A stretch of DNA of 64,000 nucleotides from Enterobacteria phage phiC600P9. Numbering within the stretch: the first letter of the stretch is position 1; every line of letters starts with the position of its first letter. The DNA lies in the sequence record MZ681930.1; one strand, given 5' to 3'. Positions 1 to 64,000 of the stretch are shown one piece after another. The notes under the pieces are model-generated. The model searched no databases. It was not told the origin of the DNA and was given only the letters and a program-made list of their open reading frames with translations. The position numbers and the translations under genes were made by a program.

Positions 1-9
1 TTTAAGGGT

Positions 10-618
10 TTACTTGGAAGATACATTGATGGCTTTGACATATTCTCTACATTCCTTAACAAATTTTTCTAGTAATAAATCGCTTTCAAAACTAGGATTT
101 TCCACGAATTTATCAAAAAGATCATCAACAATAGTTAAGATATTCTTTTTACTAAGAATACGTTTATTTTCATGCTTCGTTTCAGAATCAACTATAAGAG
201 TAAAGAAATATTTCTTTCCCTGAAATTTTACTGTAGTATCAATATAGAATAAATTTGACTTTTGTAAGTTACGTTTAAACCATGCGTCACTTAAACTATA
301 AACACCGAGATAATCAAAATCGTCGTTTAAATAACATACTGTCCATTCAGGAGAAATGAAATCAGTAAATTCAACATCAAAATCACACGTCAATGAATGA
401 ATTGATTCAATACTGTTAATAAGTATTCCAGGACGTATTAAAGACTTTTTACCTCTGGAAAATCTTCCAGAAAGACTTTCATTAGTTTCATATGAAGAAC
501 CCCAATAATAATTACGCCCTTCTGCCATACGTTTAAGAGCATTTAATAATTGGTCTGGAACATCAACTTGTCTTTGGAATTCTTCAAACATTGAATTGAA
601 ATCAATTTGCATTCTCAT
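10..618 (-). CDS. hypothetical protein, 202 aa, early accessory gene
   Basis: Complete ORF with ATG at 616-618; no motif recognised by eye; lies in minus-strand early block. Confidence 0.5.
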   Translation of the reverse strand: MRMQIDFNSMFEEFQRQVDVPDQLLNALKRMAEGRNYYWGSSYETNESLSGRFSRGKKSLIRPGILINSIESIHSLTCDFDVEFTDFISPEWTVCYLNDDFDYLGVYSLSDAWFKRNLQKSNLFYIDTTVKFQGKKYFFTLIVDSETKHENKRILSKKNILTIVDDLFDKFVENPSFESDLLLEKFVKECREYVKAINVSSK

Positions 619-659
619 TCTTATTTACTCCAAGTAATAGGGGCCGAAGCCCCTTATCA

Positions 660-1253
660 TTATTTCAGAGAATTAATGTATTCCTGAACATCGGCAGAGG
701 TAGTTTCAACCCCAGAAATATTACCATTAAAGGTTTCAACTCGAGCAAGAGTATCTTCAATATCAACCTTAGTCAGTGCTGCAATTTCAACTACATCATC
801 GGCAGTACTAATTCCAAGTGCATTCGCTGCACGAGTTTCACGGATATATTCCAATTTAACTGCAAGTTCTTGGCGAGCATCATCCAATTCAACTACTTTC
901 TTGGCGATTTCAATTCGCATTTCAGCATACCCATCAGCTTTAGTAGTTAACTGTTCAGCTGTTCGACGATATAGCAAGCCGAGTTTAGCATGCATTGTTA
1001 CATCTTGACCTTCGGAAAGAAGCTTGCGAATTTCACGCTCTTTTGATTCAGCCTGTTTATTCTTTTCAATAACAAGTTCACGAATACGTTTTTCTTCATT
1101 AATAGATTTAACAGAAGCAGTTTTTAGATCTTTAATTTTATCAAGTAGTTTTGCTGCTGCAGCAGTATACTGTTCTTCAACAGATAGATTTTTAGCCATA
1201 GCAGAACCAAGTTTAGTGCGAATAAACTCAACAATTTTCTTCAGTGTGTTCAT
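660..1253 (-). CDS. hypothetical coiled-coil protein, 197 aa (weak PspA/IM30-like character)
   Basis: ATG with SD AAGGAAA upstream; sequence is Ala/Glu/Lys/Arg/Leu-rich and predicted helical throughout; family assignment is a guess. Confidence 0.5.
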
Positions 1254-1309
1254 AGTATTTCCTTAGGTTGGTATAATTAGATAATATCACGTTTTAATAG
1301 ATGGTAAAC

Positions 1310-1645
1310 TTATTCTTCGTCTAGCTCGTCGATAAAGACGTTGATGGCCTCGATAACGGCATCATTGATAGCTAATAAAATAAAATCATCGTCAGTACCT
1401 TTAGAAGATTCTAAAGCATTGATATATGCTTGGTTGGCGAGTTCCCAAGCCTTTTTAAAATAAGGAGCTTCATCATCAGGACAAATATCCCGCACGCCTT
1501 CAAAGATACGTTTGGCATAATCTAACACCCATTGTACAGGCATGTTTTGAGAACGTTCGTTAAACTCTTTAAAGTCCTTAGATTCAAAAAGCTCTTCAGG
1601 ATAATTATTTCTATTACAAAAAGCTTTACTAAAGTTACGTTTCAT
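1310..1645 (-). CDS. hypothetical protein, 111 aa, acidic C-terminus
   Basis: ATG with SD GAGGAAA upstream; no recognisable motif. Confidence 0.45.
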   Translation of the reverse strand: MKRNFSKAFCNRNNYPEELFESKDFKEFNERSQNMPVQWVLDYAKRIFEGVRDICPDDEAPYFKKAWELANQAYINALESSKGTDDDFILLAINDAVIEAINVFIDELDEE

Positions 1646-1701
1646 AATGTTTTCCTCATTTGTATAGGCTCATAATATCTCAATCATGAGCCTATGTAAA
1701 C

Positions 1702-1965
1702 TTATTTCATATTATTGAAATATTCTTCTGCGATTTCGTCGTTATCATGGTAAACTTTAGAAGACAGTTTAACATAACTTTCAGCAGTGAACATGTTAAT
1801 CACAACCTTTACAGTATACCACTGACCATCTTCATTACCCATTACTGCGTAAGTTTCAAACATCGGATGATCAGGACCGATAACTTTAATATCATTCACT
1901 GTACGACCAAAATCTTCTGAAACACATTTCATAAAGAAGTTGAACAGTTCACCGTAATTATCCAT
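1702..1965 (-). CDS. hypothetical protein, about 87 aa
   Basis: ORF-track start at 1977 is TTG; in-frame ATG at 1963-1965 has SD GGAGAA 5 nt upstream. Confidence 0.4.
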   Translation of the reverse strand: MDNYGELFNFFMKCVSEDFGRTVNDIKVIGPDHPMFETYAVMGNEDGQWYTVKVVINMFTAESYVKLSSKVYHDNDEIAEEYFNNMK

Positions 1966-2138
1966 TTCATTCTCCAAGTTGTTTTCTGTATCAGTAGTTG
2001 ATAGTTGTATAGTACCATGGAAGAACAGGGAAGTTTTAGGGAATTCTAGGGCAGGGAGGGGAAATCAAAGGATAGGATAATATATTATAAAGGGTAGAAA
2101 CTAAATGATGTCTAGAGAGGCCTGGAAAGGCCTAGATA

Positions 2139-2166
2139 CCAAAAAGCCCCAACCTTTCGGCTAGGG
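2139..2166 (-). terminator. intrinsic terminator hairpin (minus strand), copy 1
   Basis: Minus-strand RNA AGCCCUAGCCGAAAGGUUGGGGCU followed by UUUUU; near-identical to the copy at 2696-2726. Confidence 0.6.
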
Positions 2167-2175
2167 CTAAGAATG

Positions 2176-2649
2176 TTATTTGATTTGTTTAGCAGACCAA
2201 ATGCGGTCTTTAATAATTTTTTGGATGTCTTCAACATATTCAAGAGAGTGAACATGTGGGTTATCTTTGAAACTATAAGCACGAGCTAGCTTTTGGCCTT
2301 CAGTTTTGATTACTAAAAGCTCTTTAAGGATAGCTTCATATCTGGAGATAATTCCTTTAACGATATTTTTCTCTTGTGTGACTTTAGGATCTGCTTTAGG
2401 AGCAGGTTTACCCGAAGCCTTTGCAAAAGCAGCGCCAGTAGCAACTAAACTTTTCCAGGCCATACTAACTGCATTCCCTGTAAATCCTTCGGCTTTCATA
2501 TCACGAGCAAATTGGAATCGTGATTCATCGGAAGCATCTTTATAGGAATATTTACCCGCGGCAATGGCTGCTTTTGCGACAGCTTGAATTTCGGTGCTAG
2601 ATGCTTCATTTAACACCGCTTCATTTAAAAATTGAGCATATGATTTCAT
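2176..2649 (-). CDS. internal-protein-like protein with N-terminal capsid targeting sequence, 157 aa
   Basis: N-terminus MKSYAQFLNEAVLNEA resembles the T4 internal-protein CTS (MKTYQEF...) with L-x-E cleavage motifs for prohead protease gp21; SD AGGAAA upstream. Confidence 0.5.
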   Translation of the reverse strand: MKSYAQFLNEAVLNEASSTEIQAVAKAAIAAGKYSYKDASDESRFQFARDMKAEGFTGNAVSMAWKSLVATGAAFAKASGKPAPKADPKVTQEKNIVKGIISRYEAILKELLVIKTEGQKLARAYSFKDNPHVHSLEYVEDIQKIIKDRIWSAKQIK

Positions 2650-2695
2650 CTTATTTCCTGTTTTAATTCGTGGTTTTAATATACTTATTTATACC

Positions 2696-2726
2696 AAAAA
2701 GCCCCAACCTTTCGGCTGGGGCTAAG
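2696..2726 (-). terminator. intrinsic terminator hairpin (minus strand), copy 2
   Basis: Minus-strand RNA AGCCCCAGCCGAAAGGUUGGGGCU followed by UUUUUGG; perfect 7-bp stem. Confidence 0.65.
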
Positions 2727-3034
2727 CCTTGCGGCAACCTTGTCGGGGTTCCACCTGCTAAGGCAAGTGTTTGTACGAAACGCCGGGACTTGAACCCGGT
2801 TATTAAGTAGTTGACGCTACTCAATATTTTTAAAAGGCCATATCTCGACCATATCCGAACGTTCCGTCAAAAACGCTACTCGGCTTACGGCAAAGATATT
2901 TCCTCGAATCGATAATTCGGTGCGCCGTTTCTGCTGTGATGTAAGGGGATATTAACAAATCGTAAAGATTTATTAAGACCAGTCCTTACTCAGGGAACAT
3001 CAGTCCGACGACTTACCGGTAGCGACCCGGTTTC
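2727..3034 (-). ncRNA. possible small stable RNA(s) downstream of the tRNA cluster (T4 species 1/2, RNA C/D analogue)
   Basis: About 300 nt with no ORF between gene 3035-3385 and the terminator; contains a tRNA T-arm-like element (CCGGGTTCAAGTCCCGG on minus strand, + coords 2783-2799) but no full cloverleaf; positional analogy only. Confidence 0.25.
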
Positions 3035-3385
3035 TTAATATTCTTTTAAAGCATCAATCTGTTCACGGCGTTTACGCCATAAATCAATTGCTTCATACGC
3101 GGATTCAGCATTTCGAATTGGTCGGCATTTATGTAAAGACTTGTGATTTTGATATTTTGTAGATAATGGAATTTTATCTAAAAGGTCTTTACGTTCAAAG
3201 TATTCGTAACCATCTAAACCAAATGAACGATTTTTGAGAAATTGCCAATGACCGTATTCGTTTTGGATGTAAATATAATCCGCGTGTTGATAAAGCAAAT
3301 TAGTTTCACGAGATGAGATATGGTTTTCATATTCATTGAAGTAAAATGTTAAATCATGAACTACTAAATAAACATTACCTTTCAT
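3035..3385 (-). CDS. hypothetical protein, 116 aa
   Basis: ATG at 3383-3385 with SD GAGGA upstream; no motif recognised. Confidence 0.45.
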   Translation of the reverse strand: MKGNVYLVVHDLTFYFNEYENHISSRETNLLYQHADYIYIQNEYGHWQFLKNRSFGLDGYEYFERKDLLDKIPLSTKYQNHKSLHKCRPIRNAESAYEAIDLWRKRREQIDALKEY

Positions 3386-3403
3386 ATTTTCCTCACTTAT
3401 AAT

Positions 3404-3479
3404 TGGTCGAGGCAGTAGGGATCGAACCTACGACCCAGGACTTAGAAGGTCCTTGCTCTTCCTTCTGAGCTATGCCTCG
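3404..3479 (-). tRNA. tRNA-Arg (anticodon TCT), CCA encoded
   Basis: Hand-folded cloverleaf on minus strand: 7-bp acceptor stem, anticodon loop CTTCTAA, T-arm GTAGG-TTCGATC-CCTAC. Confidence 0.8.
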
Positions 3480-3483
3480 TATT

Positions 3484-3558
3484 TGGCGGACGTGATAGGA
3501 TTCGAACCTATAACCAATCGCTTAACAGGCGATCGCTCTGCCATTGAGCTACACATCC
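3484..3558 (-). tRNA. tRNA-Asn (anticodon GTT), CCA encoded
   Basis: Hand-folded: acceptor GGATGTG/CACGTCC, anticodon stem ATCGC/GCGAT with loop CTGTTAA, T-loop TTCGAAT. Confidence 0.75.
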
Positions 3559-3562
3559 AAAT

Positions 3563-3649
3563 TGGTGGGGAGTGATGGAGTCGAACCACCCGAGTCGCAA
3601 TGACAATGGATTTACAGTCCACACCGCTACCTCTACGGGATAACTCCCC
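3563..3649 (-). tRNA. tRNA-Tyr (anticodon GTA), type II with long variable arm, CCA encoded
   Basis: Hand-folded: acceptor GGGGAGT/ACTCCCC, anticodon loop CTGTAAA, 87 nt. Confidence 0.7.
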
Positions 3650-3658
3650 AAATTAATT

Positions 3659-3733
3659 TGGTGGCCCTGGGTGGAATTGAACCACCATCTGGCGATTATG
3701 AGTCGCTTGCTTGAACCTTCCAGCTACAGGGCC
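3659..3733 (-). tRNA. tRNA with CAT anticodon (Met, or Ile2 if lysidine-modified like T4 tRNA-Ile)
   Basis: Hand-folded: acceptor GGCCCTG/CAGGGCC, anticodon loop CTCATAA, T-arm GGTGG-TTCAATT-CCACC. Confidence 0.75.
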
Positions 3734-3734
3734 T

Positions 3735-3810
3735 TGGTGCTGATTGACGGAATCGAACCGCCGACCTTCTCATTACAAGTGAGTTGCTCTACCTACTGAG
3801 CTAAATCAGC
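3735..3810 (-). tRNA. tRNA-Thr (anticodon TGT), CCA encoded
   Basis: Hand-folded: acceptor GCTGATT/AATCAGC, D-arm GCTC-AGTAGGTA-GAGC, anticodon loop CTTGTAA. Confidence 0.8.
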
Positions 3811-3815
3811 AAAAC

Positions 3816-3905
3816 TGGCGGAGGCGATAGGATTTGAACCTATGAGTCGCCGGAGCGACTGCCGGTTTTCAAGACCGGTGCATTAAACCACTCTGCCACG
3901 CCTCC
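3816..3905 (-). tRNA. tRNA-Ser (anticodon TGA), type II, CCA encoded
   Basis: Hand-folded: acceptor GGAGGCG/CGCCTCC, anticodon stem CCGGT/ACCGG with loop CTTGAAA, long variable arm. Confidence 0.8.
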
Positions 3906-3911
3906 AAATAT

Positions 3912-4520
3912 TTATATATTGCTAATTTGATTTAGAATTCTTTTTGCTTGAGTATGACTTACGCCAATATGCTTAGCATATTTAGATAATTCACCACGCT
4001 TAGAAAAATCATATAATTTAGAAATTTCTATTCTTCTTTTTCTTTCATCCGCAGAAACTTTTGCTTCGTTTGCTTTTGCTATTTTACGTTTAGCTTCTTG
4101 AGAATGATTTTTACCAGCAAAGCCATTCTTCATTAATCCATTTGAAGACCATCCTTTTAATTTTCCGTTAGAATGTGCCTTTTTAACACCCAATGAAATT
4201 AATTCGCGTTGCTGATCTGTCATAGGATAATTATTTATATGGTCCCATCCACCTTCTCCGCCAAGTTTTAAATTATACACATCTGGTCTATTTAAAAACT
4301 CTTCTGTGACAATATTTTTCTCGGCTTCAAGCATAGATTCTTTATCATCAAAATACTCTAATATTTCTTTAGAGAAATTTTCTATACCATACTTGTCTTG
4401 GGCTCTTTTTAATAATTTACCAGAACCCATATATCCATCATCTAAATTTTCGGTAGAATGCACACCAATATAAATTTTATTATTAATTTTATTTGTTATT
4501 TTATAAAGATAAAAATGCAT
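3912..4520 (-). CDS. segB: SegB-like GIY-YIG homing endonuclease inside the tRNA cluster
   Basis: GIY-YIG motifs (YLYKITN...KIYIGVHS...DGYMGSGK); position between tRNA sub-clusters as in T4. ORF track extends to 4562, but the ATG at 4518-4520 puts the GIY motif at residues 4-6 as in other Seg proteins. Confidence 0.7.
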   Translation of the reverse strand: MHFYLYKITNKINNKIYIGVHSTENLDDGYMGSGKLLKRAQDKYGIENFSKEILEYFDDKESMLEAEKNIVTEEFLNRPDVYNLKLGGEGGWDHINNYPMTDQQRELISLGVKKAHSNGKLKGWSSNGLMKNGFAGKNHSQEAKRKIAKANEAKVSADERKRRIEISKLYDFSKRGELSKYAKHIGVSHTQAKRILNQISNI

Positions 4521-4566
4521 ATCAGTCCCTAATAAAGAACTGAGCGTCTCACGACGAGTCATAAAT

Positions 4567-4640
<74 letters not shown>

Positions 4641-4645
4641 AAATT

Positions 4646-4732
4646 TGGTGCGAGAAGTGGGACTCGAACCCACAAGGAAATCATTCCGCAGCATTTTAAG
4701 TGCTGTGCCTTTACCAATTTGACCATTCTCGC
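4646..4732 (-). tRNA. tRNA-Leu (anticodon TAA), type II, CCA encoded
   Basis: Hand-folded: acceptor GCGAGAA/TTCTCGC, anticodon stem CAGCA/TGCTG with loop CTTAAAA, long variable arm. Confidence 0.8.
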
Positions 4733-4733
4733 G

Positions 4734-4806
4734 CTGGGAATAAAGGACTCGAACCTTTGCATCCTGGAATCAAAATCCAGTGCCTTACCAACTTGGCTAA
4801 TTCCCA
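4734..4806 (-). tRNA. tRNA-Gln (anticodon TTG), U1-A72 start, CCA not encoded
   Basis: Hand-folded: acceptor TGGGAAT/ATTCCCA, anticodon stem CTGGA/TCCAG with loop TTTTGAT; the U1:A72 start is a feature I recall for T4 tRNA-Gln. Confidence 0.75.
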
Positions 4807-4903
4807 ATTATTAACAAAGGCTCTCAAGCAAGAACCCTTGATGATAGAGGGTATTAATCAGTGCGATATGAGTTAATAATAACAAATAATTCTTAAAGCA
4901 TAT

Positions 4904-5191
4904 TTACCATTTATGATAATACATATTTACGATGCATTCAAGACCCAAAGGATTCTTGAAAATATCATATTCAAGAGGACCTTTTTCTGTTTCAATAAAG
5001 AAATCAAAATTTACTGTATTAAATTTACGGTCTTCCTTTACTAATTTAACCTGCGAAGATGAACGATCAATGTAAACCTTTTCAACTTCAAAACATGTTA
5101 AAATGCCATAATCATCAATCAAGGCTTTAGCCGCATCTTGATCATATTTATATCCATTTTCAACGGACGATACTTTCGCATAAAGAATCAT
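4904..5191 (-). CDS. hypothetical protein, 95 aa, hypervariable ipI-locus gene
   Basis: Complete ORF with ATG; no motif recognised. Confidence 0.45.
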   Translation of the reverse strand: MILYAKVSSVENGYKYDQDAAKALIDDYGILTCFEVEKVYIDRSSSQVKLVKEDRKFNTVNFDFFIETEKGPLEYDIFKNPLGLECIVNMYYHKW

Positions 5192-5193
5192 TA

Positions 5194-5574
5194 TCAGCCT
5201 TCATCAACAATAGTATGCGTATTGGCATTTACGATTTGCCACCAATCAAAGCGATTAGAACCATAATCTGGTTTGTTTTCATTTTCTTTGATAATGTCAC
5301 GAAGTTCATCTTCAGTAGCGGCTTTCGCGATTAAATCAGCATATCCACCACGAGGATAATAATTATCACCTGCAAAAAGTAAAAAGTTTGGTTTAATGTT
5401 ATTGAACTCTTCAAGAGTAATAACTTTTCCTGACGGTTGAACAATCTCTACATATTTATACCCCAATTTTTGAGCAGCATCTACTGCTCCAAGCAAAGTA
5501 TCATGAGCCCATCCAATTTGACAACCTGGCTTTTCAGATGGATTAGCCTGATAATCCGCATACACTTTGTACAT
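5194..5574 (-). CDS. hypothetical protein, about 126 aa, hypervariable ipI-locus gene
   Basis: ORF-track start at 5583 is GTG; ATG at 5572-5574 has SD AAGGTGA upstream; no motif recognised. Confidence 0.45.
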   Translation of the reverse strand: MYKVYADYQANPSEKPGCQIGWAHDTLLGAVDAAQKLGYKYVEIVQPSGKVITLEEFNNIKPNFLLFAGDNYYPRGGYADLIAKAATEDELRDIIKENENKPDYGSNRFDWWQIVNANTHTIVDEG

Positions 5575-5575
5575 T

Positions 5576-5761
5576 CTATTCACCTTTAGAAATTTTATCC
5601 ATAACGATAGCGATTAAACCAATTAAAAATGCTACTACAAGTGAAAACACATTTTCTGCTGTAGTTAATAATCCGCATATAAATCCAACAAACATTGAAA
5701 AACTAAAAGCGGAAGCAGAAATTGCAATAGCAACATTTCGAATTAATTCACAACGTTTCAT
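5576..5761 (-). CDS. small membrane protein, about 61 aa, one transmembrane helix
   Basis: ATG at 5759-5761 preceded by SD GAGGAGA; hydrophobic stretch AIAISASAFSFSMFVGFICGLL. The longer ORF-track start (5821) would overlap the promoter at 5790-5819. Confidence 0.45.
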   Translation of the reverse strand: MKRCELIRNVAIAISASAFSFSMFVGFICGLLTTAENVFSLVVAFLIGLIAIVMDKISKGE

Positions 5762-5789
5762 TTTATTCTCCTCTGTAGTTGATAGGGTA

Positions 5790-5819
5790 ATAGTATCACT
5801 ACTAAAACCCCGTGTAAAC
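5790..5819 (-). promoter_or_regulatory. T4 early-type sigma70 promoter (minus strand), cassette copy A
   Basis: Minus strand: -35 GTTTAC (+ coords 5814-5819), 18-nt spacer, -10 TACTAT (5790-5795) with TG extension; A/T-rich UP-like region upstream. Confidence 0.5.
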
Positions 5820-5831
5820 AACTTTGTGAAA

Positions 5832-6089
5832 TTATTTTAAATCTTCTAATCGTTTCTTCATCTTAGAACCGTTCTTAGCGATTTCGCCTGCATCAGAGCA
5901 TAATGCTAAAAGCGCTTTAACTTTAGTTTGGTCTCCTTTAAAAGATGAAGGATCGACTGCAGCAGCAAGTTCTTTAATACGAGAGAAAAGACGCTCAGCT
6001 TCAGCTAAAGCCATTCCAAGCTTTACTTCCATACCATGAGAAGATTCAGTAATAGTAGTTTTTGTAGCAAACTCTTTGAAAGTTTTCAT
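5832..6089 (-). CDS. internal protein (ipI-locus type) with capsid targeting sequence, 85 aa
   Basis: N-terminus MKTFKEFATKTTITE-SSHG matches the T4 internal-protein CTS pattern with an I-x-E gp21 cleavage motif; position immediately before 57B corresponds to the T4 ipI locus. Confidence 0.6.
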   Translation of the reverse strand: MKTFKEFATKTTITESSHGMEVKLGMALAEAERLFSRIKELAAAVDPSSFKGDQTKVKALLALCSDAGEIAKNGSKMKKRLEDLK

Positions 6090-6119
6090 TTTATTTTCCT
6101 AATTAATTTTGATGAGGTA

Positions 6120-6149
6120 ATAGTATCACTACCTCATCAGTATGTAAAC
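6120..6149 (-). promoter_or_regulatory. T4 early-type sigma70 promoter (minus strand), cassette copy B
   Basis: Minus strand: -35 GTTTAC (6144-6149), 18-nt spacer, -10 TACTAT (6120-6125); overlaps inverted repeat GATGAGGTA...TACCTCATC (6111-6138). Confidence 0.5.
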
Positions 6150-6161
6150 AACTTTATGAAA

Positions 6162-6858
<697 letters not shown>

Positions 6859-6859
<1 letters not shown>

Positions 6860-7584
6860 TATAGTACCTTTAGTGTATTTTTAATTTTAGAAAAAAGTTC
6901 TTCAAGAGAACCATCGTTTGTAATTACTAAATCGCCATCACGAATTGGCAATCCAGCTTCTGTAATATGAGTATCATTGGATTTTTGACCAGGACGAACT
7001 ACATGAATTACTGTAGCACCCATCGCCCTAGCCGCATCCATTTCATGATCTTGACGAGTATCAGGAACGATATAATAATCATAACCTGAGTTAAATTTAT
7101 CAAGATAATCTAAAGCAAATAATTTTACCCAATACATGCGGTCGAAGTTATTAACAATCAAATCCGTACCTAGGGCTTGCATCAGACGACGGACTGACCA
7201 TTGATCTTCAATATTATTTATAACGTCAATAATCTTATTAAATGCTACGGAATTAACTGATTCTTGTCCTTCGTCATCAAAAACACACACACCTTTAATT
7301 GGGCTTTTACCGTTAAGATAGCAAAATGCTTGTTCCATAATCGTGATTACTTCTGATTTAGTCAGATTTAAATCAGTCTCACGATCATAGTCAATTCCTT
7401 CAAACTCCTTACGAGTTAAGCAAGGATAGTCAGTGTTTGCTGCGAATACGCCCCATGCATAAGCCAATGCATCTTTAATAGGACCAGCAAGTTGATATTT
7501 AACTGCAGAATAATTATTCATGATAAAATCTGCAGTAGTATCTTTTCCACTACGCTTTACACCACTTAAAAAGATTAGTTTCAT
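6859..7584 (-). CDS. 1: deoxynucleoside monophosphate kinase (gp1)
   Basis: 241 aa with P-loop GVKRSGKDT near the N-terminus; size and position as T4 gp1. Confidence 0.85.
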
Positions 7585-7633
7585 ATGTTTCTCCTCAAAT
7601 TTAGTTAAGATTATAACACATGAAACTGAAGCA

Positions 7634-8164
7634 TTAAACTTCTGCTATAATTTTACCATCTTTTTCTACTTGAAAATACGTATAAGGAATCGTTGCTGTA
7701 CATACTAAAGCTGGGTCTGAATCTTCCGTGTAGCTAAATTCTACTTCAGACAGGTCAGAAACCCAAGGCTTATAAAAATTTATTGACATCACGATTTCAG
7801 TTTTACTGTTGTCTAAAATGTAAAGCGTAATGTATTCAGGACCTGTTTTTTGGGCAGTATTTTCGCCTGTAAGATAGTTACTAGTTCCTAGCATCCATTC
7901 ATACATTCCTATCCACGACTTAAGCTCTTCATCAACTATAAATCTCACGATGAGTGGATCGTACTCAAATGTAACTCCTGGACGCTGTGCTCGGCCTAGT
8001 CCAAACGGCCCAGTCACGGTATCAGTAACAGGTATCCTAATTCCCGGAATAGGAACTGACTGAGCATTTAAAGTAAAAGCAGATGTAGTATTACTATGCG
8101 GTATTGATACTACAAAGTTAGTTGTATTTGCTTGGTTAAAAATTTGTTGTAGTGCTTGCGACAT
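7634..8164 (-). CDS. 3: tail tube terminator / tail completion protein (gp3)
   Basis: In-frame Met MSQALQQIFNQ... gives 176 aa as in T4 gp3, with SD GAGGA upstream; the ORF-track 203-aa extension is probably not translated. Confidence 0.8.
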   Translation of the reverse strand: MSQALQQIFNQANTTNFVVSIPHSNTTSAFTLNAQSVPIPGIRIPVTDTVTGPFGLGRAQRPGVTFEYDPLIVRFIVDEELKSWIGMYEWMLGTSNYLTGENTAQKTGPEYITLYILDNSKTEIVMSINFYKPWVSDLSEVEFSYTEDSDPALVCTATIPYTYFQVEKDGKIIAEV

Positions 8165-8270
8165 ATATTCCTCATAATGCTTTATAAATGTTGGTGGTAT
8201 AATGGGTCTAAGTCCCTTCCATTCAATTCCAATTAGAACAAACAATAGAAAAGAATGGAAGATAATAGAA

Positions 8271-9095
8271 TTAGATATTTGACCAGACTTTGTTTGCAGA
8301 GAAACGTTTTCCTTTTGAAACGAACTGCTGAAGTGGCATTAACACAACGTTCGCCCAGTCTTTCGGGGCGATTTCAACAAGGCTACCCATAATATTACCA
8401 GGTATATATGCCTTAATCATTTGATCTGCACCCCTAAATCCTTTCACTTGACTCCAATCAATTTTTAATTTCGTTTTATTAGTAATAGTAGGTGTATTTG
8501 AATATTGCTTTAAAAGCTCTTCTAGGAATTGCTGACGAGCTTTAGGTGGAATATAGTGCAAGTTTAATCCGTACATTAAATTATGCTTACCTAAACCAAG
8601 GTAAATTATCAAAGGAAATTTATCCCAGTAAGGAAGAGTTTCCTTGTGTTTAGCATCATAAGCAAAAGCATATATTCGTCCCGGCTGCGGGCGAACAACT
8701 TTATGTCCTTTTACTTGCTTAATAGTTTCAGCAAACCATTTTCTAGTTTTATTATTAATTGCTGCGCCTTCATTACGAATTTTATCACGCAATGTTTGTC
8801 TGAATGAATTTATCATAAGCAGTTGTCTTTCTTGCTTATTGAGTTTATTCATTGGTTTTGATTCAAGCTTTTGAATCTTTTCAGCTGTTTTAATTCCTGA
8901 AGCATATTTTGACATTGCTGAAGTAAACGTAGAGTATTTAATTCCTCTTTCTTCAGCAAATTGCTTTCCTGTCATTCCTTTTGCTTTGGCCTTTTTATAT
9001 TCAAGACCTATCTGAATCCATTTCTTTTCGTTTAATGATTGCTTAACCTTTGGAACTTGGGGAGTGCTTTCATTAATTATTTGAAAAATAGCCAT
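8271..9095 (-). CDS. 2: DNA end protector protein (gp2)
   Basis: 274 aa; basic N-terminal region; size and position as T4 gp2. Confidence 0.8.
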
Positions 9096-9547
9096 TATGC
9101 CCCCTTAAAGCCAAGAGCTCGTAATCCATCTTCTGTTAGAATTCTAAATTTTATTCCACGCTTTTCAGCTAAAGATTGTGCTGCTTTCCATTTATCAGTG
9201 TTCACAGACCAGGTATAAATTTCATTCATAAATCTTTTCTTCGCTGCGGTCGTTAGATGTGCTGGTTTAACTGGTGGTTGTGTTTCTTTTTTAGGTTTTA
9301 TTTCAATAAAAAATTCTTGTCCAGAAGAATCTTTCATCCAAATATCCATGAAGTATCTACGTTTTTTCCCTTCTGCATTACAAAAATAAGGAATTACTGC
9401 TGTTTCACTACCCCATGCAATAATTTCTGGATTTTTATCTAACCATTCAAAAAAGAATTTTTCCCAATTTGATCTATACGTAATTTTTTTAGGGTCACCT
9501 CTATACTTTGATATATTTTTAGGAACCCATTTTCCAGAATATGCCAT
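9095..9547 (-). CDS. 4: head completion protein (gp4)
   Basis: 150 aa; size and position as T4 gp4; overlaps gp2 start (ATGA-type junction). Confidence 0.8.
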
Positions 9548-9558
9548 TGGATTCTCCT

Positions 9559-9566
9559 TATAAATA
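9559..9566 (+). promoter_or_regulatory. T4 late promoter TATAAATA for gene 53
   Basis: Exact TATAAATA about 30 nt upstream of the gene 53 ATG. Confidence 0.7.
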
Positions 9567-9573
9567 GATAATA

Positions 9574-9581
9574 TATTTATA
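9574..9581 (-). promoter_or_regulatory. T4 late promoter TATAAATA (minus strand) for gene 4
   Basis: + strand TATTTATA is TATAAATA on the minus strand, about 27 nt upstream of the gene 4 start; divergent from the gene 53 promoter. Confidence 0.6.
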
Positions 9582-9594
9582 AACAGGAGGGCCC

Positions 9595-10185
9595 ATGCTC
9601 TTTACATTTTTTGATCCGATTGAATATGCGGCCAAAACGGTGAATAAAAACGCGCCGACTATTCCTATGACAGATATTTTTAGAAACTATAAAGACTATT
9701 TTAAACGCGCTCTTGTGGGATACCGCTTACGTACTTATTATATTAAAGGTTCACCACGCCCGGAAGAATTAGCAAATGCTATATATGGAAATCCACAGCT
9801 GTATTGGGTTTTATTGATGTGTAATGATAATTATGACCCGTATTATGGATGGATTACTTCGCAAGAAGCTGCTTATCAAGCATCTATACAAAAATACAAA
9901 AACGTAGGTGGAGACCAAATAGTATATCATGTGAATGAGAACGGTGAAAAATTTTATAATTTAATATCATACGATGATAATCCATATGTTTGGTATGACA
10001 AAGGCGATAAAGCCAGAAAATATCCTCAATATGAAGGAGCACTTGCTGCGGTCGATACGTATGAAGCTGCTGTTCTTGAAAATGAAAAACTTCGTCAAAT
10101 AAAAATAATAGCAAAATCAGACATTAATTCATTTATGAACGACCTTATACGTATAATGGAGAAATCTTATGGAAATGATAAGTAA
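9595..10185 (+). CDS. 53: baseplate wedge protein gp53
   Basis: 196 aa as T4 gp53; SD GGAGG upstream; first gene of the plus-strand late structural block. Confidence 0.85.
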   Translation: MLFTFFDPIEYAAKTVNKNAPTIPMTDIFRNYKDYFKRALVGYRLRTYYIKGSPRPEELANAIYGNPQLYWVLLMCNDNYDPYYGWITSQEAAYQASIQKYKNVGGDQIVYHVNENGEKFYNLISYDDNPYVWYDKGDKARKYPQYEGALAAVDTYEAAVLENEKLRQIKIIAKSDINSFMNDLIRIMEKSYGNDK

Positions 10186-11896
10186 TAACCTTAATTGGTT
10201 TGTTGGTGTTGTTGAAGATAGAATGGACCCATTAAAATTAGGTCGTGTTCGTGTTCGTGTGGTTGGTCTGCATCCACCTCAAAGAGCACAAGGCGACGTA
10301 ATAGGTATTCCAACTGATAAATTACCATGGATGTCAGTTATTCAACCTATAACTTCTGCAGCAATGTCTGGAATTGGAGGCTCCGTTACTGGTCCGGTAG
10401 AAGGAACTAGAGTTTATGGTCATTTTTTAGACAAATGGAAAACTAACGGAATTGTCCTTGGCACGTATGGTGGGATAGTTCGCGAAAAACCTAATAGACT
10501 TGAAGGATTTTCTGACCCAACTGGACAGTATCCTAGACGTCTAGGAAATGATACTAACGTATTAAACCAAGGCGGAGAAGTAGGATATGATTCGTCTTCT
10601 AACATTATCCAAGACAGTAATTTAGATACTGCAATAAATCCAGATGATAGACCGCTATCAGAAATTCCAACTGATGATAATCCAAATATGTCAATGGCTG
10701 AAATGCTTCGCCGTGATGAAGGATTAAGACTAAAAGTTTATTGGGATACTGAAGGATATCCGACAATTGGTATTGGTCATCTTATCATGAAGCAGCCAGT
10801 TCGTGATATGGCCCAAATTAATAAAGTTTTATCAAAACAAGTTGGTCGTGAAATTACCGGAAATCCAGGTTCTATTACAATGGAAGAAGCGGTAACTTTA
10901 TTTGAACGTGATTTGGCTGATATGCAACGTGACATTAAATCACATTCTAAAGTTGGCCCAGTTTGGCAGGCAGTTAATCGTTCTCGTCAAATGGCATTAG
11001 AAAATATGGCATTTCAGATGGGCGTTGGCGGTGTAGCTAAATTTAACACAATGTTAACTGCTATGTTAGCCGGAGATTGGGAAAAAGCATATAAAGCCGG
11101 TCGTGATTCATTGTGGTATCAACAAACAAAAGGCCGTGCATCCCGTGTTACCATGATTATTCTTACGGGGAATTTGGAATCATATGGTGTTGAAGTGAAA
11201 ACTCCGGCTAGGTCTTTATCGGCAATGGCTGCGACTGTAGCTAAATCTTCTGACCCTGCTGACCCTCCTATTCCAAATGACTCGAGAATTTTATTCAAAG
11301 AACCAGTTTCTTCATATAAAGGTGAATATCCTTATGTGCATACAATGGAAACTGAAAGCGGACATATTCAGGAATTTGATGATACCCCTGGGCAAGAACG
11401 ATACAGATTAGTTCATCCAACTGGAACTTATGAAGAAGTATCACCGTCAGGGAGAAGAACAAGAAAAACTGTTGATAATTTGTATGATATAACCAACGCT
11501 GATGGTAATTTTTTGGTAGCCGGTGATAAAAAGACTAACGTCGGTGGATCAGAAATTTATTACAACATGGATAATCGTCTTCACCAAATAGATGGAAGCA
11601 ATACAATATTTGTACGTGGCGATGAAACTAAGACGGTTGAAGGTAATGGAACTATCCTAGTCAAAGGTAATGTTACTATTGTAGTTGAAGGTAATGCTGA
11701 CATTACAGTTAAAGGAGATGCTACCACTTTAGTTGAAGGAAATCAAACTAACACAGTAAATGGAAATCTTTCTTGGAAAGTTGCTGGGACAGTTGATTGG
11801 GACGTTGGTGGTGATTGGACAGAAAAAATGGCATCTATGAGTTCTATTTCATCTGGTCAATACACAATTGATGGATCGAGGATTGACATTGGCTAA
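10169..11896 (+). CDS. 5: baseplate hub / cell-puncturing protein with tail lysozyme domain (gp5)
   Basis: 575 aa, MEMISNNLNWFVGVVEDRMDPLKLGRVRVRVVG...; central lysozyme-like domain; C-terminal V-x-G-x-x-x-x-x beta-helix repeats (VEGNGTILVKGNVTIVVEGNADITVKGDATTLVEGNQT). Confidence 0.95.
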   Translation: MEMISNNLNWFVGVVEDRMDPLKLGRVRVRVVGLHPPQRAQGDVIGIPTDKLPWMSVIQPITSAAMSGIGGSVTGPVEGTRVYGHFLDKWKTNGIVLGTYGGIVREKPNRLEGFSDPTGQYPRRLGNDTNVLNQGGEVGYDSSSNIIQDSNLDTAINPDDRPLSEIPTDDNPNMSMAEMLRRDEGLRLKVYWDTEGYPTIGIGHLIMKQPVRDMAQINKVLSKQVGREITGNPGSITMEEAVTLFERDLADMQRDIKSHSKVGPVWQAVNRSRQMALENMAFQMGVGGVAKFNTMLTAMLAGDWEKAYKAGRDSLWYQQTKGRASRVTMIILTGNLESYGVEVKTPARSLSAMAATVAKSSDPADPPIPNDSRILFKEPVSSYKGEYPYVHTMETESGHIQEFDDTPGQERYRLVHPTGTYEEVSPSGRRTRKTVDNLYDITNADGNFLVAGDKKTNVGGSEIYYNMDNRLHQIDGSNTIFVRGDETKTVEGNGTILVKGNVTIVVEGNADITVKGDATTLVEGNQTNTVNGNLSWKVAGTVDWDVGGDWTEKMASMSSISSGQYTIDGSRIDIG

Positions 11897-11930
11897 TATA
11901 CTTCCAATGAGCGCTGATTTAGGAGAATCC

Positions 11931-12425
11931 ATGGAAGGTTCTTCTATCGACGTCACCTTTACCGCTCAATTAGAAACAGGTGAAACGTTAGTATCTATAA
12001 ATATAACTAGTTACGAAGAAACTCCTGGGGTTTTAGTAGAAGAAAATCGTTTATATGGAACGTATGAATCTGTATTTGGATTTGGAAATGATGCGTTGAA
12101 ATATCGTTTAGATAATGAATTTAAAACCGCTGCTTCATGGGAAGACCTTCCAACTGATTCTAATACTCAGTTATATCTATGGAAAGCTCCTCAAAACCTC
12201 CAGAAGACATTCACTTACGAAGTAACATTAATATATGACTACCAAGAACAAAGCGAATCTGGAGGTTCTGGCAGTAATTCTAGGTCATCTTCTGATACTA
12301 CTGAACCGACGAATCCTCCAGCTCCAATAAGAAAAACTCTTGTTAAAAATTACACAAAAACTATAGTTGGAAATTGGAGTCGTTGGGCTAATAAATTGAG
12401 AAGCTATGTGTATGAGAGGCCATAA
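11931..12425 (+). CDS. 5.1: gp5.1-like hypothetical protein
   Basis: ORF between gp5 and the PAAR gene; strong SD AGGAG 5 nt before the ATG at 11931; earlier in-frame starts (11868 TTG, 11907 ATG) lack an SD. Start uncertain. Confidence 0.6.
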
Positions 12426-12719
12426 ATGTCAGGATTAAGCTATGATAAGTGTGTTACTGCTGGCCATGAAGCGTGGCCTCCAACAGTTGTGAATGCCACA
12501 CAAAGTAAAGTATTCACCGGAGGAATTGCTGTTCTCGTAGCAGGTGATCCAATTACAGAACATACAGAAATTAAAAAGCCATATGAAACACATGGCGGAG
12601 TGACACAACCTAGAACTTCTAAGGTATATGTCACTGGAAAGAAAGCTGTTCAAATGGCTGATCCAATATCATGCGGTGATACTGTGGCTCAGGCATCATC
12701 TAAAGTATTCATTAAATAG
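12426..12719 (+). CDS. 5.4: PAAR-repeat spike-tip protein (gp5.4)
   Basis: 97 aa as T4 gp5.4; compact PAAR-like fold signature (CVTAGH...GDPITEHT...CGD). Confidence 0.8.
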
Positions 12720-12727
12720 GATTTAAA

Positions 12728-14710
12728 ATGGCAAATACCCCTGTAAATTATCAATTAACAAGAACAGCAAATGCTATTCCCGAGATATTCGTCGGGGGTA
12801 CGTTTGCTGAAATAAAACAAAACCTCATTGAATGGCTTAATGGCCAAAATGAATTTTTGGATTATGATTTTGAAGGCTCAAGATTAAACGTTCTGTGTGA
12901 CCTTTTGGCTTATAATACGTTGTACATTCAGCAGTTTGGTAATGCTGCTGTGTATGAAAGCTTTATGCGTACTGCTAATTTGCGTAGTTCAGTAGTTCAA
13001 GCTGCACAAGATAATGGATATTTACCTACTTCAAAATCAGCTGCTCAAACTGAAATTATGCTAACTTGTACAGACGCATTGAATAGAAATTACATTACTA
13101 TTCCTCGCGGTACTCGCTTTTTAGCATATGCAAAGGATACTTCCGTTAATCCTTACAACTTTGTATCTACCGAAGATGTTATTGCTATTCGCGATAAAAA
13201 TAACCAATATTTTCCGCGTTTAAAATTAGCCCAGGGACGTATAGTAAGAACTGAAATCATTTATGATAAATTAACACCTATTATCATTTATGACAAAAAT
13301 ATAGATAGAAACCAAGTTAAACTATACGTTGATGGAGCAGAATGGATTAACTGGACAAGAAAGTCAATGGTTCATGCTGGTTCTACATCAACAATTTACT
13401 ACATGCGTGAAACTATTGATGGAAATACCGAGTTTTATTTTGGTGAAGGCGAGATTTCTGTTAATGCGGCAGAAGGAGCATTGACTGCTAATTATATTGG
13501 AGGTCTTAAACCTACCCAGAACTCTACGATTGTTATTGAGTACATCAGTACTAACGGTGCAGATGCGAATGGTGCAGTCGGATTTTCATATGCAGATACA
13601 TTAACAAATATAACTGTCATCAATATTAATGAAAACCCAAACGATGACCCAGATTTTGTTGGGGCAGATGGCGGCGGTGATCCAGAAGATATTGAACGTA
13701 TTCGCGAATTGGGTACTATTAAACGCGAAACCCAGCAACGCTGCGTAACTGCGACTGACTACGATACATTTGTTTCAGAGAGATTTGGTTCTATTATTCA
13801 AGCTGTTCAGACTTTCACTGATTCTACTAAACCTGGGTATGCATTTATTGCTGCTAAACCTAAATCAGGATTGTATTTAACTACTGTGCAACGTGAAGAT
13901 ATTAAAAATTATCTCAAAGACTATAATTTAGCTCCTATTACGCCATCAATTATTTCTCCTAATTATCTTTTTATTAAGACTAATTTAAAAGTCACATATG
14001 CTTTAAATAAACTGCAAGAATCCGAGCAGTGGCTCGAAGGTCAAATAATTGATAAAATTGATCGTTATTATACCGAAGATGTAGAAATTTTTAACTCGTC
14101 TTTTGCTAAGTCTAAGATGTTGACATATGTAGATGATGCAGATCATTCTATCATTGGTTCATCAGCGACAATTCAAATTGTTCGTGAAGTACAAAACTTC
14201 TATAAAACGCCTGAAGCGGGTATTAAATACAATAATCAAATAAAAGATCGTTCTATGGAATCTAATACGTTTTCATTTAATTCTGGACGAAAGGTTGTAA
14301 ATCCTGATACTGGTTTAGAAGAAGATGTATTATATGACGTTCGCATAGTATCAACAGACCGAGATTCTAAAGGAATTGGTAAAGTTATTATTGGTCCATT
14401 TGCTTCTGGCGATGTTACAGAAAATGAAAACATTCAGCCGTATACAGGCAATGATTTTAACAAATTAGCAAATTCTGATGGACGCGACAAATACTATGTT
14501 ATCGGTGAAATAAATTATCCAGCTGATGTGATTTATTGGAATATCGCTAAAATTAATTTAACATCTGAAAAATTTGAAGTTCAGACTATTGAATTATATT
14601 CTGACCCAACCGATGATGTTATCTTTACTCGCGATGGTTCACTGATTGTATTTGAAAATGACTTACGTCCACAATACTTAACTATCGATTTGGAGCCTAT
14701 ATCACAATGA
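12728..14710 (+). CDS. 6: baseplate wedge protein gp6
   Basis: 660 aa as T4 gp6; conserved gene order. Confidence 0.9.
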   Translation: MANTPVNYQLTRTANAIPEIFVGGTFAEIKQNLIEWLNGQNEFLDYDFEGSRLNVLCDLLAYNTLYIQQFGNAAVYESFMRTANLRSSVVQAAQDNGYLPTSKSAAQTEIMLTCTDALNRNYITIPRGTRFLAYAKDTSVNPYNFVSTEDVIAIRDKNNQYFPRLKLAQGRIVRTEIIYDKLTPIIIYDKNIDRNQVKLYVDGAEWINWTRKSMVHAGSTSTIYYMRETIDGNTEFYFGEGEISVNAAEGALTANYIGGLKPTQNSTIVIEYISTNGADANGAVGFSYADTLTNITVININENPNDDPDFVGADGGGDPEDIERIRELGTIKRETQQRCVTATDYDTFVSERFGSIIQAVQTFTDSTKPGYAFIAAKPKSGLYLTTVQREDIKNYLKDYNLAPITPSIISPNYLFIKTNLKVTYALNKLQESEQWLEGQIIDKIDRYYTEDVEIFNSSFAKSKMLTYVDDADHSIIGSSATIQIVREVQNFYKTPEAGIKYNNQIKDRSMESNTFSFNSGRKVVNPDTGLEEDVLYDVRIVSTDRDSKGIGKVIIGPFASGDVTENENIQPYTGNDFNKLANSDGRDKYYVIGEINYPADVIYWNIAKINLTSEKFEVQTIELYSDPTDDVIFTRDGSLIVFENDLRPQYLTIDLEPISQ

Positions 14711-17700
14711 CAGTAAAAGCACCTTCAGTCACTAGTCTCAGAATTTCCAAGTTATCCGCAAATCAGGTGCAAGTACGCTGGGATGACGTTGGTGCTAATT
14801 TCTACTATTTTGTAGAAATCGCTGAGACAAAAACAGACTCGGGGGAAAATCTCCCGAGCGATCAATATCGTTGGATTAATTTAGGATATACAGCAAATAA
14901 TAGTTTCTTTTTTGATGATGCTGATCCACTAACATCATACATCATTAGAGTAGCTACAGCTGTACAAGATTTTGAGCAATCTGATTGGGTTTATACAGAA
15001 GAGTTTGAAACTTTTGCTACAAATGCTTATACATTTCAAAACATGATTGAAATGCAATTAGCTAATAAATTCATTCAGGAAAAATTTACTCTTAATAATT
15101 CTGATTATGTTAATTTTAATAATGACACTATAATGGCTGCATTGATGAATGAATCATTTCAATTCAGCCCATCGTATGTTGATGTTTCATCAATAAGTAA
15201 TTTTATTATTGGTGAAAATGAGTATCATGAAATACAAGGTTCTATTCAGCAAGTATGTAAGGATATTAACCGAGTTTATTTGATGGAATCAGAAGGGATT
15301 CTATATCTTTTTGAGCGCTATCAACCCGTAGTTAAAGTATCTAATGATAAAGGACAAACCTGGAAAGCCGTAAAGCTCTTCAATGACCGCGTAGGATATC
15401 CTTTATCTAAGACTGTATATTACCAATCTGCGAACACAACATACGTTCTAGGATACGACAAGGTCTTCTATGGCCGTAAATCGACTGACGTTAGATGGTC
15501 AGCAGATGATGTCAGATTCAGTTCACAGGATATAACATTTGCTAAACTTGGCGACCAGTTACATTTAGGATTTGATGTAGAAATTTTTGCCACTTACGCG
15601 ACTTTGCCAGCGAATGTATACCGCATTGCAGAAGCTATTACTTGCACCGATGATTACATTTACGTTGTAGCCAGAGACAAAGTTAGATACATAAAAACGA
15701 GTAATGCACCTATAGATTCTGACCCATTATCTCCAACATATTCGGAAAGACTTTTTGAACCTGACACAATGACTATAACCGGAAATCCTAAAGCAGTATG
15801 CTATAAAATGGATTCTGTTGGTGATAAAGTTTTTGCTCTTATTATTGGTGAAGTTGAAACATTAAATGCTAATCCTAGAACATCAAAAATAATTGATTCC
15901 GCTGATAAAGGAATATATGTTTTAAATCATGACGAAAAAACATGGAAAAGAGTTTTTGGTAATACCGAAGAAGAAAGAAGACGTATTCAACCCGGATATG
16001 CGAATATGTCAACTGACGGTAAATTAGTTTCTCTGTCTTCGAGTAATTTTAAATTTTTAAGTGATAATGTTGTTAATGACCCTGAAACTGCAGCAAAATA
16101 CCAGTTAATTGGCGCTGTTAAATATGAATTTCCTCGTGAATGGTTAGCTGATAAGCATTATCATATGATGGCATTTATAGCGGATGAAAAATCTGATTGG
16201 GAGACTTTTACTCCTCAACCAATGAAATACTACGCAGAACCGTTCTTTAACTGGTCTAAAAAATCTAACACACGTTGTTGGATAAACAACTCCGATAGGG
16301 TTGTAGTAGTTTATGCTGATTTAAAATACACTAAAGTTATAGAAAATATTCCGGAAACATCACCAGATAGATTAGTTCATGAATACTGGGATGATGGTGA
16401 TTGTACTATAGTAATGCCAAATGTTAAATTCACTGGATTTAAAAAATATGCATCTGGGATGCTTTTCTATAAAGCCTCCGGTGAAATAATTTCTTACTAT
16501 GATTTTAACTATCGTGTGAGAGATACAGTAGAAATTATTTGGAAGCCAACTGAAGTATTTTTAAAAGCATTTTTACAAAACCAAGAGCATGAAACCCCTT
16601 GGTCGCCTGAAGAAGAGCGTGGATTAGCTGACCCTGATTTAAGACCATTGATTGGCACAATGATGCCTGATTCTTATTTGTTACAGGATTCGAATTTTGA
16701 GGCATTTTGCGAAGCATATATTCAATATCTTTCTGATGGATATGGAACTCAGTATAATAATTTACGAAATTTAATTCGTAACAAATATCCACGAGAAGAG
16801 CATGCGTGGGAATATTTGTGGTCAGAGATATATAAAAGAAACATTTATTTAAATGCTGACAAACGTGATGCTGTTGCAAGATTTTTCGAATCACGTAGCT
16901 ATGATTTTTATTCTACTAAAGGAATTGAAGCATCATACAAATTTCTTTTTAAAGTTCTTTATAATGAAGAGGTTGAAATTGAAATTGAATCTGGGGCTGG
17001 TACTGAATATGATATAATCGTTCAATCTGATTCTTTGACTGAAGACTTAGTAGGACAAACGATTTATACAGCTACAGGAAGATGTAATGTTACTTATATA
17101 GAAAGAAGCTATTCTAATGGTAAATTGCAATGGACCGTAACTATTCATAATCTTTTGGGACGATTAATTGCTGGTCAAGAAGTTAAAGCAGAAAGACTCC
17201 CTGGTTTTGAAGGCGAAATTATTCGTGGCGTTAAAGGAAAGGATTTGCTTCAAAACAATATAGACTATATTAATAGAAGTAGATCATACTATGTAATGAA
17301 AATTAAATCCAATTTACCTTCTTCCCGCTGGAAATCTGACGTTATTCGTTTTGTTCATCCAGTAGGATTTGGATTTATAGCAATTACCCTTTTAACAATG
17401 TTTATTAATGTCGGTTTAACTCTTAAACATACAGAGACTATAATTAATAAATACAAAAACTATAAATGGGATTCTGGATTGCCTACTGAATACGCTGATA
17501 GAGTAGCTAAATTGACTCCAACTGGCGAAATTGAGCATGATTCAGTAACAGGCGAAGCAATTTATGAGCCTGGCCCAATGGCTGGCGTAAAATATCCTCT
17601 TCCTGATGACTATAATGCTGAAAATAATAATTCAATATTTCAAGGTCAATTGCCGTCTGAACGACGTAAATTAATGAGTCCTTTATTTGATGCATCTGGA

Positions 17701-17805
17701 ACAACATTTGCGCAATTTAGAGATTTAGTTAATAAACGTCTAAAAGATAATATAGGAAATCCAAGAGACCCTGAAAATCCAACACAGGTTAAAATAGATG
17801 AATGA
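14707..17805 (+). CDS. 7: baseplate wedge protein gp7
   Basis: 1032 aa as T4 gp7; start overlaps the gp6 stop. Confidence 0.9.
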   Translation: MTVKAPSVTSLRISKLSANQVQVRWDDVGANFYYFVEIAETKTDSGENLPSDQYRWINLGYTANNSFFFDDADPLTSYIIRVATAVQDFEQSDWVYTEEFETFATNAYTFQNMIEMQLANKFIQEKFTLNNSDYVNFNNDTIMAALMNESFQFSPSYVDVSSISNFIIGENEYHEIQGSIQQVCKDINRVYLMESEGILYLFERYQPVVKVSNDKGQTWKAVKLFNDRVGYPLSKTVYYQSANTTYVLGYDKVFYGRKSTDVRWSADDVRFSSQDITFAKLGDQLHLGFDVEIFATYATLPANVYRIAEAITCTDDYIYVVARDKVRYIKTSNAPIDSDPLSPTYSERLFEPDTMTITGNPKAVCYKMDSVGDKVFALIIGEVETLNANPRTSKIIDSADKGIYVLNHDEKTWKRVFGNTEEERRRIQPGYANMSTDGKLVSLSSSNFKFLSDNVVNDPETAAKYQLIGAVKYEFPREWLADKHYHMMAFIADEKSDWETFTPQPMKYYAEPFFNWSKKSNTRCWINNSDRVVVVYADLKYTKVIENIPETSPDRLVHEYWDDGDCTIVMPNVKFTGFKKYASGMLFYKASGEIISYYDFNYRVRDTVEIIWKPTEVFLKAFLQNQEHETPWSPEEERGLADPDLRPLIGTMMPDSYLLQDSNFEAFCEAYIQYLSDGYGTQYNNLRNLIRNKYPREEHAWEYLWSEIYKRNIYLNADKRDAVARFFESRSYDFYSTKGIEASYKFLFKVLYNEEVEIEIESGAGTEYDIIVQSDSLTEDLVGQTIYTATGRCNVTYIERSYSNGKLQWTVTIHNLLGRLIAGQEVKAERLPGFEGEIIRGVKGKDLLQNNIDYINRSRSYYVMKIKSNLPSSRWKSDVIRFVHPVGFGFIAITLLTMFINVGLTLKHTETIINKYKNYKWDSGLPTEYADRVAKLTPTGEIEHDSVTGEAIYEPGPMAGVKYPLPDDYNAENNNSIFQGQLPSERRKLMSPLFDASGTTFAQFRDLVNKRLKDNIGNPRDPENPTQVKIDE

Positions 17806-18802
17806 TTCAAGTGTTATCTATCGTGCGATAGTTACTTCAAAATTTAGAACAGAAAAAATGTTGAATTTTTATAATTCAATTGGAAGTGGTCCGGATAAAA
17901 ACACTATCTTTATCACATTTGGAAGATCAGAACCGTGGTCATCAAATGAAAATGAGGCGGGCTTTGCCCCGCCTTATCCCACTGATTCTGTATTAGGTGT
18001 AACTGACATGTGGACGCATATGATGGGAACAGTAAAAGTTCTTCCATCAATGCTTGATGCAGTTATTCCTCGTAGAGATTGGGGAGATACTCGATATCCT
18101 GATCCATACACATTTAGAATTAATGACATTGTAGTGTGTAACTCAGCTCCTTACAACGCTACTGAATCAGGCGCAGGCTGGTTAGTATATCGTTGTTTAG
18201 ATGTTCCTGATACCGGAATGTGTTCAATCGCATCTTTAACTGATAAAGATGAATGCCTTAAGTTAGGTGGAAAATGGACTCCTTCTGCTAGGTCAATGAC
18301 TCCGCCTGAAGGCCGAGGAGATGCTGAAGGAACAATTGAACCAGGAGACGGGTATGTGTGGGAATATCTATTTGAGATTCCGCCTGATGTATCTATAAAT
18401 AGATGCACAAATGAATATATCGTGGTTCCTTGGCCTGAGGAATTAAAAGAAGACCCGACTAGATGGGGGTATGAAGATAATCTCACTTGGCAACAAGATG
18501 ATTTTGGATTAATTTACCGTGTTAAGGCAAATACTATCCGTTTTAAAGCATATTTAGATTCAGTTTATTTTCCTGAAGCTGCATTGCCAGGAAATAAAGG
18601 ATTTAGACAAATATCAATAATCACGAATCCTCTTGAAGCTAAAGCTCATCCAAATGACCCAAACGTTAAAGCTGAAAAGGATTATTATGATCCGGAAGAT
18701 TTAATGAGGCATTCGGGCGAAATGATTTATATGGAAAATAGGCCACCTATTATCATGGCAATGGATCAAACAGAAGAAATCAATATTCTGTTTACATTTT
18801 AA
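17798..18802 (+). CDS. 8: baseplate wedge protein gp8
   Basis: 334 aa as T4 gp8. Confidence 0.9.
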   Translation: MNDSSVIYRAIVTSKFRTEKMLNFYNSIGSGPDKNTIFITFGRSEPWSSNENEAGFAPPYPTDSVLGVTDMWTHMMGTVKVLPSMLDAVIPRRDWGDTRYPDPYTFRINDIVVCNSAPYNATESGAGWLVYRCLDVPDTGMCSIASLTDKDECLKLGGKWTPSARSMTPPEGRGDAEGTIEPGDGYVWEYLFEIPPDVSINRCTNEYIVVPWPEELKEDPTRWGYEDNLTWQQDDFGLIYRVKANTIRFKAYLDSVYFPEAALPGNKGFRQISIITNPLEAKAHPNDPNVKAEKDYYDPEDLMRHSGEMIYMENRPPIIMAMDQTEEINILFTF

Positions 18803-18807
18803 ATTAA

Positions 18808-18831
18808 GGGAGCCCATGGGCTCCCTTTTTC
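18808..18831 (+). terminator. intrinsic terminator after gene 8
   Basis: Hairpin GGGAGCCCATGGGCTCCC followed by TTTTTC. Confidence 0.65.
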
Positions 18832-18833
18832 TT

Positions 18834-18841
18834 TATAAATA
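18834..18841 (+). promoter_or_regulatory. T4 late promoter TATAAATA for gene 9
   Basis: Exact TATAAATA 25 nt upstream of the gene 9 ATG. Confidence 0.7.
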
Positions 18842-18865
18842 CTATAAACTCATAAGGAAACCGCT

Positions 18866-19732
18866 ATGTTCATTCAAGAACCAAAGAAATTGATTGATAC
18901 CGGCGAAATTGGTAACGCTTCTACTGGTGATATCTTATTCGACGGTGGTAATAAAATTAATAGTGATTTTAACGCAATTTATAATGCGTTTGGCGATCAG
19001 CGTAAAATGGCAGTAGCAAATGGCACTGGAGCAGATGGTCAAATTATCCATGCTACTGGATATTATCAAAAACACACTATCGCAGAGTATGCAACTCCAG
19101 TAAAAGTTGGCACTAGGCATGATATTGATACCTCTACTGTAGGTGTTAAAGTTATCATTGAAAGAGGCGAACTTGGCGACTGTGTTGAATTCATTAACTC
19201 TAATGGATCAATATCAGTTACTAATCCTTTGACAATTCAAGCTATTGATTCAATTAAAGGCGTTTCAGGTAATTTGGTAGTAACTAGCCCATATAGTAAA
19301 GTAACTTTACGCTGTATTTCATCTGATAATTCTACATCGGTTTGGAATTATTCTATTGAAAGTATGTTTGGACAAAAGGAATCACCAGCTGAAGGTACAT
19401 GGAATATTTCTACATCCGGATCAGTTGATATTCCACTATTTCATCGTACTGAATACAATATGGCTAAATTGCTAGTTACGTGCCAATCAGTAGATGGAAG
19501 AAAAATTAAAACGGCAGAAATAAATATTCTTGTGGATACTGTCAATTCAGAGGTCATTTCTTCTGAATATGCTGTCATGCGAGTTGGGAATGAAACCGAA
19601 GAAGACGAAATCGCTAATATTGCATTTAGTATTAAAGAAAACTATGTAACGGCGACTATAAGTTCTTCAACTGTCGGTATGAGAGCAGCAGTTAAAGTTA
19701 TCGCTACGCAGAAAATCGGGGTGGCTCAATAA
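18866..19732 (+). CDS. 9: baseplate wedge / long tail fibre socket protein gp9
   Basis: 288 aa as T4 gp9; SD AAGGAAA. Confidence 0.9.
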   Translation: MFIQEPKKLIDTGEIGNASTGDILFDGGNKINSDFNAIYNAFGDQRKMAVANGTGADGQIIHATGYYQKHTIAEYATPVKVGTRHDIDTSTVGVKVIIERGELGDCVEFINSNGSISVTNPLTIQAIDSIKGVSGNLVVTSPYSKVTLRCISSDNSTSVWNYSIESMFGQKESPAEGTWNISTSGSVDIPLFHRTEYNMAKLLVTCQSVDGRKIKTAEINILVDTVNSEVISSEYAVMRVGNETEEDEIANIAFSIKENYVTATISSSTVGMRAAVKVIATQKIGVAQ

Positions 19733-21540
19733 TGAAACAAAATATTAATATCGGTAATGTTGTAGATGATGGTACCGGTGACTACCTGCGTAAAGGTGGT
19801 ATAAAAATAAATGAAAACTTTGATGAGCTTTATTACGAGCTCGGTGATGGAGACGTTCCATATTCAGCTGGTGCCTGGAAAACTTATGATGCTTCATCTG
19901 GGCAAACACTAAAAGCTGAATGGGGAAAATCATACGCTATTAATACCTCTTCTGGAAGAGTGACTATAAATCTTCCAAAAGGAACAGTTAATGATTACAA
20001 CAAGGTAATTAGAGCTAGAGACGTATTTGCTACATGGAACGTCAACCCAGTTACTTTAGTAGCTGCTTCCGGTGATACGATTAAAGGGTCTGCAGTACCA
20101 GTTGAAATTAATGTTCAATTCAGCGATTTAGAACTAGTGTATTGCGCCCCAGGACGTTGGGAATATGTCAAAAATAAACAAATTGACAAAATTACCAGTT
20201 CAGACATTAGTAATGTAGCTCGTAAAGAATTTTTAGTCGAAGTCCAAGGACAAACAGACTTTTTAGATGTTTTTCGTGGAACCAGTTATAATGTAAATAA
20301 CATCAGAGTAAAACATCGTGGTAACGAATTGTATTACGGCGATGTGTTTAGCGAAAACAGTGATTTTGGCTCTCCGGGCGAAAATGAAGGAGAACTAGTT
20401 CCTCTTGATGGATTTAATATTCGATTAAGACAGCCTTGTAATATTGGTGACACTGTTCAAATTGAAACATTTATGGATGGTGTATCGCAGTGGAGAAGTT
20501 CATATACAAGACGTCAAATCAGATTGTTAGATTCAAAATTAACGTCAAAAACTTCTTTAGAAGGAAGCATTTACGTTACTGATTTATCAACAATGAAATC
20601 AATTCCATTTTCTGCTTTTGGATTAATTCCAGGAGAACCTATTAATCCTAACTCTCTTGAGGTTCGTTTTAATGGAATTTTGCAGGAATTAGCTGGCACA
20701 GTTGGAATGCCATTATTTCATTGTGTTGGTGCCGATTCAGACGATGAAGTAGAATGCTCTGTTTTAGGTGGAACTTGGGAACAATCTCATACCGATTATT
20801 CAATTGAAACTGATGAAAACGGCATACCGGAAATTTTACATTTCGATAGAGTATTTGAGCATGGTGACATTATCAATATCACCTGGTTTAATAATGATTT
20901 GGGTACATTATTGACAAAAGATGAGATTATTGATGAAACTGATAATCTCTATGTATCGCAAGGGCCGGGAGTAGATATTTCTGGTGATGTAAATTTAACA
21001 GACTTCGATAAAATTGGTTGGCCAAATGTAGAAGCAGTTCAATCCTATCAACGCGAATTTAATGCTGTTTCAAATATCTTTGATACGATTTATCCTATTG
21101 GAACTATATATGAAAACGCTGTTAATCCAAATAACCCTGTTACATATATGGGATTCGGCTCATGGAAATTATTTGGGCAAGGAAAAGTTTTAGTTGGATG
21201 GAATGAAGATATTTCGGACCCCAACTTTGCTCTAAATAATAACGATTTAGATTCGGGTGGAAATCCTTCACATACGGCGGGTGGAACAGGCGGTTCTACT
21301 TCTGTTACATTGGAAAATGCTAATCTTCCTGCAACTGAGACAGATGAAGAAGTTCTAATAGTTGATGAAAATGGATCAGTCATTGTTGGTGGATGTCAAT
21401 ACGACCCAGATGAATCCGGTCCAGTTTACACGAAATACCGTGAAGCTAAAGCATCTACTAACTCTACTCATACTCCGCCAACATCAATAACTAACATTCA
21501 ACCATATATTACAGTTTATCGTTGGATAAGGATTGCATAA
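19732..21540 (+). CDS. 10: baseplate wedge / tail pin protein gp10
   Basis: 602 aa as T4 gp10. Confidence 0.9.
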
Positions 21541-22195
21541 TGAGTTTACTTAATAATAAAGCGGGAGTTATTTCCCGCTTAGCCGATTTTCTTGGTTTTA
21601 GACCTAAAACTGGCGACATCGATGTAATGAATCGTCAATCAGTTGGGTCAGTGACAATTTCTCAATTAGCGAAAGGATTTTATGAACCAAACGTAGAATC
21701 AGCTATTAATGATGTTCATAATTTTTCTATAAAAGACGTTGGTACAATTATTACTAATAAAACTGGTGTTTCTCCTGAGGGTGTTTCTCAAACTGATTAT
21801 TGGGCATTTTCGGGAACTGTAACAGATGATTCGCTTCCTCCTGGTTCTCCTGTTACTGTGTTAGTATTTGGTCTTCCAGTTTCAGCAACAACTGGAATGA
21901 CAGCTATTGAGTTTGTCGCCAAAGTTCGTGTTGCTCTACAAGAAGCTATTGCGTCATTTACTGCTATCAATTCATATAAAGACCATCCAACAGATGGTAG
22001 TAAATTAGAAGTTACTTATTTAGATAATCAAAAACATGTATTAAGCACATATTCTACATATGGAATAACTATTTCCCAAGAAATTATTTCCGAATCTAAG
22101 CCTGGATATGGCACATGGAATTTGCTTGGTGCACAAACTGTAACTTTAGATAATCAGCAAACTCCAATAGTACTTTATCATTTTGAGAGAACAGC

Positions 22196-22199
<4 letters not shown>
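21540..22199 (+). CDS. 11: baseplate wedge / tail pin protein gp11
   Basis: Starts [20 protein letters not shown]... at the ATG overlapping the gp10 stop (TAATG), 219 aa as T4 gp11; the ORF-track start at 21522 is TTG. Confidence 0.9.
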
Positions 22200-25239
<3,040 letters not shown>

Positions 25240-25270
25240 CATGGGGCCGCAAGGCCCCAAAGGATTTTAA

Positions 25271-26972
<1,702 letters not shown>

Positions 26973-27013
26973 TAAATATTATAAACTAATTAAAGCCCAG
27001 ATTAGGAGAAATC

Positions 27014-30154
<3,141 letters not shown>

Positions 30155-30182
30155 TATTAAAGCATATTAAAGAGGATTAAAA

Positions 30183-32162
30183 ATGACTTTATTATCTCCG
30201 GGCATTGAGCTCAAAGAAACTACGGTTCAAAGCACCGTGGTTAATAACTCTACTGGTACAGCAGCTTTGGCCGGTAAATTCCAGTGGGGTCCTGCTTTTC
30301 AGATTAAACAGGTTACAAATGAAGTAGATTTAGTTAATACTTTTGGTCAACCAACCGCTGAAACTGCTGACTATTTTATGTCTGCGATGAATTTCTTGCA
30401 GTACGGAAATGACTTACGAGTAGTTCGTGCTGTTGATAGAGATACCGCTAAAAACTCATCTCCGATTGCCGGTAATATTGAATACACAATTTCTACCCCA
30501 GGTAGTAACTACGCAATTGGAGATAAAATCACGGTCAAATATGTTTCAGATGCTATTGAAACTGAAGGTAAAATTACTGAAGTAGACACAGATGGAAAAA
30601 TTAAGAAAATTAATATTCCTACTGCAAAAATTATCGCTAAAGCTAAAGAAGTCGGTGAATATCCGGAATTAGGTCCTAGCTGGACTGCGGAAATTTCTTC
30701 ATCTTCCTCTGGTTTAGCTGCAGTAATAACTCTTGGAAAAATTATTACTGATTCTGGTATTTTATTAGCTGAAATTGAAAATGCCGAAGCTGCCATGACA
30801 GCTGTTGACTTTCAAGCAAATCTCGAAAAATACGGAATTCCAGGAGTAGTAGCTCTTTATCCAGGCGAATTAGGCGATAAAATTGAAGTTGAAATCGTAT
30901 CTAAAGCTGACTACGCAAAAGGGGCTTCTGCATTACTGCCAATTTATCCAGGCGGTGGTACTCGTGCATCTACTGCTAAAGCTGTGTTTGGATATGGACC
31001 ACAAACTGATTCACAGTACGCTATTATAGTTCGTCGCAATGATGCTATTGTTCAAAGTGTTGTTCTTTCAACTAAGCGTGGTGAAAAAGATATTTACGAT
31101 AGTAACATCTATATCGATGACTTTTTCGCAAAAGGTGGTTCAGAATATATTTTTGCAACTGCACAAAACTGGCCAGAAGGCTTCTCTGGAATTTTAACTC
31201 TGTCTGGTGGATTATCATCAAATGCTGAAGTAACAGCAGGAGATTTGATGGAAGCTTGGGACTTCTTTGCTGACCGTGAATCCGTTGATGTTCAACTGTT
31301 TATTGCGGGTTCTTGTGCCGGTGAATCTTTAGAAACAGCATCTACTGTCCAAAAACACGTCGTTTCAATTGGGGATGCTCGTCAGGATTGCTTAGTATTA
31401 TGCTCACCACCGCGTGAAACTGTAGTTGGAATTCCTGTAACTCGTGCTGTCGATAACTTAGTCAATTGGAGAACTGCAACTGGTTCATACACTGATAATA
31501 ACTTTAATATCAGTTCAACCTATGCAGCAATTGATGGTAACTACAAATATCAGTATGACAAATATAATGATGTAAATCGCTGGGTTCCATTAGCAGCTGA
31601 TATTGCTGGTTTATGCGCAAGAACTGATAACGTTTCTCAGACTTGGATGTCTCCAGCTGGTTATAATCGTGGCCAGATTCTTAACGTTATTAAACTTGCT
31701 ATTGAAACTCGTCAGGCTCAGCGCGACCGTTTATACCAAGAAGCTATCAACCCGGTAACCGGTACAGGTGGTGATGGTTACGTATTGTATGGTGATAAAA
31801 CAGCTACTTCTGTTCCTTCTCCATTTGATCGTATTAACGTTCGTCGTCTGTTTAATATGTTGAAAACTAATATCGGACGTAGTTCAAAATATCGTTTGTT
31901 CGAATTAAACAACGCGTTTACTCGTTCATCATTCCGCACAGAAACTGCCCAATACTTACAGGGAATTAAATCTCTCGGTGGAATTTATGAATATCGTGTA
32001 GTTTGCGATACAACAAATAACACTCCGTCAGTAATTGATAGAAATGAGTTTGTTGCAACATTCTACATCCAACCGGCGCGCAGTATAAATTATATTACTT
32101 TGAATTTCGTCGCAACTGCTACTGGTGCAGATTTCGATGAGTTAACTGGTCTTGCAGGTTAA
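30183..32162 (+). CDS. 18: tail sheath protein gp18
   Basis: 659 aa as T4 gp18; starts MTLLSPGIELKETTVQS. Confidence 0.95.
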   Translation: MTLLSPGIELKETTVQSTVVNNSTGTAALAGKFQWGPAFQIKQVTNEVDLVNTFGQPTAETADYFMSAMNFLQYGNDLRVVRAVDRDTAKNSSPIAGNIEYTISTPGSNYAIGDKITVKYVSDAIETEGKITEVDTDGKIKKINIPTAKIIAKAKEVGEYPELGPSWTAEISSSSSGLAAVITLGKIITDSGILLAEIENAEAAMTAVDFQANLEKYGIPGVVALYPGELGDKIEVEIVSKADYAKGASALLPIYPGGGTRASTAKAVFGYGPQTDSQYAIIVRRNDAIVQSVVLSTKRGEKDIYDSNIYIDDFFAKGGSEYIFATAQNWPEGFSGILTLSGGLSSNAEVTAGDLMEAWDFFADRESVDVQLFIAGSCAGESLETASTVQKHVVSIGDARQDCLVLCSPPRETVVGIPVTRAVDNLVNWRTATGSYTDNNFNISSTYAAIDGNYKYQYDKYNDVNRWVPLAADIAGLCARTDNVSQTWMSPAGYNRGQILNVIKLAIETRQAQRDRLYQEAINPVTGTGGDGYVLYGDKTATSVPSPFDRINVRRLFNMLKTNIGRSSKYRLFELNNAFTRSSFRTETAQYLQGIKSLGGIYEYRVVCDTTNNTPSVIDRNEFVATFYIQPARSINYITLNFVATATGADFDELTGLAG

Positions 32163-32164
32163 TT

Positions 32165-32850
32165 GATAAGGGGCTTCGGCCCCTGTTCTCGAGGAATCAA
32201 GTGATTATTTCTAAATTCATTAAAGTAAAAATTGTACCGTCAAATTTTAAACATTATCAGTCAAAGGGATATAAATTAACACCTCTTGGAGCGGTTAAAC
32301 ACGGATTTAAGTATTATGAAATTGATGTTAAAGTTGAAGACATTAAAGGTAGTACCGCGTATGTAAAATGTCGTTGCGATAAATGTGGAATTGAATATAA
32401 CCAACGCATTGGAAGAAACACTGATATTTGTTGTGATTGTCGTCATAAAGATAAAATGCATAATAATTCATATGGTTCAGCGAATAAAGGAAAAACCGTA
32501 GAATGTATGCATGGCGTAAATCATCCAAGATGGAACCCAAATAAATCTGAAATGCGTGAATATATTTCATCGGTATATAGAGAAACTCGTAAGCATAGGA
32601 AAATTTGGTCAAAATGGCCGAATGCTGATAAGATAGGAGTGTGTGGTACAGAAGGTGCTTACCAACTTGATCATAAGGTATCTATCAAATACGGTTTTGA
32701 TAATTTAATTCCTGCTAAAATAATTGGCGGTATTAATAATTTAGAAATAATCACTTGGGAATCTAACCGAGAAAAGTCAAAAAGAAATAGTGTAGATCTT
32801 TGGGATTTGCTAGAATGATTCTAAAGGCCTGTTTCGGCAGGCCATATAAA
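32165..32850 (+). mobile_element. free-standing HNH homing-endonuclease cassette inserted between genes 18 and 19
   Basis: HNH ORF bracketed by GC-rich hairpins (GGGGCTTCGGCCCC at 32170-32183; GGCCTG-TTTCGG-CAGGCC at 32826-32843); I recall genes 18 and 19 as adjacent in T4. Confidence 0.5.
32201..32818 (+). CDS. HNH-family homing endonuclease with zinc-ribbon motifs
   Basis: 205 aa, GTG start with SD GAGGAA; Cys clusters CRCDKCG and CCDCRH; C-terminal HNH-like motif (QLDHKVSIKYGF...NNLEIITWESNREKSKRN). Confidence 0.65.
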   Translation: MIISKFIKVKIVPSNFKHYQSKGYKLTPLGAVKHGFKYYEIDVKVEDIKGSTAYVKCRCDKCGIEYNQRIGRNTDICCDCRHKDKMHNNSYGSANKGKTVECMHGVNHPRWNPNKSEMREYISSVYRETRKHRKIWSKWPNADKIGVCGTEGAYQLDHKVSIKYGFDNLIPAKIIGGINNLEIITWESNREKSKRNSVDLWDLLE

Positions 32851-32903
32851 TACACTATATCCTTAATTCTTTAATTCTATATGCCCTAGGTTAAACATAG
32901 GGA

Positions 32904-32911
32904 TATAAATA
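32904..32911 (+). promoter_or_regulatory. T4 late promoter TATAAATA for gene 19
   Basis: Exact TATAAATA 15 nt upstream of the gene 19 ATG. Confidence 0.7.
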
Positions 32912-32925
32912 CTACAGAGGCTAAT

Positions 32926-33417
32926 ATGTTTGTAGATGATGTAACACGAGCGTTTGAATCTGGTGATTTTGCTCGACCTAACTTATTCCAAGTAGAAATT
33001 TCTTATCTTGGACAAAATTTTACATTTCAATGTAAAGCCACTGCTTTACCAGCTGGTATTGTAGAAAAAATTCCAGTCGGATTTATGAACCGTAAAATTA
33101 ACGTAGCAGGCGATCGTACATTCGATGACTGGACTATTACAGTAATGAATGATGAGGCACATGATGCTCGCCAGAAGTTTGTTGATTGGCAAAGCATTGC
33201 TGCTGGGCAAGGGAACGAAATTACTGGTGGAAAACCAGCAGAGTATAAAAAGAGCGCTGTTGTTCGCCAATATGCTCGTGACGCTAAAACTGTAACAAAA
33301 GAAGTCGAAATTAAAGGCCTGTGGCCTACCAACGTGGGTGAACTTCAATTAGATTGGGATTCAAACAATGAAATCCAAACCTTTGAAGTAACTCTCGCTC
33401 TCGATTATTGGGAATAA
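32926..33417 (+). CDS. 19: tail tube protein gp19
   Basis: 163 aa as T4 gp19. Confidence 0.95.
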   Translation: MFVDDVTRAFESGDFARPNLFQVEISYLGQNFTFQCKATALPAGIVEKIPVGFMNRKINVAGDRTFDDWTITVMNDEAHDARQKFVDWQSIAAGQGNEITGGKPAEYKKSAVVRQYARDAKTVTKEVEIKGLWPTNVGELQLDWDSNNEIQTFEVTLALDYWE

Positions 33418-33449
33418 AATGAATGGGGAGAAATCCCCATCCTGCTTAA

Positions 33450-35074
<1,625 letters not shown>

Positions 35075-35075
<1 letters not shown>

Positions 35076-35323
35076 TGGAAGGTTTAATTGAAGCTATTAA
35101 ATCAAACGACCTCGTAGCCGCTCGTAAATTATTTGCTGAAGCCATGGCTGCAAGAACGATTGATTTAATTAAAGAAGAAAAAATCGCTATCGCTCGTAAT
35201 TTCTTAATCGAAGGTGAAGAACCTGAAGACGAGGATGATGACGAAGACGAAGATAGTGATGATAAAGACGACAAAAAAGACAAAGACTCTGACGAAGATG
35301 ACGAAGACGAGGATGATGAATAA
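35075..35323 (+). CDS. 67: prohead core protein gp67
   Basis: 82 aa with strongly acidic Asp/Glu-rich C-terminal tail; position after the portal gene. Confidence 0.85.
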
Positions 35324-35748
35324 TGCTTCTGATCCCTGAAACTCATGAATTAGTTCTCGAGAATGTCGAAGCACTTATTCCTGAAGCACAGGGTCGCTTT
35401 GACGAATTGTCTTCTGCTTTAAATAAAGACGATATAAATACAATTGTCGAGAATATGCTTGATGATGAAACTGATTTAGCAGTTGCATTAGCTTCTATTA
35501 ATGAAAATATGCCGTTAAATGAATTCATTGTTAAGCACGTTTCAGCTCGTGGTGAAATTACACGTACTAAAGACCGCAAAACACGCGAACGTAATGCATT
35601 TCAAACCACTGGGCTGTCTAAAGCAAAACGTAGACAAATTGCTCGCAAAGCTACCAAAACGAAGATTGCCAATCCAGCAGGTCAATCTCGTGCTCAGCGT
35701 AAGCGTAAAAAAGCTCTTAAACGCCGTAAAGCATTAGGATTAAGCTAA
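35323..35748 (+). CDS. 68: prohead core protein gp68
   Basis: 141 aa as T4 gp68; basic C-terminus. Confidence 0.85.
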
Positions 35749-36386
35749 TGAATGAACCCCAATTACTAATTGAAACTTGGGGTCAACCTGGCGAAATTAT
35801 TGATGGTGTGCCAATGCTTGAATCCCACGATGGAAAAGACTTAGGTTTAAAACCGGGTCTATACATCGAAGGAATATTCATGCAAGCAGAAGTCGTCAAT
35901 AGAAATAAACGTCTTTATCCAAAACGCATATTAGAAAAAGCGGTAAAAGACTATATTAATGAGCAAGTTTTAACTAAACAAGCTCTCGGAGAATTAAATC
36001 ATCCTCCACGCGCTAATGTTGACCCGATGCAAGCCGCTATCATTATAGAAGATATGTGGTGGAAAGGAAATGACGTATACGGACGAGCTCGTGTTATTGA
36101 AGGTGACCACGGTCCTGGAGATAAATTAGCAGCTAATATTCGTGCCGGATGGATTCCAGGAGTTTCTTCTCGTGGATTAGGTTCATTGACTGACACAAAT
36201 AAAGGTTATCGTATCGTAAACGAAGGATTCAAATTAACTGTAGGTGTTGATGCAGTATGGGGTCCAAGTGCTCCAGATGCATGGGTAACTCCTAAGGAAA
36301 TTACCGAATCACAGACGGCGGAAGCCGATACAAGTGCCGATGACGCCTATATGGCTCTCGCAGAGGCCATGAAAAAAGCGTTATAA
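35748..36386 (+). CDS. 21: prohead core scaffold protease gp21
   Basis: 212 aa as T4 gp21. Confidence 0.9.
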   Translation: MNEPQLLIETWGQPGEIIDGVPMLESHDGKDLGLKPGLYIEGIFMQAEVVNRNKRLYPKRILEKAVKDYINEQVLTKQALGELNHPPRANVDPMQAAIIIEDMWWKGNDVYGRARVIEGDHGPGDKLAANIRAGWIPGVSSRGLGSLTDTNKGYRIVNEGFKLTVGVDAVWGPSAPDAWVTPKEITESQTAEADTSADDAYMALAEAMKKAL

Positions 36387-36389
36387 ATA
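36382..36389 (+). promoter_or_regulatory. T4 late promoter TATAAATA for gene 22
   Basis: Exact TATAAATA about 28 nt upstream of the gene 22 ATG. Confidence 0.7.
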
Positions 36390-36416
36390 TTATTATCTAA
36401 ACAACAGGACTACAAA

Positions 36417-37226
36417 ATGCTTAAAGAACAACTGATTGCTGAAGCGCAAAAAATTGATGCTTCCGTTGCTCTTGATAGTATTTTCGAATCAGTTAATATT
36501 TCTCCGGAAGCAAAAGAAACTTTCGGCACTGTATTCGAAGCTACCGTCAAGCAGCACGCCGTTAAATTAGCTGAATCTCATATCGCTAAAATTGCTGAAA
36601 AAGCAGAAGAAGAAGTAGAAAAAAATAAAGAAGAAGCCGAAGAAAAAGCTGAGAAGAAAATCGCTGAGCAAGCTTCTAAATTCATCGACCATCTTGCGAA
36701 AGAATGGCTCGCCGAAAATAAATTAGCAGTTGATAAAGGCATCAAAGCCGAACTGTTTGAATCCATGCTTGGTGGATTAAAAGAGCTCTTTGTTGAACAC
36801 AACGTTGTTGTTCCAGAAGAATCAGTTGATGTTGTGGCTGAAATGGAAGAAGAGCTGCAAGAACATAAAGAAGAATCAGCTCGTCTGTTCGAAGAACTCA
36901 ATATGCGCGACGCATATATCAATTATGTGCAGCGTGAAGTGGCATTGAGCGAAAGTACTAAAGATCTGACTGAGTCTCAAAAAGAAAAAGTCTCTGCTCT
37001 GGTCGAAGGTATGGATTATTCAGATGCATTCTCAAGTAAATTGAGCGCAATCGTAGAAATGGTGAAGAAATCTAATAAAGATGAAAGCACTATTACTGAG
37101 GGTATAAATACTCCTGATACTGAAGCAGCCGGACTGAATTTCGTCACTGAAGCTGTAGAAGATAAAGCTGCACAGGGTGCAGAAGATATTGTAAGTGTAT
37201 ATGCGAAAGTCGCATCTCGTTTCTAA
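36417..37226 (+). CDS. 22: prohead core scaffold protein gp22
   Basis: 269 aa as T4 gp22; highly charged Glu/Lys/Ala-rich helical protein. Confidence 0.9.
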   Translation: MLKEQLIAEAQKIDASVALDSIFESVNISPEAKETFGTVFEATVKQHAVKLAESHIAKIAEKAEEEVEKNKEEAEEKAEKKIAEQASKFIDHLAKEWLAENKLAVDKGIKAELFESMLGGLKELFVEHNVVVPEESVDVVAEMEEELQEHKEESARLFEELNMRDAYINYVQREVALSESTKDLTESQKEKVSALVEGMDYSDAFSSKLSAIVEMVKKSNKDESTITEGINTPDTEAAGLNFVTEAVEDKAAQGAEDIVSVYAKVASRF

Positions 37227-37244
37227 TTTTAAAGGTTAACACAA

Positions 37245-38810
37245 ATGACTATCAAAACTAAAGCTGAACTTTTGAACAAATGGAAGCCATTACTGGAAGG
37301 TGAAGGTTTACCGGAAATTGCTAATAGCAAACAAGCGATTATCGCTAAAATCTTTGAAAACCAGGAAAAAGATTTCCAGACAGCTCCGGAATATAAAGAC
37401 GAAAAAATTGCTCAGGCATTCGGTTCTTTCTTAACAGAAGCTGAAATCGGTGGTGACCACGGTTACAATGCTACCAACATCGCTGCAGGTCAGACTTCTG
37501 GCGCAGTAACTCAGATTGGCCCAGCTGTTATGGGTATGGTACGTCGTGCTATTCCTAACCTGATTGCTTTCGATATTTGTGGTGTTCAGCCGATGAACAG
37601 CCCGACCGGTCAGGTATTCGCACTGCGCGCAGTATATGGTAAAGACCCAATTGCTTCCGGTGCTAAAGAAGCATTCCACCCAATGTATGGTCCAGATGCA
37701 ATGTTCTCTGGTCAGGGTGCTGCTAAGAAATTCACAGCTCTGGCTGCTAGCACACAAACCGTTGTAGGTGATATCTATACTCACTTCTTCCAGGAAACTG
37801 GTACTGTGTATCTGCAAGCTTCCGCTGTAGTAACAATTAGTTCAAGCGCAACTGATGCAGATAAATTAGATGCTGAAATTAAGAAACAAATGGAAGCTGG
37901 TGCACTGGTAGAAATCGCTGAAGGTATGGCTACTTCTATCGCTGAACTCCAGGAAGGTTTCAACGGTTCTACCGATAACCCATGGAATGAAATGGGCTTC
38001 CGTATCGATAAACAAGTTATCGAAGCTAAATCTCGCCAGCTGAAAGCTGCTTACTCTATTGAATTAGCACAAGACCTCCGCGCTGTTCACGGTATGGATG
38101 CTGATGCTGAACTGTCTGGTATTCTGGCTACAGAAATCATGCTGGAAATCAACCGTGAAGTTGTTGATTGGATTAACTACTCAGCTCAGGTTGGTAAATC
38201 TGGTATGACCCTGACTCCAGGTTCTAAAGCTGGTGTATTTGACTTCCAGGATCCGATTGATATTCGTGGTGCTCGCTGGGCGGGTGAATCCTTTAAAGCT
38301 CTGTTGTTCCAGATTGACAAAGAAGCAGTTGAAATTGCTCGTCAGACTGGTCGTGGTGAAGGTAACTTCATTATCGCTTCCCGTAACGTAGTTAACGTTC
38401 TGGCTTCAGTTGATACCGGCATTTCTTATGCTGCACAAGGTCTGGCTACCGGCTTTAACACTGATACTACCAAGTCAGTATTTGCTGGCGTTCTGGGTGG
38501 TAAATACCGTGTATATATCGACCAGTATGCTAAACAGGATTATTTCACTGTAGGTTATAAAGGTCCGAACGAAATGGATGCTGGTATTTACTACGCTCCA
38601 TATGTAGCTCTGACTCCGCTGCGTGGTTCCGATCCGAAGAACTTCCAACCAGTAATGGGATTCAAAACTCGTTACGGTATCGGTATCAACCCATTTGCAG
38701 AATCCGCTGCTCAGGCTCCGGCTTCTCGCATCCAGAGCGGTATGCCTTCTATTCTGAATAGCCTTGGTAAAAACGCTTACTTCCGCCGTGTATATGTTAA
38801 AGGTATCTAA
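37245..38810 (+). CDS. 23: major capsid protein gp23
   Basis: 521 aa as T4 gp23; codon usage visibly biased toward highly expressed codons. Confidence 0.95.
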   Translation: MTIKTKAELLNKWKPLLEGEGLPEIANSKQAIIAKIFENQEKDFQTAPEYKDEKIAQAFGSFLTEAEIGGDHGYNATNIAAGQTSGAVTQIGPAVMGMVRRAIPNLIAFDICGVQPMNSPTGQVFALRAVYGKDPIASGAKEAFHPMYGPDAMFSGQGAAKKFTALAASTQTVVGDIYTHFFQETGTVYLQASAVVTISSSATDADKLDAEIKKQMEAGALVEIAEGMATSIAELQEGFNGSTDNPWNEMGFRIDKQVIEAKSRQLKAAYSIELAQDLRAVHGMDADAELSGILATEIMLEINREVVDWINYSAQVGKSGMTLTPGSKAGVFDFQDPIDIRGARWAGESFKALLFQIDKEAVEIARQTGRGEGNFIIASRNVVNVLASVDTGISYAAQGLATGFNTDTTKSVFAGVLGGKYRVYIDQYAKQDYFTVGYKGPNEMDAGIYYAPYVALTPLRGSDPKNFQPVMGFKTRYGIGINPFAESAAQAPASRIQSGMPSILNSLGKNAYFRRVYVKGI

Positions 38811-38825
38811 TCTTTGACGATTTAA

Positions 38826-38846
38826 GGGACCTTCGGGTCCCTTTAG
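38826..38846 (+). terminator. intrinsic terminator after gene 23
   Basis: Hairpin GGGACCTTCGGGTCCC followed by a T-rich tract. Confidence 0.65.
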
Positions 38847-38858
38847 TTGTTTTTATGG

Positions 38859-38866
38859 TATAAATA
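38859..38866 (+). promoter_or_regulatory. T4 late promoter TATAAATA for gene 24
   Basis: Exact TATAAATA about 28 nt upstream of the gene 24 ATG. Confidence 0.7.
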
Positions 38867-38893
38867 AATCATATAAACCAAAAGGAAAGCGCA

Positions 38894-40177
38894 ATGGCTA
38901 AAATCAACGAACTTCTGCGCGAATCAACCACAACGAATAGCAACTCAATCGGTCGCCCAAATCTCGTTGCTTTGACTCGCGCTACCACTAAATTAATATA
39001 TTCTGACATTGTAGCAACGCAAAGAACTAATCAACCTGTTGCTGCTTTTTATGGTATCAAATACCTTAACCCAGATAACGAATTTACATTTAAAACTGGT
39101 GCTACTTACGCTGGCGAAGCTGGGTACGTAGACCGAGAACAAATCACAGAATTAACAGAAGAGTCTAAATTAACTCTCAATAAAGGCGATTTATTCAAAT
39201 ATAATAATATCGTTTATAAAGTATTAGAAGATACACCATTTGCTGATATTGAAGAAAGCGATTTAGAATTAGCTCTTCAGATTGCAATTGTTCTTTTAAA
39301 GGTTCGTCTATTTTCTGATGCTGCAGTAACAAGCAAATTTGAAAGCTCTGATAGCGAAATTGCGGATGCTAGATTCCAGATTAATAAATGGCAAACCGCA
39401 GTTAAATCTCGTAAACTTAAAACTGGCATCACAGTTGAATTAGCGCAAGATTTAGAAGCAAATGGATTCGATGCTCCTAATTTCTTGGAAGATTTGCTTG
39501 CAACTGAAATGGCAGATGAAATCAATAAAGATATTCTGCAATCTTTGATTACAGTATCAAAACGCTATAAAGTTACAGGAATTACTGATACTGGATTCAT
39601 TGATTTGAGTTATGCATCTGCACCTGAAGCTGGTCGTTCATTATACCGAATGGTATGTGAAATGGTTTCGCATATCCAAAAAGAATCAACTTATACTGCA
39701 ACGTTCTGTGTTGCTTCAGCTCGTGCCGCTGCGATTCTTGCTGCATCAGGTTGGTTAAAACATAAACCAGAAGATGATAAATATCTTTCACAAAATGCCT
39801 ACGGGTTCTTAGCTAATGGTTTACCGCTTTATTGCGATACTAACAGCCCATTAGATTATGTAATCGTTGGTGTAGTAGAAAATATTGGCGAAAAAGAAAT
39901 TGTTGGATCAATTTTCTATGCTCCGTATACAGAAGGTCTTGACTTAGATGACCCTGAACATGTAGGTGCATTTAAAGTTGTAGTTGATCCAGAAAGCTTA
40001 CAACCATCTATCGGTTTATTGGTTAGATATGCTTTATCTGCAAATCCTTACACCGTAGCAAAAGATGAAAAAGAAGCAAGAATAATTGATGGTGGAGACA
40101 TGGATAAAATGGCGGGTCGTTCAGATTTGTCTGTTTTATTAGGTGTTAAATTACCAAAAATTATCGTTGATGAATAA
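38894..40177 (+). CDS. 24: capsid vertex protein gp24
   Basis: 427 aa as T4 gp24; gp23 paralogue. Confidence 0.9.
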   Translation: MAKINELLRESTTTNSNSIGRPNLVALTRATTKLIYSDIVATQRTNQPVAAFYGIKYLNPDNEFTFKTGATYAGEAGYVDREQITELTEESKLTLNKGDLFKYNNIVYKVLEDTPFADIEESDLELALQIAIVLLKVRLFSDAAVTSKFESSDSEIADARFQINKWQTAVKSRKLKTGITVELAQDLEANGFDAPNFLEDLLATEMADEINKDILQSLITVSKRYKVTGITDTGFIDLSYASAPEAGRSLYRMVCEMVSHIQKESTYTATFCVASARAAAILAASGWLKHKPEDDKYLSQNAYGFLANGLPLYCDTNSPLDYVIVGVVENIGEKEIVGSIFYAPYTEGLDLDDPEHVGAFKVVVDPESLQPSIGLLVRYALSANPYTVAKDEKEARIIDGGDMDKMAGRSDLSVLLGVKLPKIIVDE

Positions 40178-40182
40178 AACAA

Positions 40183-40205
40183 AGGGACCGAAAGGTCCCT
40201 TTTTT
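40183..40205. terminator. bidirectional intrinsic terminator between gene 24 (+) and rnlB (-)
   Basis: Hairpin AGGGACCGAAAGGTCCCT flanked by A-run on one side and TTTTTATTT on the other, at the convergence of opposing genes. Confidence 0.7.
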
Positions 40206-40207
40206 AT

Positions 40208-41212
40208 TTAACTTACCAATTCAATCCAAGCCGGACGAAGTACATCTTGTACCATTTTAACTAATTCCTTTTTAATCAAAGAAGGATTATCCGCTTGAGT
40301 TAAAGTAATACCTTCACGAGAAGTTTCTTCCAAAATATCTTGAACAGTTAGTCCCATCACCTTTCCAAAATCCTTTGGACCAATTTCGCCAATTTTAGAA
40401 ATAACGTTATTTACTCGGTTCAGTGTAACGTAGCAAGCTAAAATTCCCAGCAATTTATTATCAGCTTCTGACAGCTCAACTTTAGCTTTAATAGGCTTAT
40501 CAGACTTTTTCTTTTCGCTAAATTTAGAGTTCTTGCATTTAATAGCTACACGATTGCCATTAGGCATCCAAGAAGGATAACAAGGTTTCAATACATAACC
40601 TTCAGCGGTAAATACTTCGCCTTTTGCTTCGGCATTCCAAACGCATTTATTTGCATCAACTAATCCAGCATGGTCTACTGTAAAATTATAATCCTGGACG
40701 ACAGAATCTAAATCGTTTGGCAATTTAATAAGCTCTTCAAATTTACCGCGACCTAAAAGTGGAGCCATTTTAAATTTAAATGTATTACAGAATGATTCCA
40801 TCATATAATCATCGACATAAGTCACATCACCACTTTCGGTAGTAACAATAATGTCAAATACATAAAAATCTTTATCGCCATAATCGACATTCTTCTGAAT
40901 GCCAGGTCCAGCGAATTCGCCAAAGACTTGATAAGATACAACCGCTGAGGTTTCCATAATATCTTGTACTGCTTTAATGGAATCAGCGTAATTCTTTAGA
41001 ATAATTTCATACCCAAAGAAATCTTCAGCAGGAAGAATAGGACCAGTACGTTTAGCGCAAGTTACTTTATCGCGCTCAATAATCAATGAGAAATTTGTGC
41101 CGTGAATCTTTTCACGAGCTACCCACTCCCCACCAGTCAATCCCAAGCTATAAAGTTTTTCAATAAATTTAGAGTTGTAATGATTTTCAAGACTGCTATA
41201 CTTTTTAAACAT
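40208..41212 (-). CDS. rnlB: RNA ligase 2 (Rnl2)
   Basis: 334 aa as T4 Rnl2; nucleotidyltransferase motif I KIHGTN near residue 35. Confidence 0.9.
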
Positions 41213-41221
41213 AATTAATCC

Positions 41222-41500
41222 TCAAAATGTAATTTCTAACCAATCACCATCACGCTGATCACTATTGACTTTAAAGCTGAATCCTTCTTTTCTCAGCCAA
41301 TCACCAATTTCTTCAGTAATCAATTTATCACGAGCAATACAATAATAATTAAAATGTGTTTTACCTTGTTCAGCTGCTTTATTAGCAAGTTCCGAAAAAT
41401 CTTTAATAAAACACTCTAGTTTAAACTGTTTACTTTTAAGTGCTTTTTCGCGTAATTGACTAGCAAAAGATTCATTTTCATAAAGATCATACTGTTCCAT
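41222..41500 (-). CDS. 24.2: hypothetical protein (T4 24.2 position)
   Basis: 92 aa ORF after rnlB; assignment by position only. Confidence 0.55.
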   Translation of the reverse strand: MEQYDLYENESFASQLREKALKSKQFKLECFIKDFSELANKAAEQGKTHFNYYCIARDKLITEEIGDWLRKEGFSFKVNSDQRDGDWLEITF

Positions 41501-41702
41501 TTTTCACCTTCTTATTAATATGTCTTTTTCTATAGACAACTTTTTCTCGAGTCTCAAATTTATTCTTAGCAGTCATAGCTCGAGCCCATAATACAGCCAC
41601 TTCTTTCGCCTGTAAGTTCAATTCACGAGCAATTTCAATGAATGACTTTCCAGACTCATGGAGTGTAAACACCACAACCTCAGTTCTCATAATCAATCTC
41701 AT
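41487..41702 (-). CDS. 24.3: hypothetical protein (T4 24.3 position)
   Basis: 71 aa basic ORF; assignment by position only. Confidence 0.5.
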   Translation of the reverse strand: MRLIMRTEVVVFTLHESGKSFIEIARELNLQAKEVAVLWARAMTAKNKFETREKVVYRKRHINKKVKNGTV

Positions 41703-41790
41703 GTTATCGAGTTGGTGCCATTATATACATCGTTTTCCGATTGTGTTTTGTGTGCTTTCAAAATGAAGAAAGGGGCCGAAGCCCCTGAGA

Positions 41791-42921
41791 TTATGGATAG
41801 GTATAGATGATACCAGTTTCTAAAGCAGTTTTATGAATGATGTATCCATTACGTGATTCTTGAACATCAACTTCTGGATAGTCTTTCATCATCTTCTGAA
41901 GAGTGTAACGATGCAAGTAGTATTTACTATCTGGATCTTCAGTTTTCCAATCTTTACCTTCTTCAGTCATTTTTTGGATTTCATCCATAACCCACCAACC
42001 GCACCAGATATAAGCTGAAGTACGATGTGGAAGAGGATGAACATAAGGTAATTCACCTTCTGGTTCCGGAGCAACTTTATCAGTTACCTGAACTTGACCT
42101 TCTGCTGTGATAGTTTTGCTATCATAGTCAGTTGCTGTAACGACAGCAGTAACTTCAATAGTTTGACTTCCAATAGATGATGTATCAACGGTGTATACAT
42201 TAGTTGACCCTTCTACAGGAGAAGAATCTTTCTTCCATGAATACGTAATTTGCGCTTCTTCCGGGGCATCAGTGACATTAGCAGTAAATGTAGCCGAAGC
42301 ATCTTGCTGAACATTAATAGAAGGAGGAGTCAATGTAACTTGTGGATTCATTGTCTTCTTATTAACAGTCAGTGATACTTCATTAGAAGTAACTTCCTTT
42401 GCATCATAATCTGTCGCTGTTACTTGGGCTACGCATTTAATTCTTTTTACTCCACTTGTAGTTGGAGTATAGCTAAATGTAGCGGAAGTTGCTTCACTAA
42501 CAGGAGAATCATCTACATGCCACTGATACGTAGCAGATGCGCCTGGTGGTTGAGAAGCTAAAGCAGCAGTAAATTCAACAGGAGTTCCAATCACTCCAGC
42601 AGCAGGACTATCAGGAGTTACAGCTAAGGTAGTTGTCTGTGTCTTATTTTGAACTGTGATAGTTGTACTAATTTCAGCTGTTTCGGGACTACTATCGGCA
42701 ACTTGATTGGTTGCAACTACTTTAATAGTCTTTTGACCAGCAGGTCCTTTTAGTACATAACTAAAAGTTGCTTCAGCTCCATCTTGTGGAACATCATCTA
42801 CAGTCCAAACATATGTAATAGGTCCATCTCCAGTTTGACCACTGGGTGTAGCAGTAAACTGCTGAGTCTGATCTATAACTCCAGTAGGTGTTTTAGGAGT
42901 TATATCAACTGTAAAAGTCAT
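41791..42921 (-). CDS. hoc: Hoc, highly immunogenic outer capsid protein (Ig-like domains)
   Basis: 376 aa as T4 Hoc; repeated Ig-like segments. Confidence 0.9.
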   Translation of the reverse strand: MTFTVDITPKTPTGVIDQTQQFTATPSGQTGDGPITYVWTVDDVPQDGAEATFSYVLKGPAGQKTIKVVATNQVADSSPETAEISTTITVQNKTQTTTLAVTPDSPAAGVIGTPVEFTAALASQPPGASATYQWHVDDSPVSEATSATFSYTPTTSGVKRIKCVAQVTATDYDAKEVTSNEVSLTVNKKTMNPQVTLTPPSINVQQDASATFTANVTDAPEEAQITYSWKKDSSPVEGSTNVYTVDTSSIGSQTIEVTAVVTATDYDSKTITAEGQVQVTDKVAPEPEGELPYVHPLPHRTSAYIWCGWWVMDEIQKMTEEGKDWKTEDPDSKYYLHRYTLQKMMKDYPEVDVQESRNGYIIHKTALETGIIYTYP

Positions 42922-42930
42922 AAGTTATCC

Positions 42931-43611
42931 TTATTTTAATGTTACGAAAGAAGAATTGCGTGTTTCACGAATTAGAACTGATCCGTCACGATTAATGTAG
43001 TAAATTAAGCTAAATAAAGTTTGGTGTGCTGACGCATGCTCAAAACTGGTTGGGTGAGATTTCCAATCCGGAGTTTCAGCAATCCACTGGTAAATCCACC
43101 AAGGAACAGTGCAGAATCCTGGATTTTTTCCAATCAGCTGAAGATTCGGACTAAAGTTTTCCGGAAGAGTAAATACAGACGGCTTTTCAGATTCAATAAT
43201 CTCAGCTATAGCCTGTTCGAATTTTTCTTCAACAAAAGGAGTATCTTCAATCAAAACATCGGTATTTTCGGGAATTTTATCCGTTTCTACTACTTCAATT
43301 TTAATATCAGATTTAACCGGAGAATCAATTAGAAGTGCTGCTTCTGGATTGACTTCTTCATCGTCATATTTTAACCCCTCTGCGGCATCAGCAGCATTGA
43401 TTAAGTCTTTAATAGATAACCCATCAGTCTCTGGCATAGGTTCACTAGCGAGCTTCTGGAGGGCTTCTTCAATATCAACAACGATATTATCAAAAGATTT
43501 ATTCTTTTTGACCTTTATACCAAACTGTTCAGCATATTCAGCTAATTTAGCCTTAGCTTCTTTATTATCATCAAGAGCCTTCAGCTCTGCAATATAATCT
43601 TTATCTATCAT
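42931..43611 (-). CDS. inh: Inh, inhibitor of prohead protease
   Basis: 226 aa; acidic; position after hoc as in T4. Confidence 0.8.
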   Translation of the reverse strand: MIDKDYIAELKALDDNKEAKAKLAEYAEQFGIKVKKNKSFDNIVVDIEEALQKLASEPMPETDGLSIKDLINAADAAEGLKYDDEEVNPEAALLIDSPVKSDIKIEVVETDKIPENTDVLIEDTPFVEEKFEQAIAEIIESEKPSVFTLPENFSPNLQLIGKNPGFCTVPWWIYQWIAETPDWKSHPTSFEHASAHQTLFSLIYYINRDGSVLIRETRNSSFVTLK

Positions 43612-43660
43612 AATATTTCCTCAGTATAAATATAGATATATTTATTACTCGGAAAATAGT

Positions 43661-44278
43661 ATGTACCACTTTGTATATGAAACGACAAATCTAATAAATG
43701 GTAAAAAGTATATAGGAAAACACTCTACTGATGACTTGAATGATGGCTACCTTGGTTCCGGTAAGGCAATTCAGCAGGCTATAAAGAAATATGGTGAAAA
43801 GAATTTCTCTAGAACAATACTAAAAGAGTTTAAAACTTCCGAAGAAGCGTACATGTATGAAGAAGAAATTATAACTCCTGAACTAATAAAAAGCAAAAAT
43901 TATTATAATATGAAACCTGGTGGAATTGGTGGAATTGTTATGACTGCAGAGGTTATAGCAAAGATGAAAGAATCTTCCGCTAAGAGATTTGAAAACTCAC
44001 CGGGCACGGTATTAGGTACAACTTGTTACACTAATGGAACTAAAAATATTTTTATTAAACCTGGAGAACTTGTTCCAGAAGGATTTGTAAAAGGGATGGT
44101 TCATCTTAATAGAAAGTCCAGAAAAGGATGTAAAGTCAAACCGACTACCACAGGAACTTTTTGGGTCAATAATGGAGCAATAAATAAATTAATACAACCG
44201 GACGGTATTATTCCCGACGGATTTATTAAAGGTCGTCTCATGAAAAGAGACTCTAAAGGCAAATTTAGTAAGGCATAA
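43661..44278 (+). CDS. segE: SegE GIY-YIG homing endonuclease
   Basis: 205 aa; GIY-YIG motifs (HFVYETTN...KYIGKHS...DGYLGSGK); position between inh and uvsW as in T4. Confidence 0.85.
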   Translation: MYHFVYETTNLINGKKYIGKHSTDDLNDGYLGSGKAIQQAIKKYGEKNFSRTILKEFKTSEEAYMYEEEIITPELIKSKNYYNMKPGGIGGIVMTAEVIAKMKESSAKRFENSPGTVLGTTCYTNGTKNIFIKPGELVPEGFVKGMVHLNRKSRKGCKVKPTTTGTFWVNNGAINKLIQPDGIIPDGFIKGRLMKRDSKGKFSKA

Positions 44279-44280
44279 TT

Positions 44281-45789
44281 ATGGATATTAAAGTACATTT
44301 TCACGACTTCAGTCATGTACGCATCGATTGTGAAGAGAGCACGTTCCACGAATTAAGAGATTTCTTTTCGTTTGAGGCCGATGGATATAGGTTTAATCCT
44401 CGCTTCAGATATGGCAACTGGGATGGACGAATCCGTCTTTTAGATTATAATCGTCTTCTTCCATTCGGCTTAGTCGGGCAAATTAAAAAGTTCTGTGATA
44501 ATTTTGGCTATAAAGCCTGGATTGACCCGCAGATTAACGAAAAAGAAGAATTATCAAGAAAAGATTTTGATGAATGGCTTTCTAAATTAGAAATCTATTC
44601 AGGAAATAAAAGAATTGAACCGCATTGGTATCAAAAAGATGCAGTGTTCGAAGGATTAGTTAATCGTCGTAGAATTCTTAATCTTCCAACATCCGCTGGT
44701 AAATCGTTAATCCAAGCTTTGCTTGCGCGATATTATTTGGAAAATTATGAAGGTAAAATTCTTATCATTGTTCCAACAACTGCTCTGACAACTCAGATGG
44801 CTGATGACTTTGTTGACTATCGTTTATTCAGTCATGCAATGATAAAGAAAATTGGTGGCGGAGCATCAAAAGATGATAAATATAAAAATGATGCACCAGT
44901 CGTCGTTGGTACATGGCAAACTGTAGTTAAACAACCGAAAGAATGGTTCTCACAGTTTGGAATGATGATGAATGATGAATGCCATCTTGCTACAGGAAAA
45001 AGTATTTCATCCATCATATCAGGTTTAAATAACTGCATGTTCAAATTCGGTTTGTCTGGTTCATTACGTGATGGCAAAGCCAATATCATGCAGTATGTTG
45101 GAATGTTTGGTGAAATATTTAAGCCAGTAACGACTTCTAAATTAATGGAAGATGGACAAGTAACTGAGCTAAAAATTAATAGTATTTTTCTTCGCTATCC
45201 CGATGAGTTCACTACTAAATTAAAGGGAAAAACTTATCAAGAAGAAATAAAAATTATTACTGGGCTTAGTAAAAGAAATAAATGGATCGCTAAATTAGCT
45301 ATTAAGCTTGCGCAAAAAGATGAAAACGCTTTTGTCATGTTTAAACATGTATCGCATGGTAAAGCTATTTTCGATTTAATTAAAAATGAATACGATAAAG
45401 TTTATTACGTATCAGGGGAAGTTGATACCGAAACCCGCAACGTAATGAAAACCTTAGCTGAAAATGGTAAAGGAATAATTATAGTAGCGAGTTATGGTGT
45501 ATTTTCTACTGGTATTTCAGTTAAAAATCTGCATCATGTTGTTTTAGCGCACGGCGTTAAATCAAAAATCATTGTATTACAAACAATCGGTCGTGTATTA
45601 CGTAAGCATGGTTCTAAAACAGTCGCAACAGTCTGGGACCTCATAGATGATTGTGGTGTTAAGCCAAAATCTGCTAATACGAAAAAGAAATATGTTCATT
45701 TGAACTATCTTTTAAAACACGGCATTGATCGTATTCAGCGCTACGCAGATGAAAAATTTAATTACGTAATGAAAACAGTTAATTTATAA
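44281..45789 (+). CDS. uvsW: UvsW DNA/RNA helicase
   Basis: 502 aa as T4 UvsW; Walker A PTSAGKS; SF2 helicase motifs. Confidence 0.9.
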   Translation: MDIKVHFHDFSHVRIDCEESTFHELRDFFSFEADGYRFNPRFRYGNWDGRIRLLDYNRLLPFGLVGQIKKFCDNFGYKAWIDPQINEKEELSRKDFDEWLSKLEIYSGNKRIEPHWYQKDAVFEGLVNRRRILNLPTSAGKSLIQALLARYYLENYEGKILIIVPTTALTTQMADDFVDYRLFSHAMIKKIGGGASKDDKYKNDAPVVVGTWQTVVKQPKEWFSQFGMMMNDECHLATGKSISSIISGLNNCMFKFGLSGSLRDGKANIMQYVGMFGEIFKPVTTSKLMEDGQVTELKINSIFLRYPDEFTTKLKGKTYQEEIKIITGLSKRNKWIAKLAIKLAQKDENAFVMFKHVSHGKAIFDLIKNEYDKVYYVSGEVDTETRNVMKTLAENGKGIIIVASYGVFSTGISVKNLHHVVLAHGVKSKIIVLQTIGRVLRKHGSKTVATVWDLIDDCGVKPKSANTKKKYVHLNYLLKHGIDRIQRYADEKFNYVMKTVNL

Positions 45790-45814
45790 GGGCTTCGGCC
45801 CTTTGGAGAAAAAG

Positions 45815-46045
45815 ATGTTACTAAAATTTAAACAATTTCTTTATGAAGCTTCTATTGATGAATTTATGGGTAAAATTGCCTCTTGTCAAACATTAGAAGG
45901 TTTAGAAGAACTTGAAGCTTATTACAAGAAAAGAGTCAAAGAAACTGAATTAAAAGATACTGATGACATCTCTGTAAGAGATGCTTTGGCAGGAAAAAGA
46001 GCTGAATTAGAAGATTCAGACGATGAAGTAGAAGAAAGCTTTTAA
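45815..46045 (+). CDS. uvsW.1: UvsW.1 small acidic protein
   Basis: ATG at 45815 with SD GGAG gives 76 aa; the ORF-track start at 45803 is TTG. Confidence 0.7.
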   Translation: MLLKFKQFLYEASIDEFMGKIASCQTLEGLEELEAYYKKRVKETELKDTDDISVRDALAGKRAELEDSDDEVEESF

Positions 46046-46100
46046 ATTAAAAAAGGCCCAACCAAAAAGGAAGGGCCAAAACTATAGACTAAAGGTCACA

Positions 46101-46268
46101 CTATAGCAAAAGTTGTGTTTCATTTAATTGTTCTTCCGAACTTTCTGAAACTGGTAGTTCTTTAATGTAATTATAGCAAGGCCCAGGATGTACAGGACCT
46201 TTGTCTGTTTCAACAACCAATGCAGAATCGATTGGAGTTTTACAGACAACACAAATCTTATCTGACAT
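46101..46268 (-). CDS. small Cys-rich protein, 55 aa (uvsY.-2 position), below ORF-track cutoff
   Basis: Hand-translated MSDKICVVCKTPIDSALVVETDKGPVHPGPCYNYIKELPVSESSEEQLNETQLLL; strong SD AGGAG 6 nt before the ATG at 46266-46268. Confidence 0.55.
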   Translation of the reverse strand: MSDKICVVCKTPIDSALVVETDKGPVHPGPCYNYIKELPVSESSEEQLNETQLLL

Positions 46269-46296
46269 GATTGTCTCCTCTGAATTATATATCTAT

Positions 46297-46521
46297 TTAT
46301 ACAACTCTCATATGCATATCAATGCCCATATCTTTAGAATAAAAATATTCATCAAGATATCCGGCAAATTTTCCTTTAATATAAAGGACATCTTCACCAC
46401 ACGGGTGATCGGCCAGGATACGAATATCCTGACGCTTAAGATTATGCTTTTTCATTAAGAATTGAATTTCCGTTTCAAATTCTTCTTCATAATTAAAAGC
46501 ATCATCAATGCTATATCTCAT
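46297..46521 (-). CDS. hypothetical protein (uvsY.-1 position)
   Basis: 74 aa ORF immediately downstream of uvsY on the minus strand. Confidence 0.55.
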   Translation of the reverse strand: MRYSIDDAFNYEEEFETEIQFLMKKHNLKRQDIRILADHPCGEDVLYIKGKFAGYLDEYFYSKDMGIDMHMRVV

Positions 46522-46934
46522 TATTTTCCAGCCTCAAATGCCCGCATGTCTTGAATATGCTTAATAGCAAATCCACGTGATTTGATAGCATCAAGAGCTC
46601 CGCTACAGAAATCCAATAAAATCCCCCAATACTGCAGCGAGGTATCAACCTTTAAAACATCCTTATCAGCTGATAGAACTGTCTTCATTTCTGATTTCTC
46701 GTAACGATCCATACTAAATTCATCACCATCTCCTCGTCCCGAGTAGTAGTCTAATCTAGCTTTAAGAGCAACTTTTTTCTGTGCGTCAATTCTAAGCATT
46801 TCCTTTTTAATACTTGAATGCTTATTAAGCCATTTACTATATAACATCACATTATTAGCTGCTTCATACTGTAATTTAGTCGAATCTATAAACACATCTT
46901 TCTTCAATTCTTCTTGAAGATCTTCTAATCTCAT
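46521..46934 (-). CDS. uvsY: UvsY recombination mediator protein
   Basis: 137 aa as T4 UvsY. Confidence 0.9.
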   Translation of the reverse strand: MRLEDLQEELKKDVFIDSTKLQYEAANNVMLYSKWLNKHSSIKKEMLRIDAQKKVALKARLDYYSGRGDGDEFSMDRYEKSEMKTVLSADKDVLKVDTSLQYWGILLDFCSGALDAIKSRGFAIKHIQDMRAFEAGK

Positions 46935-47000
46935 ATTGTTCTCTATTCAATTGTTATTGGATGGACTTAGATTCATTATACCACGTTTTAACGTGAAGCA

Positions 47001-47399
47001 TTATACTCTATTACTGGAAGCCAGTTGCAGTTTTATCTGCTCAATATCATCGGGGTTATCGATGACCGAAAAGCGTATTTCTACTATCAGAGTATAATCA
47101 TCATAAACTGGTATTACATTAACTGATAATTTATCAATACGTGGCTCATAGTTTCTTACTGCGCTTTCGATATTGCGCTCAACTGTGTCAGCAGTAAGAG
47201 GAGTCATATTTTCAAAAAGCTGGTCGGACAAATCACATCCAAATTCAGGGTCAAACGGTCTTGAACCTTTTCTTGTTGTAATAATTCCCAAAAGACTGTT
47301 TTTAATTGACCTTAATCCAAGTGATCTGGAAACATCTTTGTTCCAATCCATTTTCATTTCCGGGTCAATATCAGAATAAAGCTTATTAATATTTGCCAT
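47001..47399 (-). CDS. 25: baseplate wedge protein gp25 (lysozyme-like fold)
   Basis: 132 aa as T4 gp25. Confidence 0.9.
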   Translation of the reverse strand: MANINKLYSDIDPEMKMDWNKDVSRSLGLRSIKNSLLGIITTRKGSRPFDPEFGCDLSDQLFENMTPLTADTVERNIESAVRNYEPRIDKLSVNVIPVYDDYTLIVEIRFSVIDNPDDIEQIKLQLASSNRV

Positions 47400-48025
47400 T
47401 ATAGTAACTCAAAGAACTCTTTGAGGCCTCTTATTACGTGAGCATGGGTTTTTCCACACTCTGGACACTTAATTGGAACAGCCAAATAAACGGTAGGTTT
47501 TAAAAGCATATCTTTTATAGCTACAATATCTGACTCTGTGATGATAGAATATAAATCTTCTAGTTCCTTTTCATTTAAGTCTTCAACTGGAATGCTTTCC
47601 CCGTTAGCATGAATCGTTTCTATGCATGATACTATCATGTGGGCTATATTTTTATCATCAAAAATTTTAGGGTATCGGAATTTAATTTTAATGTCACCCA
47701 GTGTATACCAGAGGTCTTCTGGTGCATCTATTTGTGTATGTAATAGATTTATATGGGTTGGTATTTCAGTTCCACAGGTGCACTTCCAGGAGTTTTCGTG
47801 ATTAACTTCGCCGAGAGAATGTGCCCATAAATGAATCAATAATAGTTCTGATTCTTGGCGGTTTAAATCTTTTGCATTTGTGCAGTCTTTGATTAGCTTT
47901 TTAACAATTACTTCTACAGAACCATTATTTTTGGCAGTAATAAGTTCTAGATATTCTTTAAGCGTGAATGCGCGACAATTGATTATTTTAGAACCAACTC
48001 TCACATCAAATTTGTATTCATACAT
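47399..48025 (-). CDS. 26: baseplate hub protein gp26
   Basis: 208 aa as T4 gp26. Confidence 0.85.
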
Positions 48026-48046
48026 ATTTAGCTCCTTTATTTATCA

Positions 48047-48058
48047 TATTTATAAATA
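48047..48058. promoter_or_regulatory. overlapping divergent T4 late promoters for gene 26 (-) and gene 51 (+)
   Basis: + strand TATTTATAAATA holds TATAAATA on the plus strand (48051-48058) and on the minus strand (48047-48054). Confidence 0.65.
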
Positions 48059-48075
48059 GAATAAAAGGAGCATCT

Positions 48076-48825
48076 ATGGCAAACATTATTCGTTGTAAAT
48101 TACCAGATAGTGTTCATCGTTTTAAACCATTTACGGTAGAAGATTATCGAGATTTTTTGTTAGTTCGAAACGATATAGAACATCGGTCACCACAAGAACA
48201 AAAAGAAATAATTACTGATTTAATTGATGATTATTTTGGAGACTATCCGAAGACTTGGCAACCATTTATATTTTTGCAGGTATTTGTAGGGTCGATAGGT
48301 AAAACAAAAGTACCAGTCACATTCGTATGTCCAAAATGTAAAAAAGAAAAGACAGTTCCATTTGAAATATATCAAAAAGAATTAAAGGAACCTGTTTTTG
48401 ATGTAGCTAATGTTAAAATTAAATTAAAGTTTCCTTCTGAGTTTTATGAAAATAAAGCAAAGATGATTACTGAAAATATTCATTCTGTTCAAGTAGATGA
48501 AACATGGTATGATTGGAAGGAAATTAGCGAGTCCAGTCAAATAGAACTCGTTGACGCCATCGAGATAGAAACATTAGAAAAAATTCTCGATGCAATGAAT
48601 CCTATTAATTTAACTCTACATATGTCATGCTGTAATAAGTACATTAAAAAATACACTGATATAGTAGATGTGTTTAAGCTATTAGTTAACCCAGATGAGA
48701 TATTTACTTTTTATCAAATTAATCACACACTCGTAAAAAGTAATTATAGCTTAAATTCAATAATGAAAATGATTCCTGCTGAGCGCGGATTCGTATTAAA
48801 ACTGATTGAGAAGGATAAACAATAA
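48076..48825 (+). CDS. 51: baseplate hub assembly catalyst gp51
   Basis: 249 aa as T4 gp51; Cys pairs CPKCK and CCNKY. Confidence 0.85.
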
Positions 48826-50000
48826 TGAGTATGTTGCAACGCCCCGGATATCCAAATCTCAGCGTTAAATTATTTGATAGCTACGACGCTTGGAGTAATA
48901 ATAGATTTGTTGAATTAGCTGCTACTATTACCACATTAACTATGCGGGATTCTCTTTATGGCCGAAATGAAGGAATGCTGCAGTTTTATGATTCTAAAAA
49001 CATCCATACAAAAATGGATGGAAATGAAATAATTCAGATTTCTGTAGCTAATGCAAATGATATTAATAATGTTAAAACACGAATTTATGGATGTAAGCAT
49101 TTTTCCGTGTCAGTAGATTCAAAAGGTGATAACATCATTGCTATTGAATTGGGAACTATTCATTCTATAGAAAATCTTAAATTCGGTAGACCATTTTTCC
49201 CTGATGCAGGTGAATCTATAAAAGAAATGCTTGGTGTCATTTATCAGGATCGCACATTATTAACTCCAGCAATAAATGCTATAAATGCTTATGTTCCTGA
49301 TATTCCATGGACTAGCACATTTGAAAACTATTTGTCATATGTAAGAGAAGTTGGTCTAGCTGTAGGAAGCGACAAATTTGTATTTGTATGGCAAGACATC
49401 ATGGGAGTTAACATGATGGACTATGATATGATGATAAATCAAGAACCATATCCAATGATTGTCGGTGAGCCATCTTTAATAGGTCAATTCATCCAAGAAT
49501 TAAAATATCCATTAGCATATGATTTCGTTTGGTTGACTAAATCGAATCCTCACAAACGTGACCCAATGAAAAATGCTACTATCTATGCGCATTCATTTTT
49601 AGATTCTTCATTGCCAATGATTACTACAGGAAAGGGCGAAAACTCTATTGTAGTGTCAAGGTCAGGTGCTTATTCTGAAATGACTTATAGGAATGGATAT
49701 GAAGAAGCTATTCGTCTTCAAACTATGGCACAATATGACGGTTATGCTAAATGTTCTACTGTTGGTAATTTTAACTTGACTCCTGGTGTTAAAATTATTT
49801 TTAATGATAGTAAAAACCAATTTAAAACAGAATTTTACGTTGATGAAGTTATCCATGAATTATCCAATAATAATTCAGTAACTCATCTATATATGTTCAC
49901 TAATGCAACGAAACTGGAAACAATAGACCCAGTTAAGGTTAAAAATGAATTTAAATCTGATACTACCACTGAAGAAAGTAGTTCTTCCAATAAGCAATAA
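48825..50000 (+). CDS. 27: baseplate hub protein gp27
   Basis: 391 aa as T4 gp27. Confidence 0.9.
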
Positions 50001-50478
50001 AGAAGTTTCTATTCCTAAAATGGGTCTTAAACATTATAACATTTTAAAGGATGTTAAAGGTCCTGATGAAAATTTAAAACTTCTTATTGATTCTATTTGT
50101 CCGAATTTATCACCGGCAGAAGTTGATTTCGTTTCTATTCATTTATTGGAATTTAATGGAAAGATTAAATCTCGTAAAGAAATAGATGGTTATACTTATG
50201 ACATTAATGATGTCTATGTATGCCAAAGATTAGAATTTCAATACCAAGGAAATACATTTTATTTTAGACCTCCTGGAAAATTTGAACAATTTTTAACGGT
50301 GAGCGATATGTTATCCAAATGCTTGCTTAAGGTCAATGATGAAGTTAAAGAAATTAATTTTCTTGAGATGCCAGCATTCGTTTTAAAATGGGCAAATGAT
50401 ATTTTTACAACTTTAGCAATTCCTGGCCCTAATGGTCCAATAACCGGAATTGGCAATATTATTGGATTATTTGAATGA
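49945..50478 (+). CDS. 28: baseplate hub distal protein gp28
   Basis: 177 aa as T4 gp28; overlaps the gp27 3' end by 56 nt. Confidence 0.8.
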
Positions 50479-52247
50479 AAAAGCCACAAGAAATGCAAAC
50501 GATGCGTAGAAAAGTTATTTCAGATAATAAACCAACACAGGAAGCGGCTAAATCCGCTTCTAATACTTTATCTGGACTTAATGATATATCTACGAAATTG
50601 GATGATGCTCAAGCTGCCTCTGAATTAATAGCTCAAACTGTCGAAGAAAAATCGAATGAAATAATTGGAGCAATTGATAACGTAGAAAGCGCAGTGAGTG
50701 ATACTACTGCCGGTTCTGAGTTAATTGCTGAAACTGTCGAAATTGGCAATAATATCAATAAAGAAATAGGCGAATCACTCGGAAGCAAATTAGATAAATT
50801 AACGAGTTTATTAGAACAAAAAATTCAGACAGCTGGAATTCAACAGACTGGGACTAGTTTAGCCACAGTTGAAAGCGCTATTCCTGTTAAAGTCGTTGAG
50901 GATGATACTGCTGAATCTGTGGGTCCTTTATTACCGGCTCCCGAAGCAGTTAATAATGATCCTGACGCTGATTTTTTCCCTACCCCTCAACCAGTTGAAC
51001 CCAAACAAGAATCGCCAGAAGAAAAACAGAAAAAAGAAGCATTTAACTTAAAATTATCTCAAGCTTTAGATAAATTAACAAAGACTGTTGATTTTGGATT
51101 TAAGAAATCCATTTCAATTACTGATAAAATATCAAGCATGTTATTTAAGTATACCGTCAGTGCTGCTATTGAAGCTGCTAAAATGACTGCAATGATATTG
51201 GCTGTTGTTGTTGGAATAGACCTGTTGATGGTTCACTTTAAATATTGGTCAGATAAATTTTCAAAAGCCTGGGATTTATATGATACTAACTTTAATAAAT
51301 TCTCTACCGAAACCGGAACATGGGGTCCTTTATTACAGAGCATCTTTAGTTCTATTGATAAAATTAGACAACTTTGGGAAGAGGGAGATTGGGGTGGATT
51401 GACAACAGCTATCATAGAAGGACTCGGAAGTGTTCTTTTTAATTTAGGTGAACTTATTCAATTAGGTATGGCTAAATTATCTGCTGCAATTCTTCGAGTC
51501 ATTCCTGGCATGAAGGATACTGCTGATGAAGTAGAAGGAAGAGCACTAGAAAATTTCCAAAATTCTACTGGAGCATCTCTCAATAAAGAAGACCAGGAAA
51601 AAGTTGCAAATTATCAAGATAAACGAATGAACGGAGACCTTGGTCCGATAGCAAAAGGATTAGATAAAATTGCTAATTGGAAAACTCGTGCATCTAATTG
51701 GATTCGCGGTGTTGATAATAAAGAAGCACTAACTACCGACGAAGAACGTGCAGCAGAAGAAGAAAAATTAAAGCAGCTTTCACCTGAAGAAAGAAAAAAT
51801 GCTTTAATGAAGGCTAATGAAGCACGTGCCGCGATGATTCGTTTTGAAAAATATGCTGATTCAGCTGATATGAGTAAAGACTCAACGGTTAAATCTGTTG
51901 AATCTGCCTATGAAGACCTTAAAAAACGGATGGATGACCCGGATTTAAACAATTCACCGGCAGTTAAAAAGGAACTTGCTGCTAGATTTTCTAAAATTGA
52001 TGCTACTTATCAAGAGCTCAAGAAAAATCAGCCTAATGCCAAACCTGAAACTTCTGCTAAATCGCCAGAAGCGAAACAGGTCCAGGTTATTGAAAAGAAC
52101 AAAGCACAGCAAGCTCCTGTTCAGCAAGCATCTCCTTCAATCAATAATACTAATAATGTTATTAAGAAAAATACTGTCGTTCATAATATGACACCTGTCA
52201 CAAGCACAACTGCTCCTGGTGTATTTGATGCGACTGGAGTTAATTAA
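50475..52247 (+). CDS. 29: tail length tape-measure / baseplate hub protein gp29
   Basis: 590 aa as T4 gp29; helical Ala/Glu/Lys-rich middle. Confidence 0.9.
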   Translation: MKKPQEMQTMRRKVISDNKPTQEAAKSASNTLSGLNDISTKLDDAQAASELIAQTVEEKSNEIIGAIDNVESAVSDTTAGSELIAETVEIGNNINKEIGESLGSKLDKLTSLLEQKIQTAGIQQTGTSLATVESAIPVKVVEDDTAESVGPLLPAPEAVNNDPDADFFPTPQPVEPKQESPEEKQKKEAFNLKLSQALDKLTKTVDFGFKKSISITDKISSMLFKYTVSAAIEAAKMTAMILAVVVGIDLLMVHFKYWSDKFSKAWDLYDTNFNKFSTETGTWGPLLQSIFSSIDKIRQLWEEGDWGGLTTAIIEGLGSVLFNLGELIQLGMAKLSAAILRVIPGMKDTADEVEGRALENFQNSTGASLNKEDQEKVANYQDKRMNGDLGPIAKGLDKIANWKTRASNWIRGVDNKEALTTDEERAAEEEKLKQLSPEERKNALMKANEARAAMIRFEKYADSADMSKDSTVKSVESAYEDLKKRMDDPDLNNSPAVKKELAARFSKIDATYQELKKNQPNAKPETSAKSPEAKQVQVIEKNKAQQAPVQQASPSINNTNNVIKKNTVVHNMTPVTSTTAPGVFDATGVN

Positions 52248-52255
52248 GGAATAAT

Positions 52256-53350
52256 ATGGCAATTGTTAAAGAAATAACTACTGATTTAATTAAAAAGTCC
52301 GGTGAGAAAATTTCAGCCGGACAGAGCACTAAATCAGAAGTAGTAACTAAAACATACACTGCCCAGTTTCCAACTGGGCGTGCTAGTGGTAATGACACTA
52401 CAGGGGACTTCCAGGTAACAGATCTATATAAGAATGGATTATTATTTACTGCATACAATATGTCATCTAGGGATTCTGGAAGTCTTAGATCGATGAGATC
52501 TAACTACTCTTCTTCATCTTCGAGTATTTTAAGTACAGCTAGAAACACTATTAGTAGTACAGTATCAAAACTATCAAATGGATTAATATCAAATAATAAT
52601 TCAGGAACAATAAGTAAAGCTCCTGTCGCAAACATTCTTTTACCGAGATCTAAATCTGATGTTGATACATCAACACATAGATTTAATGATGTTCAAGAAA
52701 GCCTTATCAGTAGAGGCGGAGGTACTGCTACTGGTGTGCTAAGTAATATTGCTTCAACCGCAGTATTTGGGGCACTGGAAAGTATAACACAAGGTATAAT
52801 GGCTGATAATAATGAACAGATTTATACGACAGCCAGAAGTATGTATGGTGGTGCTGAAAATAGAACTAAAGTGTTTACATGGGATTTGACTCCACGTTCA
52901 ACAGAAGATTTAATGGCTATTATTAATATCTATCAATATTTTAACTATCTTTCTTATGGTGAAACAGGTAAATCTCAATACGCTGCTGAAATAAAGGGGT
53001 ATTTAGATGATTGGTATCGTTCTACGTTAATTGAACCTTTATCTCCGGAAGACGCAGCTAAAAATAAAACACTATTTGAGAAAATGACAGCAAGTTTAAC
53101 GAACGTTCTTGTAGTTTCAAACCCGACAGTTTGGATGGTGAAAAACTTTGGTGCAACATCTAAGTTTGATGGAAAAACGGAAATATTTGGTCCATGCCAA
53201 ATACAGAGCATTAGATTTGATAAAACACCTAATGGTAACTTTAACGGATTAGCTATTGCTCCAAACCTCCCTAGTACATTTACTCTCGAGATTACTATGA
53301 GAGAAATTATCACGTTAAACCGTGCTTCTTTATATGCGGGGACTTTTTAA
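52256..53350 (+). CDS. 48: baseplate tail tube cap gp48
   Basis: 364 aa as T4 gp48. Confidence 0.9.
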   Translation: MAIVKEITTDLIKKSGEKISAGQSTKSEVVTKTYTAQFPTGRASGNDTTGDFQVTDLYKNGLLFTAYNMSSRDSGSLRSMRSNYSSSSSSILSTARNTISSTVSKLSNGLISNNNSGTISKAPVANILLPRSKSDVDTSTHRFNDVQESLISRGGGTATGVLSNIASTAVFGALESITQGIMADNNEQIYTTARSMYGGAENRTKVFTWDLTPRSTEDLMAIINIYQYFNYLSYGETGKSQYAAEIKGYLDDWYRSTLIEPLSPEDAAKNKTLFEKMTASLTNVLVVSNPTVWMVKNFGATSKFDGKTEIFGPCQIQSIRFDKTPNGNFNGLAIAPNLPSTFTLEITMREIITLNRASLYAGTF

Positions 53351-54315
53351 TGTATTCTTTAGAGGAATTTAATAATCAAGCAATAAACGCAGATTTCCAA
53401 CGTAATAATATGTTTAGCTGCGTTTTTGCAACAACTCCATCAACTAAAAGCTCTTCGTTGATAAGTTCAATTAGCAACTTTTCTTATAATAACTTGGGCC
53501 TAAATTCAAATTGGTTAGGATTAACTCAAGGTGATATTAATCAGGGAATTACCACGCTAATTACAGCTGGCACACAAAAACTGATAAGAAAATCAGGGGT
53601 TAGTAAATATCTTATTGGTGCCATGAGTCAACGTACAGTTCAAAGTTTATTAGGCTCATTTACAGTTGGTACATATTTAATTGACTTCTTTAACATGGCA
53701 TATAACTCATCTGGATTGATGATATATTCTGTAAAAATGCCAGAGAATAGATTATCCTATGAAACTGACTGGAACTATAATTCTCCTAATATTCGTATAA
53801 CTGGAAGAGAATTAGACCCTTTGGTTATTTCATTTAGAATGGATTCAGAAGCTTGTAACTATCGTGCAATGCAAGACTGGGTTAACTCTGTTCAAGACCC
53901 AGTAACTGGACTGCGTGCTTTGCCGCAAGATGTCGAGGCAGATATTCAGGTTAATCTTCATTCTCGCAATGGATTGCCTCATACTGCGGTGATGTTCACC
54001 GGATGCATTCCAATATCAGTGAGCGCTCCTGAGCTATCATATGATGGAGATAACCAAATAACTACATTTGATGTTACTTTTGCGTATAGAGTCATGCAGG
54101 CTGGAGCAGTTGATAGACAAGCTGCGCTTGAGTGGCTTGAATCTGCTGCTATAAATGGCATTCAAAGCGTTCTCGGAAATAGTGGAGGTGTTACTGGACT
54201 ATCTAATTCGCTTTCACGACTTAGTAGATTAGGAGGAACTGCTGGAAGCATTTCAAACATTAATACTATGACAGGAATTGTCAATTCGCAAAGTAAAATA
54301 TTAGGAGCAATATAA
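53350..54315 (+). CDS. 54: baseplate tail tube initiator gp54
   Basis: 321 aa (T4 gp54 about 320); gp19-like fold region. Confidence 0.9.
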   Translation: MYSLEEFNNQAINADFQRNNMFSCVFATTPSTKSSSLISSISNFSYNNLGLNSNWLGLTQGDINQGITTLITAGTQKLIRKSGVSKYLIGAMSQRTVQSLLGSFTVGTYLIDFFNMAYNSSGLMIYSVKMPENRLSYETDWNYNSPNIRITGRELDPLVISFRMDSEACNYRAMQDWVNSVQDPVTGLRALPQDVEADIQVNLHSRNGLPHTAVMFTGCIPISVSAPELSYDGDNQITTFDVTFAYRVMQAGAVDRQAALEWLESAAINGIQSVLGNSGGVTGLSNSLSRLSRLGGTAGSISNINTMTGIVNSQSKILGAI

Positions 54316-54318
54316 CAA

Positions 54319-54345
54319 TGGGGACCTTTCGGTCCCCATATTTTT
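54319..54345 (+). terminator. intrinsic terminator after gene 54
   Basis: Hairpin GGGGACCTTTCGGTCCCC followed by ATATTTTTATTT. Confidence 0.65.
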
Positions 54346-54634
54346 ATTTGCGGAATGAAATGAAAGCAGAAACTGAAGCAACTAAACTGTCTTCAATATA
54401 AACTTCAATTTTTACCGGAGCTTCTGACTCAAATTTACCTGTTACTACACCCTGAAAAATACTTTCAGTCTGTTCTGGCTTTGAAAAATTTTCAGAAGGA
54501 AAAATTCCGAACTTTTTATCTGTTCCAAAAATTTTAATAAATTCATCGTAAACCGCTTCGTTAAAAGCATTATCAGCAGGAATAACGCCTTCAACTACAA
54601 GTTCTTGACCTAAAAAGCGTAAAGAAGATTTCAT
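54344..54634 (-). CDS. hypothetical protein, 96 aa, downstream of the Alt paralogue
   Basis: ATG with SD GAGGAA; no motif recognised; last gene of the alt late transcription unit. Confidence 0.5.
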   Translation of the reverse strand: MKSSLRFLGQELVVEGVIPADNAFNEAVYDEFIKIFGTDKKFGIFPSENFSKPEQTESIFQGVVTGKFESEAPVKIEVYIEDSLVASVSAFISFRK

Positions 54635-54694
54635 TTTGTGTTCCTCATGTTATGTCAGTAAGACTATTATAACACAACATAAGGAACTTGTAAA

Positions 54695-56752
54695 CTACAT
54701 TTTGAACTTTTTAGACATTCCGTTAATGTTAACCAAAGAAGCTAAGATTTGAGAAACTTCGTTTTCCTCTTCTTTTGATTCTTCTACAAGGAATTGATTA
54801 AATCCAGCCATTGGACGAACTTCACCAGTTTCCATTAAATGGTCTCCATCATATACTGATTCTTCTAATTGTTCAGAAGGAGGAACGATTGCACCTTCGA
54901 TTAGATACTTGTTATAAGCAGTTTCTTTCATAAAGTACGTACTTACTTTATTAATCTTCAGTAAAATTCCACGCGGTAGAATAACTTCAGCTTCTGATGG
55001 AAATCCTGTTAAATGACCTGGAACGATAACTTTGATTCGCTCAGCTCCTTTAATTACCATACCCACTCTAGTTTCAGCATTTTCATTAGCGTATGTAGAA
55101 TGACTACCCATATGCATCAAATCTTCTGCATCAACGGAACCTTCTCCTTCACCAGAAAATACTGCGCCGGAATCATCTAAAGCCATATAGTTTTTACCAT
55201 GCTCGCCGAAGATATTTGGTTTAAGCGATGTAGATACGAAGTTCTTGAAATAGAACATTTTGTTTTCAATGTTATGACGCAAAGTTTTAAAGGTAACTTC
55301 TTGTCCACGGTAAAGTGTAGTTCCTGGAGGAAGAACTGAACCTTTAGCAAATGCAGAATCCAACGTCTCGATGTGTTTAATAGCTCGTTCCATATATTCT
55401 TCGCGGGTAGAATCAGGTTTACCCAAAAGGAACGAGTTCATTTCAACATATGAATCTGCACAATAATCTTCAATTACATCAGATTCAGCTTGAGTTAATC
55501 CTTTTGGAGTTACTTCGGTGCTTGCGTATTCATATGCCTGGGCAGCAGATTCATTAATCAATTTATAAATGCCATTCATTACAAATTGAATAATAGCTGT
55601 CTTTTCATCTGGCGTAGCTTTAGAACCTTTAACCAAATCATTGATAATTTTCTTAATAACATCAAAGCTATTAGAAATATTAATATCAGCAAGATCGCTT
55701 AAAATTTTATCAGTTTTATAATCAAAGAATTCTTTATTCTTTAAATATTCTTGAGAACCTTGATATGTTATATCGCTCTGCAACTTGATGGATGGATCAC
55801 GTAAACGTGCATGGGCTAATGCAATATGATTTCGGAAGTTTTCTAGTTCATAATCGCTAGATTTAAAACGAGAAGCACTTCTCATACCACCGATAGCTCC
55901 TTTGCTGAAGTTTGAACCAATCTGAATAACGCCAGAGTTCATTGGTCCTTCTGCTTTATATACCGGAACTTTAGATTCAAACTCTTGATATTTCTTGGCA
56001 GCGAAGCTATCACCCTGAAGTGAAGCATCAACAGTAGAATATTGAGCTTGTGCTGCTAATCGACGACTAATTTTAGTTTTCTGAATAACAGCTTGGTCCG
56101 TGCGCTTATCATTTTCTAAAGCAATAGAAGCAGCAACAGCGACAGCTTTAGGAACAGCATTACCTGTTTTAACGTCTACATAAACATCACCAACCTTTGA
56201 TTCAACTTTTGTGAATAACTCAGTTGAAATAGGAGGTACACCTGGAATGTCTTCTAAATTGGCATTTTTACGGTAAACCATAATATATGCATACTTTTTA
56301 TCATAGTCCCAGATTTCCTTTAAAAGAACATATCGACCTGCTCCTTTAGTACGTACTAAACGGTCAGCAATAACTTGCATTTGACGAGCAGCGCCATTTG
56401 TTTTACTCTTTAGTACACGGAATAAGCACGCGTCAATTTTATACTGTTTCATTGTTTGAAGAGCAGTATCAAAAACAGCATTAATGACGCCAATTGGATT
56501 TCCACCCAAGTTTCTAAGCTTAACCAGTGATAATTTCTCATTAACACCTATCATTACGATATGCATCATTTTATCGCCCGGCTTAACGTTTTTATTCGTA
56601 TCACCGCCAGAGGTGTATGTACAAAATCTAAATCCAGGAAGCACGCTTTCTTCGCCGGCTTGAATAGCAAAAATTTGTGGTATTTTATGCTTAGGATTTA
56701 AGTTAACAACCGGCGCCGAAGCGCCGTCAAATAATTCTGTAATAAGTTCCAT
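54695..56752 (-). CDS. Alt-like ADP-ribosyltransferase paralogue, 685 aa
   Basis: Starts MELITELFD like Alt; conserved N-terminal region of about 210 aa; C-terminal R (TTLYRGQ), S-T-S (NFVSTSL) and E-x-E (SEAEVILPRG) motifs; starts 3 nt after the alt stop. Confidence 0.8.
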   Translation of the reverse strand: MELITELFDGASAPVVNLNPKHKIPQIFAIQAGEESVLPGFRFCTYTSGGDTNKNVKPGDKMMHIVMIGVNEKLSLVKLRNLGGNPIGVINAVFDTALQTMKQYKIDACLFRVLKSKTNGAARQMQVIADRLVRTKGAGRYVLLKEIWDYDKKYAYIMVYRKNANLEDIPGVPPISTELFTKVESKVGDVYVDVKTGNAVPKAVAVAASIALENDKRTDQAVIQKTKISRRLAAQAQYSTVDASLQGDSFAAKKYQEFESKVPVYKAEGPMNSGVIQIGSNFSKGAIGGMRSASRFKSSDYELENFRNHIALAHARLRDPSIKLQSDITYQGSQEYLKNKEFFDYKTDKILSDLADINISNSFDVIKKIINDLVKGSKATPDEKTAIIQFVMNGIYKLINESAAQAYEYASTEVTPKGLTQAESDVIEDYCADSYVEMNSFLLGKPDSTREEYMERAIKHIETLDSAFAKGSVLPPGTTLYRGQEVTFKTLRHNIENKMFYFKNFVSTSLKPNIFGEHGKNYMALDDSGAVFSGEGEGSVDAEDLMHMGSHSTYANENAETRVGMVIKGAERIKVIVPGHLTGFPSEAEVILPRGILLKINKVSTYFMKETAYNKYLIEGAIVPPSEQLEESVYDGDHLMETGEVRPMAGFNQFLVEESKEEENEVSQILASLVNINGMSKKFKM

Positions 56753-56755
56753 GAT

Positions 56756-58804
56756 TTATCCTTGAACGAACTTGTAAGGCATGTTTGCAATATCTATGCA
56801 AGACGCAATAATTCCAAGAGATGATTCTACTTTCTGTTTAACATTTGATGAAACAAATGATGCAAAGTCAACTCTATCTTCTATATCACCTGTCATTGTA
56901 ACCAATTCACCAGTTTCCATTAAATGGTCTCCGTCATAGATTACCGATTCGGTGAGCTCTTCCGTGGTCATAACTTCAGCTTGAATAAGCTTGTTGTTAG
57001 TTTTAACTGTTCCATCATTGTAAGATGCATCGGTTATTTTATTAACTTTGACCATTAATCCACGTGGCAAAATGACTTCCATTTCATTTGAAGGCGCTAA
57101 ACTTCCACCGGGTAAAACAACATTGACCTTATCAGCCCCAGTAATAACCCATCCAATTCCAACTAAATTATCGCTAGAATTTACTAGTCCTTCATCAGTT
57201 TTATCAATAGAAACACTTAGACGCTTTTCGTCTGGTAAAACACCTATAGATGAATCAGTCATCCAAGTACCAAAAATATTTGGATATAATGATGTTGACA
57301 CAAAGTTTCTAAAATAAAAAACTCGATTTTTTACCAATGCTTCATATATTGAAGGTAACATTCGCTGTGAACGATATAAAGTAATACCTTTTGGCAATCG
57401 ATCGCCATTTTTAAAGGCTGAATCTAAATTATCGATGGCTTGTTCTATTTCGGGTGCTGTCAAAATACTTGTACGCTCATCTGGATTATATAATCCCAAA
57501 AGAGCATTATTCATGTCTACATATCCTGAACCCACATATTCACGAATTCCGCGTTTTTGAGCCGGTGTGTATTTAGATGAATCTTTATTTTCGACTATAG
57601 AATGCAATGACCATCCAACGGTAAGAGCATATCCACGTAATTCTCTTCGAATAATCTTTGTTTTTATTGCATTCCAAGAATTTTGCACTAACTCATTTGC
57701 AGCATCTTGATTTAAATGCGAATGCTTGTTAATATTTCTTTCTAACCAAGCACTTTTATATTTTTCTAAAGTATCATCGACTATAGAAGCAATAGTTTCT
57801 AAAGTTTTTATTGAAGTAATAGATTCTTTTCGTAATCTTTCTAAAGCTTTATTTTTTATTTCTGCATTAACATCAGATTCTTTATCTTCAGGAATTATAG
57901 AAGCTTCTCTGAATGCCATCCCAGCTGTAACACTATTAAGAGCATTCTCTAGTGCAAATCCTGAAGTAGAAATTACCGTTAATTCATTAGAATCAGAAAT
58001 TAAAGGCGCGTCCGCTGGTTTATTTAATTCTGCCGCTGAAGCCTCAAATTTTTGAAACATCGGTGTTTCAAATCTAGAAGATTCCAATGACTGACTTTGT
58101 GCAATTGCTCTACGGGAAATTTTAACTTTAACGATTACAGCTTGGTCAGAACGTTTATCGTTTTCTTGCGCAATAGATGCTGCAATTGCCTCATTTTTAG
58201 TTACTTGAGCTCCAGTATCTTTATTGATATAAACATCACCGACCTTCGATTCAACTTTAGTAAAGAGCTCGGTACTAATTTCCGGAACTCCTGGAATGTC
58301 TTCTAGTGATACATTTTTGCGATGTATAAGAATATATGCATACTTTTTATCATAATCCCAGAGTTCCTTAAGAAGGACGTATCTGCCACCTGAACGACTA
58401 CGGATAAGTCTATCAGCAATAACTTGAATTTGTCGAGCTTGACCAGCGGTTTTAGACTTAAGAATACGAAGCATGCAGGCATCAATTTTATACTGGCGCA
58501 TTGTTTGCATTGCAACAGTAAAAACTGAATTGATATAATTAATTGGGCTTGGACCAAGACCTTTCAATTTAGCAATTGAACCTTTAGCAGTTAATGTAAA
58601 AGGAACAATGTGCATCATTTTATCGCCCATCTTTAAATCACGATTAGTATCACCTCCAGATGTATAGGTACATAAACGAAAGCCTGGTTGTTCAATTGCG
58701 TCATCAACATGAACTGAAAAAATTTGTGGTATTTTCTTCTTTGGATTTAAGTTTGTAATCGGAAGAGTAGTATCTTCGTCAAATAATTCTGTAATTAGTT
58801 CCAT
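56756..58804 (-). CDS. alt: Alt, head-packaged ADP-ribosyltransferase
   Basis: From the second Met, 682 aa as T4 Alt (MELITELFDEDTTLPITNL...); R (ITLYRSQ), S-T-S (NFVSTSL) and E-x-E (SNEMEVILPRG) motifs; SD GAGAGG positioned for the second ATG. Confidence 0.85.
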   Translation of the reverse strand: MELITELFDEDTTLPITNLNPKKKIPQIFSVHVDDAIEQPGFRLCTYTSGGDTNRDLKMGDKMMHIVPFTLTAKGSIAKLKGLGPSPINYINSVFTVAMQTMRQYKIDACMLRILKSKTAGQARQIQVIADRLIRSRSGGRYVLLKELWDYDKKYAYILIHRKNVSLEDIPGVPEISTELFTKVESKVGDVYINKDTGAQVTKNEAIAASIAQENDKRSDQAVIVKVKISRRAIAQSQSLESSRFETPMFQKFEASAAELNKPADAPLISDSNELTVISTSGFALENALNSVTAGMAFREASIIPEDKESDVNAEIKNKALERLRKESITSIKTLETIASIVDDTLEKYKSAWLERNINKHSHLNQDAANELVQNSWNAIKTKIIRRELRGYALTVGWSLHSIVENKDSSKYTPAQKRGIREYVGSGYVDMNNALLGLYNPDERTSILTAPEIEQAIDNLDSAFKNGDRLPKGITLYRSQRMLPSIYEALVKNRVFYFRNFVSTSLYPNIFGTWMTDSSIGVLPDEKRLSVSIDKTDEGLVNSSDNLVGIGWVITGADKVNVVLPGGSLAPSNEMEVILPRGLMVKVNKITDASYNDGTVKTNNKLIQAEVMTTEELTESVIYDGDHLMETGELVTMTGDIEDRVDFASFVSSNVKQKVESSLGIIASCIDIANMPYKFVQG

Positions 58805-58827
58805 CATATCCTCTCTAGTGTTTATTC

Positions 58828-58835
58828 TATTTATA
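58828..58835 (-). promoter_or_regulatory. T4 late promoter TATAAATA (minus strand) for alt
   Basis: + strand TATTTATA is TATAAATA on the minus strand, about 24 nt upstream of the alt ATG; preceded by hairpin AAAGGCCCGAAGGCCTTT (58842-58859). Confidence 0.65.
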
Positions 58836-58856
58836 AAATTAAAGGCCCGAAGGCCT

Positions 58857-59045
58857 TTAATAATCTATAGGTAAGAGAGTACGATATATTTCAAACTTTG
58901 GACCTTTTTCATAAGCATCAAATGTTTCTGTAAATTTATTATAAGCGTATGCATCTACAAATTCGAGAATGACTTGTGATACAGAAGTAGAAACATCTCC
59001 ACCTTCTTTTTGAGCCACGACAATTGTTTCTAAGTAAGCTTTCAT
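58857..59045 (-). CDS. hypothetical protein, 62 aa
   Basis: ATG overlapping the DNA ligase stop; no motif recognised. Confidence 0.45.
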   Translation of the reverse strand: MKAYLETIVVAQKEGGDVSTSVSQVILEFVDAYAYNKFTETFDAYEKGPKFEIYRTLLPIDY

Positions 59046-60505
59046 AGACCAGTTACCTCATGAAAATCGCCAAATACATCTTCGAACGTATTAGCTTTAG
59101 TTTTATCTTCACGTAAACGAATCGCAATCGGAAGAAATAATTTAACGTAATCAGTGCGGCCATCAGATTTTAACCAACCATTGCATTCGCACTCTAGAAT
59201 TTTTCCAATATAATAATTTTGGTTTTCCATAATGCGAGTACGGTCAAGTTCATGCGATTTTACACCGGCTTTATCTTTTAAGCCTGAACCAGCATTTACC
59301 TTAATTTTTCCACACTCTGACTCAAGAATAAATCCACCTGCTTTAGTAGGGTCTTTACGGTGAGGATAAATTCCTACAATTTTTAAATCAACATCAATTA
59401 CTTCTTTAAATTTATAGAGATTTTTTGAACGAGCATTTTCCCATAATCCATCGATATTTTTGAGAATAATACCTTCAAGACCTTGGTCAATATACTTTTT
59501 ATAAATTACCTTAGCTTCATCTAGGTTATTTACTACCTGGTTTTCAATTAAAATTACTTTATCATATCCTGATGTCATTTGTTCTAGTTTAGAAAAACGT
59601 ACATCATATTTTAAACGAAACGCCGGAAGACCGTATATTTCTACCAACGGGACATAATCCCAGACCTGAAACTTCATACATTGAGCTTCTTTTTCAGAAA
59701 TGGTTCCTTTTAAGGATTTATTGGCGATTCCATTAGAAGTAGTACGAGATTCCGCTACTTCGGCGAATTCTTTAGCTTTACTAATTTCAGGATAAGCATC
59801 AAAAAGAAAATCTAGTCCTTCTGGTTCCTTTTTAACTTGCTCATGGTATACCAATTCGCCATCAATTAACACACCTTCTGGATGAATCTGGCGGGCTTCA
59901 GCAGTCATTTTGATTAATTCTTCCTTAAGAAGATCTAATCCTAGATATTCATTACCAGCTCGTGATAAAAGACGAACATCATCTAATTCATCACCTCGGA
60001 CTTCAGCAAAACACCGAGCTCCATCTGCTTTTAACTGTGCAAAAGCTGGAAACTTGATATTCTTACTAATGCCTTTTTCATCATAAGAACTTGCCAGCAT
60101 TTGAGGTTGTTCAGGAATTAAACCTGGCCAAACTTTGTTTGCAATAGATACTGAAGCACCGCATTCAAGGTCTCGCATCATAACTCGACGCAAAACTTCA
60201 ACATCATCCTTTTTACCATCGGTGATATATCCAGTCAATTCCTCAATTGCAGCATTTCCAGTCAATTTCCGAGTAGCTAACGTGAATTCAATGAAGTCAA
60301 GCATATCGGTAATGGTCAGCATTCCAAAACTCTGGGTAGCAATACCAGGTTTAGGCCATTTCTTGATATAATACTGCAACCCACGAGAATAAGTCAGACG
60401 ATATACTCGTTTAAGCAATTCATTATCTTTATTCTTTTCAAGAATTGCTTGCTTCTGCTTAGTTGAACCAATAGATGCTATTTCATTCAGAATTTTAAGA
60501 ATCAT
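59042..60505 (-). CDS. 30: ATP-dependent DNA ligase (gp30)
   Basis: 487 aa as T4 DNA ligase; adenylation motif KADGAR. Confidence 0.95.
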   Translation of the reverse strand: MILKILNEIASIGSTKQKQAILEKNKDNELLKRVYRLTYSRGLQYYIKKWPKPGIATQSFGMLTITDMLDFIEFTLATRKLTGNAAIEELTGYITDGKKDDVEVLRRVMMRDLECGASVSIANKVWPGLIPEQPQMLASSYDEKGISKNIKFPAFAQLKADGARCFAEVRGDELDDVRLLSRAGNEYLGLDLLKEELIKMTAEARQIHPEGVLIDGELVYHEQVKKEPEGLDFLFDAYPEISKAKEFAEVAESRTTSNGIANKSLKGTISEKEAQCMKFQVWDYVPLVEIYGLPAFRLKYDVRFSKLEQMTSGYDKVILIENQVVNNLDEAKVIYKKYIDQGLEGIILKNIDGLWENARSKNLYKFKEVIDVDLKIVGIYPHRKDPTKAGGFILESECGKIKVNAGSGLKDKAGVKSHELDRTRIMENQNYYIGKILECECNGWLKSDGRTDYVKLFLPIAIRLREDKTKANTFEDVFGDFHEVTGL

Positions 60506-60771
60506 TATTCATCCTTCAGAGTTTGGTTTACAGCTCTATTATAAATCAATTCATCATTAAGCTCAGGCAAAGACTTATGATATGTAGTTCTAACTTTATT
60601 TCCTTGCATCCAGTGCTTGACGTAAATGAAACCTTGCTCTACACATTTTTTAAAAATTCGTTCGTCTTTTTGAGCTCGGAATTCTGGATTGCATCTAAAA
60701 AATTGATTTACGTGACCGTAATCACGTGTAGTATTACCTTCATTTTCATAAATAGTGTGAACGACAAACAT
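60505..60771 (-). CDS. hypothetical protein (30.1 position)
   Basis: 88 aa ORF immediately upstream of DNA ligase. Confidence 0.5.
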   Translation of the reverse strand: MFVVHTIYENEGNTTRDYGHVNQFFRCNPEFRAQKDERIFKKCVEQGFIYVKHWMQGNKVRTTYHKSLPELNDELIYNRAVNQTLKDE

Positions 60772-61634
60772 TAGAATGCTCCTTGGAAAATATTATCACC
60801 ACTAGTAAATCTATTAAAATACCCTGCATCGCCAGGCTTGGTATAACTCCACGTATGGAATGGATTCATATGATACGGGTGTGTATAATATGGATTATAT
60901 GGATGTGTATAATATGGATTATACGGATTAAATCCAGGAGTTCTCCAGGTAGTGTTCCAACGAAAAGAATCGTTTTTAACCATCTTCTCAATTACATCTT
61001 TTATAGCTTTTTCACTATCAAAACTTTCTTTATTTTCCTTTGGTGAAAAAAGCTTATTTTCTACATCATTCCATGTATAAACTCGCTGCGCAGTTTTTGG
61101 AATATTGTCACGCTCTCCTCGAGCCATCCAATAAACCGGAACATTTAATATTTCACTCGCGTGGTCACAGTGGTGAGCGAGATCGTCAATATAACAAATT
61201 ACGTTATATTTCTCTTTTGCCTTTTTAAACAACTCTTCTTTTGAAGAATCATGGCCACACATCATTACTTCTGAGAAGGCACCAGGAAAAAGAGCATTCA
61301 AATTAAATTGACGATTCAACAGAGCGTCAATAGAATCACCCAATGCTGTAACAGCTACAAAATTATAATCTTCTTTTAATTTGTTAATTACACACAGGGC
61401 ATCTTTATACGGAGACAAGTAACGAATAAAATCTGAACGATTGTATTTTTCAATTAACTTGACGCCAAGTTCTTCATCACAATTAAAGAGTTTACCTGGA
61501 GAAATAAATTTCTCATCTTGGATCATTTTTAAAATATGTTCTAACGGAAGATTATATTTCTGAGCAAAATAAGGAAGGCCTGATTGCCAGCTTAAACATA
61601 CTCCATCAATATCAGTTAAAATAGTAGGCTTCAT
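60771..61634 (-). CDS. HAD-superfamily-like hydrolase (30.2 position) with C-terminal Pro/Tyr repeat
   Basis: 287 aa; N-terminal HAD motif I (ILTDIDGV); C-terminal tandem repeat NPYNPYYTHPY-NPYYTHPY. Confidence 0.6.
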   Translation of the reverse strand: MKPTILTDIDGVCLSWQSGLPYFAQKYNLPLEHILKMIQDEKFISPGKLFNCDEELGVKLIEKYNRSDFIRYLSPYKDALCVINKLKEDYNFVAVTALGDSIDALLNRQFNLNALFPGAFSEVMMCGHDSSKEELFKKAKEKYNVICYIDDLAHHCDHASEILNVPVYWMARGERDNIPKTAQRVYTWNDVENKLFSPKENKESFDSEKAIKDVIEKMVKNDSFRWNTTWRTPGFNPYNPYYTHPYNPYYTHPYHMNPFHTWSYTKPGDAGYFNRFTSGDNIFQGAF

Positions 61635-62089
61635 AGAGAGTCTCTTAATAGGTTTAACACATCAATAAATTCAGCTTCGGTTAGTATTGTATCATCTTTT
61701 GTTAGACCACTAGCCATGCTGTGCTTCAAAACTTTTCCTTTCGAGGCTTGTAATGCATCGCGAAAACCCTTGTTTTGGAACGCTGCTTCAAAATATGCAT
61801 TTGTGTATAATTCTTTCCACGCCGGGGAATATCTTGAAAACGGAACTCCAAGCCAGAAGAGGGTCCCACGGTCCTGAGCTCTAGCATAAGACCTTCCAGC
61901 TTGTTGAGCGGCAAGCCCAGATAACCCAAATATACGACGTTGTTGTTCAACGTTTTTCACCTTGCATCCTTGGAGGAATCCTTCAAGACCTCCAAATTGA
62001 ATACCATCCATAACGAAAGGCCATTGGGCGAAATTACTTAATGCACATGATGGCCACCTAAAATTGCTTCTAATCTCTAACTCAGACAT
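61631..62089 (-). CDS. NADAR/YbiA-like domain protein (30.3 position)
   Basis: About 152 aa from the ATG at 62087-62089 (ORF-track start is TTG); motif SNFAQWPFVMDGIQF resembles the SNFA-WP-DG signature of E. coli YbiA (NADAR). Confidence 0.55.
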   Translation of the reverse strand: MSELEIRSNFRWPSCALSNFAQWPFVMDGIQFGGLEGFLQGCKVKNVEQQRRIFGLSGLAAQQAGRSYARAQDRGTLFWLGVPFSRYSPAWKELYTNAYFEAAFQNKGFRDALQASKGKVLKHSMASGLTKDDTILTEAEFIDVLNLLRDSL

Positions 62090-62288
62090 TTTCAATGCTT
62101 ATAATTTCAACATCAGCCCAATGACCATAGCAAGGAAGACGAAATTCAACTGGCCAGTTAGGGTCCTTTTCTAATATAATAGACTCAACTCGTGGTTCTT
62201 CATGTTCATCAGTATATGGATTTTTATCTGTTACTTTATATGTGACCTTAATGTACTGAATTCCAAAAATCTTATTAATTATATTCAT
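62082..62288 (-). CDS. hypothetical protein, 68 aa
   Basis: Complete small ORF in the tightly packed minus-strand 30.x operon; overlaps neighbours at both ends. Confidence 0.45.
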   Translation of the reverse strand: MNIINKIFGIQYIKVTYKVTDKNPYTDEHEEPRVESIILEKDPNWPVEFRLPCYGHWADVEIISIENV

Positions 62289-62482
62289 ACTAATTCCTTT
62301 AATCCGTAGATAGGAGATAATTCATCACCCATACGAAGGTCTTCATTTCCATCTACCCAGGAAACAATATAAGCCTCTTTTATTTGAATACCACTCCATT
62401 TAAATGGAGGTAGAACCTTAGAAATTAATCCAGGTATACCAACTCCCTTTAATTCAACAGTTTGACCTAAAAAGAATTTCAT
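62285..62482 (-). CDS. hypothetical protein, 65 aa
   Basis: Complete small ORF, overlapping junctions with neighbours. Confidence 0.45.
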   Translation of the reverse strand: MKFFLGQTVELKGVGIPGLISKVLPPFKWSGIQIKEAYIVSWVDGNEDLRMGDELSPIYGLKELV

Positions 62483-62769
62483 TAGAACCTCATCTGAAAA
62501 CCGTGCGATTTAACATTACCGCCACCAATATCAGAGATATTAATTTCGCGCGCAATTGAAGGGTCAATGTCAATTTCACGATTGAGTTTAGTGATAGCTA
62601 AAGTATCGCGCCCATTTACAGTACGGAACTCTAAAGGGCAGACTACATTAACATAGTTTTTAATCGATTCACTAGTAGGCTGCAAATGAGCAGGAAGGTC
62701 TTTAGGCGCCTTAGAGAAAACAACTTCACAGAAATTTTTGCGGGTATCAAAATAAGTAGTCATAAACAT
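62482..62769 (-). CDS. hypothetical protein, 95 aa
   Basis: ATG preceded by SD GAGGAAAA and an upstream GC hairpin. Confidence 0.5.
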   Translation of the reverse strand: MFMTTYFDTRKNFCEVVFSKAPKDLPAHLQPTSESIKNYVNVVCPLEFRTVNGRDTLAITKLNREIDIDPSIAREINISDIGGGNVKSHGFQMRF

Positions 62770-62809
62770 AATATTTTCCTCAATAGGGGCCGAAGCCCCT
62801 CATTTTATT

Positions 62810-63175
62810 TTAAATATCAAATTCGTTAAGAACTACATCAAAGATCGCTTCAAGATGCTCAGGTTTAGCTCTGTTACTCAGAATATGACGAATCCAAGTT
62901 TTAACTAAGAGTTTACGATTAGCACCATTCCAGCAAGGATGAGTCCCTAAATCGCGTTGACGGAAATCATCATCTAATGCGATTTTAAAAGAAGAACCTT
63001 CTTTCGTGATTGAAACCGTGATGCCATTTTCAAATCGCATATAAACGTAGTTAGGAGTCATATACTGTTCAATTTCGCATACTGATCCATTTTGATGTTT
63101 CCAAAGGCAGATAGTATCAATAGAACCTGCAATACCGTTAGAAACATATTTACGTTCAAAGTTAATGTAGTTCAT
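62810..63175 (-). CDS. hypothetical protein, 121 aa
   Basis: Complete ORF with ATG; no motif recognised. Confidence 0.5.
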   Translation of the reverse strand: MNYINFERKYVSNGIAGSIDTICLWKHQNGSVCEIEQYMTPNYVYMRFENGITVSITKEGSSFKIALDDDFRQRDLGTHPCWNGANRKLLVKTWIRHILSNRAKPEHLEAIFDVVLNEFDI

Positions 63176-63243
63176 TTTTATTCTCCGAGATGTTTAATTG
63201 CGGTACAGGTATATAATATCATATCCTGTACCAAAGTAAACAA

Positions 63244-63576
63244 TTATTTTACTACTTTCCAGTGCTGCATGTCAAGTTTACCAACTTTTTTCATCTTCTC
63301 AATTAAGCGTTCGGCACGTTGGCGAGCTGTAACATAATACCATTCACCCAACTCATTTTGTTCAATTTTTCCAACGATTACCGTATTCAGTTCATAAATC
63401 CAACCAGTAAAGAAATTATGAACTTGGATTGTAAAGGTGAAATCTGTTCCCATACCTTCTGTTGTTTCTACTTCAATAATATCACCTTCAACTGCCATTA
63501 AGAACCACATAGTTTCATCATATTTACCATTGAAGCATTTAGTTTTAACTGTGGCGTTCAGATTAATCGTTTTCAT
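63244..63576 (-). CDS. hypothetical protein, 110 aa
   Basis: ATG preceded by SD AAGGAG; early promoter copy C lies about 30 nt upstream. Confidence 0.5.
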   Translation of the reverse strand: MKTINLNATVKTKCFNGKYDETMWFLMAVEGDIIEVETTEGMGTDFTFTIQVHNFFTGWIYELNTVIVGKIEQNELGEWYYVTARQRAERLIEKMKKVGKLDMQHWKVVK

Positions 63577-63603
63577 TTTATTCTCCTTTGTTTGTGTAAG
63601 ATA

Positions 63604-63633
63604 ATACTATCACAAAGGAACCATACTGTAAAC
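63604..63633 (-). promoter_or_regulatory. T4 early-type sigma70 promoter (minus strand), cassette copy C
   Basis: Minus strand: -35 GTTTAC (63628-63633), 18-nt spacer, -10 TAGTAT (63604-63609); shares GTAAACAACTTTGTG with copies A and B. Confidence 0.5.
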
Positions 63634-63657
63634 AACTTTGTGCAATCTTTGGAAAAT

Positions 63658-63685
63658 AAAAAAGGACTCCCGAAGGAGTCCTTAA
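63658..63685 (-). terminator. intrinsic terminator hairpin (minus strand)
   Basis: Minus-strand RNA AAGGACUCCUUCGGGAGUCCUU followed by UUUUU. Confidence 0.6.
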
Positions 63686-63686
63686 C

Positions 63687-63905
63687 TTATGCTTTCTGCT
63701 TACCAAAACGAGAAGCATCATCTCGAAGAACCGCACGTGCTCGGCGCATGATCTTCTCAACAGTTTGATTGATACGAGAGTTCGACCCACGCTTGTAACC
63801 AGCGCGTTTAGAATCACCAACTTTCTTTTCAACTGCTTTCTTTGCTTTAGCTTGTTTTGCCATTATAAATTCTCTTTTAAATGAAAATGCAGGACTTATT
63901 GGCAT
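63687..63905 (-). CDS. small basic protein, start uncertain (58-72 aa)
   Basis: Lys/Arg-rich ORF (MAKQAKAKKAVEKKVGDSKRAGYKRG...); two candidate ATGs (63905 and 63863), neither with a strong SD. Confidence 0.35.
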   Translation of the reverse strand: MPISPAFSFKREFIMAKQAKAKKAVEKKVGDSKRAGYKRGSNSRINQTVEKIMRRARAVLRDDASRFGKQKA

Positions 63906-64000
63906 TGCCTGCGCAAGCCCTCACGGGGAACATAGGTTTTTGAATATTTAACGACCAGGATAACCATAAACCCGTCATCATACCTTATAGCTCTTATCTG

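What the first reader, a model, noticed from the sequence alone, without database searches (positions are those of the whole stretch)
10..1977. Block of four early genes with no recognisable function upstream of the tRNA region
Four consecutive minus-strand ORFs (202, 197, 111 and about 87 aa) all have good SD sequences but no motif I can recognise. The 197-aa protein is an entirely helical, charged coiled coil reminiscent of PspA/IM30-type membrane-stress proteins. This position in T4-type genomes is a hotspot for host-takeover and anti-defence genes.
Basis: inference. Interest (0 to 1): 0.4.

Follow-up and report, generated by a model that had tools for sequence, protein, structure and literature searches.

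The report
T4 e.5–e.8 genes; e.6 is PspA-like
The four genes are this phage's copies of the uncharacterised T4 early genes e.5, e.6, e.7 and e.8, and e.6 proves to be a compact phage version of the bacterial membrane-repair protein PspA/Vipp1, always followed by genes whose proteins share an undescribed C-terminal motif.

Summary
Four minus-strand ORFs lie at 10-618, 660-1253, 1310-1645 and 1702-1965. The window is Enterobacteria phage phiC600P9, a Tequatrovirus, and the ORFs are orthologues of T4 e.5, e.6, e.7 and e.8 (93-100% identity). In T4 all four are made early and are dispensable in a laboratory knock-down screen.

- A profile of the e.6 family hits Vipp1/PspA structures in register from residue 1.
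- Two distant family members pass Pfam's PspA_IM30 threshold.
- The AlphaFold model has helices 2-20, 25-80 and 86-145, and Foldseek ranks Vipp1 first.
- A 2022 paper had already proposed this homology for the same PHROG.

e.6 occurs once each in 1,106 phage genomes. e.7 and e.8 come and go. The gene after e.6 is nearly always an e.5-family member, separated by a covarying GC hairpin.

Proteins encoded downstream of e.6 share a C-terminal motif, F-[IV]-x-x-C-R: 97 of 327 downstream ORFs against 0 of 367 upstream.

Best reading (inferred): e.6 preserves the host inner membrane after host shut-off, and the motif-bearing proteins may be its partners. I could assign no function to e.5, e.7 or e.8.

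The parts
10..618 (-). Orthologue of T4 e.5 (202 aa). Soluble protein of unknown fold. It belongs to the family that nearly always follows e.6 directly.
   Evidence: 93% identical to T4 e.5 and matches phrog_2607. Homologues carry a precomputed Pfam family, PF26876, that is absent from the local Pfam copy. An e.5-family gene sits directly after e.6 in essentially all 40 T4-like loci: blastp finds it in 24, and an iterative search brings in nearly all the rest; one locus is only a weak 93-aa hit. Family alignment A3 has invariant N98, F186 and C190. There is no PDB sequence hit. The AlphaFold model reaches only pLDDT 58.6.
46..63 (-). Codons for the C-terminal motif F186-V-K-E-C-R191 of e.5. 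This motif is shared by many unrelated proteins encoded downstream of e.6.
   Evidence: The regex F[VIL]..C[RK] in the last 30 aa matches 97 of 327 ORFs downstream of e.6 and 0 of 367 upstream, across 40 loci (Fisher p 3e-36). It is the only such ORF among 85 gene-like ORFs in the 64-kb window. Codons at the conserved positions are freely synonymous.
637..657 (-). GC-rich hairpin with a UUCG loop (GGGGC-UUCG-GCCCC), starting 8 nt after the e.6 stop codon and ahead of the e.5 ribosome-binding site. Probably an attenuator or mRNA 3'-end stabiliser.
   Evidence: Folds at -13.1 kcal/mol and is identical in T4. A hairpin sits at this position in nearly all related loci with different, compensating stem sequences. 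The terminator-like scan also reports it, on the opposite strand. This type of element is described as the stem-loop part of PeSL cassettes (PMC2839356).
660..1253 (-). Orthologue of T4 e.6 (197 aa). A divergent, compact member of the PspA/IM30(Vipp1)/ESCRT-III superfamily.
   Evidence: 99% identical to T4 e.6 and matches phrog_1203. The family profile A2 hits Vipp1/PspA PDB sequences at E 1.1e-4 to 3e-3, aligning residues 1-146 with 1-147. Family members P0082 and P0080 score 39.0 and 35.1 bits against PF04012, whose gathering score is 33.9; both match the e.6 profile at E about 1e-20. The AlphaFold model has pLDDT 77 with helices 2-20, 25-80 and 86-145. Foldseek against PDB gives Vipp1 at ranks 1-9. 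hhalign against a PspA alignment gives E 1.2e-4.
1281..1308 (-). Sigma70-type early-promoter-like site (TTTACC, 16 nt, TATTAT, with TG) upstream of e.6.
   Evidence: Found by the consensus scan, in the e.7-e.6 intergenic space and in the correct orientation. The overall count of such sites in the region is not above the shuffle expectation, so only its position supports it.
1310..1645 (-). Orthologue of T4 e.7 (111 aa). Predicted function unknown; sporadic accessory gene.
   Evidence: 97% identical to T4 e.7 and matches phrog_7266. Present in only 182 phage records and 9 of 40 loci. No significant Pfam or PDB profile hit; the best is Imm5_like at E 0.046, below the cut-off.
1659..1700 (-). PeSL-like cassette between e.8 and e.7: an early-promoter-like site (TTTACA, 17 nt, TATTAT, at 1700 to 1672) overlapping an inverted repeat.
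   Evidence: Promoter scan. Inverted repeat with arms 1659-1676 and 1683-1700, 83% complementary. The architecture matches the PeSL elements of PMC2839356.
1702..1965 (-). Orthologue of T4 e.8 (87 aa). Function unknown.
   Evidence: 100% identical to T4 e.8 and matches phrog_2678. Present in 596 phage records and 13 of 40 loci. No significant Pfam or PDB profile hit.

Best explanation
The block is the phiC600P9 copy of T4 genes e.8, e.7, e.6 and e.5. They are transcribed early on the minus strand, downstream of the tRNA cluster, from sigma70-type promoters set in promoter/stem-loop cassettes.

Shown:
- e.6 is a remote but genuine homologue of PspA/Vipp1, the bacterial ESCRT-III-type membrane-protecting proteins.
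- It has an N-terminal amphipathic helix, a long helical hairpin with the same boundaries as in PspA/Vipp1, and a shortened C-terminal part.
- It is the conserved anchor of an otherwise variable region.
- It is followed, after a covarying hairpin, by an e.5-family gene and usually by further genes whose products end in [LIV]-E-x-F-[IV]-x-x-C-R.

Inferred mechanism:
- T4-type phages shut off host gene expression, so the infected cell cannot induce its own sigma54-dependent psp response.
- The phage therefore supplies its own PspA-like polymer. This binds the stressed inner membrane through helix alpha0 and keeps it tight and energised during the latent period.
- The stresses could be genome injection, superinfection, holin build-up during lysis inhibition, or membrane-depolarising abortive-infection effectors.
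- e.5 and the other motif-bearing proteins, a third of which have transmembrane segments, are proposed to be partners or recruiters of e.6 through their shared C-terminal helix.

e.7 and e.8 are sporadic accessory early genes, and no function can be assigned to them.

My confidence in each part: identity with T4 e.5-e.8 about 1.0; e.6 as a PspA-superfamily homologue about 0.85; the membrane-protecting role about 0.45; partnership with the motif proteins about 0.3. The overall figure of 0.55 is for the explanation as a whole.
For: Identity and expression:
- 100% DNA match to MT630408.
- 93-100% protein identity and identical order to T4 e.5-e.8.
- Early expression of the T4 orthologues, with all four classified by protein timing.

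e.6 homology:
- Profile A2 hits Vipp1/PspA as the top seven PDB sequences, in register from residue 1.
- P0082 and P0080 exceed the PF04012 gathering score, and both match the e.6 profile at E about 1e-20 over full length.
- The AlphaFold helices at 2-20, 25-80 and 86-145 match the Vipp1 boundaries of alpha0 at aa 1-22 and the hairpin at aa 24-142 (PMC8281802).
- Foldseek against PDB puts Vipp1 at ranks 1-9, 11, 13 and 15, archaeal CdvB2 at rank 10 and E. coli PspA at rank 30.
- Foldseek against viral models puts a Megaviridae Snf7 protein and an annotated phage PspA/IM30 protein directly after the e.6 family itself.
- hhalign against an enterobacterial PspA alignment gives E 1.2e-4, collinear over e.6 1-180 and PspA 1-176.
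- The N-terminal hydrophobic moment is 0.45, against 0.42 for E. coli PspA.
- An independent HHpred-based statement exists for phrog_1203 (PMC9409062).

Conservation and linkage:
- e.6 is in 1,106 phage records, single copy in each.
- The whole family forms only 45 clusters among 1.84 billion representatives, the full-length ones about 195-209 aa and the rest fragments.
- An e.5-family gene follows e.6 in essentially all of 40 loci.
- The hairpin covaries, and the motif is strongly enriched downstream.
- The arrangement persists in distant phages whose e.6-like gene lies in a different neighbourhood.
Against: - The window protein itself gives no PspA_IM30 hit in single-sequence Pfam or NCBIfam scans.
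- The narrow family profile A1 gave only non-significant Vipp1 hits, E 1.2-3.
- hhalign probability is only 55%, and against a single PspA sequence it is 30% or less.
- Coiled-coil proteins attract spurious matches: a prefoldin subunit scored E 1.1e-3 in the same search.
- Foldseek E-values are modest, 5e-3 at best.
- Helix alpha0 is modelled at low confidence, pLDDT 44-52. Its amphipathicity beats shuffles only at p about 0.07.
- Knock-down of e.5, e.6, e.7 or e.8 in T4 had no fitness effect in a laboratory host (PMC11879866, supplementary file 15). No phenotype therefore supports any function.
- The proposed e.6/motif-protein interaction rests on gene adjacency alone. The loci compared are related phages, so the ORF counts are not independent events.
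Confidence: 0.55

Rival explanations
1. e.6 is a specific counter-defence protein (anti-Abi). It neutralises host abortive-infection systems that kill by permeabilising or depolarising the inner membrane, rather than providing general membrane maintenance. e.5, e.7 and e.8 are likewise anti-defence or host-takeover genes.
For: - This hypothesis was put forward for a phrog_1203 member in a Kuttervirus (PMC9409062).
- All four genes are early and dispensable in a defence-poor laboratory host, as is typical of counter-defence genes.
- e.7 and e.8 are patchily distributed.
- The region carries PeSL-type shuffling cassettes.
Against: - e.6 is unusually well conserved for a counter-defence gene. It is single copy, of constant length, and present across Escherichia, Klebsiella, Aeromonas, Serratia and other phages. 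That pattern suggests a general role.
- No sequence or structure match links e.5, e.7 or e.8 to any known anti-defence protein.
- I did not scan a dedicated anti-defence library, and I found no experimental data.
Confidence: 0.2
2. e.6 is a molecular mimic of host PspA. It acts on the host Psp regulators (PspF, PspB/PspC) to silence or hijack the phage-shock response, and does not itself work on the membrane.
For: - e.6 aligns with PspA over the region that includes the hairpin.
- From general knowledge of the Psp system, the N-terminal part of PspA is what contacts PspF.
Against: - Identity to PspA is very low: 13% over the hhalign alignment.
- The same family occurs in phages of hosts as distant as Aeromonas.
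- T4-type phages shut off host transcription in any case (general knowledge), which makes control of a host transcription factor of little use.
Confidence: 0.08
3. e.6 is just a generic coiled-coil protein, for example a structural or 'host specificity' protein as many GenBank records label it. Its resemblance to PspA is coiled-coil noise.
For: - Many records call it 'host specificity protein', and one homologue is labelled 'tail completion protein'.
- Single-sequence Pfam scans return only miscellaneous coiled-coil families.
- A prefoldin hit appears at E 1e-3.
Against: - The Vipp1/PspA matches are full-length and in register from residue 1, unlike the noise hits.
- Two family members pass Pfam's curated PspA_IM30 threshold.
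- Helix boundaries coincide with those of Vipp1.
- Expression is early RNA and middle protein, not late as for virion proteins.
- The 'host specificity' label traces to an ACLAME family note with no evidence attached.
Confidence: 0.07

Closest known systems
Bacteriophage T4 genes e.5, e.6, e.7 and e.8 (NP_049741 to NP_049744)
   Same: Same order, strand and lengths, with 93%, 99%, 97% and 100% protein identity. They match the same PHROG families that a 2025 T4 study lists for these genes.
   Different: In this phage the space between e.8 and the tRNAs holds two ORFs (157 and 116 aa) where T4 has the small RNAs rnaC and rnaD. The tRNA set also differs.
PspA / IM30 (Vipp1) / LiaH family, Pfam PF04012, in the bacterial branch of the ESCRT-III superfamily
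   Same: - An N-terminal amphipathic helix followed by a roughly 120-residue helical hairpin, with the same boundaries.
- Alignment in register from residue 1.
- A conserved segment in e.6 (LARVETFNG) aligns with PspA's MARFESFERR segment.
   Different: - Shorter: 197 aa against 222 aa for PspA or about 260 aa for Vipp1.
- The part after residue 146 is compressed into short helices with its own conserved motifs: T174-F175, and Y192 with a C-terminal SLK.
- Sequence identity is only about 13-18%.
- It is phage-encoded and expressed from an early phage promoter, with no pspBCDE or pspF genes nearby.
- Polymerisation and membrane binding are untested.
Gp_125 of Salmonella phage SeF3a (Kuttervirus), phrog_1203, proposed as a phage PspA homologue and hypothetical anti-Abi factor (Gendre et al. 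2022, PMC9409062)
   Same: It belongs to the same PHROG family as e.6. The PspA homology was also inferred by profile comparison.
   Different: That paper does not mention T4 e.6, the conservation across T4-type phages, the e.5 partner, the hairpin or the C-terminal motif array. It reports no experiments.
PspA-PspB/PspC and LiaH-LiaI pairs, where a membrane protein recruits a PspA-type effector
   Same: A PspA-type gene sits next to genes for small proteins, some with one or two transmembrane segments, that could act as recruiters. The analogy rests on general knowledge of these systems.
   Different: There is no sequence similarity to PspB, PspC or LiaI. The phage proteins belong to many unrelated families that share only a C-terminal motif, and e.5 itself is soluble. 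No interaction has been tested.
PeSL cassettes (promoter-early stem-loop) of the hyperplastic regions of T4-type genomes (Arbiol et al. 2010, PMC2839356)
   Same: Intergenic sigma70-like promoters are combined with GGGG...CCCC-type stem-loops flanking small genes of unknown function.
   Different: The hairpin after e.6 is fixed in position across distant phages and covaries, rather than marking a shuffling breakpoint. e.6 and e.5 stay together while neighbouring cassettes change.

Membership tests
T4 e.5 / e.6 / e.7 / e.8 orthologous groups | High protein identity to the T4 proteins over full length | tested here: met
   93%, 99%, 97% and 100% identity with no gaps and equal lengths.
T4 e.5 / e.6 / e.7 / e.8 orthologous groups | Same gene order and orientation between the e/nudE genes and the tRNA cluster | tested here: met
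   Annotated maps of T4 and phiC600P9 and the tRNA positions.
PspA/IM30 family (Pfam PF04012; ESCRT-III superfamily) | Significant sequence or profile similarity to the family | tested here: met
   Not met by the window protein alone. Met at family level: P0082 scores 39.0 bits and P0080 35.1 bits against a gathering score of 33.9, and both match the e.6 profile at E about 1e-20. Profile A2 hits Vipp1/PspA in PDB at E 1.1e-4 to 3e-3. hhalign gives E 1.2e-4.
PspA/IM30 family (Pfam PF04012; ESCRT-III superfamily) | Helical hairpin alpha1-alpha2/3 spanning about residues 24-142 (PMC8281802) | tested here: met
   AlphaFold helices 25-80 and 86-145 with pLDDT 84-97. Foldseek's top hits are Vipp1, with TM 0.68-0.70 and rmsd 3.2-4.2 A on hairpin-only chains.
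PspA/IM30 family (Pfam PF04012; ESCRT-III superfamily) | N-terminal amphipathic membrane-binding helix alpha0 (about aa 1-22) | tested here: inconclusive
   A helix is predicted at 2-20 but at pLDDT 44-52. The hydrophobic moment is 0.45, against 0.42 for E. coli PspA, with a family mean of 0.42; shuffle p is about 0.07. Distant members begin MGILSRI or MSIFQRL, resembling the PspA N-terminus MGIFSRF.
PspA/IM30 family (Pfam PF04012; ESCRT-III superfamily) | Helices alpha4 and alpha5, with alpha5 packing on a neighbour's hairpin | tested here: inconclusive
   Only short helices are predicted, at 151-160, 166-170 and 186-196. hhalign carries the alignment to PspA residue 176, which includes the FESFE segment. 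The last helix was not aligned.
PspA/IM30 family (Pfam PF04012; ESCRT-III superfamily) | Self-assembly into rings, rods or carpets, and binding or remodelling of membranes | not testable with these tools
   Needs purified protein, electron microscopy and liposome assays.
PeSL promoter/stem-loop cassettes of T4-type hyperplastic regions | An intergenic sigma70-like promoter combined with a stable stem-loop | tested here: met
   A promoter-like site at 1700 to 1672 overlaps the inverted repeat 1659-1676/1683-1700. The definition comes from PMC2839356. Promoter and terminator activity were not tested.
Small alarmone synthetase / nucleotidyltransferase fold (considered for e.5) | A confident structural match and conserved catalytic motifs | tested here: not met
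   Foldseek hits have E 0.018 or worse, probability 0.33 or less and TM about 0.16, on a model of pLDDT 58.6. The only invariant residues in the family are N98, F186 and C190, with no acidic or glycine-rich catalytic motif conserved.
Imm5-like immunity proteins (considered for e.7) | A Pfam PF21805 score above the gathering cut-off | tested here: not met
   14.1 bits against a cut-off of 25, E 0.046. Only the two T4-type members of the seven scanned match.

The most novel reading that the evidence does not exclude
T4-type and related large virulent phages carry a dedicated membrane-maintenance module. It consists of a compact PspA/ESCRT-III-like polymer (e.6) and a variable set of soluble and membrane-anchored client or recruiter proteins that dock through a shared C-terminal [LIV]-E-x-F-[IV]-x-x-C-R helix (e.5, e.3, e.4 and many others). 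The module would replace the host phage-shock response after host shut-off. It would set how long the infected cell's membrane stays energised, for example during lysis inhibition or under attack by membrane-targeting defences.
Probability: 0.25. Interest if true: 0.7.

Novelty: new variant of a known kind. Interest (0 to 1): 0.5.

Why it matters
T4 is the best-studied large phage, yet about half of its genes have no known function (general knowledge). A 2025 genome-wide study still listed e.5-e.8 as unknown.

Recognising e.6 as a PspA/Vipp1-type protein present in more than a thousand phage genomes makes a specific idea testable in a tractable system: that virulent phages bring their own membrane-repair machinery.

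The C-terminal motif shared by otherwise unrelated proteins encoded just downstream of e.6 gives a handle on a whole cluster of orphan genes (e.2-e.5 and their counterparts). If it is a docking motif, it would be a new way of recruiting a bacterial ESCRT-III-like polymer.

The result also corrects a propagated mis-annotation ('host specificity protein').

Tried and rejected
- Single-sequence Pfam, PHROG and NCBIfam scans of the four proteins gave only 'unknown function' PHROGs and sub-threshold noise.
- The narrow e.6 profile A1 against PDB sequences gave Vipp1 hits that were not significant. Scans of A1 members against Pfam gave only coiled-coil noise.
- hhalign of A1 or A2 against a single E. 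coli PspA sequence was weak.
- The genome-contig scan for PspA returned only enterobacterial sequences, 83-100% identical. The resulting PspA profile was shallow, Neff 1.5.
- An exhaustive HMMER profile search reached no bona fide cellular PspA at E 0.001 or better. The link to PF04012 is therefore transitive.
- e.5: no PDB sequence hit. The profile search added few relatives. The model from A4 was low-confidence, and I reject its alarmone-synthetase/nucleotidyltransferase Foldseek hits as unreliable.
- e.7 and e.8: family profiles gave nothing significant in PDB or Pfam. I reject the Imm5-like lead for e.7.
- Genes downstream of distant e.6-like genes were not significantly e.5-like by HMM or hhalign. 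Only the C-terminal motif variant links them.
- The idea that the C-terminal motif reflects a conserved DNA element is rejected, because its codons are freely synonymous.
- Literature searches for e.5-e.8 by gene name or accession found no functional study. The omics, Silas-lab, HIDEN-SEQ and CRISPRi-ART main texts do not discuss these genes.
- The AlphaFold-database Foldseek library was unavailable.
Full report
**What is there.** The window's first 2,100 bases are 100% identical to Enterobacteria phage phiC600P9 (MT630408, a Tequatrovirus). They are 96-99% identical to hundreds of T4-like phages.

Coordinate 1977 is an in-frame upstream TTG. Each has a Shine-Dalgarno-like sequence 4-9 nt before its ATG, read directly.

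Comparison with the annotated T4 genome shows that they are the orthologues of e.5, e.6, e.7 and e.8. Lengths, order and strand are the same, and identities are 93%, 99%, 97% and 100%.

The tRNA cluster lies at 3404-4806 on the same strand. The block is therefore transcriptionally downstream of the tRNAs, not upstream. Two further ORFs (157 and 116 aa) occupy the space where T4 has the small RNAs rnaC and rnaD.

**Expression and dispensability of the T4 orthologues.** A time-resolved T4 transcriptome and proteome study classifies e.5, e.7 and e.8 as early RNA and early protein, and e.6 as early RNA and middle protein. All four are therefore made as proteins (PMC9697503, supplementary files 4 and 6).

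Sigma70-type promoter-like sites (GTTTAC-type -35, TATTAT -10) sit in the correct orientation before e.7 (1700 to 1672) and e.6 (1308 to 1281). The number of such sites in the region is no higher than in shuffles, so only their placement counts as evidence.

In a genome-wide dCas13d knock-down screen of T4, all four genes were 'Not Fit', meaning no fitness effect. Their literature essentiality was listed as 'UNKNOWN' and their function as unknown (PMC11879866, supplementary files 8 and 15).

**e.6 is a PspA/Vipp1-type protein.** Single-sequence scans see nothing but an 'unknown function' PHROG (phrog_1203) and coiled-coil noise.

The family is compact. It forms 49 clusters at 90% identity in 5.8 billion proteins, and only 45 clusters at 50% identity in an exhaustive search of 1.84 billion representatives. 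The full-length members are about 195-209 aa and the rest are fragments.

Several independent lines then connect the family to PspA/IM30:
1. A profile of a diverse family alignment (A2, 37 sequences down to 18% identity) hits Vipp1/PspA as the seven best PDB sequences and the ninth. E-values run from 1.1e-4 to 3e-3, and residues 1-146 align with 1-147, in register from the first residue.
2. Family members P0082 and P0080 matched the narrow e.6 profile at E about 1e-20 over full length. They score 39.0 and 35.1 bits against Pfam PF04012 PspA_IM30, above its curated cut-off of 33.9. Both lie in T4-like phage contigs next to a gp41-type helicase, and P0082's contig also carries UvsX.
3. The AlphaFold model (pLDDT 77) has helices at 2-20, 25-80 and 86-145. 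These match the published Vipp1 boundaries: helix alpha0 at aa 1-22 and the hairpin at aa 24-142 (PMC8281802).
4. Foldseek against the PDB ranks Vipp1 chains 1-9, 11, 13 and 15, archaeal CdvB2 10th and E. coli PspA 30th. TM is 0.68-0.70 on hairpin-only chains. Against viral models, the next hits after the e.6 family itself are a Megaviridae Snf7 protein and an annotated phage 'PspA/IM30 family protein'.
5. hhalign of A2 against an enterobacterial PspA alignment gives E 1.2e-4. The alignment is collinear over e.6 1-180 and PspA 1-176.
6. One paper had already stated that HHpred 'strongly suggests' a Kuttervirus member of phrog_1203 is a PspA homologue, and had speculated on an anti-Abi role (PMC9409062).

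The weak points are these. Every direct statistic for the T4-type sequence is modest. A prefoldin coiled coil scored E 1e-3 in the same search. Helix alpha0 is modelled with low confidence and is only marginally more amphipathic than shuffles (hydrophobic moment 0.45 against 0.42 for PspA; p about 0.07). The region after residue 146 is shorter than in PspA and has its own conserved motifs. I put the homology at about 0.85.

**What is constant and what varies around e.6.** By tblastn, e.6 is present once each in 1,106 of 50,697 phage records: Escherichia, Klebsiella, Shigella, Aeromonas, Enterobacter, Yersinia, Citrobacter, Salmonella, Serratia and others. The other genes are less widespread: e.5 in 643 records, e.8 in 596 and e.7 in 182.

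I compared 40 T4-like loci fetched through the e.6 alignment. e.7 is present in 9 and e.8 in 13. The gene directly after e.6 is an e.5-family member in essentially all of them. Blastp finds it in 24, and an iterative search on the local ORF set pulls in nearly all the rest, always at that position; one locus is only a weak 93-aa hit. The e.5 family is very divergent, 11-47% identity, with invariant N98, F186 and C190.

A GC-rich hairpin, often with a UUCG loop, lies 5-15 nt after the e.6 stop in nearly every locus. Its stem sequences differ and compensate between phages: GGGGC/GCCCC, GGGAGAC/GUCUCCC, GAGGGC/GCCCUC, CCGGGGA/UCCCCGG and others. In the window it is at 637-657.

Such promoter/stem-loop elements are known in the hyperplastic regions of T4-type genomes as PeSL cassettes (PMC2839356). 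The e.8-e.7 spacer has that architecture too.

**A shared C-terminal motif downstream of e.6.** The e.5 C-terminus (LEKFVKECREYV) resembles those of e.3 (KEFVSDCRKIK), a 162-aa neighbour (NFITECRKLK) and, as a variant, e.4 (KFVKESRCK).

I searched the 40 loci for F[VIL]..C[RK] within the last 30 residues. It occurs in 97 of 327 ORFs within 4 kb downstream of e.6 and in 0 of 367 upstream ORFs (Fisher p 3e-36). Thirty-eight of the 40 loci have at least one, usually two or three and up to five.

At least 15 families unrelated by BLAST carry the motif, and about a third have one or two hydrophobic segments. Codons at the F, C and R positions are freely synonymous: TGT and TGC 38 each, and six Arg codons. 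Selection therefore acts on the protein, not on a DNA element. In the whole 64-kb window, e.5 is the only one of 85 gene-like ORFs with the motif.

Some phages have an e.6-like gene only about 20-25% identical that sits in a different neighbourhood. In these, 8 of 10 downstream genes and 0 of 4 upstream genes end in a variant motif, such as ESILARAR, SIIHQARQR or FVRDC.

Three caveats apply. The ORF sets are mechanical. The loci are related, so the counts are not independent events. The variant motif is loose. I found no description of this motif, but I did not search the literature specifically for it.

**e.5, e.7 and e.8 themselves.** Family profiles gave no PDB sequence hit for e.5 and only noise for e.7 and e.8. 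Pfam scans of all family members gave nothing significant.

e.5 homologues carry a precomputed Pfam accession, PF26876, that is not in the local library. Its name is therefore unknown to me. The e.5 model was poor (pLDDT 58.6). Its Foldseek hits to small alarmone synthetases and nucleotidyltransferases have TM about 0.16, and no catalytic motif is conserved. I reject that lead.

**Most likely mechanism.** This part is inference. T4-type phages shut off host gene expression (general knowledge), so an infected cell cannot mount its sigma54-dependent psp response. An early-expressed phage PspA-like protein could bind and stabilise the inner membrane through helix alpha0 and hairpin-mediated polymerisation, as PspA and Vipp1 do (PMC8281802). 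That would keep the proton-motive force intact through injection, superinfection, lysis inhibition or attack by membrane-depolarising defences.

The tight, deep linkage with e.5 and the motif-bearing proteins suggests that these are partners, regulators or recruiters, by analogy with PspB/PspC-PspA and LiaI-LiaH. The lack of a knock-down phenotype in a laboratory host fits a conditional role, but it also means that no functional evidence exists.

The rivals are a dedicated anti-Abi function, mimicry of PspA towards host regulators, and a meaningless coiled coil. I weigh each in the rival-explanations section.

**Verdict.** The PspA hunch and the 'early genes' claim were right. 'No recognisable function' is no longer true for e.6, and the anti-defence idea is untested.

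e.6 is a divergent member of a known superfamily whose phage branch had been noticed once in silico. The conserved e.6-hairpin-e.5 arrangement and the C-terminal motif array were, as far as I could find, not described.

Noticed in passing
window 2136-2171 and 2691-2726 (minus-strand terminators at 2168-2145 and 2723-2700): Two 36-nt direct repeats, 97% identical, each contain a strong terminator hairpin followed by a T-run. They flank the 157-aa ORF at 2176-2649, which gives it the look of a cassette. In related phages this ORF family (phrog_2280) is often present as two or three tandem copies.
   Followed up: partly
window 2176-2649 and 3035-3385 (minus strand): Two ORFs (157 aa, phrog_2280; 116 aa, phrog_3355), both of unknown function, occupy the interval between e.8 and the tRNAs. 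T4 has the small stable RNAs rnaC and rnaD there. Rfam finds only tRNAs in 1-5000.
   Followed up: partly
window 3404-4806 (minus strand): ARAGORN finds nine tRNAs: Arg, Asn, Tyr, Met, Thr, Ser, Gly, Leu and Gln. T4 has eight: Arg, Ile, Thr, Ser, Pro, Gly, Leu and Gln. The GenBank record of this phage annotates eight and omits the tRNA-Tyr at 3563-3649, which reaches only 30.2 bits in Rfam, just above the cut-off of 29. A GIY-YIG (SegB-like) homing endonuclease ORF at 3912-4562 splits the cluster.
   Followed up: no
window 1-41 (minus strand), continuing left of the window; L002 5649-6041: An orthologue of T4 e.4, a predicted two-pass membrane protein, is intact in phiC600P9 but not annotated in MT630408. 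Its start overlaps the 3' end of e.5 by 32 nt, as in T4. Its C-terminus, KFVKESRCKSQN, is a variant of the e.5 motif.
   Followed up: partly
L001 3473-3628 (T4, between nudE and e.2): T4 has an unannotated 51-aa ORF ending in NFITECRKLK. It looks like the C-terminal remnant of the 162-aa motif-bearing gene that is intact in phiC600P9 at L002 4820-5308.
   Followed up: no
window 660-1253; GenBank records listed: Many deposited genomes label the e.6 orthologue 'host specificity protein' (from ACLAME family 1259), and one homologue is labelled 'tail completion protein'. I found nothing to support either label. They look like propagated annotation errors.
   Followed up: partly
L004 6650-7210 and L126 4161-4754: In two distant T4-like contigs, the gene directly after the e.6-like PspA_IM30 gene encodes a protein with an N-terminal transmembrane helix and a C-terminal ESIL(A/N)(R/N)AR motif. 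That would fit a membrane anchor for the PspA-like protein. Similarity to e.5 is not significant.
   Followed up: partly
L110, L121, L122 (Aeromonas-type and large T4-like phages): In these loci the e.5-family gene after e.6 is present as two tandem paralogues.
   Followed up: no
loci L101-L118, about 10-25 nt after the e.6 hairpin: A short conserved sequence, (T/C)GGGATAAT or TTGGAG, follows the hairpin in many phages, ahead of the e.5 ribosome-binding site. I did not examine whether it is part of a promoter, a processing site or just the Shine-Dalgarno region.
   Followed up: no

Follow-up and report, generated by a model that had tools for sequence, protein, structure and literature searches.

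A terminator-flanked gene between rnaC and e.8 of phage phiC600P9 encodes a candidate internal head protein

The interval between rnaC and e.8 in phage phiC600P9 contains a 157-codon gene, ORF157, which probably encodes a late-expressed internal head protein of the T4 type, carried by a recombining cassette at a third internal protein (IP) locus. The anatomy of the module, the conservation of its motifs and the joints that separate its presence from its absence in relatives were observed directly. On this sequence evidence, ORF157 is best read as an addition to the known class of T-even internal proteins, essentially without annotation so far, whose locus does not normally figure among the IP loci. 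The window analysed is a stretch of 64,000 nucleotides corresponding to positions 64002-128001 of the phiC600P9 genome (MT630408, 164,691 bp), on which the whole-genome scans were performed. All coordinates given without a genome name are those of the window.

The region 1650-3450 was 94-98% identical to hundreds of T-even relatives and 100% identical to phiC600P9 (Tequatrovirus). Read from high coordinates, the minus strand carries gene 1, 57A, 57B, the ipI-locus gene for an Ip5-like internal head protein (5832-6089, minus strand; PHROG 3499), trna.4, trna.3 and trna.2. These are followed by nine tRNAs with a segB-like gene (3404-4806), a 116-aa ORF (3035-3385), rnaD (2919-3035), rnaC (2774-2912), ORF157 (2176-2649), e.8 (1702-1977), e.7 and e.6. 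The upstream neighbour of ORF157, rnaC (species 1 RNA), was located by alignment to the annotated T4 rnaC and from the RB68 annotation; the downstream neighbour is e.8. An initial annotation of this DNA had described a 157-aa ORF at 2176-2649 with the start MKSYAQFLNEAVLNEA, across the tRNA cluster from the ipI-locus gene; the ORF is indeed present on the minus strand with this start, and its position relative to the cluster was borne out. Rfam contained no model for rnaC or rnaD and gave no match at either of the hairpins described below.

ORF157 is flanked by a direct repeat of 36 nt, located at 2136-2171 and 2691-2726, whose two copies are identical at 35 of 36 positions and lie 555 nt apart. 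Near-identical minus-strand terminator hairpins had been placed around the gene at 2139-2166 and 2696-2726; our analysis upheld them, with a repeat slightly wider than first described. Each copy, taken on the minus strand, has the sequence AGCCC(C/U)AGCC-GAAA-GGUUGGGGCU-UUUU, a terminator-like structure of 10 pairs, and the folding energies of the two hairpins were -18.3 and -20.6 kcal/mol (z -3.7 and -3.4). The upstream copy U (2691-2726, minus strand; stem 2700-2723, GAAA loop, U-run) is an intrinsic terminator ending the tRNA-rnaD-rnaC transcription unit, and is homologous to the single hairpin of T4 (L002 6831-6858). The downstream copy D (2136-2171, minus strand; stem 2145-2168) provides ORF157 with its own terminator, which would be a copy of the rnaC terminator, and insulates e.8. 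With up to three mismatches allowed, the 28-nt core of the repeat had two occurrences in the window, whereas 100 shuffles gave an expectation of 0.00, and a search of the whole 164,691-bp genome recovered the same number, two only, even with up to five mismatches.

On the minus strand, the upstream terminator runs directly into GGTATAAATAAG. The putative T4-type late promoter TATAAATA (2686-2693, minus strand) begins within the repeat, its first three bases (TAT) being the last three of copy U, and stands 36 nt upstream of the ORF157 ATG. It is followed by a Shine-Dalgarno sequence, AGGAAA (2654-2659, minus strand), which was identified from the sequence, is separated from the ATG by 4 nt and has been conserved among relatives. 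The octamer TATAAATA was kept at the same site in RB68, SYGD1, PinkRuby, L018, L019, L025, L042, L039 and L012, a set that takes in every Tequatrovirus example and the other occupants of the site, and its Mosigvirus counterpart is TAATAAATA. Yet its frequency in the AT-rich window is close to that expected by chance (10 and 14 occurrences on the two strands), so that the late-promoter call is made on placement and conservation only. No sigma-70-like promoter was found on the minus strand at 2650-2700. The downstream repeat copy is followed by CTAGG, hence there is no promoter at that position.

Comparison of the rnaC-e.8 interval in relatives revealed several states. In T4 and in Yersinia phage PST, one hairpin and no ORF is found between the e.8 and rnaC flanks. 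In phiC600P9 and RB68, a hairpin, 519 unique bp containing ORF157 and a second hairpin are present. RB14 has only ORF187, with a different terminator (CCCTATC...GATAGGG), and PinkRuby, KRT47, L019 and L025 have ORF157 and ORF187 in tandem. ORF187 encodes 187 aa, starts with MKTYAEFLTEAAKL and is also CTS-bearing. The occupied site of the window and the empty site of T4 and PST have the same outer flanks and differ by exactly 555 bp, corresponding to one repeat plus 519 unique bases. In all four aligned states, each joint maps to the terminator hairpin or to its GGGCTTTTT tail. In RB68 (33/36 identical positions), SYGD1 (27/29) and a Mosigvirus (26/32), the gene likewise lies between duplicated hairpins. 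Further occupants were detected after the rnaC terminator and TATAAATA in T4-like contigs, namely a 126-aa ORF (start MYTVNEFLAETEIITEAG) and a membrane-like ORF. The reading of the gene as a self-contained cassette, put forward in the initial annotation, is strongly supported, as the putative late promoter, Shine-Dalgarno sequence, ORF and terminator form one module, whose presence/absence boundaries in relatives lie exactly at the repeat. The possibility raised there that the hairpins might be ordinary terminators scattered over the genome did not hold, given that only two copies exist and that cassette boundaries are found in relatives. The rnaC-e.8 interval may thus represent a third, polymorphic IP locus with 0, 1 or 2 modules.

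The initial annotation had further proposed that the cassette was acquired by recombination between the repeated terminators. The joints at the terminators agree with this proposal, but not the direction, loss in T4, PST and RB14 being likelier than gain in phiC600P9. ORF157 sits between rnaC or the tRNAs on one side and e.8 on the other in every case examined, and this synteny extends to Tequatrovirus, Mosigvirus (75% aa identity) and T4-like phages of Klebsiella and Yersinia (N-terminal domain). Between genera, the divergence of ORF157 (about 75-77% nt identity) is similar to that of its neighbour e.8 (82% nt). Synteny across genera and flank-like divergence together make ancestral presence followed by loss in T4, PST and RB14 more parsimonious than recent gain. 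Homologous recombination between the 36-nt copies would delete the module and leave a single copy, as in the T4/PST state, and the sequences indicate that T4 most likely lost the ORF157 module in this way, through its repeated terminators. The states alone cannot prove insertion as against deletion, and re-insertion is possible by the reverse reaction, in which integration of the excised circle would restore the module. Two stem alleles, AG and GA, were observed, which G-U wobble allows to pair with an identical 3' arm, and each was found at positions U and D in different phages; both copies carry the same allele in 4 of 11 genomes. The occurrence of common alleles at the two positions fits an exchange of sequence between the copies.

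The second line of evidence concerns the N-terminus of the protein. Residues 1-10 of T4 IPIII are enough for the packaging of foreign proteins (PMC9026906, summarising Mullaney and Black 1996). Mutagenesis of the IPIII CTS indicated that residues 4 and 7 mainly govern targeting and residues 8 and 10 processing, and gp21 cleaves after L/I-x-E (PMC9026906). The T4 proteins start with MKTYQEFIAE|A (IPII/IPIII) and MKTFKEF...ITE|A (IPI). The ORF157 start, MKSYAQFLNE, aligns with that of IPII/IPIII and has all four determinants of the IPIII CTS (Y4, F7, L/I8 and E10), with Ala as the next residue. Its CTS-coding segment (2605-2649, minus strand) specifies MKSYAQFLNE|AVLNE|A, in which gp21 is predicted to cut twice, after E10 and after E15; at the level of the motif, LNE|A is found at residues 8-10 and again at 13-15. 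The two L-N-E motifs reported earlier are thus present, and go back to a tandem duplication of 15 nt (GCTTCATTTAA at 2603-2613 and 2618-2628), which is absent from SYGD1, L018 and the Mosigvirus homologues, and from more distant homologues.

We then aligned nine divergent relatives, 21-49% identical to ORF157 except for one Mosigvirus homologue at 78%. Seven columns were invariant: M1, F7, L8 and E10 in the CTS, and F47, D50 and K98 in the mature part. Position 4 was Y or F in eight members and V in one. Synonymous codon changes were observed between members of the family (TAT/TAC, TTA/TTG), indicating that the peptide is what selection conserves. When the family was compared to T4 IPII and IPIII with hhalign, the N-terminal region alone aligned (the CTS and a weak extension; 27 and 41 columns, probability 22-28%). 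Likewise, BLASTP of ORF157 against ORF187 aligned only residues 1-11, of which 8 were identical. The pattern MK[ST][YF].[EQK][FL] matched 5 of the 1,567 M-starts of the genome. The two classical IP loci account for three of these: the Ip5-like gene of the ipI locus and two genes of the ipII/ipIII locus, just outside the window, which belong to PHROG 3155 ('internal virion protein') and PHROG 3966. The other two are ORF157 itself and a 54-aa ORF beside the primase gene, in an early-gene region. This last match shows that the CTS motif is not exclusive to recognised IP loci and slightly weakens its specificity. Conservation of positions 4, 7, 8 and 10 across a family whose identity is elsewhere under 40% and the small number of matching M-starts argue that the CTS-like start, as originally described, is not a coincidence, and at the sequence level the CTS reading of ORF157 is well supported. 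The designation of ORF157 as a 'second' CTS gene was a miscount, since five CTS-type starts exist in the genome, and the ipII/ipIII locus accounts for two. Orthology of ORF157 with T4 ipII/ipIII was considered and rejected; those genes lie at another locus, where phiC600P9 has other CTS genes.

The predicted layout of the ORF157 product comprises a CTS propeptide (residues 1-10 or 1-15), a helical domain (17-75), a K/P-rich linker and a helical hairpin (88-155). The mature form would have 142-147 aa, a mass of about 15.6-16.1 kDa, 20 Lys and a pI of 9.5-9.6; at 9.5, against 8.9-9.5 for the T4 IPs, the protein is similarly basic and lysine-rich. An AlphaFold model was of moderate confidence (pLDDT 72, pTM 0.44), with the small helical domain 17-75 well predicted, a disordered propeptide, a low-confidence linker and a long helical hairpin at 88-155. 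Foldseek searches of PDB and BFVD with this model returned matches limited to its own family. A moderate model and an uninformative fold search thus offered no functional clue.

No family was found for ORF157 in Pfam or NCBIfam. It matched PHROG 2280 (function unknown) over the full length of the profile (E = 2.9e-60), as did, with lower significance, ORF187 (E = 9.7e-54) and the 126-aa ORF of L039 (E = 7.2e-23). An exhaustive profile search of 1.8 billion representatives recovered 13 proteins, all relatives from its own family, with no bridge to a known family; where their sources could be identified, all were T4-like phages. The N-domain is kept between the coliphage and the Klebsiella/Yersinia-phage versions, with replacement of the C-terminal half. 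ORF157 was found in 511 phage records, its carriers including RB32, RB51, RB68 and AR1, and the family spans Tequatrovirus, Mosigvirus and Klebsiella-phage genomes. Its public name is 'hypothetical protein' in more than 400 database copies, including those of the curated genomes RB14, RB32, RB51 and RB69. One Klebsiella-phage member, named 'Internal head protein', is the sole case of naming as an internal protein, and ORF187 carries one spurious JGI/IMG label, 'isopenicillin N synthase-like dioxygenase'. Another 157-aa ORF, at L008 6975-7448, was considered as a paralogue of ORF157 and rejected, as it belongs to a different PHROG (3155). In the searchable literature, a search on the family by ORF names, CTS peptides and virion proteomes found no proteomic, N-terminal sequencing or genetic evidence; the proteomics of phage SH7, with 13 proteins, was uninformative.

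These features suggest the following course of events. ORF157 would be transcribed from the late promoter TATAAATA, directly past the rnaC terminator. The 10-residue CTS would dock the product on the scaffolding core of the prohead, and the prohead protease gp21 would cleave it after L-N-E, at E10 and at the duplicated site E15. The basic, lysine-rich mature protein would then be kept in the head with the DNA and be injected into the next host. There, by analogy with T4 IPI, IPII and IPIII, it might disarm a host defence, a role which is speculative. We infer late transcription, incorporation into the prohead core, cleavage and retention with the DNA from the conservation of the motifs together with the known behaviour of the T4 CTS (PMC9026906, PMC3012670); injection is inferred as well. 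The absence of ORF157 from T4 indicates that the gene is dispensable for that phage.

Two other fates of the protein were weighed against packaging and injection. ORF157 could be a CTS-targeted scaffold or core accessory comparable to gp67 or gp68, which would be degraded by gp21 and largely expelled before DNA packaging, without being injected. The all-helical model, with its long helical hairpin and K/P-rich linker, is scaffold-like, and conservation of the N-domain across genera next to a variable C-terminal part could reflect core binding. A third L-x-E motif, LKE at residues 108-110 within the C-terminal helix, could also mean an additional cleavage of ORF157, but the residue that follows it is Leu, not a small residue as after E10 and E15. 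Moreover, T4, PST and RB14 build normal heads without ORF157, which is therefore not needed for morphogenesis, and its presence/absence polymorphism is typical of accessory IPs; we consider a scaffolding role improbable. Alternatively, ORF157 could be an ordinary late cytoplasmic protein whose CTS-like start is a relic of recombination with IP genes, the 5' coding region having served as a DNA linker with no role in packaging. In favour of this reading, a CTS-type start is also present on the 54-aa ORF of the early region, and ORF157 and ORF187 share 76% identity over 42 nt of their CTS-coding DNA, a stretch that could act as a recombination joint. The pattern of conservation described above, with positions 7, 8 and 10 invariant, Y or F at position 4 in eight of nine relatives and codons that change synonymously, points instead to selection on the CTS peptide. 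In addition, as the first 10 residues of IPIII are sufficient for packaging (PMC9026906), a late-made protein with the same determinants should be packaged. A cytoplasmic protein with a relic CTS is accordingly rated as unlikely, on a par with a scaffold component.

As to the repeat, the two hairpins could be independent terminators which converged on a GAAA-tetraloop design and took no part in the gain or loss of the gene. An 18-mer scan of viral contigs did return mostly unrelated phages that have the loop with its 3' arm, CCGAAAGGTTGGGGCTTT, in common, on many contigs of about 9.5-251 kb (several of 37-42 kb); this terminator shape is thus common, and, the sub-motif being generic, the rnaC-linked matches alone were used. 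However, the identity between the copies reaches past the stem-loop into both tails, over the whole 36 nt in phiC600P9 and at 38 of 40 positions in PinkRuby. A third copy of the hairpin is absent from the genome, the empty sites keep exactly one copy with both outer flanks intact, and the stem alleles are common to both positions. Convergence appears very unlikely in view of these observations, and we retain the reading of ORF157 as an internal head protein gene in a cassette bounded by duplicated terminators.

Compared to known systems, ORF157 most closely resembles the T4 internal proteins. Like IPI, IPII and IPIII, it has a 10-residue CTS with the same determinants and an L/I-x-E site followed by Ala. 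T4 IPs are, as ORF157, small, basic, lysine-rich, non-essential and variable between relatives, and are expressed from a late promoter, which is putative in the case of ORF157. The mature part of ORF157 has no sequence relationship to other IPs, which is the norm for this class (PMC3012670, PMC9026906, PMC12373910). It differs from the T4 IPs in its locus, rnaC-e.8 rather than ipI or ipII/ipIII, in the duplication of the cleavage site, and in the fact that it has no Ip name in the curated genomes RB14, RB32, RB51 and RB69. The ORF157 model is two-domain and helical, without a fold match, whereas IPI* has a compact beta-sheet fold (PMC3012670). Ip4-Ip10 and further variants are alternative T-even IPs of the polymorphic ipI locus (Repoila et al. 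1994, as reported in PMC12373910 and PMC4122927). As far as these accounts describe them, they are interchangeable CTS-bearing ORFs present in variable number in one slot, as are the rnaC-e.8 modules; the latter occupy another locus, belong to another family (PHROG 2280) and have joints that can be read exactly in the duplicated terminator.

Each of T4 Ip1-3 inhibits a distinct GmrSD type IV restriction enzyme, and the known alternative Ips (Ip4-10) leave several active GmrSD variants unexplained (PMC12373910). The PHROG 2280 family, present in more than 500 genomes with the same packaging tag, is a candidate source of the missing injected inhibitors, and the ORF157 CTS may provide a small variant for the engineering of protein delivery by T4. 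A broader proposal, which we put forward only tentatively, is that rnaC-e.8 is an unrecognised third IP locus in which PHROG 2280 modules (ORF157, ORF187 and the 126-aa variant) are swapped at terminator and late-promoter joints, possibly by way of mini-circles. These modules would encode injected effectors in which a conserved N-domain is combined with exchangeable C-terminal domains, directed against defences beyond those countered by Ip1-Ip10.

The exchange of modules at such joints has a precedent in RB49/phi1, where terminator/promoter-mediated shuffling with mini-circle intermediates has been shown experimentally (PMC2839356, PMC4122927). In the PeSL cassettes (Arbiol et al. 2010, PMC2839356; Comeau et al. 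2014, PMC4122927), as in the ORF157 module, a stem-loop terminator abuts a promoter, a Shine-Dalgarno sequence and an ATG. Direct copies flank a small accessory ORF, indels between relatives have their crossovers inside the motif, and the module is transcriptionally insulated. The PeSL promoter is early and sigma-70-like, in contrast to the putative late TATAAATA of ORF157, which does not form the composite PeSL motif. Unlike PeSL, the ORF157 repeat is essentially the terminator alone, with 3 nt of promoter inside. A late promoter and a terminator-only repeat thus place the ORF157 module outside the PeSL definition. The rnaC-e.8 interval extends the idea of PeSL shuffling from early to late regulatory joints, and provides a very clean natural case of modules gained and lost by way of a duplicated terminator, with states 0, 1, 1' and 2 and joints located at base level.

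The CTS-coding region of ORF157, the 157-aa minus-strand ORF that is a candidate internal head protein, contains a 15-nt tandem duplication (window 2603-2628), which provides the protein with two predicted L-N-E-A sites for the prohead protease gp21, in the arrangement FLNEA-VLNEA. The duplication is present in most Tequatrovirus copies and absent from SYGD1, from L018 and from the Mosigvirus homologues.

In other T4-like contigs, the rnaC terminator and TATAAATA are directly followed by other ORFs. The occupant in L039 is a 126-aa CTS-like ORF of PHROG 2280 (+65 to +446 after the hairpin, in gene orientation), which starts MYTVNEFLAE/TEIITE/AG and has a long P/K-rich tail, while that in L012 is a 184-aa membrane-like ORF without CTS (+54 to +609, same orientation). 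In RB69, two overlapping annotated ORFs, ORF148c and ORF149c (L045 7429-7991), lie between e.8 and the stable-RNA region. They look like a frameshifted or mis-sequenced homologue of ORF187, the 187-aa CTS-bearing ORF found at the rnaC-e.8 site in RB14, and their similarity to ORF187 is remarked in the RB14 record.

The annotated rnaC 3' end is separated from the terminator hairpin by a spacer of about 50 nt (window 2724-2773, GCAGGTGGAACCCCGACAAGGTTGCCGCAAGGCTT). This spacer is nearly invariant in Tequatrovirus, Mosigvirus and other T4-like contigs, which suggests that it has a function within the precursor or transcript of rnaC. In a scan of viral contigs (L009-L043), the 18-mer CCGAAAGGTTGGGGCTTT, corresponding to the hairpin loop plus 3' arm, recurred among unrelated phages, in a group of contigs that have a GC content of about 45% (several are 37-42 kb long) and carry it at a conserved position. 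The terminator design is thus widespread.

Two further CTS genes are located at the classical ipII/ipIII locus of phiC600P9 (MT630408 60974-61781). The first (L008 6975-7448) encodes a 157-aa protein assigned to PHROG 3155 (internal virion protein), the second (L008 7465-7782) one of 105 aa assigned to PHROG 3966 (unknown function). Between vs.8 and these two genes there is no gene of denV size. Outside the window, a 54-aa minus-strand ORF (MT630408 17415-17579) starts with MKTYKEFIKEDMVAG, which matches the IP-type CTS almost perfectly and includes an I-K-E site. This ORF, assigned to PHROG 1823 (unknown function), adjoins the primase gene in an early-gene region. Either it encodes a hidden packaged peptide, or it shows that the CTS motif also occurs outside internal proteins.

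The stable-RNA cluster also differs from that of T4. A 116-aa minus-strand ORF (window 3035-3385; PHROG 3355, unknown function) is placed between rnaD and tRNA-Arg, whereas in T4 rnaD directly abuts tRNA-Arg; this ORF is thus another insertion relative to T4. The tRNA set (window 3404-4806) comprises Arg, Asn, Tyr, Met, Thr, Ser, Gly, Leu and Gln, against Arg, Ile, Thr, Ser, Pro, Gly, Leu and Gln in T4. Finally, the segB-like GIY-YIG gene (window 3912-4562) lies between tRNA-Ser and tRNA-Gly, but next to tRNA-Arg in T4.

Follow-up and report, generated by a model that had tools for sequence, protein, structure and literature searches.

In this Tequatrovirus genome, the stretch from gene 57B to trna.4 is the classical ipI locus known from T-even phages, and it holds a single cassette, ip5. 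The overall account, in which ip5 fills a cassette slot, its product would be packaged in the head and serve against host defence, and cassettes would be swapped through repeated modules, is one we hold with good confidence. Throughout the region, the window (the whole stretch of DNA analysed, 64 kb) has 100% DNA identity to phiC600P9, a Tequatrovirus. Four minus-strand ORFs are listed, at 4904-5191, 5194-5574, 5576-5761 and 5832-6089, exactly where an earlier reading made from the sequence alone had placed them. The four-gene block is flanked downstream by tRNA-Gln (4733-4806) and upstream by 57B (6162..6617, minus strand), the upstream boundary of the slot, which encodes the Acb1 anti-CBASS phosphodiesterase as judged by Pfam (Acb1 PF23474, E=2.6e-60) and by 100% identity of its product to that of T4 57B. 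Identical gene order and boundaries are found in the annotations of phiC600P9, RB51, GiZh, Bas37 and T4. The sequence-only reading had proposed an ipI-type slot, which is borne out, as ip5 lies directly between 57B and trna.4, the position of T4 ipI. To judge from sequence comparison, the gene identities at the locus (ip5, trna.4, trna.3 and trna.2) are virtually certain. None of the four genes is new: the locus was already known, and the earlier reading is a correct rediscovery. Work published from 1994 to 2025 already covers the locus and its gene name, the leader, the shuffling of cassettes and the hypothesis of an anti-defence role, and the sequence finding adds nothing to it. Searches of all four proteins against Pfam and NCBIfam and with PADLOC gave no match above threshold, PDB sequence searches on the proteins of the locus found no match, and an Rfam scan of positions 3000-7000 returned tRNAs only.

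The ip5 gene (5832..6089, minus strand) encodes the 85-aa precursor of the internal (head) protein Ip5, an assignment made by identity to RB15 Ip5. The protein is 100% identical both to RB15 Ip5 and to bas37_0261 of BASEL phage Bas37, and T2 Ip5 is 98.8% identical to it, so that by sequence identity it belongs with the deposited Ip5 proteins. First described, reportedly, by Repoila in 1994, ip5 is a named gene of RB15, T2, T6, RB70 and RB51. About 268 GenBank phage records, T2 among them, carry Ip5, with at least 95% identity across 249 records, and it is among the commonest occupants of the ip slot in sequenced Tequatroviruses. Ip5 matches PHROG 3499. A word-indexed remote-homology search with Ip5 found Ip5 alone, and an exhaustive HMMER search of 1.84 billion representative proteins found three members of the family; as sampled in sequence databases, the Ip5 family is confined to Tevenvirinae.

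T-even phages have two Ip loci, one from 57B to trna.4 and the other from e to denV. Ip5 is a T-even internal protein by its sequence features, having a capsid-targeting sequence (CTS) leader with an L/I-x-E motif shortly after it and being encoded in the 57B-trna.4 locus. The precursor starts MKTFKEF, with aromatic residues F4 and F7, and fits the CTS pattern MKT(F/Y)(K/Q)EF. As the pattern MKT[FY][KQSE][EKT]F has only one match when all six frames of the 64-kb window are translated, the leader is no chance match. The capsid-targeting propeptide MKTFKEFATKTTITE (6045..6089, minus strand; ip5 codons 1-15) ends in the predicted gp21 motif I-T-E, and this motif, I13-T14-E15, is the first L/I-x-E of Ip5, equivalent to I17-T18-E19 of T4 IPI. 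PMC9026906 is the source of what is required at CTS residues 4 and 7 and of the L/I-x-E rule for gp21 cleavage. The capsid-targeting leader and gp21-type motif that the earlier reading saw in the ORF adjoining 57B are thus present, and Ip5 is very probably packaged in the head and processed by gp21. A cut at the predicted site would leave 70 aa beginning at Ser16, with a mass of 7.5 kDa and a pI of 9.2, and 13 of these 70 residues are Lys or Arg.

Beyond the leader, the likeness to the T4 proteins ends. Ip5 and T4 IPI share 54% identity over 26 aa of the leader and no similarity further on, and BLASTP of mature Ip5 against T4 IPI, IPII and IPIII gave no match, the leader alone aligning. It had been claimed that the 85-aa protein is unrelated in sequence to the T4 internal proteins, and indeed it is no close orthologue of IPI, IPII or IPIII. 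An AF2 model of Ip5 is an all-helical hairpin (pLDDT 71), in which the predicted helix H17-44 reaches a block pLDDT of about 82. When the model was compared with the PDB using Foldseek, only generic helical hairpins were found, namely designed coiled coils and the tower domain of LSD1, and every one of these matches had E>0.4.

The further proposal that Ip5 is an anti-defence effector is the most reasonable reading of the protein, and it is already a published working hypothesis that has been partly tested (PMC12373910). By analogy with other internal proteins, Ip5 may well act against host defence, a view that we favour moderately. According to PMC12373910, GmrSD enzymes are blocked by Ip1, Ip2 and Ip3, a different one by each, and bas37_0260 blocks McrBC (bioRxiv 10.1101/2025.11.20.689424). 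We considered ip5 itself as the published McrBC inhibitor and rejected it: the inhibitor is bas37_0260, a 77-aa cassette downstream of ip5 that is absent from the window, and since ip5 insertions are neutral on K-12, the McrBC phenotype is assigned to 0260 and not to Ip5. As for GmrSD, Silas et al. challenged representative variants with ip4-10 and saw no reproducible inhibition (PMC12373910). T2, an Ip5 carrier, is restricted by UTI89_C2960, ECOR21 GmrSD and ECOR17 GmrSD, and also by CT596 GmrSD, from which it is rescued by IPI* (PMC4437046). Ip5 would therefore block none of these enzymes, and its target would differ from that of IPI*. RB15, which has Ip5 plus three other ips, is not restricted by CT596 GmrSD (PMC4437046 Table 3); taken together, the T2 and RB15 data on CT596, which are indirect and mixed, argue against Ip5 as a CT596 inhibitor.

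In the mechanism that we propose, the CTS at the N-terminus of the precursor, with its aromatics at positions 4 and 7, would dock the protein to the prohead's gp22 scaffolding core. The prohead protease gp21 would then cut after I13-T14-E15, leaving a 70-aa lysine-rich helical hairpin that would stay in the head with the DNA. Many copies of Ip5 would be ejected into the cell together with the DNA, where the injected protein would bind and block a host factor that destroys or aborts incoming hydroxymethylcytosine DNA. This last step is modelled on Ip1, Ip2 and Ip3 acting against three GmrSD enzymes and on the neighbouring Bas37 cassette acting against McrBC. Once known, the target of Ip5 would improve host-range prediction for therapeutic T4-like phages and lengthen the list of injected inhibitor/restriction enzyme pairs.

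The one functional lead to such a target comes from Extended Data Table 7 of HIDEN-SEQ, in which insertions in Bas37 ip5 have a log2FC of -2.09 between K-12 and CFT073 (adjusted p < 1e-5). This depletion, about 4-fold and on CFT073 only, is modest and comes from a pooled transposon library, the Bas37 gene being identical to the one in the window. On the other isolates in HIDEN-SEQ, the values for ip5 are -0.01 (CFE299), -0.01 (CFE303), -0.13 (CFE331) and +0.26 (CFE336), and on K-12 the gene is dispensable, with 18/18 TA sites hit. The CFT073 signal appears solely in a supplementary table of the preprint, and the authors do not comment on it. Tentatively, Ip5 may have a CFT073-specific target. 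More tentative still is the fuller idea that injected Ip5 inhibits a defence present in uropathogenic E. coli (UPEC) CFT073 and absent from K-12 and the four other clinical isolates. Such a defence could be the CLS_001 GmrSD of CFT073 or a system other than type IV restriction. That the target is in fact CLS_001 GmrSD, which lies in the immigration control region of CFT073, is very doubtful: about one in four complete E. coli genomes has the enzyme, and because it is so common, a requirement for ip5 in just one of five uropathogenic isolates would be odd. We also asked whether the CFT073 GmrSD gene, c5421 (NC_004431 5162679-5164772), is broken, as RefSeq gives it in two pieces, and it is not; the frame is continuous over 697 aa and holds GmrSD_N, GmrSD_C and DUF5655. 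If Ip5 does inhibit a defence of CFT073, the two would form an inhibitor-target pair new to science, in which the inhibitor is a helical hairpin and so differs in fold from IPI*, and the CFT073-specific depletion offers a concrete and cheap starting point for experiments.

Another origin for the signal would be a local or polar effect of transposons in the 57B-ip5 region, for example through Acb1 function or the transcription of neighbours, with no part for the Ip5 protein, which would then be left without any demonstrated phenotype. Insertions in 57B are also depleted on CFT073 (-1.56, adjusted p 0.003), and the HIDEN-SEQ authors concede possible locus-dependent effects on neighbouring genes. 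However, insertions in ip5 cannot be polar on 57B, because ip5 lies downstream of it, and as the genes downstream of ip5 (bas37_0260, 0259, 0258 and 0257) are not required on CFT073, polarity on these cannot account for the ip5 depletion either. Furthermore, 57B shows a mild depletion on CFE303 (-0.86) and on CFE331 (-0.83) that ip5 does not share, so the two signals are separable, and we regard a transposon effect as unlikely.

Slightly less probable is that Ip5 is a general internal protein of the head, without a particular target in the host, which would neutralise DNA charge and help condensation, packaging speed or ejection, or would simply be tolerated filler. The basic nature of the mature protein (pI 9.2, with its 13 Lys/Arg in 70) would suit this role, as would NMR work cited in PMC3012670, in which internal-protein lysines touch DNA phosphates. 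The gene is also dispensable on K-12 and on 4/5 clinical isolates, and the ip4-10 screen of PMC12373910 found no GmrSD target. Against this, a generic counter-ion role leaves unexplained both the CFT073-specific defect and the contrast between a near-invariant mature sequence (at least 95% identity in 249 records) and presence or absence cassette by cassette. Moreover, all internal proteins of known function in this phage group (Ip1, Ip2, Ip3 and bas37_0260) are specific restriction inhibitors.

Least probable of the alternatives is that gp21, which needs very few determinants besides L/I-x-E and cuts core proteins into several fragments (PMC9026906), also cuts Ip5, whose L/I-x-E motifs lie at 13-15, 28-30 and 38-40, after L28-A29-E30 and I38-K39-E40, yielding short internal peptides like the gp22/gp67 fragments and no folded effector, for although all three positions are kept in a Mosigvirus homologue despite only 48% identity, the two internal ones fall within a helix that is predicted with confidence, their conservation may just mirror the hydrophobic/acidic pattern of an amphipathic helix, and the mature regions of IPI, Ip8 and Ip9 contain or tolerate such motifs too.

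The sequence-only reading had counted the other three ORFs as unrecognised members of a hypervariable array. They are instead conserved orthologues of T4 trna.2, trna.3 and trna.4, with 97%, 57% and 100% identity to the T4 proteins and a PHROG family each, and the variable slot is limited to the interval between 57B and trna.4. Their order between tRNA-Gln and the ip slot is that of T4. The trna.4 orthologue (5576..5761, minus strand; PHROG 1692), with 100% identity to T4 Trna.4, encodes a small membrane protein of 61 aa, counted from an ATG preceded by a GGAG ribosome-binding site. Its hydropathy profile has two hydrophobic segments, at about residues 10-33 and 38-54, at odds with the single-TM protein previously described; the product is more probably a hairpin of two membrane helices. 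The trna.3 orthologue (5194..5574, minus strand; PHROG 1411) encodes 126 aa from its ATG, or 129 aa from an upstream GTG. At 57.3% identity to T4 Trna.3, the protein is mosaic and variable in its N-terminal half but conserved over the C-terminal one, and its homologues carry PF26894. The trna.2 orthologue (4904..5191, minus strand; PHROG 2023) encodes 95 aa with 96.8% identity to T4 Trna.2.

Ahead of ip5 lies a promoter and stem-loop module (6090..6161, minus strand), identified by promoter scan, RNA folding and alignment. It consists of TTTACA, a 17-nt spacer, TG-n-TACTAT, a 13-bp stem-loop over the -10 box and then a GGAA ribosome-binding site, with the promoter at 6148-6120 in the promoter scan and a predicted RNA fold of -17.8 kcal/mol (z=-3.9). 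A second copy of the module precedes trna.4 (5762..5831, minus strand), as indicated by promoter scan, which locates its promoter at 5818-5790, by alignment and by a direct repeat. This repeat, D1, is 69 nt long and lies on either side of ip5, at 5779..5847 and 6109..6177, the repeat search giving 83% identity between copies spaced 330 nt apart. Copy 1 covers the last four codons and stop of ip5 (E-D-L-K-stop), and copy 2 those of 57B (D-D-L-K-stop). For late expression, the nearest upstream late-promoter match in a pattern search is TATAAATA (7215..7222, minus strand), which lies within gene 1; late transcripts through 57A, 57B and ip5 may originate from it, and it would on this view contribute to ip5 expression.

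In an alignment of T4, RB15, Bas37 and the window, each cassette is preceded by a conserved copy of the module. The content of the slot differs between phages: T4 has ipI, and the window and RB51 have ip5. In GiZh and Bas37, ip5 is accompanied by an ip of 77 aa, in T2 by one of 102 aa, and RB15 has the series ip5-ip9-ip7-ip8. Each cassette opens with an early-promoter/stem-loop/ribosome-binding module and conserved leader codons and runs to the next copy of the module, and the repeated module would supply homology for the insertion, loss and exchange of cassettes. The presence of the same module before each cassette would explain cassette swapping, and it is from genome comparison that we infer recombination at the modules.

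Among known systems, the closest is RB15, whose ip5 has the same amino-acid sequence, place directly downstream of 57B, leader and upstream promoter module as in the window; there, three further cassettes (ip9, ip7 and ip8) follow, whereas ip5 is the only cassette here. T4 IPI is encoded in the slot, too, between 57B and trna.4, with a leader of the MKTFKEF...ITE type and a similar size, and gp21 processing and co-injection with the DNA would be expected for Ip5 as for IPI. Mature IPI* and mature Ip5 have no detectable similarity, however, and IPI* consists of two beta-sheets flanked by helices (PMC3012670), in contrast to the helical hairpin modelled for Ip5. Bas37_0260 (the 77-aa internal protein of phage KarlGJung; 'ipVI' in GiZh) belongs to the same array, with the same type of module and leader, and lies directly downstream of an identical ip5 in Bas37. 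Its mature sequence is unrelated to Ip5, the GiZh ipVI orthologue matching in the leader only (17 aa, E=0.03), and the cassette is absent from the window, where trna.4 comes directly after ip5. A Mosigvirus Ip5-like protein of the RB69ORF127c type also has a CTS-type leader and shares 47.6% identity over 82/85 residues, a stretch that takes in the region of the helical hairpin as well as the L/I-x-E positions. Its gene sits between lysozyme e and denV, the ipII/ipIII position, and not in the 57B-trna.4 slot of ip5, and the protein is acidic (pI 5.5), with a longer unrelated C-terminal tail after ...RLE, whereas Ip5 is basic.

With its repeated early promoter, stem-loop and ribosome-binding site around variable ORFs, the locus is of the PeSL (promoter-early stem-loop) type. 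PMC4122927 discusses how PeSLs may mediate shuffling at the IP locus, and its authors link PeSLs to the 1994 observations on that locus. As in PeSLs (Arbiol 2010, Comeau 2014), a sigma-70-like early promoter (TTTACA, N17, TACTAT) is combined with a stem-loop and a ribosome-binding site, and the unit is repeated. Unlike the PeSL drawn for phage PST, in which the stem-loop lies upstream of the promoter, the stem-loop here overlaps the spacer and the -10 box, and the repeat also takes in the final four codons of the gene upstream.

The interval 4807-6160 is bounded by tRNA-Gln (4733-4806) and, at the other end, by the 57B (6162-6617) stop codon and matches 835 GenBank phage records by megablast. 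As the top match is phiC600P9 (MT630408) with 100% identity, the window is a Tequatrovirus. The ORF listing agrees in coordinates and translations with the four minus-strand genes that a sequence-only reading had placed here, namely genes of 95 aa (4904-5191), 126 aa (5194-5574), 61 aa (5576-5761), and 85 aa (5832-6089), the last adjoining 57B and bearing an internal-protein leader, and the locus is confirmed as an internal-protein locus. The first three had been taken for unrecognised genes, which is not borne out, as they are the conserved T4 genes trna.2, trna.3, and trna.4, with identities to the T4 proteins of 96.8%, 57.3%, and 100%, respectively (57B, 100%; 57A, 97.5%). All four genes carry names in annotated phage records. 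In RB51 they are tRNA.2, tRNA.3, tRNA.4, and Ip5, the last with the remark "similar to Ip5 from T6, T2, RB15 and RB70," and the GiZh record calls the 85-aa gene ipV, with the remark "replaces ipI." The 85-aa protein is not a close orthologue of IPI, IPII, or IPIII, yet it is already a named internal protein, which in spirit answers the question of novelty in the same way.

The N terminus of Ip5 is MKTFKEFATKTTITE, and the regular expression for this leader matches just once when all 64 kb of the window are translated in six frames. Residues 4 and 7, which carry targeting in IPIII (PMC9026906), are aromatic in Ip5. Under the L/I-x-E cleavage rule (PMC9026906), the first motif is I13-T14-E15, the counterpart of I17-T18-E19 in IPI, and a cut at this site is predicted to leave a 70-aa product with a computed mass of 7.5 kDa and pI of 9.2. 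Likeness to IPI, IPII, and IPIII is confined to the leader by BLASTP, the mature part giving no match to any of the three. Further L/I-x-E motifs lie in helix 1 at residues 28-30 (LAE) and 38-40 (IKE), both kept in place (LVE, ISE) in a Mosigvirus homologue that is only 48% identical; gp21 could cut at these as well, or they could simply be the pattern of an amphipathic helix.

A 69-nt direct repeat with 83% identity (5779-5847 and 6109-6177) brackets ip5. It holds a sigma-70-like promoter (TTTACA, a 17-nt spacer, and TG-n-TACTAT) and a stem-loop covering the -10 box, the upstream copy of which folds at -17.8 kcal/mol (z = -3.9). Alignment of 12 intergenic spacers between 57B and trna.4 from the window, T4, Bas37 (BASEL phage KarlGJung, MZ501089), and RB15 shows that this module precedes every cassette and that a ribosome-binding site (GGAG or GGAA) and ATG AAA come after it. 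The module overlaps the final four codons of the gene upstream of it, which is why 57B and ip5 share the same 3'-terminal codons (D-L-K-stop; 6162-6177 and 5832-5847). The Mosigvirus homologue resembles Ip5 up to precisely this 3' junction (...RLE) and no further, and together these features place the cassette boundary inside the coding sequence. Between 57B and trna.4, T4 carries ipI; the window and RB51 carry ip5; GiZh and Bas37 carry ip5 followed by a 77-aa ip; T2 carries ip5 followed by a 102-aa ip; and RB15 carries ip5, ip9, ip7, and ip8. Such variation is modular shuffling of the promoter-early stem-loop (PeSL) type, which the PeSL authors tie explicitly to observations made on the IP locus in 1994 (PMC4122927). 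Hypervariability is limited to this slot, Trna.4 and Trna.2 being nearly invariant.

The Bas37 orthologues of trna.2, trna.3, and trna.4 are non-essential, and the tables of HIDEN-SEQ, a published transposon-insertion dataset on Bas37, give no conditional phenotype for them in five strains. Trna.4, with two hydrophobic segments, is probably a membrane hairpin. Trna.3 is modelled by AlphaFold2 with confidence (pLDDT 88) as an alpha/beta protein without a PDB neighbour; its homologues carry PF26894. It is mosaic relative to T4, with ~32% identity (23/72) over the N-terminal 62 residues, of which at least two distinct sequence types occur across phages, and 88% (56/64) over the C-terminal 64 residues, which have the invariant core NFLLF.G…P.GGY…F.WWQI. 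No informative match was found for Trna.2. Perfect T4 late-promoter motifs (TATAAATA) lie on the minus strand inside trna.3 (5453-5460) and trna.2 (5145-5152), facing the tRNA cluster, both within the 13-nt direct repeat D7; across the whole window there are 24 of these motifs, where chance would give 9.9.

Within the tRNA cluster, a SegB-like GIY-YIG/NUMOD3 homing endonuclease (3912-4562, minus strand; PHROG 314, E = 1e-55) lies between tRNA-Ser and tRNA-Gly, the position of tRNA-Pro in T4, GiZh, and Bas37; the window, RB51, and phiC600P9 all lack tRNA-Pro. T4 segB is placed elsewhere, between tRNA-Arg and tRNA-Ile, and in Bas37 a homing endonuclease instead replaces tRNA-Gln. The tRNA at 3659-3733 (minus strand), called tRNA-Met (CAT) by ARAGORN, has an orthologue annotated as tRNA-Ile in T4, RB51, GiZh, and Bas37, and its CAU anticodon is presumably modified to read AUA.

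The sequence-only reading had proposed that the 85-aa protein is an anti-defence effector. This is partly supported. The class of mechanism was correctly named, and some support for it has come since, but the implied novelty is absent: locus, gene, and anti-defence hypothesis are all already known. Each of the T4 proteins Ip1, Ip2, and Ip3 is an inhibitor of a single GmrSD type IV enzyme, without cross-protection, and GmrSD variants are the proposed targets of all proteins from the two Ip loci; when ip4-10 were set against representative GmrSD clusters, no inhibition was reproducible (Silas et al., Nat Commun 2025, PMC12373910). T2, an ip5 carrier, is restricted by the GmrSD of CT596 and by the UTI89_C2960, ECOR21, and ECOR17 enzymes, and Ip5 therefore probably does not block these four. 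Bas37 has an McrBC-inhibiting gene "at the ipI locus" (HIDEN-SEQ preprint, 10.1101/2025.11.20.689424). Reading of the locus in MZ501089 identifies this inhibitor as bas37_0260, the 77-aa cassette, which is missing from the window, and the window gene is thus ruled out as the published inhibitor.

What remains of interest is the target of Ip5, to which transposon data from the E. coli strain CFT073 offer a direct experimental way in. Adjoining 57B in Bas37 is bas37_0261, whose product is 100% identical to the window's Ip5, so that the Bas37 data apply directly. It is non-essential on K-12, with 18/18 TA sites hit (HIDEN-SEQ Extended Data Table 7). The same table gives fold changes for each clinical isolate relative to K-12 BW25113, and insertions in bas37_0261 (Bas37 region 5554-6121) are ~4-fold depleted, a pooled-library effect, on CFT073 only among the five (log2FC, -2.09; adjusted p < 1e-5), with values of -0.01 on CFE299, -0.01 on CFE303, -0.13 on CFE331, and +0.26 on CFE336. 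The preprint text does not mention this depletion. Polarity on downstream genes cannot account for it, as bas37_0260 to 0257 are dispensable on CFT073. For 57B (bas37_0262), the corresponding values are -1.56 on CFT073 (adjusted p 0.003), +0.13 on CFE299, -0.86 on CFE303 and -0.83 on CFE331 (neither significant), and +0.48 on CFE336; as 57B lies upstream, its depletion on CFT073 could stem from polarity on ip5 or from a separate requirement for 57B. Far stronger depletion on CFT073 occurs elsewhere in Bas37, in bas37_0240 (-6.49) and bas37_0239 (-3.62).

The immigration control region of CFT073 encodes a 697-aa GmrSD (GmrSD_N, GmrSD_C, and DUF5655; 37680-39773 of our NC_004431 stretch), a member of CLS_001 in the clustering of Silas et al. 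RefSeq splits it into a DUF262 pseudogene fragment and a separate 387-aa protein, as in other genomes, but the continuous 697-aa reading frame rules out a broken gene. At ≥95% identity the enzyme occurs in ~1,300 to 1,400 of 5,426 complete E. coli genomes, about a quarter, making it a less specific candidate than at first sight, and we consider it quite improbable that it is the target of Ip5.

The Ip5 family is tiny, with three proteins among 1.84 billion cluster representatives by exhaustive HMMER. Near-identical copies of Ip5 are not rare, being present at ≥80% identity in 268 phage records, compared to 280 for IPI, 218 for the 77-aa cassette, and ~500 for a 57B of ≥95% identity. A second branch, with 47.6% identity and 228 records, mostly Mosigvirus, maps to the interval from lysozyme e to denV, which is the other of the two Ip loci; one example, from E. 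coli O157 typing phage 6 (2501-2782 of the stretch analyzed), is acidic with a longer C-terminal tail. Members of the family are thus found at both Ip loci, depending on the genus. An AlphaFold2 model from a shallow alignment (mean pLDDT 71) has residues 1-12 disordered and a helical hairpin (residues 17-44 and 54-84), for which Foldseek against the PDB returned generic hairpins only (every E > 0.4). Whereas IPI*, the mature T4 IPI, consists of two beta-sheets flanked by helices (PMC3012670), Ip5 is a predicted helical hairpin and hence unlike it.

Follow-up and report, generated by a model that had tools for sequence, protein, structure and literature searches.

The T4 Alt protein is a NAD+-arginine ADP-ribosyltransferase, packaged in about 40 copies per head, which targets Arg265 of RNA polymerase alpha. 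In the Tequatrovirus phage phiC600P9, the minus-strand alt gene (copy 1) is followed directly by a second gene of nearly the same length (copy 2), which raises the question of whether the latter is a functional member of the Alt family and, if so, whether it duplicates the role of Alt. We followed up a preliminary description of this locus, using the 64,000-nt window of record MZ681930.1 in which the pair resides. The reading that we favour, with a probability of about 0.7, is that alt and a full-length alt paralogue together form a late operon of two genes, and that copy 2 encodes a putative arginine-specific ADP-ribosyltransferase that is expressed late and packaged in the head, and whose target set probably differs from that of Alt.

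Organization and expression signals of the locus

The pair is located behind a late promoter, between baseplate gene 54 and DNA ligase gene 30 (Table 1), a context also found in T4, T6, T2 and the Dhakavirus WG01. The open reading frame listing bears out the earlier reading of two adjacent minus-strand genes of 682/683 and 685 aa: the translation of copy 2 opens with MELITELFD and that of copy 1 with MMELITE, the second ATG of copy 1 being favoured by the spacing of a GAGG Shine-Dalgarno motif. As described previously, and as can be read from the sequence, only 3 nt separate the copy 1 stop from the copy 2 start (GGA-TAA-ATC-ATG); the copy 2 ATG lies in the same frame as alt, and the junction has a translational-coupling layout. 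The same layout is present in T4 and has been kept in WG01 as CAAGGGTAAATAATGG, despite ~50% protein divergence.

One TATAAATA box upstream of the first copy is available to both genes, as had been noted, and it is the sole minus-strand match from 48.1 kb to the end of the window, within which such boxes number 24 against 9.9 expected. Together with the 3-nt junction, this shared box fits the co-transcription from one late promoter that had been proposed. Just 3′ of alt.1, and abutting the promoter, is a terminator-like hairpin, which was recognized by eye and is absent from the list of the consensus-based terminator scanner; WG01 has the same hairpin and a late-promoter-like box upstream of its first Alt gene. 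A conserved terminator upstream of alt has been reported (Nolan 2006; PMC1524935).

Table 1. Features of the alt locus of phiC600P9 (window coordinates; residue numbers refer to copy 2).
Feature	Coordinates	Strand	Remarks
Hairpin	58839..58860	-	G+C-rich, TTAAAGGCC-TTCG-GGCCTTTAA, then TTTT; read directly from the sequence
T4-type late promoter box	58828..58835	-	TATAAATA; 21 nt upstream of the first ATG of copy 1
Copy 1 (alt)	56756..58804	-	682 aa from the second Met; ORF reaches 58807 (683 aa)
Copy 1/copy 2 junction	56749..56764	-	CAAGGATAAATCATGG; AAGGA ribosome-binding site within the end of alt, TAA, 3 nt, ATG of copy 2
Copy 2 (Alt paralogue)	54695..56752	-	685 aa; full-length form of T4 alt.-1/alt.-2
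N-terminal alpha/beta domain, residues 7-238	56039..56734	-	Alt-specific, basic, pI 9.7
Middle region, residues 239-420	55493..56038	-	Hypervariable, all-helical
ADP-ribosyltransferase core, residues 421-631	54860..55492	-	R482, S507-T-S509, E587-A-E589; ends at predicted gp21 site
C-terminal propeptide, residues 632-685	54698..54859	-	54 aa, acidic, pI 4.6, predicted disordered
Segment absent from T4	54714..56413	-	1,700-nt deletion between direct repeats CTAAAGAGT (56413-56405) and CTAAAAAGT (54714-54706); T4-window alignment

Family membership and catalytic core

Both proteins are Alt-type R-S-E ADP-ribosyltransferases, as originally assigned. They match Pfam PF03496 (E 7e-34 for copy 1 and 1e-19 for copy 2) and PHROG 802 (E 3.5e-264 and 3.7e-255, respectively, the latter over residues 1-685 of 685), and the top PHROG matches are all Alt families; NCBIfam and PADLOC returned no match for either copy. 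The three motifs are intact in both proteins at the places previously given, namely, LYRSQ 476-480 (R478), FVSTSL 501-506 (S503-T-S505) and EMEVILPRG 574-582 (E574-x-E576) in copy 1, and LYRGQ 480-484, FVSTSL 505-510 and EAEVILPRG 587-595 in copy 2, where R482, S507, S509, E587 and E589 are invariant among 17 diverse relatives. Copy 2 has the R-S-E ADP-ribosyltransferase fold, and its arginine-type E-x-E aligns with the catalytic residues of solved toxins, although a phmmer search of copy 2 against PDB sequences gave no match at E <=0.01 and these relatives were reached only with the family profile.

The closest named system is T4 Alt, of which copy 1 is the orthologue (98% identical). Copy 2 shares with T4 Alt its length, N-terminal domain (68%), R/S-T-S/E-x-E core, late operon and gp21 motifs, but is only 42% identical to it overall, with 180 residues in the middle that display no detectable homology and a different insert after S-T-S. 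The bacterial R-S-E toxins, including Vis of Vibrio splendidus, C3 exoenzymes, Certhrax and CDTa/iota/VIP2, are, by contrast, secreted proteins of ~200-450 aa that form no part of a phage head, have neither the N-terminal nor the middle region of Alt and show 14-25% identity. Superposition of copy 2 on these toxins is limited to the catalytic domain of 190-250 residues; membership in the C3-like or binary-toxin groups was rejected, the other ~430 residues being Alt-specific and the gene a phage late gene. ModA and ModB of T4 are small (~200 aa), early and non-packaged. The length of copy 2, its complete Alt-type architecture and its late context argue against ModA/ModB membership. All these phage enzymes belong to the same broad R-S-E clade (Alt/VIP2 and Mod families; PMC5512222, PMC9503650). 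Taken together, the full-length profile match, catalytic core, N-terminal domain, cleavage motifs and genomic context place copy 2 in the Alt family.

Region-by-region divergence of the two copies

The two proteins are 42% identical overall (BLASTP, E 3e-161), far beyond chance, yet the similarity is unevenly distributed: 68% over residues 1-238, 16-26% over residues 239-420 and ~37-38% in the catalytic region. The preliminary description was right that the N-terminus is conserved and the centre diverged, but the conserved part is nearer 240 than 210 aa, and the diverged part spans ~180-210 rather than 250 residues.

The order of secondary structure elements in the N-terminal domain is alike in the predicted models of both copies, and comparison of T4-type with T6-type Alt alleles shows 100% conservation of the domain; we propose that it is a head-incorporation module. 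In homologues, PF26846 is precomputed beside PF03496. Recent gene conversion as the source of this conservation was rejected, because synonymous sites in the domain are saturated (dS 1.3).

The middle region shows no profile-profile homology between the Alt and copy 2 clades (hhalign probability <1%), whereas that of copy 2 is recognizably related to the Salmonella KM16-type paralogue (97%). An exhaustive phmmer search of 1.84 billion cluster representatives, with residues 239-420 as the query, yielded a single match and did not recover the family of the query itself, so that it is of little weight; the match, a 1,147-aa repeat protein with a short D-Y-x-L-x-N-F motif repeated eight times, was judged spurious. 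The ‘different middle domain’ of the initial account is accurate for the sequence, which is unrecognizably different, but not for the predicted helix layout, which is nearly the same, with helices at nearly equal positions in the two models. A foreign domain swapped into this region was accordingly rejected as unproven. In addition, a single-copy Mosigvirus Alt could be superposed on the copy 2 model over its whole length (TM 0.66/0.72, 678 columns). Our structure models are of moderate confidence (pLDDT ~73) and were built from shallow alignments of 15-17 sequences. With helical layouts predicted to be so similar, divergence of the middle sequence alone would be no proof of a different target.

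In the ARTT loop, which is involved in substrate recognition, the position five residues ahead of E-x-E is aromatic in the copy 2 clade and non-aromatic (A, I or Q) in the Alt clade; F583 of copy 2 stands where T4 Alt has Ala. The insert after S-T-S is likewise clade-specific, being long in copy 2 and different from that of Alt. Considered jointly with the middle region, these differences suggest that the substrate set of copy 2 probably differs, at least partly, from that of Alt.

Remnants in T4, distribution and age

In T4, as the preliminary description stated, the interval from gene 54 to alt contains nothing but small ORFs. Judging by the alignment, these ORFs, alt.-1 and alt.-2, are the deletion remnant of copy 2: T4 retains the first 345 nt of copy 2 at 95% identity as well as the last ~20 nt, and the deleted segment lies between 9-nt microhomologies, CTAAA(G/A)AGT. 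The remnant additionally carries a 1-nt frameshift. In the annotation of T4, alt.-1/alt.-2 are described as ‘an old duplication of the first part of alt’, and in that of T6 the long form appears as ‘an apparent insertion in alt.-2’; the existence of a full-length orthologue in Dhakavirus instead points to the long form as ancestral and to T4 as the deletion derivative.

Copy 2 is encoded at >=90% identity in 401 phage records, T2 and T6 (99%) included, and is kept in about four fifths of the sequenced T4-group records. The identical deletion junction is present in 91 records, and we infer that T4 and ~18% of related records lost the gene through one deletion event; a few other records carry frameshifts in it. 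Clustered at 90% identity, copy 2 falls in a group of 772 member sequences, and three N-terminally truncated gene calls (P0007, P0008 and P0010) together have 55. The orthologues in T6 (alt.-2, AXN58232.1) and T2 (EcT2_00208, BBF63359.1) and the ~400 second copies annotated in Tequatrovirus records as ‘Alt-like RNA polymerase ADP-ribosyltransferase’ share 99% protein identity, the same position and the 3-nt spacing. The partner varies: T2 and T6 combine copy 2 with a 697-aa Alt allele, whereas phiC600P9 combines it with a T4-type Alt. WG01 has a triple Alt array, ORF201-200-199, in which copy 2 and Alt have positional orthologues in ORF199 (52%) and ORF200 (49%), respectively. Upstream of these is a third paralogue, ORF201 (631 aa), from which the conserved propeptide block at the C-terminus appears to be missing.

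Between the two copies, dS is saturated (>1.3) even in the conserved N-terminus, which, along with the WG01 positional orthologues of both copies, indicates a duplication older than the Tequatrovirus/Dhakavirus split. Among the window, T6 and T2 versions of copy 2, dN/dS is 0.038-0.046 at dS ~0.12, and the gene is under strong purifying selection. T4 grows well without copy 2, and Alt itself is non-essential, so that what copy 2 contributes may be small or conditional; given its deletion or frameshifting in some records, it appears to be an accessory gene.

The suggestion of novelty did not hold. The preliminary description had reasoned that the gene would be conserved rather than novel if T4 and most relatives carried the same 685-aa copy at this position; T4 lacks it, but most relatives, T2 and T6 included, have it there. 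Existing annotations name it ‘Alt-like’, ‘alt_1/alt_2’ or ‘alt.-2’. A publication of 2006 (PMC1524935) had already remarked on the duplication, and one of 2026 (PMC13600099) describes this very pair and likewise speculates on different targets. Copy 2 is thus a real and probably functional gene that has already been catalogued.

Predicted processing by the prohead protease

In T4 Alt, gp21 cleavage has been mapped experimentally at ITE-6 and LTE-619, the latter cut removing a 63-aa C-terminal propeptide (PMC5694885). Copy 1 has both motifs, ITE-6 and LTE-619, and copy 2 combines ITE-6 with a predicted site, LEE-631|S, that aligns with LTE-619; E6 and E631 are invariant in 17 diverse family members. 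Residues 632-685 of copy 2 align with the T4 propeptide, and pLDDT is <50 over 629-685. For mature copy 1 we calculate a mass of 68.2 kDa, which equals the published value and validates the 69.2 kDa predicted for copy 2. Searches of the accessible literature turned up neither virion proteomics of a phage that carries copy 2 nor an activity assay or mutant phenotype for copy 2 itself, and its packaging is suggested by motifs and homology.

Proposed function and alternatives

Under the favoured reading, copy 2 would be made late, taken into the prohead core via its N-terminal region and trimmed by gp21 after ITE-6 and LEE-631; the resulting ~69.2 kDa protein would be ejected with the DNA into the next host, where it would use NAD+ to mono-ADP-ribosylate arginines of host proteins. 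Alternatively, a packaged and active copy 2 might act on essentially the same targets as Alt, that is, RNA polymerase alpha and the other reported substrates, as an extra dose or a backup. The shared domain architecture, predicted helix layout, catalytic motifs, promoter and processing motifs, as well as the dispensability of copy 2 in T4 and 91 records, are compatible with such redundancy, which we nonetheless regard as unlikely: the copies have been distinct lineages since before the Tequatrovirus/Dhakavirus split, with both under purifying selection, a persistence rare for pure redundancy, and the ARTT loop, post-S-T-S insert and middle region are clade-specific. It is considerably less plausible that copy 2 is unpackaged or acts late in the producing cell, modifying host or phage proteins from within in the manner of ModA/ModB; late expression would allow an intracellular role, but the N-terminal domain (68%), ITE-6 and the C-terminal LxE|S are intelligible only in a head protein that gp21 processes. 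The deletion in T4 and 91 records and the 55 members of the truncated gene calls could speak for a duplicate decaying towards the T4 state, or for a catalytically dead structural head protein, but the full-length ORF in phiC600P9, dN/dS of 0.04, the five invariant catalytic residues in 17 relatives and intact genes in 401 records render this highly improbable.

Implications

Copy 2 is no discovery of a genome scan, being annotated in hundreds of records and noted in print, but it is an easy and well-defined target for biochemistry. What is known of phage ADP-ribosylation of the host, through Alt, ModA and ModB, all derives from T4, which belongs to the minority of the genus without copy 2. T2, T6 and about four fifths of the sequenced relatives probably inject a second enzyme of near-equal size (69.2 versus 68.2 kDa), and classical gels would not have separated the two. 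More tentatively, and with somewhat less than an even chance, copy 2 might be a fourth, injected T-even ADP-ribosyltransferase with substrates unlike those of Alt, ModA and ModB, for instance, a component of host defence or translation. If so, this would explain why the gene is retained in ~80% of Tequatrovirus records and is strongly constrained by purifying selection; the laboratory reference T4 would then be a naturally occurring null mutant, and the classical account of how T-even phages take over the host by ADP-ribosylation would lack a component.

Organization and expression signals of the alt locus

The tested 4.8 kb of the window is 100% identical to the phiC600P9 record MT630408.1 (Tequatrovirus), and the gene order is the one standard in T4: 29, 48, 54, alt.-3, two large genes, alt.1 and 30. 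These two genes, referred to here as copy 1 and copy 2, were found as described from the sequence previously, namely, as adjacent minus-strand ORFs both starting with MELITE, separated by 3 nt (TAA-ATC-ATG) and preceded by a single late promoter. For copy 1, the second Met has the better spacing to the GAGG ribosome-binding site. The late promoter directly follows a G+C hairpin located 3' of alt.1, and a hairpin followed by a late-promoter-like box likewise lies upstream of the Alt gene array of Dhakavirus WG01, in which the AAGG(A/G) ribosome-binding site and the stop-3-nt-start junction are also kept (L003, the WG01 sequence, 4985-5005). This junction layout looks like an arrangement for translational coupling. 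The two copies also share one reading frame, and if the stop codon were read through, cleavage of the resulting fusion by the prohead protease gp21 could still release the same mature proteins.

Downstream of copy 2, alt.-3 has its own strong sigma-70/T4-early-like promoter, starting from the copy 2 stop codon; mutants of T4 Alt.-3 with C-terminal extensions evade the CmdTAC defence system (PMC11618068). The hairpin between the convergent genes 54 and alt.-3 looks like a bidirectional terminator closing the alt/copy 2/alt.-3 transcription unit. Elsewhere in the window, a homing-endonuclease gene interrupts the tRNA array, and its tRNA-Tyr gene is unannotated in the GenBank record. In the gp30.2 homologue, which is longer than the 837-nt (278-codon) gene of T4 GT7, a tandem repeat encodes the recurring NPYYTHPY motif close to the C-terminal end.

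Features of the alt locus and other features of the window
Feature	Position	Strand	Details
tRNA array	3404-4806	-	nine genes by ARAGORN (Arg, Asn, Tyr, Met/CAT, Thr, Ser, Gly, Leu, Gln)
tRNA-Tyr	3563-3649		marginal Rfam pass, 30.2 bits vs cut-off 29
Homing-endonuclease gene	3912-4520
Putative terminator hairpin	54318-54339	both	perfect, 9 bp, G+C; T runs on both sides
alt.-3	54344-54694	-	96 aa, Pfam DUF5498
alt.-3 promoter	54694-54666		sigma-70/T4-early-like; TTTACA-17-TATAAT with TG, 11/12 matches
Copy 2 (Alt paralogue)	54695..56752	-	685 aa, start MELITELFD
CTAAAAAGT, T4 deletion junction	54714-54706
CTAAAGAGT, T4 deletion junction	56413-56405
Copy 1/copy 2 junction	56749-56764	-	only TAA and one codon in between
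Copy 1 (alt)	56756..58807	-	683 aa, start MMELITE; 682 aa from second Met (56756-58804)
Late promoter TATAAATA	58828-58835	-	sole minus-strand match in this part of the window
gp30.2 homologue	60771-61634	-	287 aa
24-nt tandem repeat	60873-60928		2.3 copies, 90% matches; inside the gp30.2 homologue

Copy 2 encodes a predicted second head-packaged enzyme

Copy 1 corresponds to T4 Alt, its orthologue with 98% identity. Pfam ADPrib_exo_Tox (PF03496) was hit by both proteins, and PHROG 802 ('Alt-like RNA polymerase ADP-ribosyltransferase') covers each over its full length. The two proteins are 42% identical (BLASTP, E 3e-161), with 68% identity over residues 1-238, 16-26% over residues 239-420, about 37-38% in the catalytic region and a short conserved block, SVYDGDHLMETGE, in the C-terminal tail. 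The shared N-terminus and diverged middle of the preliminary description are thus both present, with slightly shifted boundaries. The R, S-T-S and E-x-E motifs were located in both copies at the places described before, and R482, S507, S509, E587 and E589 of copy 2 do not vary among 17 aligned members of the family, which are 42-95% identical to it. The profile of this alignment places LYRGQ over the catalytic-Arg motif VYRGD of the C3-type enzyme 4xsg, and FPSEAEVILPR over both YPGQYELLLPR of 4xsg and NEYEV of the iota-like CPILE-a, which puts the E-x-E of copy 2 at the catalytic ARTT position. This evidence argues for an intact catalytic core.

Structural models of both copies show the same four parts, an N-terminal alpha/beta domain (up to about residue 216), an all-helical middle region, the ADP-ribosyltransferase core and an acidic low-confidence tail. 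About 40 copies of T4 Alt are built into the prohead core (PMC9026906), and the protein is trimmed by gp21 at ITE-6 and LTE-619, with removal of 63 C-terminal residues, to 68.2 kDa (PMC5694885), the same value as the mass calculated for mature copy 1. In copy 2, ITE-6 is present and LEE-631|S aligns with the second site; neither of the two cleavage-motif Glu residues varies within the family, even in the paralogues from Dhakavirus and Salmonella phages. Its predicted mature form (residues 7-631, 69.2 kDa) would retain a basic N-terminal domain and lose an acidic propeptide of 54 aa. Given the conserved gp21 motifs and the parallel between this form and T4 Alt, we infer that the late alt transcript also gives rise to the copy 2 protein, and that this protein is packaged, processed and then injected, to act as an arginine-directed mono-ADP-ribosyltransferase.

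Copy 2 is a common and ancient gene

Copy 2 is encoded at 90% identity or more by 401 of 50,697 phage records (tblastn), and 772 sequences fall into its 90%-identity cluster in a large protein collection. T6 and T2 carry it at 99% protein identity, in the same position and again 3 nt from alt. The pair is variously annotated as 'Alt-like RNA polymerase ADP-ribosyltransferase (x2)', 'alt_1/alt_2' or 'NAD(+)--arginine ADP-ribosyltransferase (x2)', and Nolan et al. (2006; PMC1524935) listed alt.-1/alt.-2 of T4, and in phage 44RR a full-length duplicate of alt, as paralogous duplications. The second copy had been presented as novel unless T4 and most relatives carried it; most relatives do, although T4 does not. 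The gene pair is the majority state of the genus and is annotated in hundreds of records. Its novelty is therefore not supported: copy 2 is a common, already catalogued gene.

Copy 2 is also intact and under strong purifying selection, with dN/dS of 0.038-0.046 at dS of about 0.12 among the window, T6 and T2 copies. In the comparison of copy 1 with copy 2, synonymous sites have reached saturation, even within the conserved N-terminal third (dS 1.3), which rules out recent gene conversion as the source of the N-terminal similarity and attributes it to constraint. Dhakavirus WG01 has three tandem Alt genes, compared to two in the window. Its ORF199 groups with copy 2 (52%; ending NKFKM versus KKFKM) and ORF200 with Alt (49%; KFIQG versus KFVQG), and the duplication is therefore older than the Tequatrovirus/Dhakavirus split. 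The third paralogue, ORF201 (L003 1012-2907, 631 aa), has retained the R, S-T-S and E-x-E motifs. The alignment shows it without the conserved YDGDxLMETGE block of the C-terminal propeptide, and it may therefore be processed or packaged in another way.

T4 is a deletion derivative

In T4, the alt stop codon is followed by the same ATC-ATG as in the window, and over the next ~345 nt the sequence matches the 5' end of copy 2 at 95% identity; after a 1-nt deletion in an A run, the sequence jumps to the last ~20 nt of copy 2. The deletion of 1,700 nt, at a 9-nt microhomology, has its junction between CTAAAGAGT and CTAAAAAGT. A 90-nt probe across this junction has a nearly full-length match in 91 records, suggesting a single event that these records share by descent or recombination. 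With 401 intact records, ~80% of Tequatrovirus-level records are intact and 18% T4-like. These percentages refer to records rather than independent lineages, and laboratory T4 stocks and RefSeq duplicates inflate both underlying counts. Three clusters of N-terminally truncated copy 2 gene calls (P0007, P0008 and P0010, starting at Met-62, Met-158 and Met-271; 55 member sequences together) may be frameshifted intermediates toward the T4 state or homopolymer sequencing errors; a frameshift alone, with no deletion, could explain P0007, whose start is the Met opening T4 alt.-2. The T4 remnant is annotated as an 'old duplication of the first part of alt' and copy 2 of T6 as 'alt.-2; apparent insertion in alt.-2; also similar to alt'. 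Both annotations reverse the order of events: WG01 carries a positional orthologue of the full-length gene, so the long form came first.

Alt alleles and the targets of the two copies

The Alt allele of T2 and T6 has 697 aa (10363-12456 in L004, a sequence with this allele) versus 682 aa for the T4-type protein, and the two are 100% identical over residues 1-246, 48% over residues 247-590 and 90% in the tail. The T6-type middle is nearer to Dhakavirus Alt (66%) than to the T4 type (34%), which suggests that the middle and catalytic module of Alt, with at least two alleles in the genus, has been exchanged by recombination. Because Alt is mosaic while copy 2 is nearly invariant across Tequatroviruses, Alt is the variable partner of the pair.

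Profile-profile comparison (hhalign) detected no similarity between the middle regions of the copy 2 and Alt clades (probability below 1%), and the middle of copy 2 is clearly related to a third type, the 707-aa Salmonella phage KM16-like proteins (97%, hhalign). A wholly new middle domain is nevertheless disfavoured, because the helices occupy nearly equal positions in the models (250-260, 273-295, 300-318, 328-355, 362-374 and 381-414 in copy 2; 248-257, 272-294, 306-324, 332-361 and 366-405 in copy 1) and the copy 2 model superposes over its full length on the single Alt of a Mosigvirus (TM 0.66/0.72). For the middle, a homologous helical module that evolves fast is more likely than a domain of foreign origin. 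The long insert from the S-T-S motif to the next strand is unalignable between the clades. Five positions before E-x-E, the ARTT loop is always aromatic (F, Y or W) in the copy 2 clade and the other non-Alt clades, as in C3 enzymes, and has A, I or Q in Alt orthologues. In C3-like and iota-like toxins of the R-S-E type, these elements select the substrate. The differences in the middle region, the insert and the ARTT loop all speak for different targets. The functional interpretation in the preliminary description is reasonable and mostly supported by the sequences and models, and the same speculation of an expanded target range was made in a 2026 paper on this gene pair (PMC13600099). The most probable interpretation is that copy 2 would modify a substrate set partly different from that of Alt.

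Follow-up and report, generated by a model that had tools for sequence, protein, structure and literature searches.

The closest described relative of the gene treated here is gene 30.3 of phage T4. Johannesman et al. (Nat Commun 2025) mapped the resistance of T-even phages to the DarTG1 defense to this gene and renamed it adfN, for anti-DarT factor NADAR (PMC11825919). Deletion of adfN makes T4 sensitive to DarTG1, a phenotype that is specific to this one defense, and phage RB69 is rescued by ectopic expression of adfN; resistance during infection has been demonstrated for the alleles of T4 and T2 (PMC11825919). At the biochemical level, purified T4 AdfN strips ADP-ribose from DNA that had been modified by DarT1, and a bacterial two-hybrid assay detected no association between AdfN and DarT1 (PMC11825919). 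Removal of guanine-linked ADP-ribose (guanine-ADPr) by T4 gp30.3 in vitro has been described repeatedly (PMC11125620, PMC11825919, PMC12945103). The activity of the T4 protein depends on its setting: in E. coli without infection it fails to neutralize DarT1, and its rescue of phages T5 and Bas25 is only weak. This requirement is independent of hydroxymethylcytosine or its glucosylation, and a further protein of T-even phages has been suggested by the authors to account for it (PMC11825919).

T5-like phages and Vequintavirinae encode NADARs of their own, AdfN-Bas32 and AdfN-Bas60, which also counter DarTG1 (PMC11825919). They resemble T4-type AdfN in being phage-encoded orphan NADARs with specificity for guanine-ADPr, but they stem from separate acquisitions out of other NADAR branches and are active in uninfected cells and in unrelated phages; the T4-type enzyme, in contrast, depends on the context of a T-even infection.

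Gene 30.3 of phiC600P9 and its T4 counterpart

We analyzed a stretch of 64,000 nucleotides of Enterobacteria phage phiC600P9 (MZ681930.1; hereafter the window), which is a Tequatrovirus (T4-like) genome segment. An earlier note, made from the DNA letters alone, had pointed to a 152-aa open reading frame in it as a NADAR/YbiA-like domain protein. This reading frame is real and lies on the minus strand, which the note had left unnamed: it runs from an ATG at 62089 down to a stop codon at 61631 (adfN, gene 30.3; 61631..62089) and encodes 152 aa of a single-domain, phage-clade NADAR ADP-ribosylglycohydrolase. A start at the TTG located two codons ahead of this ATG would lengthen the product to 154 aa; the T4 annotation takes the ATG. 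The motif that had drawn attention to the protein is present as ...LSNFAQWPFVMDGIQFGGLEGFLQGCK..., except for the trivial slip that the residues quoted as FQG actually read GFLQG.

In a Pfam scan, the product matches PF08010 (Phage_30_3) over its full length (E=8.6e-70; 233.4 bits compared to a gathering cut-off of 36; profile positions 1-138 of 138), and around 650 T4-like records match the 30.3 region. Alignment with T4 gp30.3 is gapless, with 150 of 152 residues identical (99%) and both proteins equal in length. The only substitutions, I104F and I125M, are conservative and fall on variable columns of our alignment A1, which comprises 71 full-length 30.3 homologs and is the basis of the invariance counts and the family profile used below: column 104 is a gap in 41 of the 71 sequences, and column 125 is M in 34 and I in 30 of them. 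The two genes differ at 12 of 459 nucleotides, again without gaps, and purifying selection appears to act on the 30.3 frame because 9 of these differences are synonymous.

T4 has an annotated internal out-of-frame ORF named gene 30.3′, which corresponds to 61726..61953 (minus strand) in the window. Its ATG start is ACG here, a change that is synonymous in the 30.3 frame, and across this segment the 30.3′ frame departs from T4 at 7 of 74 residues, compared to one change in the 30.3 frame. It is therefore 30.3 rather than 30.3′ that is under selection, which speaks against 30.3′ as a conserved protein-coding gene.

The observation itself is thereby confirmed as real and far beyond chance, and both the identity and the biology of the product of 61631..62089 are already known: it is a T4-type AdfN, a protein that was described between 2023 and 2025 in literature on its 99% identical counterpart. 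The phiC600P9 gene shares with T4 adfN its place between 30.2 and 30.4, the same overlaps with these neighbors, the residues E36, K43, and H123, and an intact C-terminal helix. Its assignment as NADAR/YbiA-like is supported because T4 gp30.3 is AdfN and because remote homology and fold agree with it. The further proposal of the earlier note, that the protein counters host defense by removing ADP-ribose from guanine in DNA, finds its support in the experiments on the T4 protein (PMC11825919, PMC11125620, PMC12945103).

We are therefore highly confident that 61631..62089 is adfN and encodes a minimal NADAR orphan antitoxin that erases the guanine-ADP-ribose made by DarT1 from phage DNA. For the phiC600P9 protein itself, our analysis establishes orthology, fold, catalytic residues, and the intact C-terminal helix, while enzymatic activity and DarTG1 resistance of this allele would be expected from its 99% identity to T4 AdfN. 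The adfN product would be made early in infection as a minimal single-domain ADP-ribosylglycohydrolase of the NADAR fold. Upon infection of a host with DarTG1, the DarT1 toxin would be released and would ADP-ribosylate guanines of the phage DNA at N2, a modification that would block replication. As an "orphan antitoxin", AdfN would use E36, K43, and H123 to hydrolyze the bond between guanine and ADP-ribose and leave the toxin itself unbound, which would restore the DNA to its unmodified state and allow replication.

The targets of the enzyme may be broader than the product of DarT1 and comprise guanine-ADPr on phage RNA or nucleotides or the lesions of other guanine-specific toxins (ScARP/pierisin-like or YarT-like). 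We consider this possible, if rather doubtful, and it would extend rather than exclude the anti-DarT1 explanation by making DarTG1 one of several threats. Removal of ScARP-made guanine-ADPr from both DNA and RNA is common to all NADAR families, the T4 enzyme among them, and the roughly 1,500 phage records with a homolog span many host genera and exceed the known range of any single DarT1 tested; however, DarTG1 is the sole defense that has been demonstrated to be countered in vivo.

The 30.x cluster and the neighboring Alt transferases

The genes around phiC600P9 adfN match the order of T4 one-for-one (alt.-3, alt, alt.1, the ligase gene 30, and 30.1-30.8), and this synteny bears out the placement in the 30.x early operon that had been proposed from the sequence alone. 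The stop of 30.4 and the start of 30.3 overlap by 8 nt (ATGTCTGA; 62082..62089, minus strand), and the stop of 30.3 and the start of 30.2 overlap in an ATGA (61631..61634, minus strand), with the same arrangement annotated in T4 at both junctions. Overlaps of starts and stops are characteristic of T4 early gene clusters with translational coupling, and those seen here indicate a probable coupling of 30.4, 30.3, and 30.2 within a polycistronic unit. From the same overlapping codons and from what is known of T4, we infer early polycistronic expression of 30.3.

A promoter scan gave 22 hits compared to 19.0±4.5 in shuffled sequence and a terminator scan gave 5 compared to 3.0±1.8; neither represents an excess, and we claim no specific promoter. 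Two strong GC-rich hairpins with a T-run are found at 62785..62800 (plus strand), between 30.7 and 30.6, and at 63662..63683 (minus strand), just past a 30.9-like ORF. These hairpins may serve in termination or RNA processing within the 30.x cluster.

Two Alt-type transferases had been noticed within a few kb of adfN, and both are genuine, with PF03496 matches at 56756..58807 and 54695..56752. The former is the ortholog of T4 Alt (98% identical; minus strand), and the latter is a full-length paralog of 685 aa that is 41% identical to T4 Alt (minus strand). Both lie 2.8-7 kb away on the strand of 30.3, the nearer one at a distance of about 2.8 kb. Alt is a packaged protein-arginine ADP-ribosyltransferase and is annotated as such in T4. 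The paralog lies where T4 retains alt.-1 and alt.-2, decayed remnants of a duplication; phiC600P9 thus keeps an intact, diverged second Alt that possibly has a different target.

Given this neighborhood, AdfN might be seen as an "eraser" that reverses on-target or off-target modifications made by the phage's own ADP-ribosyltransferases, that is, the two Alt paralogs or ModA/ModB. The proximity of two PF03496 genes on the same strand would fit such a role, and so would the persistence of the alt-ligase-30.x arrangement in the distant Straboviridae KARL-1 and phiAS5. We nevertheless regard it as very unlikely: Alt targets protein arginine, while the T4 NADAR acts specifically on guanine-ADPr and leaves thymidine-ADPr and cytidine-ADPr untouched, and the phenotype of the adfN deletion is specific to DarTG1. 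Furthermore, no ADP-ribosyltransferase gene was found within 4-6 kb of the 30.3 homolog in Vibrio phage PG216, where the homolog lies between gp55 and gp47, in Ralstonia phage RSP15 (Ackermannviridae), where it lies inside a tRNA cluster, or in two sets of large metagenomic phage contigs. The adjacency of Alt and 30.3 in Straboviridae is explained by synteny of the whole region, and since homologs outside these syntenic genomes have no ADP-ribosyltransferase nearby, the proximity is coincidental. Of the earlier suggestion about the Alt genes, a functional link is therefore left unsupported by the enzymes' specificities and by these other contexts, while the caution that their location might be coincidental was well placed.

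NUDIX hydrolase genes are found a few kb from the 30.3 homolog on a 308-kb metagenomic phage contig (L003:9115-9879) and in Acinetobacter phage KARL-1 (L009:2902-3426). A NUDIX ADP-ribose pyrophosphatase could serve to dispose of the ADP-ribose released by a NADAR.

Remote homology to NADAR domains and the active site

The relationship of the 30.3 product to NADAR domains is not evident from routine annotation. PF08010 was the sole match in a plain Pfam scan, without any match to PF08719 (NADAR); scans against NCBIfam and PADLOC returned no match, and the PHROGs entry for the family lists its function as unknown. Since the earlier note had named the lack of a NADAR hit in a profile search as grounds to abandon the assignment, and the plain scan literally gave this outcome, remote homology was tested further. 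A database search retrieved 104 homologs of the 30.3 product that all match PF08010; one additionally matches PF08719, and JGI gives several of them the name "YbiA (DUF1768 family)". When the members of A1 were scanned singly, 9 of 71 matched PF08719 (E<=0.01; best E=1.5e-7). The sole meaningful PDB sequence for the A1 profile was E. coli YbiA (2b3w; E=0.007), with an alignment that spans the SNFA...DG...E-x6-K segment, and hhalign of A1 against YbiA of E. coli K-12 gave a probability of 94.2% (E=1.2e-7 over 90 columns). Two NADARs of known crystal structure, 8bau and 8bat, lay beyond the A1-profile search of the PDB even at E<=10 and were reached from the 30.3 product by fold comparison alone, in agreement with the model of this protein, which has the alpha-helical core with small beta-sheets at its flanks that characterizes the NADAR fold. 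Taken together, the singly scanned members and the hhalign result suggest that PF08010 behaves as a diverged NADAR branch outside the reach of the PF08719 model. The NADAR profile thus failed in the plain scan, and the kinship was recovered by profile-versus-sequence comparison, by the 9 of 71 homologs, and by fold.

A match of the 30.3 product to 3rjz in a single-sequence phmmer search of the PDB (E=0.82) was rejected as a chance match. The distant homolog P0081 shows a weak match to the PADLOC candidate model PDC-M42C.

Following the SNF...DG motif, the 30.3 product carries the Glu/Lys pair in E-x6-K spacing. E36 (codon GAA, 61982..61984, minus strand) and K43 (codon AAG, 61961..61963, minus strand) align with E48 and K55 of YbiA both in the A1 profile match to 2b3w and in hhalign, so that the catalytic residues whose absence would have spoken against the NADAR reading are both in place. 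Their equivalents in the NADAR of E. coli C7 DarG1, E88 and K95, are essential there (PMC11543638), and T4 AdfN is impaired by E36A, by K43A, and by C-terminal truncation (PMC11825919). The residues invariant in all 71 homologs include P13, A16-F20 (ALSNF), E36, G37, F38, Q40, and H123, and the position of K43 is K in 69 of 71.

A third active-site position defines the NADAR subfamily, with Glu in the YbiA type, Asp in the DarG1 type, and His in the phage type, and the His is regarded as the hallmark of phage NADARs (PMC11543638, PMC11125620). In phiC600P9 AdfN, this phage-clade residue is H123 (codon CAC, 61721..61723, minus strand; invariant in 71/71), which closes the last beta-strand directly after the modeled strand residues 120-122. 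The hhalign match stops at K122 opposite V124 of YbiA, where the next residue is E125, and the pairing of H123 with E125 rests on a one-residue extension past this match (YbiA reads ...AKLVEHT..., the 30.3 product ...KVLKHS...).

This position bears on the view of the protein as a YbiA-type housekeeping N-glycosidase that acts on riboflavin-biosynthesis intermediates, which would make 30.3 an auxiliary metabolic gene. YbiA of E. coli, annotated "N-glycosidase YbiA", is indeed the closest solved relative by sequence, and the JGI labels point the same way, but an invariant His stands in for the Glu by which the YbiA subfamily is recognized, a published phylogeny sets phage NADARs nearest to DarG1-type NADARs, and experiments in the literature have demonstrated both the removal of ADP-ribose from DNA and the anti-DarTG1 phenotype. 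We judge a metabolic function extremely unlikely. YbiA (2b3w; NADAR/DUF1768, PF08719) has Glu125 compared to His123 in the phage protein, the two share an identity of only around 20%, and YbiA has a chromosomal dinG/ybiB context under LexA control and a proposed N-glycosidase role on riboflavin intermediates. The 30.3 product is no member of the YbiA subfamily because the Glu is missing.

Neither is it a member of a DarTG1 system. DarG1 (the NADARs of Geobacter lovleyi, PDB 8bat, and of E. coli C7) catalyzes the same reaction and likewise does not bind the toxin, but the phage protein is an orphan: no DarT gene was found among the ORFs flanking 30.3 (the HAD-like 30.2 and 30.4), and the Alt genes belong to PF03496 and not to the DarT family. 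It carries His123 where DarG1 has Asp at the third active-site position and is a core-only protein of 152 aa that lacks the N-terminal extension, compared to 219 aa in 8bat. It is the missing DarT neighbor, the His in place of Asp, and the core-only architecture that set it apart from DarTG1; in addition, T4 AdfN is no substitute for DarG1 in uninfected cells. The 30.3 product thus belongs to the phage NADAR clade (PF08010).

The C-terminal alpha-helix (residues 138-151; 61637..61678, minus strand) is intact in phiC600P9 and modeled at high confidence. This helix is needed for full activity of AdfN and is lost in the frameshifted allele of RB69 (PMC11825919), which explains the sensitivity of RB69 to DarTG1. 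While the RB69 product is 15 residues short, the phiC600P9 gene has no RB69-type insertion, as the alignment with T4 is gapless in both DNA and protein. Stoichiometric binding of DarT1 with an incidental NADAR fold, the way in which the phage anti-DarT factors AdfA and AdfB act, has virtually no chance of being correct and has effectively been refuted by published data already, given the negative two-hybrid assay, the loss of function in E36A and K43A, the clearance of DNA ADP-ribosylation by purified AdfN without any toxin, and the invariance of catalytic residues across the family.

gp30.2 as a candidate partner and the annotation of the family

For AdfN as an enzyme that erases guanine-ADP-ribose, the simple view of a free enzyme that cleans DNA is incomplete because the T4 protein fails in uninfected cells and is weak for T5 and Bas25, and a T-even-specific factor or context is needed. 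The gene downstream, 30.2 (60771..61634, minus strand), encodes a protein of 287 aa with intact motifs of the HAD superfamily and a resemblance, although only a weak one, to 5'(3')-deoxyribonucleotidases. In the proteins of both the window and T4, these are D8-x-D10-G-V (DIDGV, residues 8-12), T96, K132, and D150-D151. T96, K132, and D150-D151 are invariant in an alignment of six gp30.2 homologs (A3), and motif I is seen in every homolog whose N-terminus is covered, with the annotated start at locus L015 leaving it out. gp30.2 is hypothetical in the T4 annotation and has no Pfam match; its KARL-1 ortholog shows a weak match to PF00702, and gp30.2 itself weakly matches a polynucleotide-kinase PHROG. 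The best hit of a PDB search, the 5'(3')-deoxyribonucleotidase 2jao (E=0.14), is not significant.

As a protein that is translationally coupled to AdfN, gp30.2 is a candidate for its T-even cofactor, albeit an unlikely one. The published failures of AdfN-T4 in uninfected E. coli, T5, and Bas25 fit this idea; to our knowledge, none of the three carries 30.2. RB69, where AdfN-T4 works, presumably carries a 30.2 of its own as a T-even phage. In PG216 (OR538032.1; L010:6007-6961), the relocated 30.3 homolog overlaps a downstream NT5C gene, which encodes a HAD-type 5'(3')-deoxyribonucleotidase (PF06941, E=5e-11), and thus forms a NADAR-HAD pair at a non-syntenic location. Comparison of the gp30.2 family with this NT5C by hhalign recovered motif I only (82% over 23 columns). 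Among all ORFs of 13 loci, phmmer found gp30.2 homologs at four Straboviridae loci only, all with ligase synteny, and none near the 30.3 homologs of RSP15, a Desulfovibrio phage, and jumbo-like contigs. With gp30.2 as the BLASTP query, the neighbors of the homologs on two metagenomic phage contigs gave no match, and those neighbors are without Pfam matches. The pairing of 30.3 with 30.2 could be plain Straboviridae synteny plus one coincidence.

gp30.2 ends in a tail of about 90 aa that is rich in Pro, Tyr, and Asn (…NPYNPYYTHPYNPYYTHPYHMNPF…; ~60780..61050, minus strand) and that is found in the Tequatrovirus proteins only among the six aligned homologs. The tail contains an extra 10-residue repeat unit compared to T4 (287 vs 278 aa), diverges far more than the HAD domain, and has the look of a low-complexity region that grew by repeat expansion.

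Using tblastn, we found 30.3 homologs in 1,510 phage records, of which 1,503 cover at least 80% of the protein, and nearly all of them are labeled "hypothetical protein". The homolog of Klebsiella phage phi1_146015 (PP889466.1, L015:4007-4447) is misannotated as "virion RNA polymerase". Among T4-like database entries, many (P0007, P0013-P0018, P0056, and P0096) carry gp30.3 either as a truncated fragment of 83-126 aa or fused to another 30.x family (PF11097, PF06919 (gp30.7), or PF06019 (gp30.8)). Such entries suggest frequent frameshifts or deletions in the 30.x cluster, by which AdfN would be lost naturally, as happened in RB69.

Since the function has been published for T4 itself and the phiC600P9 allele is near-identical, the finding brings nothing new in terms of biology. 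Its practical value lies in annotation, since the label of a NADAR with anti-defense function is missed by Pfam, NCBIfam, and PADLOC and would apply to more than 1,500 phage records. gp30.2 offers a cheap candidate for what T4-type AdfN requires from a T-even infection, and the gene as such is a clean example of a phage "orphan antitoxin", an enzyme that undoes the DNA modification of a host toxin.
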